Positions 1 through 28,010 of a DNA stretch of 28,010 nucleotides are shown here, in pieces. Both the position numbers and the translations under genes were made by a program. The DNA is from a virus (lineage: Duplodnaviria; Heunggongvirae; Uroviricota; Caudoviricetes). Below the pieces are notes generated by a model, which ran no database searches, was not told the origin of the DNA, and saw nothing but the letters and a program-made list of their open reading frames with translations. Position 1 is the stretch's first letter, and the number at the start of each line of letters is the position of its first letter. The stretch lies in IMG/VR virus record IMGVR_UViG_3300017650_000002, one strand, 5' to 3'.

Positions 1-1
1 C

Positions 2-1903
2 TATAACGTGGTTAAACACAGGATCAGTGTACTGGAAGGTTTTAAGGAGTCTGCTATCAATGGTAAGGTTCGTGCTAGGATTAATGGCTTCACCAATACT
101 CTTCGTGTGAAGCACGCTGGTGTTGTAAATCTGCCTGGGGTTGATAAGGCCTACGGGGAGGCTGTACGGGGTTGTTTGGTTGCAGGTCCTGGCAAGATTT
201 CTTGTGGATCAGATATGAGTTCCCTCGAAGATCGGACCAAACACCATTTTATGCTTCCACATGACCCTGAGTATGTGGCAACCATGCAAGCTGACAACTA
301 CGATCCTCACGTTCTGATGGCTCTAACAGCTAAGATGATCACACAGGAAGAGTTTGATCAGTTTATGGCTGGAGTTAAGACTGACAAGGTCAAGGCTGCA
401 CGTAAGAAAGGTAAGACTTGTTTGCCTACAGACAACACGGAGGTGTTGACACTCCGTGGTTGGCTTCCTGGAAAGGAGGTTGTTGTTGGAGATTACGTTA
501 TGTCTCGCAGCAACACCACAGGCATGCTGGAGTGGAGTCATGTAGACAATACTGTCCTGTATTCTGACAGTGAAGTTTTTGCGATGAGGAACAGCAGTTT
601 TCAGCTGGAGTCAACCGCCGACCATAGATGGGTTGTTGAACGTAGAACAGGACGTGGACGGACAAGGAGGAAAGTTGTTGAGTACCGGACTACAGAGGAT
701 TTGAATAAATCTTGTGAAATCATTGTCTCTGCCCCAGGATATAAGGGTTTTTCTGGGGTAACTCCCGGCCAAGCAGCCCTAGTTGGATGGGTTCTGTCAG
801 ACGGCAACTTTAATGTGTCCAAGCTAACCTACAAAACTTCTCAGAAGTCTGATGGAAGTCGTAGGCAGGTTGATATGTCTATTGCTCAGAATAGGTTTTG
901 GCTTGAAGTTAAGACTTGTTTGGAAGATAATGGGCTTTCTTACAAGGAGTATAAGAACAACAGCGGAGTTTCTGTGTTTGATGTCCCATCCCCTGAAGCT
1001 AGGAAGTTCTGGGAGTCCGTTGGTTTGGAGTTGAAAAACAAACATGAAATAGACTACACTTCCTGGATTCTGGGACTTACTCCTGAGGCGAGAGAGGCAT
1101 TTTTTCAAGCTTTTTGGTTGGCTGACGGGGCCACTGGACCTACAGGTACGAGGTATGCAACTCAGATTATTTACCAGAATGAGGGTAACATTGCGGATGC
1201 CGTAGCTCTTGTTAGTTTTTTGATGGGGAAAACCACACTCTCTAATTTTAGAGATGGGTACGGAACTATCAGAAAGCAGCAAAGGAGTACTGTAACAATG
1301 CAAAAAGTGGTAAAAGAGTTTTCCAGAACCACTGAAGTCTTTTGCTTGACAACGACTAACGGAAACTTCGTGATTAGGCAAAATGGCTTCATGACACTAA
1401 CCGGCAATTGTAACTACGCTTCCGTCTATAACGCAGGGGCTGCCAAGATTGCCCAGGCCGCTGGCGTGTCTGAGGGAGAAGGTAAGATCCTTCATACTGC
1501 GTACTGGGAACTTAACTGGTCTGTAAAGGCTATTGCCGAAGAGCAGGTTGTAATTGTGTCAAACGAAAAGAAGTGGCTAGTGAATCCTATCAACGGATTT
1601 TGCTATTCCCTGCGTAAGGAGAGTGACAGGTTTTCTACTCTGGCACAGGGTACTGGATCTTTCTTCTTCGACATGTGGGTAGATGCTATCCTAACGGGTC
1701 AAGAACGTAAGTGGGGAAGAAAAAGCTTGACAGGAAGCTTCCATGATGAGAAAATTATTGTACATAAGGATAGCCCTGCTATCCGAGGGGCGATGACAAA
1801 AATCATCTCGGATGCAATTGATCATGTAAACACTACTTACAAATTACGTAGGCAATTAGGGTGTGAAACCCAATATGGATACCGCTACTCGGAAATTCAC
1901 TAA
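2..1903 (+). CDS. polA: Family A DNA polymerase, C-terminal part (5' truncated by the window edge), interrupted by an intein
   Basis: Motif A-like GSDMSSLE, motif B RKKGKT^CNYASVY (reconstituted by removing the intein) and motif C FHDE. The frame is open back to base 2, so the GTG at 8 is probably not the start. Confidence 0.93.
   Translation, partial: YNVVKHRISVLEGFKESAINGKVRARINGFTNTLRVKHAGVVNLPGVDKAYGEAVRGCLVAGPGKISCGSDMSSLEDRTKHHFMLPHDPEYVATMQADNYDPHVLMALTAKMITQEEFDQFMAGVKTDKVKAARKKGKTCLPTDNTEVLTLRGWLPGKEVVVGDYVMSRSNTTGMLEWSHVDNTVLYSDSEVFAMRNSSFQLESTADHRWVVERRTGRGRTRRKVVEYRTTEDLNKSCEIIVSAPGYKGFSGVTPGQAALVGWVLSDGNFNVSKLTYKTSQKSDGSRRQVDMSIAQNRFWLEVKTCLEDNGLSYKEYKNNSGVSVFDVPSPEARKFWESVGLELKNKHEIDYTSWILGLTPEAREAFFQAFWLADGATGPTGTRYATQIIYQNEGNIADAVALVSFLMGKTTLSNFRDGYGTIRKQQRSTVTMQKVVKEFSRTTEVFCLTTTNGNFVIRQNGFMTLTGNCNYASVYNAGAAKIAQAAGVSEGEGKILHTAYWELNWSVKAIAEEQVVIVSNEKKWLVNPINGFCYSLRKESDRFSTLAQGTGSFFFDMWVDAILTGQERKWGRKSLTGSFHDEKIIVHKDSPAIRGAMTKIISDAIDHVNTTYKLRRQLGCETQYGYRYSEIH
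419..1408 (+). mobile_element. Intein (330 aa) with LAGLIDADG homing endonuclease domain
   Basis: Starts CLPTDNTEVLT..GW, block B STADH, blocks C/E LVGWVLSDG and FFQAFWLADG, C-terminal VFCLTT..GNFVIRQNG..LTGN, followed by +1 Cys. Removal restores polymerase motif B. Confidence 0.93.
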
Positions 1904-1912
1904 GGAGAAAAT

Positions 1913-2284
1913 ATGCAAGGTATTAAGATTAAGATCAACAACGGTAACGGTGACGCAGAAGAGTGCCGCAAGGTTCAAGACATCTTGTTCAACGCAGGGT
2001 ATTCGTGGGTAGTTGGCAAGACCTACCAAAGCCTAAACGCAGGATTCCTCTACGGCAGACCTGACGGGTACTTGGACTGGGGACGTGCAGGGTGTTCAAC
2101 GGCAAGCCATTGGTTTGAGGATCTGGAAAATTATCGGGGGTATGTTGAAGTTCGTCTGGTAGAGCAAATCACCCACGTCCTTGAGGAAGTTCCTGTGAAA
2201 CGAGAAACTATCCAGATCGGCGACTCCGTATATGACAAAAAGCAATTTGAAGAGGCTGTTAAGCATCTGAAGAAGATACACTAA
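1913..2284 (+). CDS. Hypothetical phage protein (123 aa); paralog of the frameshifted gene at 2344-2696
   Basis: AAGGAG RBS, closely follows the polymerase stop. Confidence 0.85.
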   Translation: MQGIKIKINNGNGDAEECRKVQDILFNAGYSWVVGKTYQSLNAGFLYGRPDGYLDWGRAGCSTASHWFEDLENYRGYVEVRLVEQITHVLEEVPVKRETIQIGDSVYDKKQFEEAVKHLKKIH

Positions 2285-2287
2285 CGC

Positions 2288-2316
2288 TTGACAAACCAGA
2301 AATGGGAATGTATAAT
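2288..2316 (+). promoter_or_regulatory. Sigma70 promoter, perfect consensus
   Basis: TTGACA-17 bp-TATAAT; the -10 lies in the loop of an inverted repeat (2299-2324). Confidence 0.85.
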
Positions 2317-2343
2317 TCCCTTTCATACATACAAGGAGGTCTT

Positions 2344-2696
2344 GTGAAAGCTTTTAAGATGAAGATCAACGAGGGTAGGGGGTGACACACTCTTATTCGT
2401 AGAGGCACAAAAATTGTTGTTCAAAATGGGGGTACAGATGGGTAACTGGGTCCCACCTGTTAACTGCTGAAGCAGGCTACGTATTTGGTTCAAGTGATGG
2501 CCTTCTAAGCTATGGCTATGAAGGATTTCTTAATGGTACGGATTATGATAACTATCCAGGTGCAGAATTTCATCTGAAGAGGACATATTCTTACACAACA
2601 GAAGAACAAAGAGATACAATTGCAGTTGATGGTAAAACTTACTATAAAGATGATGTAGTGAGGGCAATTAATCTTGGAGGCCTTCGTAGCTTATAA
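2344..2696 (+). pseudogene. Frameshifted paralog of 1913-2284 (two extra G in G5 runs; real lesion or sequencing error)
   Basis: AAGGAGG RBS and GTG start. Deleting one G at 2378-2382 and one at 2428-2432 gives an ORF with LLFKMGYRWVTG..EAGYVFGSSDGLLSYG that aligns to ILFNAGYSWVVG..NAGFLYGRPDGYLDWG. Confidence 0.8.
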
Positions 2697-2713
2697 TAAA
2701 GGAGATTTTAACC

Positions 2714-2923
2714 ATGTTTAATAAGATTCAATCTGTTAGTAAGATTCTGTCAGTTTTCACGAAGACTGTGGATAAGCTTCGTGCAGTGGAGCAAGCTCAG
2801 AACCAACGTGTGGATGCAATTCAGGTACAGATTCTAGACCTGGATGCTCAAGCCGTCGCCGCAGGGGAAGAGCGTGATCGTGCAAAGGAAGCAGCAGATA
2901 AGATTTCAGCACTATTCGGTTGA
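2714..2923 (+). CDS. Hypothetical coiled-coil protein (69 aa)
   Basis: AAGGAG RBS, helical heptad pattern. Confidence 0.8.
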   Translation: MFNKIQSVSKILSVFTKTVDKLRAVEQAQNQRVDAIQVQILDLDAQAVAAGEERDRAKEAADKISALFG

Positions 2924-2929
2924 GAATAG

Positions 2930-3184
2930 ATGAGCAAAATTAAAGCATTTCTAGCAGTCATTGTATGGCTGTTCATGATCCTAGCCTGCGTCGTTATGAA
3001 CGCATCTGTATGGTTTGGAATTCTTTCAGCCATCGGGTACACAACCTCCAACTTTGCAGCAGGGGCACTCTCCGCTGTATTAGGTGGGGTTGTAATGGGT
3101 TTGTCTGTTACAGTGTGTTCTGCCCTAGTTGGAACACTTGTTATCGTCTTTCTTGTAAGTCTATTGAAGAAGCTTACAGGCTAA
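2930..3184 (+). CDS. Small membrane protein (84 aa)
   Basis: Almost entirely hydrophobic, 2-3 predicted TM helices. Confidence 0.8.
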   Translation: MSKIKAFLAVIVWLFMILACVVMNASVWFGILSAIGYTTSNFAAGALSAVLGGVVMGLSVTVCSALVGTLVIVFLVSLLKKLTG

Positions 3185-3185
3185 G

Positions 3186-3256
3186 GGAAAGGGTAGTCCT
3201 TTCTAACTACCTCGGGGCACGGTTGGTGCCCCATTTATATTTGGGAGAATTAATAT
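3186..3256 (+). promoter_or_regulatory. Structured leader of the SSB-like gene: overlapping stems, a GC hairpin and an AT-rich tract
   Basis: GGAAAGG(3186-92)/CCTTTCT(3198-3204); GTAGT(3193-97)/ACTAC(3206-10); GGGGCAC(3214-20)/GTGCCCC(3226-32). Confidence 0.5.
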
Positions 3257-4105
3257 ATGTCAATCGTAACCATCGTAAATGAACGTACAGATGAAGAAGA
3301 AACCCTAGCTAAGGGCACAGTTAAGGCAGTCTACTTTAATGAGATTAAAGCAGATCAACGTAAGGACTATGGCAAGGATGGTAAGTCATGGATTCCTACA
3401 CACCGAGTGACTATCGTTATTGACGACGATAAGATTTCAGCTGGTATGTATGTTCAGGAAGAAGGTAAAGATCTAGTCCTGCGGGCCAAGGACAAGGAAG
3501 GTAACTATCAAAACGTCACCAAGGGTGCAGTGGTTACCGTTGAAGTGCAGAAGGGAAAGCCTTACAAGGGTGTGGATCAGTATTCTTGCTTCCCAAACAA
3601 GATCCTGGTACGGGAAGTCTCAAAAGAAGTCCCAACTCAGGCTGGTAGCCAAGCCCCCGCTAGGAAGTCAGATCCAACTGAACTCATCGCAGGTAATGCA
3701 CGAAACACCGCCGCCATCCTGGTACGCCGTTTCGGTGTAGACTTCAATGAAGCAATCACCTATGCTTCACAAGTGAGTCATAATGCCAAAATTGAGTACG
3801 CCGCAACAGACAGTAAGATGACTGAATATCAAGTTGGAGTTTCTGTTGGTGAAGCTGTAAAAATCGCCGCTGAGCTTGCTACGGATATGTCCAGTATCCC
3901 AGACTACATTACAGCCTATCTGTCCGATCAGGTTCCACATAGCCTGGAAGTTGTTAAATCAATGAAGGGTAGCCAGGAGTTTGTGACACCAGAACTGCCA
4001 TCTGAGGCGGGTAAGGCTAAACCTGTAAAGACAAAGGTAGCACCAAAGCCTAAGAAGGAAGAGCCAAGTCTAGCTGATTTAGACGATGACTCAATCCCAT
4101 TTTAG
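3257..4105 (+). CDS. Putative single-stranded DNA-binding protein
   Basis: Beta-rich N-terminus, Pro/Lys linker, acidic tail ending DLDDDSIPF like bacterial SSB-Ct; located in the replication module. Confidence 0.6.
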   Translation: MSIVTIVNERTDEEETLAKGTVKAVYFNEIKADQRKDYGKDGKSWIPTHRVTIVIDDDKISAGMYVQEEGKDLVLRAKDKEGNYQNVTKGAVVTVEVQKGKPYKGVDQYSCFPNKILVREVSKEVPTQAGSQAPARKSDPTELIAGNARNTAAILVRRFGVDFNEAITYASQVSHNAKIEYAATDSKMTEYQVGVSVGEAVKIAAELATDMSSIPDYITAYLSDQVPHSLEVVKSMKGSQEFVTPELPSEAGKAKPVKTKVAPKPKKEEPSLADLDDDSIPF

Positions 4106-4107
4106 TC

Positions 4108-4527
4108 GTGAAGAAGTGTTTTAAGTGTGGGGCTGAAAAGCCCTACACTGAATTCTACAAACACCCTAGGATGGCAGACGGACACCTAAATAAGTGCAAG
4201 GAATGTACAAAAACTGACGTGAAGGAACGCAGGGCCACAAACCCTGCTGTCCAGGAGTACGATAGAATGAGAGGAAATAGACAGAATACAGGATACCTTG
4301 CGGGGTACAGAAAGAGGTATCCAAAGAAGTATTCTGCACACCAATCTGTAGCCTGGGCTGTCAAGTCCGGTAGGCTTGTGAATCCAGGTATTTGTGGATG
4401 TGGATCAACCTTTCATGTAGAAGCACACCACGACGACTACGACAAGCCTCTTGAGGTTAGGTGGTTGTGTTCTCTATGTCACAAAAGGTGGCATGCGGAG
4501 TATGGTGAGGCGTTAAATTCTTTTTGA
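4108..4527 (+). CDS. HNH-type endonuclease with N-terminal Cys zinc finger (probable free-standing homing endonuclease)
   Basis: CFKC..CKEC N-terminus; VEAHHDDYDKPLEVRWLCSLCHKRWH C-terminus. Confidence 0.75.
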   Translation: MKKCFKCGAEKPYTEFYKHPRMADGHLNKCKECTKTDVKERRATNPAVQEYDRMRGNRQNTGYLAGYRKRYPKKYSAHQSVAWAVKSGRLVNPGICGCGSTFHVEAHHDDYDKPLEVRWLCSLCHKRWHAEYGEALNSF

Positions 4528-4538
4528 TGTAAGCTGAG

Positions 4539-4568
4539 AAAAGCCTCCTTCGGGAGGCTTTTTCTTTT
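4539..4568 (+). terminator. Intrinsic terminator with UUCG loop
   Basis: AAAAGCCTCC-TTCG-GGAGGCTTTT followed by TCTTTT. Confidence 0.9.
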
Positions 4569-4595
4569 GACATTTAATTTTTGTTGTGATAGAAT
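4567..4595 (+). promoter_or_regulatory. Sigma70 promoter
   Basis: TTGACA-17 bp-TAGAAT, starting inside the terminator T-tract. Confidence 0.8.
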
Positions 4596-4626
4596 TCTTT
4601 TATTGAATCTGAACGGGAGGGAGAAG

Positions 4627-4788
4627 ATGGTCTACCAGCTTGTATGGAGTAACGGGGGTGTTCGGGAGAGCTATGTCTACGAGGATGTGAACGAAGCTTT
4701 TGCTGAGGCGGATTTTCGGAACACAGAGTGTGGAGTCCAACACTGGATTGTAGTAGCTCTTAATGTGGTCAAGAGGGGAGAAGGTTAA
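4627..4788 (+). CDS. Hypothetical protein (53 aa)
   Basis: ATG at 4627 with GGGAGG RBS; the track start at 4567 is the promoter -35. Confidence 0.7.
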   Translation: MVYQLVWSNGGVRESYVYEDVNEAFAEADFRNTECGVQHWIVVALNVVKRGEG

Positions 4789-5072
4789 TGAATGAACGTA
4801 TTGTGTGTGCAGCGAATCAAGACCAGTATGGTTACATTGTCCTAGGCGTTAGACATCATGACCCTCTCATGAATGAAAATATCAGAGCAGCACATGGTTG
4901 CTATAACCCAATCATTGGAGACTTCGAGGAACAAGGTTTTATCACTAACAGGGGCCGATTTGTAGATCGTCAGGAAGCTTGGCAGATCGCAGTTCGTGAA
5001 GGTCAAATCCTTCATCGGGCAGGAGGGGATGACGCTGAAGGTGGAACACTGTACTCTGAAAACCTCTACTAA
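4788..5072 (+). CDS. Conserved phage hypothetical protein (94 aa)
   Basis: EQGFI..G.F.DR.EA..IA...GQ...LYSE.LY pattern recalled from other phages; stop/start coupling. Confidence 0.8.
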   Translation: MNERIVCAANQDQYGYIVLGVRHHDPLMNENIRAAHGCYNPIIGDFEEQGFITNRGRFVDRQEAWQIAVREGQILHRAGGDDAEGGTLYSENLY

Positions 5073-5083
5073 GGAGAGACAAA

Positions 5084-5239
5084 ATGTGGAAAGTGTGGAG
5101 TCCATACTACAACCTTGACGAAGAAGAGTTTAACAGCTATAATGAAGCCTATGATTTTATGGTAGACTGTCACGGAAGCGAAGCTTCGTTGGAAATGTTC
5201 ATAGAAGAAGGTTTGGCAGCTATTGAGGATGTTGTATGA
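5084..5239 (+). CDS. Small acidic protein (51 aa)
   Basis: AAGGAG RBS; MWKVWSPYYNLDEEEF...IEDVV; below the ORF-track cutoff. Confidence 0.7.
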   Translation: MWKVWSPYYNLDEEEFNSYNEAYDFMVDCHGSEASLEMFIEEGLAAIEDVV

Positions 5240-5364
5240 CAAAAGAAGAAGCCCAAAATCGTGCAGATTATATTTGGCAAGAGATCCTAGATAATGAAGA
5301 AGAGATTATGTATCTTCGGCGAGAGCTTGAAGAACTTTTTGAACAATTTCCTGACCTAGACTAA
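5236..5364 (+). CDS. Small acidic protein (42 aa)
   Basis: ATGA overlap with the previous gene; MTKEEAQNRADYIWQEILDNEEE...FPDLD. Confidence 0.65.
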   Translation: MTKEEAQNRADYIWQEILDNEEEIMYLRRELEELFEQFPDLD

Positions 5365-5381
5365 AATTTGTGGTATAATAG
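5365..5381 (+). promoter_or_regulatory. Extended -10 promoter for tRNA(CAT)
   Basis: TGnTATAAT with no good -35; the 17-mer is identical to 12853-12869. Confidence 0.65.
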
Positions 5382-5389
5382 ATTTTAAA

Positions 5390-5466
5390 TCTCCTATAGC
5401 TCAGCGGTTAGTAGCAGCGGACTCATAATCCGTTGGTCCCTGGTTCAAATCCAGGTGGGAGAACCA
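5390..5466 (+). tRNA. tRNA with CAT anticodon (Ile2 or elongator Met), CCA encoded
   Basis: Acceptor TCTCCTA/TGGGAGA, anticodon arm GCGGA-CTCATAA-TCCGT, T-arm CCTGG-TTCAAAT-CCAGG, ACCA end. Confidence 0.92.
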
Positions 5467-5487
5467 AACATTAAAGAGGAGGAGGCT

Positions 5488-5706
5488 ATGAAACCTGAAG
5501 TAAAGATTACAGATGTGGAGATTTGGCCTGCAAGTGGATATTTTGGACGAGCTTACGAGGGCCAGGAAGTGGCGACAGGTGTCTTGGCAGAGAAAGACCA
5601 CCGTGGGTGGCCTGAGGGCTATCCGATTCGTACAAGTATCATTGTAAACTACAATGAAGAAGATGGCATCATCGAAACACTAAACACTATCTACATTATT
5701 GTTTGA
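5488..5706 (+). CDS. Hypothetical protein (72 aa)
   Basis: GGAGG RBS and ATG 5488; the track start at 5455 lies inside the tRNA. Confidence 0.8.
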   Translation: MKPEVKITDVEIWPASGYFGRAYEGQEVATGVLAEKDHRGWPEGYPIRTSIIVNYNEEDGIIETLNTIYIIV

Positions 5707-5731
5707 CACGACGAAAATTTTGATGTAGAAT
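5703..5731 (+). promoter_or_regulatory. Sigma70 promoter of the tRNA/tRNA-like operon
   Basis: TTGACA-17 bp-TAGAAT; the -10 ends 10 bp before the first RNA. Confidence 0.85.
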
Positions 5732-5740
5732 ACGTTTTAT

Positions 5741-5863
5741 AGTTTGGTAGCTTAAAGATAGAGCAGTGGGCAAACATATAATGAATCCAGCGAAAGGCTT
5801 ACTGCCTTTATCGGGGAAGTCGTTAGACACCCATCAGTGCAGGTTCGACCCCTGCCCAAACTA
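5741..5863 (+). ncRNA. tRNA-like RNA with a 59-nt structured insert replacing the anticodon loop
   Basis: Acceptor AGTTTGG/CCAAACT, D-arm GCTT-AAAGATA-GAGC, anticodon stem GTGGG/CCCAT, T-arm GCAGG-TTCGACC-CCTGC; no encoded CCA. Confidence 0.8.
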
Positions 5864-5878
5864 TCTTATTAAGTTTCT

Positions 5879-5960
5879 CCGGGTGTATCTCAACGGTCTT
5901 CTAAACCGTCGTTAATCGAGTAATTGGAGTATGCAGGTTCGAGTCCTGCCATCCGGGCCA
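5879..5960 (+). ncRNA. D-armless tRNA-like RNA with TCT (Arg) anticodon and long variable region, CCA encoded
   Basis: Acceptor CCGGGTG/CATCCGG, only TATCTCA before the anticodon arm ACGGT-CTTCTAA-ACCGT, 23-nt variable region, T-arm GCAGG-TTCGAGT-CCTGC, GCCA end. Confidence 0.8.
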
Positions 5961-5966
5961 AAATAT

Positions 5967-6042
5967 ACGTCTGTAGCTCAGTGGATAGAGCGATCCCCTC
6001 CTAAGGGATAGGTCGTAGGTTCGATTCCTACCAGACGTGCCA
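5967..6042 (+). tRNA. tRNA-Arg(CCT), CCA encoded
   Basis: Canonical cloverleaf: ACGTCTG/CAGACGT, ATCCC-CTCCTAA-GGGAT, A20 and G73 Arg identity elements. Confidence 0.95.
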
Positions 6043-6060
6043 ACTAATCTAGGAGATACC

Positions 6061-6255
6061 ATGCCAGTTGTCATCGGAAAGGACGAGTCAGTGTCTAAGG
6101 TCATCACTTGCAAGAACTGTGGTAGTGTGCTAAAGTACTATCCTAGTGAGGTAAGGACACTTTGGAGTGGAACAGATTACGGGGGAGGCCCTGACGGAGC
6201 TAAGGGATTCAATTGCCCCGGTTGTGGTCAGAAAGTCATTACTGAGAGTTGGTAA
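6061..6255 (+). CDS. Zinc-ribbon protein (64 aa)
   Basis: CKNC...CPGC; AGGAG RBS; ATG 6061. Confidence 0.8.
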   Translation: MPVVIGKDESVSKVITCKNCGSVLKYYPSEVRTLWSGTDYGGGPDGAKGFNCPGCGQKVITESW

Positions 6256-6274
6256 GAATAAGGAGGATTTTATA

Positions 6275-6490
6275 ATGGGTAGCATTGAACGAAAAGTCTG
6301 GATTTTCAAGACGGCTGAAACTCTTCCAGCTTATGAGGATTCTTATAACGGAATGGTATTAGCTATGACTGTAAACGGGGACTGGGCAAATAAGCACATT
6401 GATTTCGTGATCGGTGCACCTGCGTTCTACGTCAAATGGATGCAATACCCTAATCTAGCAGATCACATCAAGGAGTTTTCCTATGAATAA
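6275..6490 (+). CDS. Hypothetical protein (71 aa)
   Basis: AAGGAGG RBS before ATG 6275. Confidence 0.8.
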   Translation: MGSIERKVWIFKTAETLPAYEDSYNGMVLAMTVNGDWANKHIDFVIGAPAFYVKWMQYPNLADHIKEFSYE

Positions 6491-6513
6491 AATAATTTGA
6501 AGTTGGTTGTAGG

Positions 6514-6831
6514 GTGATGTGTGTAAGGGTTAGGGCAGGAATCGTCTCAGACCTGCTGGGTAAGTGTGGTACGGTGATTGAGCGTGTTTCCCCTGGTGAA
6601 CGGACTGTCATTCAGGGCGTCCATTACCGTGAGGCACCCTCTGTCGGTTGGGTGGTTTCTCTTGATAACTATGCTGCTGTTACTTTTGAGGAACTTGGAA
6701 AGTTGAAACTATCAATTTTGTTGTTCAGAGAGGACCACTTGATCCGTATTGATGGCGATGCTGAAGAAGAAGAAGAATCTGAGGCAGATGAGGTCTCAAA
6801 AATATCTCCTCTAATGAAGGGGGCTGTATGA
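6514..6831 (+). CDS. Hypothetical protein with acidic C-terminal tail
   Basis: ORF fills the gap and overlaps the next start by ATGA. Confidence 0.75.
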   Translation: MMCVRVRAGIVSDLLGKCGTVIERVSPGERTVIQGVHYREAPSVGWVVSLDNYAAVTFEELGKLKLSILLFREDHLIRIDGDAEEEEESEADEVSKISPLMKGAV

Positions 6832-7034
6832 GTTACATCCAATGTAAACGCGTGTATATGGTGGAATACACGGAGGTAGGCTGGGGACATGATGTGTGGA
6901 TACGAGAGTTTGCTTCAGAAGAGCAGGCCCGAGCCGAAGTACAAGAAGTGAACCGATGGGCATGTGAAAACTACTCAAGAGGTGGGGATACAATCGTTGC
7001 GAGCTATCTTGGAGATAGGTTGGTGGAGGTTTGA
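6828..7034 (+). CDS. Hypothetical protein; paralog of 7036-7224
   Basis: Shared pattern Y..EYT.....W.REF.SE..A..EV...N...YLG. Confidence 0.8.
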   Translation: MSYIQCKRVYMVEYTEVGWGHDVWIREFASEEQARAEVQEVNRWACENYSRGGDTIVASYLGDRLVEV

Positions 7035-7035
7035 C

Positions 7036-7224
7036 ATGGCAGATAAGTATGGTATAGAATATACAAACAGTATGTCGCCTAACTTCACTTGGGTTCGTGA
7101 GTTTGACTCAGAGTTGGAAGCCACAACTGAAGTTTATCTGTGCAATAAACATGCACTAGCCCTGTCGGGTGTGTGTAGTTATACTGTGACAGCAATTTAT
7201 CTTGGTAAAATTGATAAGGAGTAG
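7036..7224 (+). CDS. Hypothetical protein; paralog of 6828-7034
   Basis: GGAGG RBS and ATG 7036; same shared pattern. Confidence 0.8.
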   Translation: MADKYGIEYTNSMSPNFTWVREFDSELEATTEVYLCNKHALALSGVCSYTVTAIYLGKIDKE

Positions 7225-7226
7225 GA

Positions 7227-7496
7227 ATGGAAATTTTGAATCAGCTTCGTGGCGGTAACGGCAAGAAGATTTCTGAGATGATCGAACGTGGGGTTGCTCT
7301 GATGCATGAGAAGGCTGTGCTGGATGAAGACATCAAGCAACTTGCAGAAGATGCTAAGGATGAGTTTGAAGTTAAGCCAGCAGAGTTTAAGAAGGTGGTC
7401 ACTGCTGCTTTCGATGAACAGGTGCTGGTGAAGAAGCAAGAAGAGCTTACCAATCTTGAGGATGCAGTTGACATCCATAAGACACATCAAAGCTAA
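7227..7496 (+). CDS. Small helical protein, possibly T4 DsbA/GapR-like dsDNA-binding protein
   Basis: 89 aa; EDIKQLAEDAKDEFEVKPAEFKKVV resembles the recalled DsbA IKDIRIRAKDELGVDGKMFNRLL. Confidence 0.55.
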   Translation: MEILNQLRGGNGKKISEMIERGVALMHEKAVLDEDIKQLAEDAKDEFEVKPAEFKKVVTAAFDEQVLVKKQEELTNLEDAVDIHKTHQS

Positions 7497-7515
7497 TAGT
7501 ACAGAGCTTTAAATG

Positions 7516-7553
7516 AGGACAACTAGGATAACTTCTAGTTGTCCTTTCTCTTT
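7516..7553 (+). terminator. Intrinsic terminator
   Basis: AGGACAACTAG(GA)/(TT)CTAGTTGTCCT, 11-13 bp stem followed by TTCTCTTT. Confidence 0.8.
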
Positions 7554-7564
7554 ATGGAGGTAAT

Positions 7565-8572
7565 ATGTTTGAGAGAGCAGTCTTTGATTATGACGCTTTC
7601 ATCTACAGTATTGGGCATGCAGTAGAGAAGAAAAGCATTATAGTAACAAACAAGCACAACGGTTGGACAAAAGAGTTCGACACAAGAACACAATTCTGGG
7701 GACACCATTTAAAGAAGAATGGTGGATACCTGGGAGAGGTTAACAAGAAGAAGGTGGAACTGGGGCAAGAGCCGGCCGTTCCAGAGGATTTCATTATAGA
7801 GCCTAGGCAAACCCCCAAGGGTAACTTGGCAGAGGCCCTGGGCACCGTTAAAGCCTGCCTAAACAAGATTATTTCTACCCTACAGGTGGATGAGTATATG
7901 GGGTTTATCGGCAAGGGTGCTTCATTTAGGGAAGATAGGTCAACAATCATCAAGTATAAGGGAAATAGAGATGATGCTGTGAAGCCCCTACTGAAGCAAG
8001 AGATTGAAGACTACATCGTCAAGAATCACAATGGTGAGATAGTAACCGGACTAGAAGCTGACGACTGGTGCATTATTGAAGGTGTCAAGGAAGGAAGAGT
8101 TGTTGTTGCAGTGGATAAAGATTCCCTAGGGTGCCCTGTGTACACTTATAATCCAGACAAGCCCCAACAGGGCATCGTGAATGGTAATTGCTACGGATCC
8201 CTAGAGGTTAATTCTAAGAATGAAGTAAGGGGATTCGGCAGGAAGTGGTTCTATTTCCAAGTGGGTTATGGGGATGATGTAGATAACTACAGGTCCAATA
8301 GTGCCACAAGTATGAAGATTGGTGAGAAGACAATCTTTGAAATGATGAACTATGCCACCAATGACAAGGAATCTCTGGAGGCTCTTGTCAAGGTTTATAA
8401 GCACATCTACCCTGAACCAGTTGAAATTACCGGTTGGCGTGGGGACAAAATTGTGGTAGACTGGCGTTATGCACTTCTTGAGAATTGGGATTTGGCTCGC
8501 ATGCTCAGGTCTGAAGACGACAAGGTTAGTGCGGAAGATGTTCTACGTAAGTATTCACTTTGGGAGGAATAA
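7565..8572 (+). CDS. 5'-3' exonuclease (T7 gp6/FEN-like)
   Basis: FDYDAFIY, YKGNR, GLEADD, VDKD, GDDVDN motifs. Confidence 0.88.
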   Translation: MFERAVFDYDAFIYSIGHAVEKKSIIVTNKHNGWTKEFDTRTQFWGHHLKKNGGYLGEVNKKKVELGQEPAVPEDFIIEPRQTPKGNLAEALGTVKACLNKIISTLQVDEYMGFIGKGASFREDRSTIIKYKGNRDDAVKPLLKQEIEDYIVKNHNGEIVTGLEADDWCIIEGVKEGRVVVAVDKDSLGCPVYTYNPDKPQQGIVNGNCYGSLEVNSKNEVRGFGRKWFYFQVGYGDDVDNYRSNSATSMKIGEKTIFEMMNYATNDKESLEALVKVYKHIYPEPVEITGWRGDKIVVDWRYALLENWDLARMLRSEDDKVSAEDVLRKYSLWEE

Positions 8573-8763
8573 TGCCATACATTCATGAACACTACCCCAA
8601 GGGAGGGGACAAGGAGTTTCTTGTCTTTGCGTTTGAGGACAATACAGTAGACATAGATTGTAGCCAGTGGAACGGAGAAACCTCCGTGCACTTCAAACGT
8701 GACGAAATTGTGTCTCTTGTATGCTCCCTACAGAACTGGTTAGATATTACTCAGGAGGACTGA
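8572..8763 (+). CDS. Hypothetical protein (63 aa)
   Basis: TAATG coupling, GGAGG RBS. Confidence 0.75.
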   Translation: MPYIHEHYPKGGDKEFLVFAFEDNTVDIDCSQWNGETSVHFKRDEIVSLVCSLQNWLDITQED

Positions 8764-8903
8764 TGGATCTAGATATCGAATCTCACATCCTTTGGCATAT
8801 GGAAAAGGAAGAAATCAAAGACCTTATCCTGTACTTGGATAACCAGATTTGTTCCAGGGAGTGGACAAAAGACTTGGTACAGAAACTTGTAGAGACGCTA
8901 TGA
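8763..8903 (+). CDS. Hypothetical protein (46 aa)
   Basis: TGATG coupling, AGGAGG RBS. Confidence 0.7.
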   Translation: MDLDIESHILWHMEKEEIKDLILYLDNQICSREWTKDLVQKLVETL

Positions 8904-9094
8904 AAACTTTAACCGTAATCACATGCCCACGGGGTGATTGGACTGTTGTCCAGTTGGGGTACTATGTCCCCGTTACCATCTACCAAGGACATGATAGGTG
9001 GTCAGAGATGATTGAAGACATCTGCAATAGCCTTGATGTGGCTGTGGTATACAAGACAATATCAGATGAGGACATGGAGAGGCTTTATGGGTAG
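8900..9094 (+). CDS. Hypothetical protein (64 aa)
   Basis: ATGA overlap with the previous stop. Confidence 0.7.
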   Translation: MKTLTVITCPRGDWTVVQLGYYVPVTIYQGHDRWSEMIEDICNSLDVAVVYKTISDEDMERLYG

Positions 9095-9350
9095 AGTGGC
9101 AGGTAGGCTCAGCTGCTATTATTGGATGAGTAAAAGGACTGGATTAAGGGTGGGCTGGTTCTTTCCTTCCAATAAAGAGGCCCTTAAGTGGAAGAGCAAT
9201 AAGTATTACGCCTTTGTCGAGTCCCCCACTCTGGAGGAACACTTAGACAAGCACCCAGTATCTCGTGCAGTGAAGGAAGAAGAGATTTGGAATAGGCACA
9301 AAGAGTCTTTTGAAGACTTGGTTATTAGGAAAGGAGTTATACTGCTATGA
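9087..9350 (+). CDS. Hypothetical protein (87 aa)
   Basis: GGAGAGG RBS before ATG 9087. Confidence 0.65.
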   Translation: MGRVAGRLSCYYWMSKRTGLRVGWFFPSNKEALKWKSNKYYAFVESPTLEEHLDKHPVSRAVKEEEIWNRHKESFEDLVIRKGVILL

Positions 9351-9613
9351 ACACAAATGAAATTCTGGAGATGTTTGGGGACCATGTATGGGTGCCAGAA
9401 GACCTCACAGACTTTATTTTCAGTCTATCCGGATCTATGGTTTACTACCTTAAGGACGGAGATGTTTACAGTATTGAACGGACTTGTACTGTAGCAATAA
9501 ATGGGGACTACCATTTAACCATCTGTCAAGAAAATGGGGACAGATTCCAGGCAATCTTTGACTGGGCTAAAAAGGTAGACGATGTATACGATTACACAGA
9601 AGATGGATGTTAA
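9347..9613 (+). CDS. Hypothetical acidic protein (88 aa)
   Basis: AAGGAG RBS, ATGA overlap. Confidence 0.75.
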   Translation: MNTNEILEMFGDHVWVPEDLTDFIFSLSGSMVYYLKDGDVYSIERTCTVAINGDYHLTICQENGDRFQAIFDWAKKVDDVYDYTEDGC

Positions 9614-9614
9614 T

Positions 9615-9824
9615 ATGAATAAAACAGTGTATGGATATGTGATCTGGGACACCAAGCATCAGTGTAGGTATCTGCATACTTACACAACCAAAGGTGGTGC
9701 ACAAGTTGGGTTCAATGCAAACAGACAGTGTGGATGGGACGAAAATGGCAACCGTGTTATGGAGCCTGCATTCAAAGACCAAACCCGATATGTCATCCGT
9801 CCCTTGGTTCTTGGTGATGAGTAG
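9615..9824 (+). CDS. Hypothetical protein (69 aa)
   Basis: ATG 1 nt after the previous stop. Confidence 0.7.
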   Translation: MNKTVYGYVIWDTKHQCRYLHTYTTKGGAQVGFNANRQCGWDENGNRVMEPAFKDQTRYVIRPLVLGDE

Positions 9825-9993
9825 TCCTATAGAACGGAGGCCAGCCCAAAGGCAAGCATTTTGTAGAGGCTGCGACAAGGATATAAAGCCGGGAGAGGGC
9901 ATGGTGTCCACTTATTCACATAGAAATAGGGGACAGTGGATACATTTCTGCCTGGAATGTGCGAAGGAAGTTGGACGGTTAGCGGGAGGGTAA
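9817..9993 (+). CDS. Small zinc-finger-like protein (58 aa)
   Basis: CRGC...FCLEC. Confidence 0.7.
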   Translation: MSSPIERRPAQRQAFCRGCDKDIKPGEGMVSTYSHRNRGQWIHFCLECAKEVGRLAGG

Positions 9994-10113
9994 ATGACTG
10001 AAGATGAAGAAGAACGACTGGAGGAGGGAAAGATTAGGTGGCTAATCGAGCAGGCTAAGAAGCTATTCCCATATTGGGATGTGCCTAAAGTTGAGAAGTC
10101 CAATGAGCAGTAG
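9994..10113 (+). CDS. Hypothetical protein (39 aa)
   Basis: GGGAGG RBS, ATG directly after the previous stop; MTEDEEERLEEGKIRWL... Confidence 0.55.
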   Translation: MTEDEEERLEEGKIRWLIEQAKKLFPYWDVPKVEKSNEQ

Positions 10114-10951
10114 AGGGTGTTATGTCTATTGGATTAGAGGGTCAACTCACTCTGAAGTACTAACCGAGGGTTATGTAGGAATTTCTGTAGACCCTTACAA
10201 AAGGTTTGTTGAACATAAAAATTCAAAGGCAAAGTACTACAATAAAGATTTTAAACAAAATCTTGGGGAAGGGTTGTGTACCTTGGAGCTTCTATTTTAT
10301 GGGAGCGTAAGAGAGTGTTTTGATCTGGAAAATGAATTAAGACCTTTCAGTAATATAGGTTGGAACATTTCTCCGGGAGGTCTGGGGGGCTTAAATCTAA
10401 GTCATGGGCTTGCCGGACATCCAGTGTACAAACTCTACACTTATTATAAGGGGCTTTCAAAGTATGGAAAATTTTTACATAAAGATTGGCTTGGTCCAGC
10501 TGGCGTACTTAAGTTCATAGAGTTCTACGATTCCAAACCTGAAGGTACAAAACTAACGTTTACTTCCAAGGTAATGTCACAGGAAACCGCTGAATTTAAA
10601 ACTACAAAAGATATAAACAAAGAAATTCTCTCTAGCAGAGTGTTGTCTGGCATAGTAAATCCTGTGTCCACACTGGGTGATATCTTTGACATAAGACCTA
10701 ATACTATTTCAACTAGGATCTCCAGGGGATATTCTTTGGAAGAGGCATGTGGACTAGTTAAAAGACATAGCAGAATGGTTGTAGTTAATGGGGTTGAGTT
10801 TAAGTACAATGGTAAGCTCTCGGATAATCAAATAGAAACACTAGAGCGAATGTACATATCCGGTGAGAGTCAAGTCAGTATAGGGAAAGTTTTAAATATG
10901 AATAGCAGCAATATAGGTAGACTTTTGAGGAGGTTTAATCTTGCAGAGTAA
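10103..10951 (+). CDS. GIY-YIG homing endonuclease
   Basis: CYVYWI...GYVGIS...KRFVEH, later E and GWNISPGG; C-terminal DNA-binding/HTH-like modules; ATG 10103. Confidence 0.85.
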   Translation: MSSRGCYVYWIRGSTHSEVLTEGYVGISVDPYKRFVEHKNSKAKYYNKDFKQNLGEGLCTLELLFYGSVRECFDLENELRPFSNIGWNISPGGLGGLNLSHGLAGHPVYKLYTYYKGLSKYGKFLHKDWLGPAGVLKFIEFYDSKPEGTKLTFTSKVMSQETAEFKTTKDINKEILSSRVLSGIVNPVSTLGDIFDIRPNTISTRISRGYSLEEACGLVKRHSRMVVVNGVEFKYNGKLSDNQIETLERMYISGESQVSIGKVLNMNSSNIGRLLRRFNLAE

Positions 10952-11486
10952 TTTATGGGACTTGTACCCCGATGTGTGGCCTACCAAAGCCTCTTTTTTT
11001 AGTTGGCTTCGGGGTTCTTTGAGAAGGGCGGTATGGGAAAAGTACCCCATCAAGTTGAGGTTTAAAAATAGCGCTTGTGGTAAGCCTCCACCTGACTACT
11101 CAGGTAAGGCTAAATCTGGCACTCACTGCGCACTAACCGGAGAATGGATTGCAAAATCATACCTGGAAGTTGATCACATAAGGGGTAATGCATCTCTACG
11201 AGATTGGGACGACTTAGAGCCGTTTGTTAGACATTTGTGTACAACAGAGGACAACTTACAGCTTGTGTCCAAAGAGGCTCATAAAATCAAGAGTTATGCC
11301 GAAAAACGGGGTATTAGTTTTGCTGAGGCAAGGGCAGAGAAAGCTGCCATCAAGATTATCAAAGAGAAACGCGACTTGACAGAGCTTGAGAATTATGGTA
11401 TAATTCCTGCCCGCACTCAGAAAGCTCGAAGAACTCAGTTAGTTCAGATTTTAAGTCAAGAATATGGTTTTAGTGGGGACATATGA
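10941..11486 (+). CDS. HNH-like endodeoxyribonuclease (resident replication/recombination nuclease)
   Basis: LEVDH...NLQLVSKEAHKIKS; TTG start with GAGGAGG RBS. Confidence 0.75.
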   Translation: MQSNLWDLYPDVWPTKASFFSWLRGSLRRAVWEKYPIKLRFKNSACGKPPPDYSGKAKSGTHCALTGEWIAKSYLEVDHIRGNASLRDWDDLEPFVRHLCTTEDNLQLVSKEAHKIKSYAEKRGISFAEARAEKAAIKIIKEKRDLTELENYGIIPARTQKARRTQLVQILSQEYGFSGDI

Positions 11487-11656
11487 GCTATGAACATCAT
11501 AGCGGGTCTTCGCAAAAGGAGTATCCCGAAGAGGTGATGCTACTTATTCGTAGGTTACTTAACTTATCTAACTTAGACCAAGAGGTTAATGCTAAGCACC
11601 TAGCTTTAGATTTATTGAAACAGTTAGACCAAGACCGGGAAGCATTTTCTCGGTAA
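11483..11656 (+). CDS. Hypothetical protein (57 aa)
   Basis: ATGA overlap; fills the gap before the next gene. Confidence 0.6.
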   Translation: MSYEHHSGSSQKEYPEEVMLLIRRLLNLSNLDQEVNAKHLALDLLKQLDQDREAFSR

Positions 11657-11668
11657 ACAGGAGGTAGA

Positions 11669-12586
11669 ATGAGTATTTGGAAGGAAGAAGCACTGGCAAT
11701 GGCACGAACAGAGGACTACTCCTGGCGTGAGATTGCCAAGATTTTAAATGTCCCAAAAAGTACAGTTAGCGATTATTTACGTGGGTCCTACTCTGTTTAT
11801 GAAAAACAAGGGTTTGTTGGGCCTAAGCTTTTATTCCTAGATATTGAGACAGCGCCCCTACGGGCATTCTTGTGGTCTATGTGGCAAAATGGGGTAGGAC
11901 TAAATCAGATTCAAAATGATTGGTTTATCCTATCTTTTTGTGCTAAATGGGGACACAAGGACGAGGTTGAGTACATGGACCTACGGGGACGGGTTGCTGG
12001 AGAGAATGACCAAGATCTTCTCCTGCGAATCTGGGACCTTCTAGATGAGGCAGATTTTGTTGTTACACAAAATGGTCGTAAGTTTGACATCAAGAAGATT
12101 AATGCACGTCTGATCATCAATGGGTTCACAAAGCCTTCCACTTTCCGTCAGATTGACACTCTGGAGATTGCCAAGCGTCAGTTTGGGTTTACAAGCCGAA
12201 AGCTGGAGTACATGACCGAAAAGTTGTGTAAGACTTATGTGAAATCTAAGCATCAGAAGTATCCAGGCCAGGAACTGTGGAACGCATGTATGAAGGATGT
12301 TCCAGACGCTTGGGAAGAAATGGAAGACTACAACAGGGGTGATGTTCTGTCCCTGGAGGAGTTGTTTCATGTGTTTGTACCATGGGATGATAAGCTTCCA
12401 AACTTTGACCTATACTACAATGATGTGTTTGATCTTCGAGACTGGGAAGAAGATGGCTTTCACTACACCAATCTTGGTAAGTATCAACGTTATCGCAACA
12501 AAAAGACTGGACAACAACGTCGTGGGCGTGTTAATCTGTTGTCTAAAGAAAAGCGTGCCAGTTTGCTGGCTAATATCTTAGTTTAA
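11669..12586 (+). CDS. HTH plus DnaQ/RNase H-like 3'-5' exonuclease
   Basis: N-terminal SWREIAKILNVPKSTVSDYL HTH; ExoI FLDIET, ExoII NGRKFD, ExoIII YNRGD. Confidence 0.85.
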   Translation: MSIWKEEALAMARTEDYSWREIAKILNVPKSTVSDYLRGSYSVYEKQGFVGPKLLFLDIETAPLRAFLWSMWQNGVGLNQIQNDWFILSFCAKWGHKDEVEYMDLRGRVAGENDQDLLLRIWDLLDEADFVVTQNGRKFDIKKINARLIINGFTKPSTFRQIDTLEIAKRQFGFTSRKLEYMTEKLCKTYVKSKHQKYPGQELWNACMKDVPDAWEEMEDYNRGDVLSLEELFHVFVPWDDKLPNFDLYYNDVFDLRDWEEDGFHYTNLGKYQRYRNKKTGQQRRGRVNLLSKEKRASLLANILV

Positions 12587-12596
12587 GGAGTAATAA

Positions 12597-12854
12597 ATGA
12601 CACAACGTGAAGTAGATCAGTTCGTACTATCAGCAATCCTGGTTTATCTGAAGGATGTTGAAGAGGGAGCCTCCAAGATAGGTAACGCTGGACTGGTTGC
12701 GTCGAGAGTAGGAGAGGAGCGATTAATCAAGCTAATGTCCGTAGCACTCGTGTTTGCAGCAGAGCAGCTTGGCAAACCAGATGAACAAAGTCTAGAAAAC
12801 TTCAAGCTGATCAATCAAGTTATTGATGATGTTCTAGCCCGCATCAATCCATAA
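12597..12854 (+). CDS. Hypothetical protein (85 aa)
   Basis: AAGGAG RBS. Confidence 0.8.
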   Translation: MTQREVDQFVLSAILVYLKDVEEGASKIGNAGLVASRVGEERLIKLMSVALVFAAEQLGKPDEQSLENFKLINQVIDDVLARINP

Positions 12855-12869
12855 TTTGTGGTATAATAG
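12853..12869 (+). promoter_or_regulatory. Extended -10 promoter
   Basis: AATTTGTGGTATAATAG, identical to 5365-5381. Confidence 0.65.
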
Positions 12870-12899
12870 GGAACCGATTGGGGTTCCCTATTTTCATTT
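12866..12899 (+). terminator. Intrinsic terminator overlapping the -10 element
   Basis: ATAGGGAACC-GATTGG-GGTTCCCTAT followed by TTTCATTT. Confidence 0.75.
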
Positions 12900-12908
12900 G
12901 GAGGATAT

Positions 12909-13139
12909 ATGACAGAGTGGAATTTAGATATGCTATTGGCAGCAGGTCTGCTTGGACTTATCCATGGGGATGATGATAACCAGAAAGAGTTCAGAAAAGC
13001 TATGGGAGTGCAAAATTTAATTTTGCTAGACAGGCTGGCGGATGTGTGGAATGAAGAAACAGAAGAGTTTGATATAGTGCCAAAGGCAGTTGAAATTTGT
13101 AAAGATTTGTTGCAAAAGTATGGAGATAAGTTGAAATGA
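12909..13139 (+). CDS. Hypothetical protein (76 aa)
   Basis: GGAGG RBS. Confidence 0.8.
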   Translation: MTEWNLDMLLAAGLLGLIHGDDDNQKEFRKAMGVQNLILLDRLADVWNEETEEFDIVPKAVEICKDLLQKYGDKLK

Positions 13140-13414
13140 AATCAGTAGTTGTTTTTACAGGGAAAAATTGTGCAAAGTGTGATAGCCTTAAGGCACGTCT
13201 GAAAGATCGTGGGTTTCTTCCCAAGGATGAAAACGAGGTAGGGGACTACACCGTCCTTGACGTGATGACAAATATGTCACTGGCTAAGTTGTATGGTGTA
13301 CGTTCTGTCCCCACTACTGTAGTACTTGACCCAGAGACTGAAAAAGAGGTAGCATTTTATACTAGCGACAATAAGATTGATGAGATTGTTGCTCATCTAA
13401 GTGGAAAGCTGTAA
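13136..13414 (+). CDS. Thioredoxin/glutaredoxin-like redoxin (likely RNR electron donor)
   Basis: N-terminal CAKC and cis-Pro VRSVPT motif; close to nrdAB. Confidence 0.85.
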   Translation: MKSVVVFTGKNCAKCDSLKARLKDRGFLPKDENEVGDYTVLDVMTNMSLAKLYGVRSVPTTVVLDPETEKEVAFYTSDNKIDEIVAHLSGKL

Positions 13415-13422
13415 GGAGGAAT

Positions 13423-14361
13423 ATGTTTCAAACAAAAATTTTGGCGCACAGTATTTGCGTCAACACACACAAAGAGCTTACTGCCTGGGAGTTAATCTAT
13501 CCCCGTTTTATCCACTCAGAACTGATGACACATGGTATGCTTGTAAAGAATGCAGCATCGTCTCGTGCCATCCCAGTTCAGAAGGTTATTGAGATGGTGA
13601 AGGACAACCCAGCAATGCCTGTACACTGGGGCAAGAATCAGCCAGGGATGCAAGCTGATGAGGAGCTTACAGGACAGGATCTAGAAGATGTACGTAATAG
13701 CTGGCTGAGGGCTGCCACTAAGGCTGTCGCTGAAGCTGAGTACATGGCTTCAAAGGGTGCACACAAACAGGTGATCAACCGGATTTTGGAGCCATTCCAA
13801 TGGATGAAGACTGTTGTGTCTGGCACAGAGTGGGCCAACTTCTATTGGCTGAGAAACCATGAAGCGGCAGACCCCACTTTCCGAAAGCTTGCGAGTATGA
13901 TGCAGACGGAGCATGAAGAAAGTATCCCTGTTGCTCTATTCCCTGGAGACTGGCATGTTCCGTATTTTGGCAAGACTGGGCATTGGTTTCATGGCTACCA
14001 TAACTCAGGATATTCACTAGAAGATGCACTAAACATTAGCATGTCTTGTTGTGCCCAGGTGTCTTATAGAACCTTGAATGACAGCCTAGAAAAGGCTGAG
14101 ACAGTTGTGGCACGCTTGAATCTAGGTGTAGATAAGAGTGAACCTTGTCATGCAAGCCCAAGTGCACACCAAGGAACACCAATGAAACCTACCGAAGTTA
14201 CAGGGTGTGGTGATGGCAAGGGCTGGGTAAACTGCATGGCTCTACCTGAGACTTGGCAGGAAGGCATCACGGCATGGCATAAGGATCTTGGTTTTATGTC
14301 TGGTAACTTTGCAGGTTTTATTCAAAATCGTCAGCTGATTGACGGGCATGTAAAGTGGTGA
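13423..14361 (+). CDS. thyX: FAD-dependent thymidylate synthase
   Basis: YPRFIHSELMTH...NAASSRAIP, HKQVINRILEPF, CAQVSY, HASPSAHQ phage ThyX signatures. Confidence 0.9.
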   Translation: MFQTKILAHSICVNTHKELTAWELIYPRFIHSELMTHGMLVKNAASSRAIPVQKVIEMVKDNPAMPVHWGKNQPGMQADEELTGQDLEDVRNSWLRAATKAVAEAEYMASKGAHKQVINRILEPFQWMKTVVSGTEWANFYWLRNHEAADPTFRKLASMMQTEHEESIPVALFPGDWHVPYFGKTGHWFHGYHNSGYSLEDALNISMSCCAQVSYRTLNDSLEKAETVVARLNLGVDKSEPCHASPSAHQGTPMKPTEVTGCGDGKGWVNCMALPETWQEGITAWHKDLGFMSGNFAGFIQNRQLIDGHVKW

Positions 14362-14371
14362 GGAGTAGTAA

Positions 14372-14779
14372 ATGACACATCGAGCTATTAGTATGGAAGA
14401 CCTCAGGGCAGTGCCAGAGGCCTATAAGGTGTTTATGGAAGGAAGTCATCAAGACTTTATGGATCTGCTGTACAGTATTGGGTTCGATACTAAGAAGGAT
14501 ATCGAGGTGGAGACGGTTTTCCACCGCCCTATGGTACACTCCAGAGAGGTTGCATGCCCACGTTGGATTGGGGAGGAACGATCAGACCCTGAGTGGATGG
14601 CGTCCCCATACTGCACCTTAGAAAATAAATTGGTTCAAATTGGGAAGAAGGATGTAACTTTCCAAAAAGAGTTGGTAGAAATGGGGACATTTCCCAACTA
14701 TACAGCTATGTTTGTGGATCACATCAAGGACAATACTAAAACAAAGAGTCGAAAGACTAATAAAACCGGAGAGCAGTAG
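14372..14779 (+). CDS. Hypothetical protein (135 aa)
   Basis: GAGGAG RBS; located between thyX and nrdB. Confidence 0.85.
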   Translation: MTHRAISMEDLRAVPEAYKVFMEGSHQDFMDLLYSIGFDTKKDIEVETVFHRPMVHSREVACPRWIGEERSDPEWMASPYCTLENKLVQIGKKDVTFQKELVEMGTFPNYTAMFVDHIKDNTKTKSRKTNKTGEQ

Positions 14780-15796
14780 ATGGAAAAGAAAGTGTTGACA
14801 CAAATACAAACACCAAAGGAGAGCTACACAGTAGATTATCCTCAAGCAGTGAAAGCAGCACAAGAGCAAACCAGAATCATCTGGTTTGCTGAAGAGTTGG
14901 GTGTGGAGAAAGATGAAGGGGATATCCGCACAAAGTGCACAGAAGGTGAGCGTCACGGCATCACTACTGTGTTGAAGCTCTTCACTAAGTATGAGCTTAT
15001 GCTTGGTGGGGAAGAGTTTTGGGGCAGTAAAGTTCAGAAAATGTTCCCGCGCCCTGAGATTCAAAGGATGGCGTCAACTTTCAGCTTCATTGAGCTGGGG
15101 GTCCATGCTCCCTTCTACGATTTGATCAACAAGACTCTCTCTATCGCTACGGACGAGTTTTACAATTCTTGGAAGGATGACCCTGTACTAGTAGATCGTA
15201 TCAACTTTATTAGCGAATTCGCTGAGGAAGAGGACCCACTTCTAGCCACAGCAGCCTTCGCTTTTATGGAAGGTGCTGTTTTATTTAGTAATTTTGCTTA
15301 TCTAAAGAGCTTTAATTCTGGGGGATTTAATATGATTTCTCATATCACTTCAGGAATTGATGCTTCGGCAAAAGATGAAAACCAACATAGTATGGCAAGT
15401 GCTTGGCTACACAATCAGTGTAAGTCTGAGATGGAAGAAATGGGGCTTCTAACAAAGCATCAGAAGGAGAAATTGTCAAAATCCGTAAAGGACATTGCTA
15501 GGAAGGTTTATGAGCATGAAGAGCGGATCACGGACTTGATCTTTGAAAAAGGTGGTATTCGTACCATCACAAAGGAGAATATGCTACACTTCGTTCGAAA
15601 TCGTATTGATGTAGTTTTGTCTTACCTGAAGATGAAGCCATTGTTTGGCGATGCTCCAGGTGTTGTCAGTGAATGGTTTTATAATCAGTTATCGACATAC
15701 AAATATGCAGATTTCTTCTCGAATCAGCAAGTTCAATATGTCAGGAACTGGGCAAAGCATAAGTTATATTTTAAAGAGGAGTTAGTAAGTGGCTAA
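14780..15796 (+). CDS. nrdB: Class I ribonucleotide reductase small subunit
   Basis: Metal ligands in IELGVHAPFY (radical Tyr), FMEG and DENQH; acidic aromatic C-terminus. Confidence 0.92.
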   Translation: MEKKVLTQIQTPKESYTVDYPQAVKAAQEQTRIIWFAEELGVEKDEGDIRTKCTEGERHGITTVLKLFTKYELMLGGEEFWGSKVQKMFPRPEIQRMASTFSFIELGVHAPFYDLINKTLSIATDEFYNSWKDDPVLVDRINFISEFAEEEDPLLATAAFAFMEGAVLFSNFAYLKSFNSGGFNMISHITSGIDASAKDENQHSMASAWLHNQCKSEMEEMGLLTKHQKEKLSKSVKDIARKVYEHEERITDLIFEKGGIRTITKENMLHFVRNRIDVVLSYLKMKPLFGDAPGVVSEWFYNQLSTYKYADFFSNQQVQYVRNWAKHKLYFKEELVSG

Positions 15797-17483
15797 AAGT
15801 TTTGAAGAGTTGAGTCAAGAGCGTAAGAAGCTGCAAGCAGAGGGACTACTACCAGGTTGGTACACAAGTCAAGCTTGGCAAATGTTTTCAGCAAAGTATG
15901 CTGTGCCAGGGGAGAAAGCTGTAAAGGGTAGGTTTGAAACTATTGCAAAGACCCTCTCTAAGCATATGATCGGTAGTGAGAAAGAATGGGAAAATAAGTT
16001 TTTTGATTTGATGTGGAAGGGTTGGCTGTCTCCTGCAACCCCAGTGCTTGCAAATTGTGGAACAGATCGGGGTATGACAGTATCTTGCTCTGGGGGTTAT
16101 ATTGGAGACTCTATTGACTCTTTTTACACCAATCTACACGAACAAGCCGTACTGTCTAAGTATGGATTTGGGTGTTCAGGTCATTTCTCTCATATCCGTC
16201 CCCGTGGGTCTTCTATCAGTGTAGGCGGTAAAGCTTCGGGTGTTGTACCTGTAATTCTAGACTTCTCTACTATGGCGTCTAAGGTTAGTCAGGGAAGTTC
16301 TCGTCGTGGATCTACTGCATCCTACTTGCATATTGATCATGGGGATTTTGATGAGCTTATTGATGTTCTGGAGTCAGAGCCTGATGGTTTGAACATTGGC
16401 TGGATTGTCACCGATGATTTTATCACTCGCCTTAAGGCCAACGACCAAGACGCGCAACGTAGGTTCAATCGTGCTTTGTATGTCAAGTTGGTGACAGGAA
16501 AGGGTTATTTCTTTTTTGTGGACAAGGCAAATCGTCATCGGCCTCAGGTCTACAAAGACTTAGGGCTTGACATTAAGGCCAGTAACCTGTGTACAGAAAT
16601 TATGCTGCACAGCTCAGACAAGTACTCTTTCTCTTGCGTGCTGAGTAGTATGAATCTATACAAGTATGATGAGTGGAAAGACACAGATGCCATCTTTGAA
16701 GCAACTGTATTCTTAGATTGTGTTGTCTCCGACTTCCTAGAGAAATCACAGGGGATTCATGGGCTAGAGAAAGTAAGGGCCTTCACAGAAAGGGGTCGGG
16801 CTATTGGACTGGGCGCTCTAGGTTTCGGTAGCTATCTTCAAAAGAAGAGGATTCCTTTTGAAGCCCTTGATGCCATGTACCTGAATGACGAAATCTTCAC
16901 ACGTCTGGACGAAGAGACAAAGAGAGCAAGTGTATGGTTGGCTAAAGAGTTTGGAGAGCCTGAATGGTGCAAAGGTTATGGAATTCGTAACACCCACCTA
17001 ACAGCCTTGGCACCTAATAAGTCTTCTGCCATCCTTATGGGTGGTATAAGCGAGTCAGTGTTTCCTGATCCGGGGATGGTGTTTGAACAGGGCAGCAGTG
17101 CAGGAGGTTTGTTTAGGATCACACCAGAGTTCTATCAACTTATGATGGAACGCGGTAAGTATAGCCAAGATGTCATTGACTCCATCATCCAAAATGTTGG
17201 AAGTGTTCAAAAGCTGGACTGGCTAACCCCAGAAGAAAAGCTGGTGTTTCGAACAGCCTTTGAGGTTGACCAAGAGGTGATTTTGAGGTATGCTTCCCTA
17301 CGTCAGCCTAAGCTGTCTCAGGGGCAATCTCTGAACTTCTTTGTCTCGGAAGATGGAGATGAGGAGCGTATCGCACGTCTACACACCCTAGCCTTCTTGG
17401 ATGAGGATGTACTGGCCTTGTACTATATCTACTCTCGTAGTGGTGTAGTTGTTAACAACTCTTGTGTGGCTTGCGAGGGGTAA
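15789..17483 (+). CDS. nrdA: Class I ribonucleotide reductase large subunit (no ATP cone)
   Basis: SPATPVLAN, VSCS, SNLCTE, APNKSS, LYY and C-terminal CVACEG. Confidence 0.95.
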   Translation: MAKSFEELSQERKKLQAEGLLPGWYTSQAWQMFSAKYAVPGEKAVKGRFETIAKTLSKHMIGSEKEWENKFFDLMWKGWLSPATPVLANCGTDRGMTVSCSGGYIGDSIDSFYTNLHEQAVLSKYGFGCSGHFSHIRPRGSSISVGGKASGVVPVILDFSTMASKVSQGSSRRGSTASYLHIDHGDFDELIDVLESEPDGLNIGWIVTDDFITRLKANDQDAQRRFNRALYVKLVTGKGYFFFVDKANRHRPQVYKDLGLDIKASNLCTEIMLHSSDKYSFSCVLSSMNLYKYDEWKDTDAIFEATVFLDCVVSDFLEKSQGIHGLEKVRAFTERGRAIGLGALGFGSYLQKKRIPFEALDAMYLNDEIFTRLDEETKRASVWLAKEFGEPEWCKGYGIRNTHLTALAPNKSSAILMGGISESVFPDPGMVFEQGSSAGGLFRITPEFYQLMMERGKYSQDVIDSIIQNVGSVQKLDWLTPEEKLVFRTAFEVDQEVILRYASLRQPKLSQGQSLNFFVSEDGDEERIARLHTLAFLDEDVLALYYIYSRSGVVVNNSCVACEG

Positions 17484-17484
17484 T

Positions 17485-18015
17485 ATGAAGAGGAAGGCTA
17501 AGGATTACTATAAAGACAGTTGGGTTGACATTTTCCGATACGATCCTTCCTCGCCCTCTGGCTTAAGTTGGAAAGGCAGACAAGGGGAGAGACCCGCTGG
17601 GTGGCAATGCCCCGATGGAAGGTGGAAGGTTGAATACCTGCACAAGCCTATTCAGGTACATAGGGTTGTCTACTTTCTTAACCATCTTCATCTACACGAA
17701 GATTATGTTGTAGATCATATTGACCAAAACCCTTCTAATAACCGTATTGATAACTTGAGGTTAGTGGAGTCTAAATTAAATTCCAGAAACAAGAAGAAAA
17801 GTCACTCGAATACCTCAGGAACTACCGGTGTATATGAAGTTCATGAGTGGGTGGCTACTTGGTCTGAGGATGGTCGTAATAGAAGTAAAGGTTTTAAGGT
17901 TTCTAAATATGGTGATAGAGCAAGGGAGGAAGCAGAAATCTATAGAGCTAAAAAGATAGAAAGTTTAAATAAATTAGGATATGGTTACACAAACACACAC
18001 GGTGAAAACCTATGA
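17485..18015 (+). CDS. HNH homing endonuclease with AP2-like C-terminal domain
   Basis: VHRVVY..VVDHIDQNPSNNRIDNLR..N, then NTSGTTGV...W.A.W; ATG 17485. Confidence 0.88.
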   Translation: MKRKAKDYYKDSWVDIFRYDPSSPSGLSWKGRQGERPAGWQCPDGRWKVEYLHKPIQVHRVVYFLNHLHLHEDYVVDHIDQNPSNNRIDNLRLVESKLNSRNKKKSHSNTSGTTGVYEVHEWVATWSEDGRNRSKGFKVSKYGDRAREEAEIYRAKKIESLNKLGYGYTNTHGENL

Positions 18016-18147
18016 AAGAGCAAGACTTTGGATATGATAAGCATGCTAGAGAGGGTTGGGATGGTTGAGGGGTATGCTATTGGTCGATGACCAAAAGACG
18101 TTCGGCCCTGGCCTATCGTCAAAGAACAAGACCTTGGAATTTAACGC

Positions 18148-18176
18148 TTGACAACAAAGCCCAGACACTGTACTAT
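18148..18176 (+). promoter_or_regulatory. Sigma70 promoter of the accessory operon
   Basis: TTGACA-17 bp-TACTAT. Confidence 0.8.
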
Positions 18177-18197
18177 GCAGTTCTGGGCTTTTCTTTT
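18156..18197 (+). terminator. Terminator hairpin whose loop contains the -10 hexamer
   Basis: AAAGCCCAGA-C-ACTG / CAGT-TCTGGGCTTT followed by TCTTTT. Confidence 0.75.
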
Positions 18198-18216
18198 ACC
18201 TAAACAAGGAGAACAA

Positions 18217-18462
18217 ATGAAATCTACTATTGAAATGAGTGAAGATATCCCACCTCACATGCCTTATCTGGCTGAACAAAAGGGCCATGAACGTGGACGC
18301 GTAGTTATGCTCTTCCCAGACAACACTGCAATTGTCGTGGCGGACGGGGAACACCACGCCTGGGGCCATCACATTGGTGAGAAAATTAAAATTGGTGGCG
18401 GTAACCTTTATCGACATGAACACTTTGAGGTGTTCCATGGCAAGATCACCCTCAGCAACTAA
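18217..18462 (+). CDS. Hypothetical protein, 'LSN-terminal' paralog family member 1
   Basis: AAGGAG RBS and ATG 18217; ends FEVFHGKITLSN. Confidence 0.85.
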   Translation: MKSTIEMSEDIPPHMPYLAEQKGHERGRVVMLFPDNTAIVVADGEHHAWGHHIGEKIKIGGGNLYRHEHFEVFHGKITLSN

Positions 18463-18472
18463 GAGGAAGACA

Positions 18473-18729
18473 ATGGTTAAAACTTGTATAAGTTGTAAGT
18501 TTCGAGAAAGGGAACATTGGGGTGAAGGGTTTTACGTAGACAGGTGTTCACACCCCGATGCGCATGCAGGTTATGATGTGGTAGATGGCACGGATCTAGG
18601 ACAGTTCCGTTGCAGGCACATGAGAGAGGAACATCTTAAGTGCGTCCTACGGGTAGGTGGTGGAAAGAGGCCCCTCCAAAACCTGTAGAAGCTAAGGTAG
18701 GTTGGATTAAACGAATTTTTGGAGGATAA
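18473..18729 (+). pseudogene. Cys-rich small protein with an apparent 1-nt deletion near 18644
   Basis: CISC..CSHP..CRHMR..C, continuing in the -1 frame as (G)PTGRWWKEAP...WIKRIFGG* whose stop abuts the next ATG. Confidence 0.65.
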
Positions 18730-19071
18730 ATGATCACCATCTATAAGTACCTGTTCCCTACATGTAATCCAAACTCAATTGCAGATGTAAGACTACCAAA
18801 GGGATCACAAGTAATTCGATTAGACCCTGAGGAAGGTCATGCCCTCTTGTGGGCCATTGTAGATACAGAAGCCCCTATCGTAACTCGCAGATTCGCCCTA
18901 CACAAAACCGGCAGCAATATGGATAAAACTATCAAAGAACTTCAAGTGGAAGATGGATGTGCTGAGCTATGGGCTAGAAGTCAGTATGTTGGTCGTTTAG
19001 GGATTTGGGCAGAAATGGAGCTTATGATGTACGTCTTTGACCTAGGAGAGGTAGATGAAATTTCTGGGTAG
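18730..19071 (+). CDS. Conserved phage hypothetical protein
   Basis: GGAGG RBS; TIYKY..LP.G..V...LWA.VD...RRF...TG pattern recalled from other phages. Confidence 0.8.
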   Translation: MITIYKYLFPTCNPNSIADVRLPKGSQVIRLDPEEGHALLWAIVDTEAPIVTRRFALHKTGSNMDKTIKELQVEDGCAELWARSQYVGRLGIWAEMELMMYVFDLGEVDEISG

Positions 19072-19654
19072 GGTCTACGCTAAGGCTTCTGAGATGTGTT
19101 TTGTGCAGTACATGCCCATAATGTTGCCACAGGACCGCACACTTTACCTACCTAAAAACCTAGGGTGGTCGGAAAGAATTATCCGGAGGGCTTACTTTGA
19201 TGCAGATATCGACAACCAGTATGTCTATCTGACTGCTAAACATCTTTGGGTGGACTCTTCAAATCCTGGAAACAGAAAAGGGTGGCACATCGATGCCTAC
19301 CTATCCGAAGATCAGAACTATGTCTGGTGCGATAGAAATCCTACGGAATATATACCCAGCCTAGATTCGTGGGAGTTCTCAGAGGACCATGAAAAATCTA
19401 TGGAAGAGATGGCCCAGGTAGCTCCTCTTGCCACTGTACGTGAAATCCCACTGAAGACTGTGGTAAATATGGAACGTACTGTCCACAGGGTCAAGGAAGA
19501 TATCTTGCCAGGGATGCGTACTTTTGTTAAAGTATCATTCTCAAAGCATAAATATAATCTTGAAGGTAATGCCCGTAACCCACTCCTAGATTTGGACTGG
19601 AAAATGTACCCACGAGGAGAGGGTAGGAATCATCCCTATATATTGGAGGAATAA
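19055..19654 (+). CDS. 2-oxoglutarate/Fe(II)-dependent oxygenase superfamily protein
   Basis: GWHID (HxD), distal VH and RTFVKVS (2OG-binding Arg). Confidence 0.7.
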   Translation: MKFLGRVYAKASEMCFVQYMPIMLPQDRTLYLPKNLGWSERIIRRAYFDADIDNQYVYLTAKHLWVDSSNPGNRKGWHIDAYLSEDQNYVWCDRNPTEYIPSLDSWEFSEDHEKSMEEMAQVAPLATVREIPLKTVVNMERTVHRVKEDILPGMRTFVKVSFSKHKYNLEGNARNPLLDLDWKMYPRGEGRNHPYILEE

Positions 19655-19905
19655 TGAAAGTAGTCGTTAAGAATGTGCAAGACGCTGATCGTGAACTGAC
19701 TTATCCCTGCCTAGGTAAGTTCAGCGACGAAGACACTGAATATGTGGTACTATTCTCAAAACCAAACCAAGGCATGGTTGTAGCTATCATACGCCAACCT
19801 GAGGATAGGCGTAGCCTATTCGTGGGGGAAATGTCCACTACAGACGAGTACTTTGTTGAGGGGGATTTCACCTATTTTACGGGTGAAGTCTCCCTGAGCA
19901 ATTGA
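19654..19905 (+). CDS. Hypothetical protein, 'LSN-terminal' paralog family member 2
   Basis: Ends DFTYFTGEVSLSN; YPCLGKF..EYVVLF..P..G.VV. Confidence 0.85.
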   Translation: MKVVVKNVQDADRELTYPCLGKFSDEDTEYVVLFSKPNQGMVVAIIRQPEDRRSLFVGEMSTTDEYFVEGDFTYFTGEVSLSN

Positions 19906-19914
19906 GGAGGATGT

Positions 19915-20499
19915 ATGATTACAGTTGATGTTCAAAAGTGGGAGGCGGATCAGATACTGAAAAAGGCAGAAGTCCTAGATCCAACTTGTATCATCGCTGG
20001 TGGAGCAGCGAGGGATTGGTATATGGGTCTAGTCGCAACAGATCTTGACCTGTTTATCCACTTCCCAGCCTTTCGCAAGCTGTGTCAAGTGGTAAAGCAA
20101 CTTCACTCTGTAGGGCTTACTGTCGATAAGGTACTAGGACCAGAAGAGTTTCCAGCAGGATATCGTCTGAACCCAAACATCTTATATGTGATGGAAGTTA
20201 CGACCGTTGAAGTAACTACCACTTGTCAAGTAATTGTCTACAGCAAACCAACTTTTGGAGTTGTAGAGCAGTTTCCGCTGTCCATTTGTCAGGCTTGGTA
20301 TAAAGGTGGTAAGATTAGGTTTACTAACGAGTTTGCAAGTTCTGTGAGAAACAAGGTTATTATTAGGACCAATAGTCTATATGCAGATGGGCACGCCTAT
20401 GTGGCAAAGATCCGTAATAAATTTCCGGGATACAAGTACTACGATTCCTGGGAGAGTTATGGTAAGATGTGTTTTCTCAAAAATATGGAGGAATTATGA
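19915..20499 (+). CDS. Nucleotidyltransferase (poly(A) polymerase/CCA-adding head-like)
   Basis: IIAGGAARDWYMG...TDLDLF motif. Confidence 0.8.
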   Translation: MITVDVQKWEADQILKKAEVLDPTCIIAGGAARDWYMGLVATDLDLFIHFPAFRKLCQVVKQLHSVGLTVDKVLGPEEFPAGYRLNPNILYVMEVTTVEVTTTCQVIVYSKPTFGVVEQFPLSICQAWYKGGKIRFTNEFASSVRNKVIIRTNSLYADGHAYVAKIRNKFPGYKYYDSWESYGKMCFLKNMEEL

Positions 20500-20735
20500 A
20501 AGTGGTATACAAGGATGGCGAAGCTGATGCACACACAGAGTATCCGTATTTGGCAGTATTTACTAACGATTTGAAAGGACTTGCACCAGAGGAACGGCTG
20601 TATGTGGTGTTTACAAATCCTGGAAGCGGTATCTGCGTAGGACCTAACCACCACGCAGAGTTTATGCTAGGAGCTGGAGATTGGAGTGAAGACAGTTTCA
20701 CACCCTACCACGGCCAGATTGTACTAAGTAACTAA
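20496..20735 (+). CDS. Hypothetical protein, 'LSN-terminal' paralog family member 3
   Basis: ATG 20496 with GGAGG RBS; ends SFTPYHGQIVLSN; YPYLAVF..LYVVFT.P..G. Confidence 0.85.
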   Translation: MKVVYKDGEADAHTEYPYLAVFTNDLKGLAPEERLYVVFTNPGSGICVGPNHHAEFMLGAGDWSEDSFTPYHGQIVLSN

Positions 20736-20744
20736 GGAGAGACA

Positions 20745-21809
20745 ATGACAACCAAGCAGCAAAAGGTAGCACTAGAGGCACTAGACGCAATGGACGATTT
20801 CTGCCGAATGGATATGAGTGTTGATCCCATCGGTCCACGTCGTGTGTTGGAAGAGTTCATCATCGCCAATGGGTCACAAGAGTTTCCTCGTGAGGAGAAG
20901 GCCCTGTTGAATATGACTGGAGAGCTGGTAGACCTACTGGAAACTACTGGGGCTATTATCGCTGGTGGGGCGATTACGTCCCTATTTACGGGGCAAGAGG
21001 TTAATGACCTGGACATCTACTTTCGTAGTAAGGAGTCCTTCAGCCGGTTTATGGCGGGCCTAATGTCTGGTGACTACGGGTATAGCACTATCGTCAACAT
21101 TACAGACCGCAGTGTGACAGCCACAGATCATCGGGAGATGAAGGGTCAATTCGTTGTCTTCCGGTTTTTTGAATCTGCACAGGATATCTTTGACACATTT
21201 GACTTCACAGCAAACATGGGTGCCTATGATTTTGAGTCTGGAAGCTTCGTGTTTGACAAGAATTTCTTTCGTCACAACAGCCAACGGTTTCTGGAAATTA
21301 ACACAAAGACTGCCTACCCACTGATTTCTGTGCTTCGTATCGAAAAATACCGTAAGAAGGGATACTCTACGAGTAAGGCTCAGTTGCTACGACTACTTCT
21401 AGCTGTCACTGAGCTAGATCTAAACTCGTGGGATGATGTTGTGGACCAAGTAGGCGGAATGTACGGGATTGACCCAGAGAAATTGTTTGATCGCACTGTT
21501 GATTTCTCTATTGATGCTGCGATTGAGCAACTTGGTAAGTTGGAGTCAATTGATAATAACATTCAATATGAAACTCTCTGCTTTGATGAGATTGGGAACA
21601 AGCTAAAGGATAAGCTTACACTGCAAGTGTATGAGATTCTTGATTCAATGAAGTCCGGCTATCGCAGCAGCGCAAACCAAAAGAAGCTGGAAGATATCTG
21701 TCATGGCACTGTAGAAGCCGTAACGCCGCCTGAGGAACTTCGTGGCATCGACTGGAACGTACCCCTAGATCAATCAAGTGGTAGGGACGAACCCGATGGA
21801 TTCTTTTGA
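20745..21809 (+). CDS. Second nucleotidyltransferase (354 aa)
   Basis: IIAGGAITSLFTGQEVNDLDIYF and IFDTFDFT motifs. Confidence 0.8.
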   Translation: MTTKQQKVALEALDAMDDFCRMDMSVDPIGPRRVLEEFIIANGSQEFPREEKALLNMTGELVDLLETTGAIIAGGAITSLFTGQEVNDLDIYFRSKESFSRFMAGLMSGDYGYSTIVNITDRSVTATDHREMKGQFVVFRFFESAQDIFDTFDFTANMGAYDFESGSFVFDKNFFRHNSQRFLEINTKTAYPLISVLRIEKYRKKGYSTSKAQLLRLLLAVTELDLNSWDDVVDQVGGMYGIDPEKLFDRTVDFSIDAAIEQLGKLESIDNNIQYETLCFDEIGNKLKDKLTLQVYEILDSMKSGYRSSANQKKLEDICHGTVEAVTPPEELRGIDWNVPLDQSSGRDEPDGFF

Positions 21810-21987
21810 ATATATCCCTCACAACTTCGTTAAGCGTAAATTTATGCCTTGGCTTTGTTGTAGGGGGTGCGGCCTTCTGTCCTTAAATAATCCATTTACG
21901 GAGTGGGCTATAAAGAAGGGCTGTGATAATTTTTACAGTCCAGCTTACAAGGCTACAAGAGCCAAATACACAGAATTAGGAGGATAG
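21796..21987 (+). CDS. Hypothetical protein (63 aa)
   Basis: Overlaps the previous stop; CRGC motif. Confidence 0.7.
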   Translation: MDSFEYIPHNFVKRKFMPWLCCRGCGLLSLNNPFTEWAIKKGCDNFYSPAYKATRAKYTELGG

Positions 21988-21988
21988 T

Positions 21989-22297
21989 ATGAGTTGTTTT
22001 AAGGTTCCCTCAGTCAGTAATTATCTGGACAGTGTAGACAGGGCAATCTCTAAGTTTTTAAATGCCCTTGGTGGTGGGTTTGCAGTTTGCACACACGATA
22101 TGAAGCTGAAGGCCAAAGTACACCACATTGGTGAGCATCTATACACTTGCGTAACAGACTACGAGCCTGAGAATTATTCCTATGAAGAGTTCAAATGTAC
22201 TAAGTGTGGTATTATGGAGAATCACTACACAGGGCACTATCGAGCGCAAGAACGCAAGATTGGCAAGTGGAGGATTCCAGAGTCTCTACAGTTTTGA
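21989..22297 (+). CDS. Hypothetical protein (102 aa)
   Basis: AGGAGG RBS; CTH...CTKC. Confidence 0.75.
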   Translation: MSCFKVPSVSNYLDSVDRAISKFLNALGGGFAVCTHDMKLKAKVHHIGEHLYTCVTDYEPENYSYEEFKCTKCGIMENHYTGHYRAQERKIGKWRIPESLQF

Positions 22298-22321
22298 TAC
22301 TTGATTTTATAGGATTTCGAC

Positions 22322-22380
22322 AATCCGCCTAGGGACGCATAGATATTTGCTTTTGTTCAAGTTCGACGTTTCTAGGGATT
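22322..22380. repeat. Imperfect intergenic inverted repeat (14 bp)
   Basis: AATCC(GC)CTAGGGACG / CGTTTCTAGGGATT. Confidence 0.5.
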
Positions 22381-22402
22381 TTGCATTATAATGAGGTATG
22401 GT

Positions 22403-22576
22403 ATGGATTCACTAAAGGACATGAGTAAAGAGGAGCTGTATTACTGGATGCTCCGACTACAAGACCTGAACTATCATGACTCCCCTGAGGACGGCCGCTT
22501 AAGGGTCAGAGTGAGCCAAGAGATATACGATAGACTTTCGATGTTGGAAGACATTCTTAAGGCTGTTTGCGACTAG
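22403..22576 (+). CDS. Hypothetical protein (57 aa)
   Basis: GAGG RBS before ATG 22403; last gene before the non-coding region. Confidence 0.7.
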   Translation: MDSLKDMSKEELYYWMLRLQDLNYHDSPEDGRLRVRVSQEIYDRLSMLEDILKAVCD

Positions 22577-22579
22577 GCG

Positions 22580-22693
22580 GATCAGGCCAGACCATTAGGT
22601 ACAGAGGTCAGGCCAGCCCATTATAGCGGGGTCAGGCTAGGCCATTATATAGATCCAGCTAGAGCATTATAAGGGTCAGGCTGGACCATTATA
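22580..22693. repeat. Array of five ~20-bp direct repeats, consensus GGTCAGGCYRGNCCATTATA
   Basis: Copies start at 22580, 22606, 22630, 22652 and 22674. Confidence 0.9.
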
Positions 22694-22698
22694 GGTAC

Positions 22699-22917
22699 AG
22701 AAATTTCTACAGATACCTCCCCTGCCCCGCCGGCTCGGGAGGATTTGTCACGTCTTGTTACAATTTTTACAGACTGTTACATTTAGAAGACGCCCAGGGC
22801 CGGTTTTCTCCCCTGCCGACACTTCGGGGCCATCGTTGCTCTATGCTGCTGCCTTCGTCCTTGGCATGTGTGTACTATAGCCTAGTTGAATCTACGTTGT
22901 CAAGAAATTTCTACAGA
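22699..22917. repeat. Exact 15-bp direct repeats AGAAATTTCTACAGA bracketing a GC-rich segment
   Basis: Copies at 22699-22713 and 22903-22917; internal repeat CTCCCCTGCC at 22717 and 22808. Confidence 0.8.
22874..22903 (-). promoter_or_regulatory. Leftward sigma70 promoter
   Basis: Minus strand TTGACA-18 bp-TATAGT; no credible ORF downstream. Confidence 0.65.
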
Positions 22918-23020
22918 AATATTGATTGAAATTTTCTATGGCCCTGATAGCTACAATCAATGGGACAGGTACAGAAAAAGTGATAAGATTCAGGATCAAA
23001 CAAACACATAGGACGCACAA

Positions 23021-23281
23021 ATGAATCGTACTCAGTTGGTTATGAAAGCTATCGGGTGGCAGGGCGGTACTGTGCACGCGCTTTGCGCTCATCTTGGTAT
23101 TGATGTGCAGGAGTTCTTGTATAGCCAGCCCCGACACACTTGTACAGGGTCGTCGTATAACTCGGGGCTATATTGGAATACGAATAGCCCTGAGCATCAA
23201 AAGAAACTGCAAGAGGTTTACAGGGGGAATAAAGATTATTGGCTTGGGGTTGCCCGCTGCATGGAAATGTTGGAGAAATAA
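23021..23281 (+). CDS. Hypothetical protein (86 aa)
   Basis: AGGA RBS; first gene after the non-coding region. Confidence 0.8.
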   Translation: MNRTQLVMKAIGWQGGTVHALCAHLGIDVQEFLYSQPRHTCTGSSYNSGLYWNTNSPEHQKKLQEVYRGNKDYWLGVARCMEMLEK

Positions 23282-23300
23282 AATTTTACAATTAACCCTG

Positions 23301-23329
23301 TTGACACGGGGCTCTCTGTTTCCTACAAT
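23301..23329 (+). promoter_or_regulatory. Early sigma70 promoter with AT-rich UP-like tract
   Basis: TTGACA-17 bp-TACAAT; TTGACACGGGGCT shared with the 25624 promoter. Confidence 0.85.
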
Positions 23330-23358
23330 ACTTTCATTAACTCTAAGACAGGCAAAAG

Positions 23359-23587
23359 ATGAAAACTACCAAGCAAATTCAGTCAATGCTCAGTGAGGGC
23401 CAACTGAACGAAGCCTACAAAGACGTTCGCCGGTATGGAACCATCGCACATGACAAGGAGTGGGAAGAAACTACAGGACACTACAAAGGTTTTAACCGTA
23501 TCCTGGTTATCGTTTTTCGATGACGTAGAATACACGTTTGAATTGCTGAATGGTGAAGTACGCAGCATTGACCACAAGGAGATTTAA
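23359..23587 (+). pseudogene. Small early protein with an apparent extra T at 23513-23517
   Basis: Removing one T gives a 75-aa ORF (...GFNRILVIVFDDVEYTFELLNGEVRSIDHKEI*) ending 2 nt before the next ATG. Confidence 0.7.
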
Positions 23588-23589
23588 CA

Positions 23590-23793
23590 ATGTTGATTCT
23601 AGGCAGTAGGGAAGCAAAGGAAGTGCAGAACGACATTTCCTATGATCCTGGATTGACGTTTGCCCGAAAATTTAAGTCCGGAATTCTGGTAGAATACTTT
23701 AAAGACGGTAGTTTGTTTATCTGCAATAATTTAGGGTACGAGCATTACAACTCTTTTGAAGAGTTTCAAGACCACTACACCTTTCTACTGTGA
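23590..23793 (+). CDS. Hypothetical protein (67 aa)
   Basis: AAGGAG RBS. Confidence 0.75.
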   Translation: MLILGSREAKEVQNDISYDPGLTFARKFKSGILVEYFKDGSLFICNNLGYEHYNSFEEFQDHYTFLL

Positions 23794-23800
23794 GGATCAA

Positions 23801-24022
23801 ATGTTTAGTATGGGGCAATACGTAGAACTGAAAGATGGCCTTAACTTCTACCAAATTATAGAAGTGTCAGGGGGTTTGTGTCTGTTGGTTTGCGAAGGGT
23901 TTGTTTGCCCTGATGATTTGGGGGACGAGATTTGGTGTACCAGAGAGAATCAGCGCATTTGGGTTGCTATGGGCCACCATGGGTACAAGTTTCAGGATGC
24001 AAGTTATAGACTAGAGGTTTAG
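23801..24022 (+). CDS. Hypothetical protein (73 aa)
   Basis: GAGGA RBS before ATG 23801. Confidence 0.7.
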   Translation: MFSMGQYVELKDGLNFYQIIEVSGGLCLLVCEGFVCPDDLGDEIWCTRENQRIWVAMGHHGYKFQDASYRLEV

Positions 24023-24023
24023 A

Positions 24024-24215
24024 TTGACACCCCATGAGAGAGGATTTTACGCATGTGTTGAATCAGGTGTTGACAATAGGTTAGACATCGCGATAGAATG
24101 CAACCCATTCAACCGGCATACGTCCGACTCGGTAGAGTTTTATCGGGGATGGAAAGAGGCGCAAGGCAAAGACTTTATGACATTTAAGGGAAAGAAAAAT
24201 GCCAATCAAGATTAG
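24024..24215 (+). CDS. Hypothetical protein (63 aa), NPF...GW pattern
   Basis: TTG start with GAGG RBS. Confidence 0.6.
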   Translation: MTPHERGFYACVESGVDNRLDIAIECNPFNRHTSDSVEFYRGWKEAQGKDFMTFKGKKNANQD

Positions 24216-24507
24216 CAAAACCTATGAGATTGTCACTCATGATAGTGCAGAGAATGGGGATACGTCGGAGTCCGGATTCATATGTGAAGATGCTGAGTAT
24301 TCTTTTTCGGAACTGGTATACGCGATGGAAAGGGAAGGATTCTATAAACCCAATCGCTCCCATGGGTGTCCTGACTGGGTTTCCACCTATCCCGAACAAA
24401 ATTTCAGGGATGGTAGCTACACTATCTACTCCCTACACCCAGGTAAAGATGCTCGTAGTCTCAGGTACTGGGAGAAAGCCTGTAAAGCGGCCGGAGTCAT
24501 CAAATGA
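24199..24507 (+). CDS. Conserved phage hypothetical protein (102 aa)
   Basis: TYEIVT.DSAENGD..ESGF pattern; AAGG RBS. Confidence 0.8.
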   Translation: MPIKISKTYEIVTHDSAENGDTSESGFICEDAEYSFSELVYAMEREGFYKPNRSHGCPDWVSTYPEQNFRDGSYTIYSLHPGKDARSLRYWEKACKAAGVIK

Positions 24508-24713
24508 GAAACTATACTTTCACGGCAGGGGCACTCTGGAGGGGAGTGTTTCGTAGGGGCCTGGAGGATGCAAGGTTTAAATACCCTGACGATATCAGCT
24601 GGCTAGAGCAGAAGGGTTGGCTAGACAGTCAATTTACGGTAAGGGTTTCTGATAGGCTTGCATCAGGCTTTGAACTGTGGCATAATGAAATTTCTAAACA
24701 AATCTCAAACTGA
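24504..24713 (+). CDS. Hypothetical protein (69 aa)
   Basis: ATGA overlap. Confidence 0.75.
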   Translation: MRNYTFTAGALWRGVFRRGLEDARFKYPDDISWLEQKGWLDSQFTVRVSDRLASGFELWHNEISKQISN

Positions 24714-24720
24714 GGGAATT

Positions 24721-24840
24721 ATGAGTAAAGAAGATTACCAGTACGAACAACAGAAGCGCCAGCAACGTAAGCAGGCAAAAGCTTTTAAGCAAAACCGACG
24801 AAGCAAGCGCGATCAGTGGACTAGCCGCGAAAAGGAGTGA
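24721..24840 (+). CDS. Small basic protein (39 aa)
   Basis: GAGG RBS before ATG 24721; rich in K/R/Q. Confidence 0.65.
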   Translation: MSKEDYQYEQQKRQQRKQAKAFKQNRRSKRDQWTSREKE

Positions 24841-24843
24841 GAA

Positions 24844-24990
24844 ATGCTGCCGGTGGATCCCTATAGGGATCTTGCATCTAAAATATTCGGGTTGCCCTAC
24901 GATCAAGTGACAGCGCAACAGAGGCATGATGCTAAGGTTGCCTATTATATGTATAATCCTGAAAATCCTAAACTTAGGACGAGCGAATGA
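24844..24990 (+). CDS. 48-aa protein resembling the Pol I fingers (helices N-O, motif B)
   Basis: AAGGAG RBS; DPYRDLASKIFGLPYDQVTAQQRHDAKVAYY. Confidence 0.7.
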   Translation: MLPVDPYRDLASKIFGLPYDQVTAQQRHDAKVAYYMYNPENPKLRTSE

Positions 24991-25259
24991 ACAAAGCCAT
25001 TAAAGCCCTTTTGGACGCAAGCGAGGGTAAGTTTGTGTCCGTTGATTTCGTCAAAAATGACGGATCGCCGCGTACCATCTCCGGCAAGCTGGCCCCAGTC
25101 AGCCCCAGCATGAAAAATCATGATCAGTACATCAACATCATGCTTTCTCAGAAGGATGATAAGGGGCGTGTGCAATACCGGAACGTAAACACTAATACGG
25201 TAGCTTGTATCCGCATGGATAAGCAAGTAATCACTGTAGAGCATACCCAAAAGGCCTAA
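24987..25259 (+). CDS. SH3/WYL-like beta protein (90 aa)
   Basis: V.F.K.DGS.R...G and YR.VN pattern; ATGA overlap. Confidence 0.6.
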   Translation: MNKAIKALLDASEGKFVSVDFVKNDGSPRTISGKLAPVSPSMKNHDQYINIMLSQKDDKGRVQYRNVNTNTVACIRMDKQVITVEHTQKA

Positions 25260-25369
25260 TGAGGGTTTTTATTCTACTTGTTGCAGCTGGGCTACTGCTG
25301 CGTGTACACCCTGTACTGTCTGCCGTCCCTATGTGGATAATGCTTACAGGGATAGGGATTAAACGATAG
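25259..25369 (+). CDS. Small hydrophobic peptide (36 aa)
   Basis: TAATG coupling; fills the gap. Confidence 0.5.
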   Translation: MRVFILLVAAGLLLRVHPVLSAVPMWIMLTGIGIKR

Positions 25370-25372
25370 GAG

Positions 25373-25588
25373 ATGGAAATGGTTACCAAGGAACAAATGA
25401 TCCTGGGTGTTAAATTTGTGTCCAATGAGGATAAAGGCATTTTTACCGTGTCCGTCCCAGACTTCGATGAGCGTACAGGGGATGATCAATTTACGACCTG
25501 GGCCGGTGACGAAGCGGTTTATGCCCGATACTCTGACGGAAATATAGGAATTTTCCTATTGTCTGAGGTGATTTTGATCCTAGACTAA
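25373..25588 (+). CDS. Hypothetical protein (71 aa)
   Basis: AGGAG RBS. Confidence 0.75.
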   Translation: MEMVTKEQMILGVKFVSNEDKGIFTVSVPDFDERTGDDQFTTWAGDEAVYARYSDGNIGIFLLSEVILILD

Positions 25589-25616
25589 AGATAAAGAGAT
25601 ACAATCTTTTACACAT

Positions 25617-25652
25617 AGCCCCGTTGACACGGGGCTTTTTGTTATCTAAAAT
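25617..25652 (+). promoter_or_regulatory. Terminator/promoter cassette; the -35 forms the hairpin loop
   Basis: AGCCCCG-TTGACA-CGGGGCT-TTTT; TTGACA-17 bp-TAAAAT. Confidence 0.85.
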
Positions 25653-25694
25653 TCTCTTATTACATAACGGTGCACACAACCCAGAGAGGTAAGC

Positions 25695-25964
25695 ATGAGT
25701 AAAAAGTTCGATGTTTTCGCTTTTAACAAAGCCCTGGCCGATGGTCCCTATACTTGTCCCGGTGGATATCCGGTTTACTTTGTTTGTGAGGATGGTGATA
25801 TACTTTCCTTCAAAGCGGCAGAGGATAACGCTCACTTCATCCGGGACGATATAGTCTCCGGTTTTGGTTGCTGGAATTTGATAGGTGTTGCTATTAACTG
25901 GGAAGATGGATTTTTGTTTTGTTCACACACTGGGGAACAAATCCAGTCAGCTTACGGGGAATGA
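25695..25964 (+). CDS. Conserved phage hypothetical protein (89 aa)
   Basis: GGYP.YF...DG..L....INWED..L.C.HTG..I.SAYG pattern; GAGG RBS. Confidence 0.85.
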   Translation: MSKKFDVFAFNKALADGPYTCPGGYPVYFVCEDGDILSFKAAEDNAHFIRDDIVSGFGCWNLIGVAINWEDGFLFCSHTGEQIQSAYGE

Positions 25965-26050
25965 CCATGTACTACCTTGTCGGAATGTTGTTTATCCTGT
26001 CTTGTGCCTTCGGGCTTTTCTTTAGTGTTTTGATGGGGAACCAGAAATAA
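25961..26050 (+). CDS. Small membrane peptide (29 aa)
   Basis: ATGA overlap; single hydrophobic helix. Confidence 0.45.
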   Translation: MTMYYLVGMLFILSCAFGLFFSVLMGNQK

Positions 26051-26070
26051 AGAGTTACAATTTTCCAATT

Positions 26071-26099
26071 TGACAACCTGAAATTTCCACTCTATAATT
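26071..26099 (+). promoter_or_regulatory. Early sigma70 promoter, perfect consensus
   Basis: TTGACA-17 bp-TATAAT. Confidence 0.9.
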
Positions 26100-26143
26100 C
26101 TTTTACTGCTTCACAACGAAGCCCTTTAACGAGAAAACTGATT

Positions 26144-26575
26144 ATGACCGTCGAATCCGCTATTGATTTTACTGACTCCCGCATCATGGTTGAAGATATT
26201 ACAGACCGTGTAGAAGAACTTCGGGATAACATCGAATGCTATGAAAACGAAGGTGGAGACCTTGAAAAGCATGATGAACACCTGGACGAAAAGGCAGAAC
26301 TTGTCATGTTGGAGGGGATTCTGGATGAATTGCGCGGAAATGGTGGCGATCATCAATGGGAGGGAAATTGGTATCCGCAAGAATTGATTGCGGGATCTGC
26401 CTTTGTTGATTACATCACTGATTTGATTGATGAATGTTACGAAATGCCTAAAGAAATCAATTCGGGAGATTGGCCCTACCGTCATATGTCGATTGACTAC
26501 GAATCGGCAGCCAAAGAGGCTGAGCAAGACTATACGACCATCGAAATCGACGGCAACGATTTTTTCTACCGCTAA
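26144..26575 (+). CDS. Highly acidic protein, ArdA-like antirestriction/DNA-mimic candidate
   Basis: About 40 D/E versus about 10 K/R in 143 aa (hand count); C-terminal IDYESAAKEAEQDY..IEIDG..FFYR resembles the ArdA C-terminus. Confidence 0.65.
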   Translation: MTVESAIDFTDSRIMVEDITDRVEELRDNIECYENEGGDLEKHDEHLDEKAELVMLEGILDELRGNGGDHQWEGNWYPQELIAGSAFVDYITDLIDECYEMPKEINSGDWPYRHMSIDYESAAKEAEQDYTTIEIDGNDFFYR

Positions 26576-26721
26576 TGAAAAGTTTCTATTACAAGGGTTG
26601 GACGATTCGGTATAATGAATCGTTCCCATTCCCTAACAAGTGGGAAGCAACGAAGACCGGACAAGCCCCGATTCATGGGGCAAGTGTCGGACACGTCGAA
26701 ACCAAAATAGACAAGGCCTAA
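26575..26721 (+). CDS. Hypothetical protein (48 aa)
   Basis: TAATG coupling; MKSFYYKGWTIRY... Confidence 0.65.
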   Translation: MKSFYYKGWTIRYNESFPFPNKWEATKTGQAPIHGASVGHVETKIDKA

Positions 26722-26724
26722 GCC

Positions 26725-27039
26725 ATGACTGTACAATTCTTTAACGGAATCCCGGTTAGCCAACCTAACACCGTTAGCGAAACTAACCCTGATTTTTACG
26801 TGTCTTATAATCCGTCCCGCGCGGACTACGGCACGGATACAACGGCCCTAGTGATTCGGGAAACTTCCCAATTTCTTATCCTGGCTGGTAATCACTCCAA
26901 AGAATACAAGGGACTGACATTTAAAGAGTCTTTGTCCTACTTCTACGCCAATGTTTCTAAGGCTGTAAAGCAATCGGAGCATGGACAGGTGTTTAAGTTT
27001 GTGGATGGAAAACCGGCATACGTGCCGGGCGGATACTGA
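26725..27039 (+). CDS. Hypothetical protein (104 aa)
   Basis: AAGG RBS; F.VSYN...YG..TTALV pattern. Confidence 0.8.
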   Translation: MTVQFFNGIPVSQPNTVSETNPDFYVSYNPSRADYGTDTTALVIRETSQFLILAGNHSKEYKGLTFKESLSYFYANVSKAVKQSEHGQVFKFVDGKPAYVPGGY

Positions 27040-27089
27040 CCGTAGAACGTAAACGTTACACTCTTTTACACATTACCGGGTTTTTTGAA

Positions 27090-27118
27090 TTGACAAGCTA
27101 AAACAGCCCGGTTAACAT
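27090..27118 (+). promoter_or_regulatory. Early sigma70 promoter flanked by the inverted repeat ACCGGG/CCCGGT
   Basis: TTGACA-17 bp-TAACAT. Confidence 0.8.
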
Positions 27119-27168
27119 ATCTCTACTGGCTAACGACAGCCAGCAAACAAACACAAAGGAATACGATC

Positions 27169-27591
27169 ATGGCAAAGACCCGTCAAGACTTCTTCAATGA
27201 AGGCCAAGCTAACGCGGTGCTGATGAAAGCCACTAATCCCGATGATAAGCCCCTTTTCTGCAATTCAGGAAGTTGGCAGGCCAAAGCCTATGCTGAGGGC
27301 TGGACTGAAGGTTGTAAGGTTGTCCGCCTTGCTTCCCAAGCGCAAGACAGTATCAACCATGGCGATGTTGTCATGCCGGTGGAATACGAAGCCTTGAGCA
27401 AAGCTAAGGCCATGAAGCAACCCGCAACAACCATCCGTATGACACAAACGGCAAAGCAAACGGCAACCGCACATATCCGTTTCCTGGCCCTGCAAGCGGG
27501 CGCGGAAATCCATGCAGGCCGGAGTGGTGGAAAGCGCCACCTTCGCCTGAATGCCAAAGCTGCCCAGCTTTCCGCAAAGTGGGGTCTGTAA
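27169..27591 (+). CDS. Hypothetical protein (140 aa)
   Basis: AAGGA RBS downstream of the promoter. Confidence 0.8.
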   Translation: MAKTRQDFFNEGQANAVLMKATNPDDKPLFCNSGSWQAKAYAEGWTEGCKVVRLASQAQDSINHGDVVMPVEYEALSKAKAMKQPATTIRMTQTAKQTATAHIRFLALQAGAEIHAGRSGGKRHLRLNAKAAQLSAKWGL

Positions 27592-27824
27592 TGATTGTGG
27601 AACTCTCCATCACTTTGGCTATGCTTTCCAATCCCGTAAGTGCAAACAATGCTCCCTTGCACACTATTAAGCAGGAGTATGCAGCCCCTACGGCAGCACA
27701 AGCGTACAAACTTTGCGATGATGCCCTGTTCAAGATCGTGGATAGCATCGCGGCCCAATCTGAGTTGGAAGCCTTGGATGTAGTTATTGTCCAGGCCACT
27801 TGCAACACTACTTTGGAGGAATAA
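27591..27824 (+). CDS. Hypothetical protein (77 aa), possible N-terminal signal peptide
   Basis: TAATG coupling; LSITLAMLSNPVSA, two Cys. Confidence 0.7.
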   Translation: MIVELSITLAMLSNPVSANNAPLHTIKQEYAAPTAAQAYKLCDDALFKIVDSIAAQSELEALDVVIVQATCNTTLEE

Positions 27825-27953
27825 ATGAAACACATTGACTTTACGCCTTATCCTGGTATGCTATCCGGGTATGCTGAGGATGTGACAATCTTCGTCCGTG
27901 ATCCGCAAGGGATTATCTGGGAATCTTTCGAGGGAGTGTGGATAAATGCATGA
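27825..27953 (+). CDS. Hypothetical protein (42 aa)
   Basis: GGAGG RBS; also contains a TTGACT-16-TATGCT promoter-like sequence (27835-27862). Confidence 0.5.
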   Translation: MKHIDFTPYPGMLSGYAEDVTIFVRDPQGIIWESFEGVWINA

Positions 27954-28010
27954 ATATGAGGTAGGAGATAAGGTACGGTTTGTAAGTCGTAGCCAGGACG
28001 ACACGCGAGA
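27946..28010 (+). CDS. Hypothetical protein, 3' truncated by the window edge
   Basis: MHEYEVGDKVRFVS..., GGAG RBS. Confidence 0.6.
   Translation, partial: MHEYEVGDKVRFVSRSQDDTR

What the first reader, a model, noticed from the sequence alone, without database searches (positions are those of the whole stretch)
5741..5863. tRNA-like RNA whose anticodon arm is extended into a long rod carrying an anticodon-like loop at the tip
Seen: intact acceptor stem, D-arm, 5-bp anticodon stem and canonical T-arm, but a 59-nt insert (5771-5829) replaces the 7-nt loop. The insert folds back on itself: TAATGA(5779-84)/TCGTTA(5820-25), TCC/GGA, CG/CG, AAAGGC(5793-98)/GCCTTT(5804-09), loop TTACT. Opening the last pair gives a 5-bp stem with the 7-nt loop CTTACTG, which resembles an anticodon loop (C32, U33, UAC) but has a pyrimidine at position 37. 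There is no encoded CCA and the D-loop lacks G19. It is the first RNA after a dedicated promoter. Known: T4 has stable tRNA-cluster RNAs of unknown function (rnaC/rnaD), and anticodon nucleases (PrrC, colicins D/E5, VapC) are anti-phage or toxin effectors. Inferred: the ordered pairing argues for a selected structure rather than decay. It could be a nuclease or synthetase decoy, a ribosome or EF-Tu ligand, or a precursor with a removable intron.
Basis: partly seen in the sequence, partly recalled or inferred. Interest (0 to 1): 0.85.

Follow-up and report, generated by a model that had tools for sequence, protein, structure and literature searches.

The report
Phage tRNA look-alike with rod arm
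A soil phage carries a conserved tRNA-shaped RNA gene whose anticodon loop is replaced by a long paired rod, so it cannot read codons; it belongs to a small, undescribed family of phage tRNA look-alikes of unknown function.

Summary
Window 5741-5863 (+) matches the Rfam tRNA model over all 71 positions (46.2 bits; cut-off 29). A 58-59-nt insert sits where the anticodon loop should be. ARAGORN and Rfam's default filters both miss it. A near-consensus promoter lies just upstream. A second phage (L001; neighbouring protein 81% identical) keeps the whole RNA. There it is the best-conserved stretch of the locus (89% against 64-79% for the flanking genes). Two double compensatory changes occur, one in the rod and one in the T stem. 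L001 lacks the neighbouring tRNAs.

Six distinct uncultivated-phage contigs carry the same body (29-32 of 32 core positions identical). Their acceptor stems covary freely, and they have a 5-nt bulge plus a 4-bp hairpin at the same place. The rod is therefore an elongated native helix, not an insertion into a working loop. Stenotrophomonas, Pseudomonas and Alcaligenes phages have a similar body with other arm modules.

No excision restores a canonical anticodon loop. No ribozyme, bulge-helix-bulge motif or Ro60 gene was found, and five complete related genomes encode no RNA ligase or splicing endonuclease. Most likely it is an unspliced, non-decoding tRNA mimic; its role is inferred only. The scan has noted similar RNAs in other phages.

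The parts
5703..5731 (+). sigma-70-type promoter (TTGACA, 17 nt, TAGAAT); leaves a leader of about 0-2 nt before the RNA
   Evidence: 11 of 12 matches; both hexamers identical in L001
5741..5863 (+). whole tRNA-shaped RNA, 123 nt, discriminator A5863, no encoded CCA
   Evidence: RF00005, 46.2 bits, full length; similarity to L001 ends exactly at 5863
5741..5747 (+). acceptor stem, 5' strand (pairs with 5856-5862)
   Evidence: across 15 family sequences positions 1-6 show 3-5 pair types and position 7 shows 2
5750..5764 (+). D arm: stem GCTT/GAGC, 7-nt loop without GG (11 nt in L001)
   Evidence: stem sequence invariant in the family apart from position 22, G or A; loop variable
5766..5770 (+). 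anticodon stem 5' strand GTGGG (pairs with 5830-5834 CCCAT), ending in three G-C pairs
   Evidence: first four pairs invariant in 15 of 15 sequences; fifth pair G-C in 10
5771..5775 (+). 5-nt bulge CAAAC opposite A5829; in the 85-nt relatives CCAAC, CACAC, TCAAC or CCAAT at the same place
   Evidence: by inspection of the aligned inserts
5776..5828 (+). rod: helices 5776-5777/5827-5828 (only U5777-A5827 pairs in the window; A5776 faces C5828; both pair in L001), 5779-5784/5820-5825, 5786-5788/5815-5817, 5791-5793/5811-5813, 5794-5798/5804-5808; small internal loops; pentaloop 5799-5803
   Evidence: folds and z-scores; A5795G with T5807C compensatory; G5822A turns G-U into A-U
5830..5834 (+). 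anticodon stem, 3' strand CCCAT
5839..5855 (+). T arm GCAGG / TTCGACC / CCTGC
   Evidence: C5840T with G5854A compensatory in L001; third pair is A-U, U-A or G-C in the family
5856..5862 (+). acceptor stem, 3' strand
5879..5960 (+). context: next RNA of the same transcription unit, a D-armless tRNA-like RNA (anticodon loop CTTCTAA, encoded GCCA)
   Evidence: 35.4 bits; 92-95% identical copies in many GenBank phages
5967..6042 (+). context: canonical tRNA-Arg(CCT) closing the RNA cluster, followed by an ORF from 6061

Best explanation
The locus encodes a stable, unspliced, non-decoding tRNA mimic. It is transcribed from its own early-type promoter with almost no leader. It folds into a normal tRNA body: a 7-bp acceptor stem, D stem, a 5-bp anticodon stem ending in three G-C pairs, and a T arm. 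Instead of an anticodon loop it carries a 5-nt bulge followed by an irregular rod of about 19 bp. Shown: the fold, its conservation, and its membership in a family with an almost invariant inner core, freely covarying acceptor stems, and arm modules of different length. Inferred: the tRNA body serves as the handle. It would give processing by the host tRNA end-maturation enzymes, metabolic stability, and/or binding to a factor that reads the tRNA core. The bulge and rod would be the lineage-specific working part. Because the arm is far too long and has no anticodon, the RNA cannot act in decoding. The most plausible role is as a competitive ligand or decoy for a tRNA-binding host or phage protein, for example a tRNA-targeting defence nuclease that would find no cleavable loop. 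Which partner it binds is unknown.
For: Full-length tRNA model match with the insert confined to the loop. Rod fold better than shuffles in both copies. L001 keeps the promoter and RNA, and the RNA is the best-conserved stretch of the aligned locus: 89.4% against 78.5% and 64.3% for the upstream genes, and unrelated sequence downstream. Changes in L001 are compensatory (rod tip stem, T stem), turn G-U into A-U, or fall in loops and bulges. L001 lacks the tRNA-Met and D-armless RNA (tRNA-Arg not assessable: the contig ends about 69 nt past the RNA) but keeps this RNA. Six distinct viral contigs carry an 83-85-nt version with 29-32 of 32 core positions identical to the window (for the five full-length ones), different acceptor stems, the same bulge and a 4-bp helix with a hexaloop at the same place. 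Over 15 family sequences 309 of 315 body pairs are standard, and acceptor positions 1-6 each show 3-5 pair types. Phages of Stenotrophomonas, Pseudomonas and Alcaligenes have a similar body with 13-, 36- or 68-nt arm modules. There acceptor type and module type are reshuffled; for example BUCT626 against Bhz55 and BUCT627. No canonical loop can be rebuilt by excision. No known RNA family other than tRNA matches.
Against: No expression data: no RNA run holds the locus. Only two sequences carry the long rod, so its covariation rests on one double change plus one single change, and shuffle controls on two sequences have no power. D and T loops are degenerate in several relatives, so recognition of a normal tRNA elbow is doubtful. 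No conserved neighbouring protein gene points to a partner. Homology with the Stenotrophomonas group is probable rather than proven: 25-29 of 32 core positions match, where by my hand count on two ordinary phage tRNAs about 19-22 match. The decoy role is pure inference.
Confidence: 0.5

Rival explanations
1. It is a precursor tRNA with a protein-spliced intron. Part of the insert is cut out and the halves are ligated, giving a working tRNA, as proposed for the 'enigmatic' introns of Lak megaphage tRNAs.
For: The insert lies in the anticodon loop, the usual place for tRNA introns. ARAGORN with its intron option calls a tRNA-Ser(aga) with a 52-nt intron in both the window and L001. In the Stenotrophomonas group the same body occurs with arm modules of 13, 36 or 68 nt, which looks like presence/absence variation. 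If the helix is removed at position 37/38, the remaining loops read CAAACAA, CCAACAA, CACACAA and so on, with A37 and A38.
Against: Those loops have C or A instead of U33 and mostly A34. The ARAGORN solution has a pyrimidine at position 37 that changes between the two copies, an intron at the non-canonical 31/32 position, and a 'Ser' body without the long variable arm. No bulge-helix-bulge motif flanks the junctions. 59 nt is far below any self-splicing intron, and no ribozyme family matches. The shortest relatives still have no 7-nt loop with U33; Siara has an 8-bp stem and the loop CGCCAAA. Five complete genomes carrying relatives encode no RtcB, no Rnl2-type ligase and no splicing endonuclease. 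The rod keeps its pairing under substitution, which a mere spacer need not do.
Confidence: 0.15
2. It is a cis-acting processing or stability element. The tRNA shape recruits RNase P and 3' trimming enzymes to cut the polycistronic early transcript, or protects the downstream mRNA; the RNA has no function of its own in trans.
For: It is the first element after a promoter and is followed by further RNAs and an ORF. In L001, L054 and L056 an ORF with a ribosome-binding site starts about 20-45 nt after the RNA. Acceptor stems need only pair, which is what RNase P requires.
Against: It does not explain the near-invariant sequence of the D stem, anticodon stem and variable region, the conserved bulge, or the maintained rod, none of which is needed for end processing. 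In L058 the RNA lies inside an array of 19 ordinary tRNAs that need no extra punctuation.
Confidence: 0.15
3. It is a Y-RNA-like tether: the rod binds a Ro60/Rsr ring protein and the tRNA-like body recruits another enzyme, as in YrlA.
For: YrlA also joins a tRNA-like module to a long helix at the anticodon-stem position (PMC4201824). The rod contains AGCGAAAG (AGCGAAGG in L001), close to the GNCGAAN0-1G motif given there. An earlier scan note (e1-4037503) proposed such a module in other phage tRNA-like genes.
Against: The motif's first G is not met. No Y RNA or YrlA family match appears at E up to 10. The topology is not permuted as in YrlA. No ORF of Ro60 size lies in the 28-kb window. No TROVE domain is found in five complete phage genomes carrying relatives, while the control genomes scored.
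Confidence: 0.05
4. It is a dead tRNA gene carrying a selfish or accidental insertion, kept only by chance or by recent common descent.
For: It has no anticodon loop, no GG in the D loop, no encoded CCA, and only two rod-bearing sequences are known.
Against: It is more conserved than the flanking protein genes and its changes preserve pairing. L001 retains it although neighbouring tRNAs are absent. The same body is kept in distinct phage lineages with fully covarying acceptor stems. The rod has no second copy in the window or in any fetched locus.
Confidence: 0.05

Closest known systems
'Enigmatic' introns in Lak megaphage tRNA genes (Devoto et al. 2019, PMC6784885)
   Same: Phage tRNA genes with short, ORF-less, highly conserved inserts in the anticodon region, missed by bacterial tRNA finders, with no known removal mechanism.
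   Different: There a tRNA type and anticodon could be assigned after removing the insert. Here no canonical loop can be restored, the shortest relatives also lack one, and the insert is a covarying helix continuous with the anticodon stem.
T4 stable RNAs species 1 and 2 (rnaC, rnaD) in the tRNA cluster
   Same: Small RNAs of unknown function encoded beside phage tRNA genes (next to tRNA-Arg in T4); rnaC has a tRNA-like T arm and terminal stem.
   Different: rnaC reaches only 17.5 bits against a tRNA-type model and rnaD nothing. The model of the present RNA finds nothing in the T4 region. The present RNA is a complete cloverleaf changed only in the anticodon loop.
YrlA-type bacterial and phage Y RNAs (Chen et al. 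2014, PMC4201824)
   Same: A tRNA-like core joined to a long helix at the anticodon-stem position; non-decoding; also found in phages.
   Different: YrlA is circularly permuted, with its ends in the long helix and the acceptor closed by a loop. It lies beside a Ro60 gene and has the GNCGAA motif. None of these was met here.
Engineered 'tRNA scaffold' RNAs, in which a foreign RNA replaces the anticodon arm (own knowledge, Ponchon and Dardel 2007; not checked here)
   Same: The same architecture. In E. coli such chimeras are processed like tRNAs and accumulate stably, which shows the design works as a carrier.
   Different: Those are artificial. This would be a natural counterpart with a conserved bulge and core sequence, which suggests more than a carrier role.
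Canonical tRNA (Rfam RF00005)
   Same: Acceptor, D, anticodon and T stems, U8, A26, G53-C61 and a TTCGA-type T loop; 46.2 bits.
   Different: No 7-nt anticodon loop, no U33, no G18-G19, and an arm about 19 bp too long for the ribosomal decoding site.

Membership tests
Canonical decoding tRNA | Cloverleaf with 7-bp acceptor, D, anticodon and T stems | tested here: met
   RF00005 46.2 bits over model positions 1-71
Canonical decoding tRNA | 7-nt anticodon loop with U33 and a purine at position 37, on a 5-bp stem | tested here: not met
   59 nt lie between the stem strands. The tip loop is a pentaloop that varies between the two copies.
Canonical decoding tRNA | G18-G19 in the D loop with T54-psi55-C56 forming the elbow | tested here: inconclusive
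   The T loop TTCGACC is canonical. The D loop AAAGATA has no GG. In relatives both loops vary.
Protein-spliced tRNA intron (archaeal/eukaryal type) | Bulge-helix-bulge at the splice sites or a position 37/38 intron, with exons that rebuild a canonical anticodon loop | tested here: not met
   No bulge-helix-bulge by inspection. Every 7-nt loop obtainable lacks U33 or has a pyrimidine at 37.
Protein-spliced tRNA intron (archaeal/eukaryal type) | Splicing endonuclease and RNA ligase available | tested here: inconclusive
   PF01974, PF01139 and PF09414 are absent from five complete phage genomes with relatives. The window's own full genome and host could not be searched.
Group I intron in a bacterial tRNA anticodon loop | Ribozyme core of about 200 nt or more with P1-P9 | tested here: not met
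   The insert is 59 nt. No intron or ribozyme family matches at E up to 10.
YrlA / Y RNA | Ro60-binding motif GNCGAAN0-1G in the long helix | tested here: not met
   The rod has AGCGAAAG; the first G is absent (motif from PMC4201824).
YrlA / Y RNA | Encoded beside a Ro60/TROVE gene | tested here: not met
   No Ro60-sized ORF in the window. PF05731 is absent from five relatives' genomes while controls were positive. The rest of the 92-kb genome was not searchable.
T4 rnaC/rnaD | Sequence or structure homology to the T4 stable RNAs | tested here: not met
   Model R1 finds no match in the T4 tRNA region L024. The T4 RNAs do not fit the tRNA model.
tmRNA | tRNA-Ala-like domain plus a tag reading frame | tested here: not met
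   ARAGORN and Rfam report no tmRNA. The acceptor stem has U3-A70, not G3-U70.
New family proposed here: phage tRNA mimic with invariant core | Core GCTT..GAGC-A-GTGGG ... CCCAT-CAGT-GCNGG..CCNGC, a covarying acceptor stem, and a 5-nt bulge plus helix in place of the loop | tested here: met
   Window, L001 and viral contigs L050, L051, L054, L056, L058 (L049 is cut and was not scored): 29-32 of 32 core positions identical

The most novel reading that the evidence does not exclude
Phages of several unrelated groups carry an undescribed class of tRNA mimics. A nearly invariant tRNA inner core acts as a docking platform and the anticodon loop is replaced by exchangeable structured modules. These RNAs work in trans as uncleavable decoys or inhibitors of tRNA-directed host factors such as anticodon nucleases. 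That would be an RNA-based counter-defence distinct from replacing or repairing cleaved tRNAs.
Probability: 0.3. Interest if true: 0.8.

Novelty: new variant of a known kind. Interest (0 to 1): 0.6.

Why it matters
Phage tRNA genes are usually read as codon-usage helpers or as replacements for tRNAs destroyed by host defences. This RNA keeps the tRNA body under clear selection but cannot decode. It is invisible to standard tRNA finders, and relatives in cultured Stenotrophomonas phages are unannotated, miscalled tRNA-Trp, or called pseudogenes. If such RNAs act as decoys or carriers, they add an RNA layer to phage-host conflict. They would also give a natural precedent for the engineered tRNA scaffold. 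Because some relatives sit in culturable phages, the question can be tested directly.

Tried and rejected
1. Exact and gapped DNA patterns from the rod gave nothing in viral contigs.
2. The looser rod pattern gave 15 metagenome and 4 genome-contig hits. These lie in coding regions or lack any tRNA body, so they are chance matches.
3. blastn of the RNA against GenBank phages found no relative of the rod.
4. Public runs: no RNA holder is listed for this locus. Laid contigs from four runs gave only the identical sequence and a roughly 95% relative whose contigs stop at 5707. They also gave a low-confidence joint 5857/5931 between the two similar T arms. No variation within the RNA was obtained.
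5. Protein-guided searches with the 72-aa upstream gene, the exonuclease and the T4_Y16D-like gene gave one rod-bearing relative (L001). Several more distant phages (L021-L023, L029-L032) lack the rod.
7. Antisense targets of the unpaired segments in the window: none for the tip or internal loops. The 8-mer complementary to 5771-5778 occurs at the exonuclease start codon (7564) and at 14707, but the segment differs in relatives.
8. An internal TATAAT at 5777-5782 as a promoter: not kept in L001.
9. No shared neighbouring protein family across independent loci.
10. Whole-genome searches of the window's own phage were not possible.
11. Patterns for inserts of 70-100 nt found no viral contig. The two hits for 40-70 nt have no T arm.

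Full report
**What is there**

Window 5741-5863 (+) reads as a complete cloverleaf.
- Acceptor stem AGTTTGG/CCAAACT.
- TA at positions 8-9.
- D stem GCTT/GAGC with the loop AAAGATA.
- A26.
- Anticodon stem GTGGG/CCCAT.
- Variable region CAGT.
- T arm GCAGG-TTCGACC-CCTGC.
- Discriminator A.
- No encoded CCA.

Between the two strands of the anticodon stem lie 59 nt (5771-5829) instead of 7. ARAGORN in its normal mode finds only tRNA-Met (5390-5466) and tRNA-Arg(CCT) (5967-6042). Rfam with default filters adds the D-armless RNA at 5879-5957 but misses the target. With permissive filters the Rfam tRNA model matches 5741-5863 over all 71 positions. The score is 46.2 bits against a cut-off of 29, with one 58-nt insertion in the loop, and no other family comes near. 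A promoter-like site TTGACA-17-TAGAAT ends 9 nt before the RNA.

Its energy is matched by only 1 of 200 shuffles.

**Where it comes from**

The window is part of a roughly 92-kb lytic-type phage contig from soil metagenomes. It encodes a DNA polymerase with an intein, exonucleases, thymidylate synthase and ribonucleotide reductase. The nearest cultured relative is distant: Pseudomonas phage phiPMW, with 41% identity in the exonuclease. No whole genome is held for it.

**Is the insert under selection?**

The 72-aa gene just upstream has one relative in the protein collection, at 81% identity. Its 1,084-nt contig, L001, carries the same promoter and the same RNA, including the whole insert.

Identity along the aligned locus is as follows:
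- 64% in the 42-aa gene.
- 78.5% in the 72-aa gene.
- 85% in the promoter.
- 89% in the RNA: the 5' body is identical apart from 4 extra D-loop bases, the insert is 86%, and the 3' body is 85%.
- Directly after the discriminator the sequences are unrelated.

The differences in the RNA fit the structure.
- A5795G with T5807C is compensatory in the rod.
- C5840T with G5854A is compensatory in the T stem.
- G5822A turns G-U into A-U.
- T5809C falls in a 2-nt bulge in the minimum-energy register.
- C5828T creates an extra A-U pair at the base of the rod.
- The rest lie in loops.

The tip loop changes from TTACT to TACCT, so the 'anticodon-like' reading of the tip is not conserved. L001 has no tRNA-Met and no D-armless RNA; an ORF follows the RNA directly, and the contig ends too soon after it to tell whether tRNA-Arg is also absent. 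With only two sequences the shuffle control has no power. Even so, this pattern is not that of a decaying pseudogene.

**A wider family**

I built a covariance model, R1, from the two sequences. It gave 47 bits on an unannotated stretch of Stenotrophomonas phage Bhz55, which had appeared as a weak blastn hit to the 3' body. Follow-up showed the same body in several forms:
- Bhz55, cm3, CM2, Yut1, Yut4 and BUCT626: 99 nt with a 36-nt module.
- Siara: 76 nt, annotated tRNA-Trp, but with an 8-bp anticodon stem and the loop CGCCAAA.
- Salva, BUCT627, BUCT548 and Pseudomonas phage 20Sep420: 131 nt with a branched 68-nt module. One of these is annotated as a tRNA pseudogene.
- Alcaligenes phage QDWS595: a weaker match.

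Acceptor type and module type are reshuffled among these phages. BUCT626 has the acceptor of BUCT627 and the module of Bhz55.

A gapped pattern from the body then found a closer set in viral contigs. Six distinct sequences of 83-85 nt have a D stem, A26, anticodon stem, variable region and T stem identical to the window at 29-32 of 32 positions (scored on the five full-length ones). Their acceptor stems are quite different, and some have degenerate T loops. One of them does not match the Rfam tRNA model at all.

In place of the anticodon loop these sequences have 20 nt. The 20 nt form a 5-nt bulge (CCAAC, CACAC, TCAAC or CCAAT; CAAAC in the window), then a 4-bp helix with a hexaloop, then a single A. 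The window's rod starts in the same way. The second pair is G-C in the short forms and U-A in the window and L001. The third position is often a purine-purine mismatch in both.

The rod is therefore an elongated version of a helix that is native to the family. It is not an insertion into a working anticodon loop.

Over all 15 sequences, 309 of 315 body pairs are standard. Acceptor positions 1-6 each show three to five pair types (position 7 shows two), while the inner core hardly varies. The closest phage relative with the region, L021, has at the same place a diverged tRNA-like RNA. By inspection it has GTGG, a CAAAAC bulge and an 8-bp hairpin.

**Intron or mimic?**

ARAGORN with its intron option calls a tRNA-Ser(aga) with a 52-nt intron at position 31/32 in both copies. 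That solution is weak for three reasons:
- It has a pyrimidine at position 37 that differs between the copies.
- It has A34.
- Its body lacks the long variable arm of bacterial tRNA-Ser.

Removing the helix at 37/38 leaves loops such as CAAACAA or CCAACAA, with C or A at position 33. There is no bulge-helix-bulge motif and no ribozyme match. The shortest family members also lack a canonical loop. Five complete phage genomes with relatives encode no RtcB, no Rnl2-type ligase and no splicing endonuclease, while the control genomes scored. I therefore rate splicing as unlikely (0.15).

**Other readings**

A Y-RNA-like tether was suggested by an earlier scan note. It finds no support, for four reasons:
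- The Ro60 motif is not met.
- There is no YrlA match.
- No TROVE gene is present in five genomes.
- No Ro60-sized ORF lies in the window.

A pure processing signal for the early transcript fits the position: it lies next to ORFs in L001, L054 and L056. It does not explain the invariant core or the maintained rod.

No conserved neighbouring protein was found. The rod has no second copy and no convincing antisense target.

**Best reading**

The RNA is an unspliced, non-decoding tRNA mimic. The fold, its selection and its family membership are shown. It is inferred that the tRNA body supplies processing, stability or docking. It is also inferred that the bulge and rod are the working module, perhaps as a decoy for a tRNA-binding factor.

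In the literature I searched, the nearest published cases are the Lak megaphage tRNA 'enigmatic introns' (PMC6784885), T4 rnaC/rnaD and YrlA (PMC4201824). None is the same thing. Earlier notes of this scan describe similar tRNA-shaped RNAs with hairpin or swappable arms in other phages. The theme has therefore been seen before in this scan, on other DNA.

Noticed in passing
window 5879-5960: This D-armless tRNA-like RNA (anticodon loop CTTCTAA, long variable region, encoded GCCA) is 92-95% identical over about 84 nt to unannotated or oddly annotated stretches in several hundred GenBank phages of unrelated groups. These include 121Q/PBECO4-type jumbo phages, rV5-like phages and T5-like Klebsiella phages ('tRNA-Leu', 'tRNA-OTHER'). 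Such identity across a soil phage and enterobacterial phages suggests strong constraint or horizontal spread.
   Followed up: partly
L035:301-376, L033:1436-1534, L036:302-432, L038:203-333: The Stenotrophomonas and Pseudomonas phage relatives all keep a hairpin with the loop CGCCAAA or CGCTAAA. By my recollection that is the tRNA-Trp loop CTCCAAA, or its amber-suppressor form, with G instead of U33. It sits on an over-long or branched anticodon arm. Acceptor stems and arm modules are reshuffled between phages.
   Followed up: partly
L021:4905-4988, L023:4493-4575, L030:2200-2284: Relatives of the window's phage carry another odd tRNA-like RNA upstream of tRNA-Arg(TCT). It has a good acceptor stem and T arm, ACCA at the end, an anticodon-like arm with the loop TTCAAAA, and an aberrant D region. 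ARAGORN does not call it.
   Followed up: partly
window 5771-5775 versus 5857-5861; L056, L054: In three of the six distinct short-arm/rod sequences (window, L056, L054) the 5-nt bulge repeats the last bases of the acceptor 3' strand. It could therefore pair with the acceptor 5' strand as an alternative fold (CAAAC against GTTTG in the window). It is not kept in L050, L051 or L058.
   Followed up: partly
window 7564-7571 and 14707-14714: The 8-mer complementary to the junction segment 5771-5778 (CAAACATA) occurs twice on the + strand, once across the start codon of the exonuclease gene. This is probably chance, since the segment differs in relatives.
   Followed up: partly
L001:1066-1084: The Logan contig that holds the only rod-bearing relative ends in an Illumina adapter sequence, so the DNA downstream of the RNA is cut short.
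   Followed up: no
window 5390-5466 versus L001: The tRNA-Met gene of the window is absent from L001, where the two flanking genes are only 46 nt apart. This is a clean presence/absence difference.
   Followed up: partly
L042:355-425 and four other viral contigs: These contigs carry a tRNA(CAT) with a mismatched 1:72 pair and three G-C pairs in the anticodon stem (initiator-like). Its 3' half is very close to that of the target family, which may hint at the ancestry of the body.
   Followed up: no

Follow-up and report, generated by a model that had tools for sequence, protein, structure and literature searches.

A probable phage tRNA-Arg(UCU) with block-swapped D-arm parts and its large, apparently undescribed family

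In a canonical tRNA the segments of the chain follow one another in the order 1-9, 10-21 (the 5' strand of the D-stem and the D-loop), 22-45 and 46-76. When such a tRNA folds into its L-shape, nt 9 touches the 12-23 pair and nt 45 the 10-25 pair, with nt 21 and 46-48 placed by the 13-22 end. A different gene order is found in the circularly permuted tRNA genes of the red alga Cyanidioschyzon merolae, in which the 3' half comes first and a circular intermediate restores a normal tRNA. The D-armless tRNAs of mitochondria, such as mammalian mt-tRNA-Ser(AGY) and nematode mt-tRNA-Ser(UCU) (PMC7609411), are truly devoid of D-stem and D-loop, have lost the contacts of the elbow and are served by adapted mitochondrial factors. 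The translation machinery of Escherichia coli also accepts a tRNA without the whole D-arm: the engineered 'mini HisT' is a non-cloverleaf tRNA used by a bacterial aaRS, EF-Tu and ribosomes, although it is artificial and needed a host pnp mutation in evolved E. coli (PMC11551756). Finally, the tRNA array units of bacteria, plasmids and phages have been discussed as putative anti-defense devices (PMC12803027).

The RNA element considered here lies at 5879-5960 of a 28,010-nt stretch of viral DNA (the window); its features are collected in Table 1. It shares a non-canonical segment order with the C. merolae genes, but its ends are normal, with acceptor strands at both ends of the gene, and the two blocks that appear to be swapped are internal, such that no single cut-and-join would restore the canonical order. 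In contrast to the mitochondrial D-armless tRNAs it keeps a D-stem-like helix and a GG-containing D-loop-like segment, and it stands in a bacterial context. It also differs from 'mini HisT' in belonging to a natural family that keeps all of the D-arm parts. Its relatives in cellular genomes recall the tRNA array units in that they lie within arrays, here of 20-25 tRNA genes. The closest likeness is to canonical tRNA-Arg(UCU), represented by the gene of phage Sharanji (L161:344-420) and by those in two further stretches (L036 and L058), with which the element shares the CUUCUAA loop, the 7 + 5 bp minihelix, the D-loop pattern AAYUGGA..A, A20, C35, U36, G/A73 and, in sister phages, the genomic slot. 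It departs from that gene in that the 5' strand of the D-stem and the D-loop come after the anticodon arm, in a non-cloverleaf arrangement, and in that the variable loop is reduced to ~1 nt.

Table 1. Coordinates in the window of the element, of its proposed parts and of the neighboring RNA genes and promoter
Feature	Position	Strand	Basis or remark
tRNA-Met(CAT)	5390-5466	+	
Putative sigma-70-like promoter, TTGACA, 17 nt, TAGAAT	5703-5731	+	consensus scan, 11/12 matches
tRNA-like RNA	5741-5863	+	Rfam tRNA 46.2 bits
Probable rewired tRNA-Arg(UCU) element	5879-5960	+	sequence read and comparative alignment
Acceptor stem 5' strand, nt 1-7	5879-5885	+	pairs with 5950-5956; 7/7 pairs covary in relatives
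U8, A9 (TA)	5886-5887	+	invariant columns 9-10 in alignment of 48 close relatives
D-stem strand UCUC, proposed spatial role nt 22-25	5888-5891	+	5889-5891 pair with 5920-5918
Single-nt linker, position 26 equivalent	5892	+	length 1 nt throughout 115 parsed members among the matches listed
Anticodon arm	5893-5909	+	stem 5893-5897/5905-5909, loop 5898-5904, TCT at 5900-5902
8-nt linker CGTTAATC, positions 44-45 plus extra nt	5910-5917	+	
D-stem strand GAGU, proposed role nt 10-13	5918-5921	+	partner of 5888-5891
D-loop-like segment AAUUGGAGUA plus U48	5922-5932	+	proposed numbering
A14, A15, G18/G19, A20, A21, U48	5922, 5923, 5926-5927, 5928, 5931, 5932	+	proposed numbering
T-arm, stem GCAGG/CCTGC, loop TTCGAGT	5933-5949	+	Rfam alignment, pair counts
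Acceptor stem 3' strand	5950-5956	+	pair counts
Discriminator G73 and encoded CCA	5957-5960	+	sequence
Canonical tRNA-Arg(CCU), AGG decoder	5967-6042	+	ARAGORN; Rfam 71.8 bits

Most of the features expected of a tRNA are present: a 7-bp acceptor stem on a 5-bp T-stem, a UUCRA T-loop, a discriminator, CCA, and a 5-bp anticodon stem carrying a 7-nt loop with U33. [quoted passage not shown] The Rfam tRNA model RF00005 scores the element at 35.4 bits, above its gathering score of 29, in an alignment with the D-arm deleted and ~20 extra nt placed in the variable region before the T-arm. ARAGORN in its default mode did not report the element, and its mitochondrial mode gave a partial match with anticodon TCT.

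Relatives were collected by blastn and by three pattern scans of IMG/VR, the third of which set no constraint on the segment 3' of the anticodon arm, and a covariance model was built on 48 close copies. In these 48 distinct sequences covariation runs through the whole of the acceptor, anticodon and T stems (5/5 pairs in the anticodon stem) and the stems are 98.5% paired, with the observed values reached by none of 500 shuffles. The triplet CUC at 5889-5891 pairs with GAG at 5918-5920 across the anticodon arm and is 100% paired in the same set, one of its positions showing UA, GC and AU pairs and a second one CG, GC and UA; the residues at 5888 and 5921 stand opposite one another as an invariant U-U. 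In 96 distinct broader relatives among the matches listed (11 from cellular genomes) the paired fraction of this cross-arm helix is 99.3%, and at two positions four pair types occur; the alignment was fitted to the covariance model and so favors the helix somewhat. Sliding the partner strand by 1-3 columns as a control lowers the paired fraction to only 35-48% overall, and to 38-47% in the set of 96 taken alone. A parse that does not depend on the alignment gave the same picture, with a perfect complementary triplet followed by UA in 115 of the ~121 family-like matches listed, and eight different sequences on the 5' strand of the triplet among these 115 parsed members.

The first-pass annotation had described this RNA as D-armless, with a TTAAT/ATTGG hairpin in its variable region and an alternative junction between TA(T)CTC and the second GAGTA. 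The sequence and coordinates it gave, as well as the acceptor stem, the CTTCTAA anticodon arm, the T-arm and GCCA, are all present; its account of the remainder does not survive the comparison. The variable-region hairpin is 82% paired and breaks at two positions (in 17 and 26 of the 48 sequences) with no compensation, and the pairing of the alternative junction is broken in 12 and 3 of the 48. Instead, the covarying 3-bp helix, the U-U apposition and the GG-containing loop 3' of the anticodon arm indicate, from comparative sequence data, that the element is not D-armless: the D-stem-like and D-loop-like parts are present in another order, and the comparison drawn earlier with D-armless mitochondrial tRNAs is accordingly misleading. 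The homolog search and covariation analysis that had been proposed as a check returned hundreds of relatives with structure-preserving changes. Had these carried a normal D-arm, a recent deletion or misassembly would have been indicated and the earlier description overturned; instead hundreds share the rewired form, although in one sister phage a canonical tRNA-Arg(UCU) occupies the slot.

Folding energies do not single out the proposed structure. In the nearest-neighbor calculation the rewired fold has an energy of -20.4 kcal/mol, 1.9 kcal/mol higher than the minimum free energy (MFE) of -22.3, and the 3-bp helix is not favored; the single-sequence fold has a z of -1.0, and the MFE fold is not conserved in relatives. 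Thermodynamic folding of a single sequence often likewise fails to single out D-stems.

The segments around the cross-arm helix also follow a fixed order. On its 3' side the parsed members continue with U, AA, 1-2 nt, GGA, 2-6 nt, A, U and the T-stem, and the strand before the anticodon arm reads UCNN followed by one nt, to which we assign the roles of 22-25 and 26. The linker 3' of the anticodon arm is 8, 5, 4 or 3 nt long depending on the subtype. Among the matches listed, GGA is present in 115 of 115 parsed members, including those found with the pattern that left this segment free, and the penultimate A in 111 of 112; U8, A9, A14, A15, GGA, A21 and U48 are all near-invariant among relatives. 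At the 15:48 pair 106 members have A:U, 4 have G:C and 2 have G:G (two of the six G15 members listed thus carry G rather than C at position 48), and because it varies like the Levitt pair of ordinary tRNAs it supports the numbering assigned here. The comparison gene of Sharanji has GCAC as this D-stem strand, with the D-loop AAUUGGAUA next to it on the 3' side.

Numbered in this way, the gene appears to run 1-9 / 22-45 / 10-21 / 48-76, that is, with two internal blocks exchanged relative to the canonical order. The swapped blocks would form the D-stem across the anticodon arm, and the D-loop would run straight into U48 and the T-arm. The new chain junctions, from 9 to 22, from 45 to 10 and from 21 to 48, would each join nucleotides that are neighbors in the canonical core, so the same tertiary contacts, and with them the same overall shape, could form. 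The contacts predicted to be kept are U8-A14, 15-48 and those of G18/G19 with the T-loop. Taking the established tRNA structure together with the mapped numbering, the rewired tRNA could adopt the usual L-shaped core. A return to the canonical order through cleavage and ligation, with RtcB as one possible enzyme, was considered and set aside, as three junctions would have to be rebuilt.

The set of nucleotides that confers arginine identity in bacteria comprises A20, C35, U/G36 and A/G73, with A20 the strongest determinant for the ArgRS of E. coli (PMC9976931). All four have counterparts in the element (the A20 equivalent, C35, U36 and G73). C35 and U36 are given by the UCU anticodon, and the 115 parsed relatives among the matches listed all carry NCU or NCG; the commonest anticodon loop, CUUCUAA, is found in 89 of them. 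An A follows directly after G18 and G19, and we take it to be the spatial equivalent of nt 20. At the discriminator position G or A is found in 95 of the 115 parsed members listed (G 55, A 40, U 15, C 5). Charging by the host ArgRS had initially been judged unlikely for want of A20; the GGA located 3' of the anticodon arm, and present in every parsed relative listed, removes the ground for that judgment.

The census of the family is biased, most members having been retrieved by patterns that fix UCU and GTATC, and since the retrieval patterns fixed UCU, the telling cases are the nine rewired genes that came as by-catch beside UCU copies. Their anticodons (CCU in 4, CCG in 2, ACG in 2 and UCG in 1) are all arginine, which points to drift only within what ArgRS accepts. 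Such arginine-only drift is what selection for arginylation would predict, and a pure mimic would have no such need. Two stretches hold tandem triplets of adjacent rewired genes with anticodons UCU, CCU and CCG (L155:2106-2346, + strand, and L091:8183-8421, - strand), and a third (L134:1178-1540, - strand) holds UCU, CCU and ACG copies with the third gene ~130 nt from the other two. The one candidate outside arginine is an RNA with anticodon UAU (L138:8810-8892, - strand; 41 bits with the rewired model), which has an irregular acceptor stem and is without GGA; it may be a non-arginine member of the rewired architecture or a decayed copy. In another contig, where the main copy has anticodon CCU, a divergent second UCU copy scores 52 bits (L067:13347-13426, + strand); its D-loop-like segment reads AAUUGGAUAG.

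The rewired gene commonly stands where a UCU tRNA would otherwise be missing. No other UCU tRNA was found in 38 of 40 viral stretches with at least 10 tRNAs, 19 of which hold a canonical Arg(ACG). The annotated tRNA regions that were read in Felixounavirus REP10 (~25 tRNAs annotated in the stretch) and in phage Antha (15 annotated tRNAs in the stretch) list no other tRNA-Arg. Among the Asteriusvirus phages, JNE01 and 121Q carry the rewired gene and their relative Sharanji carries a canonical tRNA-Arg(UCU) in the same slot, which extends from tRNA-Ser(UGA) to the same downstream gene and has conserved flanks and a related acceptor stem. In the long open reading frames (ORFs) of the window AGA and AGG occur at 9.8 and 13.7 per 1000 codons, together 45% of the arginine codons.

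Taken together, these comparisons make it likely that the element is a working, AGA-decoding tRNA-Arg(UCU) with a block-swapped D-arm. The RNA would be transcribed with two neighbors from the promoter at 5703-5731, trimmed as other tRNAs are, and charged by the host ArgRS through A20, C35, U36 and G73; it would then supply AGA decoding to a phage with the arginine codon usage described above. Its three-dimensional fold, expression, processing, modification, charging and decoding are what we infer from this comparison. A bolder version, which we consider doubtful, would place the gene in a lineage that covers five arginine anticodons, is charged by ArgRS and routinely used by bacterial ribosomes, and spreads among phages and mobile tRNA arrays by escaping a tRNA-targeting nuclease or quality-control system of the host.

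Nested within the favored reading is the proposal that this working tRNA-Arg was rewired to escape a nuclease or immunity system that reads the canonical D-arm or core, which we regard as possible but unlikely. Among phage tRNAs, variants of tRNA-Lys and tRNA-Tyr are known that escape anticodon nucleases. The carriers of the rewired gene are phages and chromosomal tRNA arrays, one of them with RtcB and HNH genes (Pyrinomonadaceae), and the rewired copy is spare in two cellular carriers that also have a canonical tRNA-Arg(UCU); the anti-defense role discussed for tRNA array units (PMC12803027) points the same way. However, the CUUCUAA loop is unchanged and would give no protection from nucleases that read the loop alone. 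Colicin D is a nuclease of that kind, and we know of none that requires the D-arm of tRNA-Arg. Nor is any defense or counter-defense gene consistently linked to the element in the stretches read, and the interchange of canonical and rewired forms in sister phages on E. coli hosts is compatible with near-neutrality. A role outside translation altogether, as a decoy or regulator that mimics tRNA-Arg and so sequesters an anticodon nuclease, ArgRS or some other factor that binds tRNA, is improbable. It would be in keeping with an anticodon loop and elbow nucleotides that are conserved far more strictly than the stems, and with rejection by standard tRNA finders, but such an RNA would need neither the full set of ArgRS determinants, the 7-bp acceptor stem, the discriminator and CCA nor diversification into five arginine anticodons. 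It would also not be expected in place of the only UCU tRNA in phages with 15-28 tRNAs, or in the slot of a canonical tRNA-Arg(UCU). Among the roles first suggested for the RNA, decoy, regulator and minimal AGA decoder, the evidence favors the AGA decoder.

The remaining alternatives are weaker still. If the 23 nt that precede the T-arm acted as a class II variable arm, the RNA might be charged by SerRS or LeuRS and AGA recoded, and the discriminator G73 and the tRNA-Leu or tRNA-Val labels given to copies in some records could be read in this sense. We hold this to be very improbable: there is no conserved, self-paired variable-arm hairpin, the nucleotides concerned form the cross-arm helix and the D-loop mimic, the insert is shorter in other subtypes, and the observed anticodons are all arginine. 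The low general tRNA score of 35.4 bits might suggest a decaying pseudogene, or an artifact of misassembly or deletion. The chance of this is negligible given the number of phage records (271) and of distinct metagenomic copies (more than 100) in which changes preserve the structure, and given that an independent run yielded a nearly identical copy, differing by 2 bases and 1 gap, beside the same neighboring tRNA; the comparative data refute the pseudogene or misassembly reading.

In the phage collection, blastn matched the 82-nt element, with little flank, at 81-95% identity in the 271 phage records. The carriers are Asteriusvirus (121Q-like jumbo phages), Vequintavirinae including Mydovirus, and Felixounavirus, together with T5-like Klebsiella phages, a Pectobacterium Straboviridae phage and Streptomyces phages. 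The pattern scans of IMG/VR added many more copies. The covariance model scores family members at 46-102 bits and ordinary tRNAs in the same stretches at no more than 32 bits; only three full-length matches fall between these ranges, one of them an ordinary tRNA. CCA is encoded in 68 of 112 relatives among the matches listed. RNA libraries from wastewater, compost and aquatic sources contain short contigs of relatives, which give no ends and no strand and may derive from DNA carry-over.

Where the gene is annotated in these records, it is labeled tRNA-OTHER, tRNA-Undet, tRNA-Leu or tRNA-Val. The copy in KM507819 (121Q) is deposited as tRNA-Leu and that in NC_048730 (Yaboi) as tRNA-Val(aac), and several other phage records overlay hypothetical-protein or HNH CDSs on the rewired tRNA-Arg. 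A full-text literature search, which did not cover subscription journals, found no description of the rewired architecture, and a 2020 review of non-canonical tRNAs contains no phage case (PMC7609411). This large phage family of arginine tRNAs with block-swapped D-arm parts is therefore apparently undescribed. If functional in translation, it would be a naturally occurring departure from the cloverleaf, carried by hundreds of phages, among them the well-used coliphage groups Felixounavirus, Vequintavirinae, Asteriusvirus and T5-like Klebsiella phages. It would imply that joining the same parts differently still yields a tRNA core, and would provide both a natural test of the true requirements of ArgRS, RNase P, EF-Tu, modification enzymes and the ribosome and a new scaffold for engineered tRNAs. 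As annotation pipelines miss or mislabel the gene, phage tRNA inventories and analyses of codon usage would wrongly report that an AGA decoder is absent.

In the window, the element is the third of four RNA genes that follow one another on the + strand (Table 1). The RNA that precedes it, at 5741-5863, has normal acceptor, D and T arms, carries a 58-nt insert where the anticodon loop would be and is without an encoded CCA; it has exactly the T-stem of the rewired tRNA, and it had no blastn match in the phage collection. The putative promoter ends nine bases upstream of this RNA, and from its position the RNAs at 5741-5863, 5879-5960 and 5967-6042 probably form one transcription unit. Directly 3' of the tRNA cluster, a 64-aa ORF (6061-6255, + strand) contains two CxxC pairs and gives weak zinc-ribbon matches below the Pfam cut-offs. 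The surrounding genes form a lytic-phage module for replication and nucleotide metabolism, with DNA polymerase, exonucleases, thymidylate synthase and ribonucleotide reductase, and the nearest relatives in the phage collection share ~60% identity in one replication protein (Pseudomonas KIL-type phages, Vequintavirinae). GIY-YIG and HNH homing-endonuclease-like genes, at 10079-10951 (+) and 17449-18015 (+), sit among the polymerase/exonuclease and ribonucleotide reductase genes.

Members of the family also occur outside phages. When one genome was scanned for each prokaryotic species, true members were found in 12 of 120 stretches among the matches listed, the carriers among these being MAGs of Blastocatellia, Pyrinomonadaceae, Clostridiaceae, Heliobacteriaceae and others. 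Each of five cellular genomes that were checked (G001 to G005) has one rewired copy. In two cellular stretches that were read, this copy lies inside an array of 20-25 tRNA genes, and in two further cellular genomes matches to the tRNA model cluster similarly around it. The example from Pyrinomonadaceae is a chromosomal array of ~20 tRNAs on a 636-kb contig (L282:9500-15100; G001, contig C15, ~626200-631800), set among housekeeping genes and flanked by those for NAD synthase, a phosphoesterase, MscS and an acyl-CoA ligase; within it are genes for an RtcB RNA ligase and an HNH endonuclease. Using a restrictive pattern, a canonical tRNA-Arg(UCU) was matched elsewhere in G002 and G004 and none was matched in G001, G003 or G005; since two carriers also possess the canonical gene, the rewired cellular copy looks like a spare on a mobile array. 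Such settings give no more than a hint that rewiring might help the tRNA to survive tRNA-directed attack. In two Acidobacteriota arrays the gene immediately after the rewired tRNA-Arg(UCU) is that of a tRNA-Ile(UAU) of 92-93 nt (L282:13846-13938, - strand; L283:9828-9919, + strand), which has a normal D-arm but also a variable arm that is long and paired, a feature not usual in isoleucine tRNAs.
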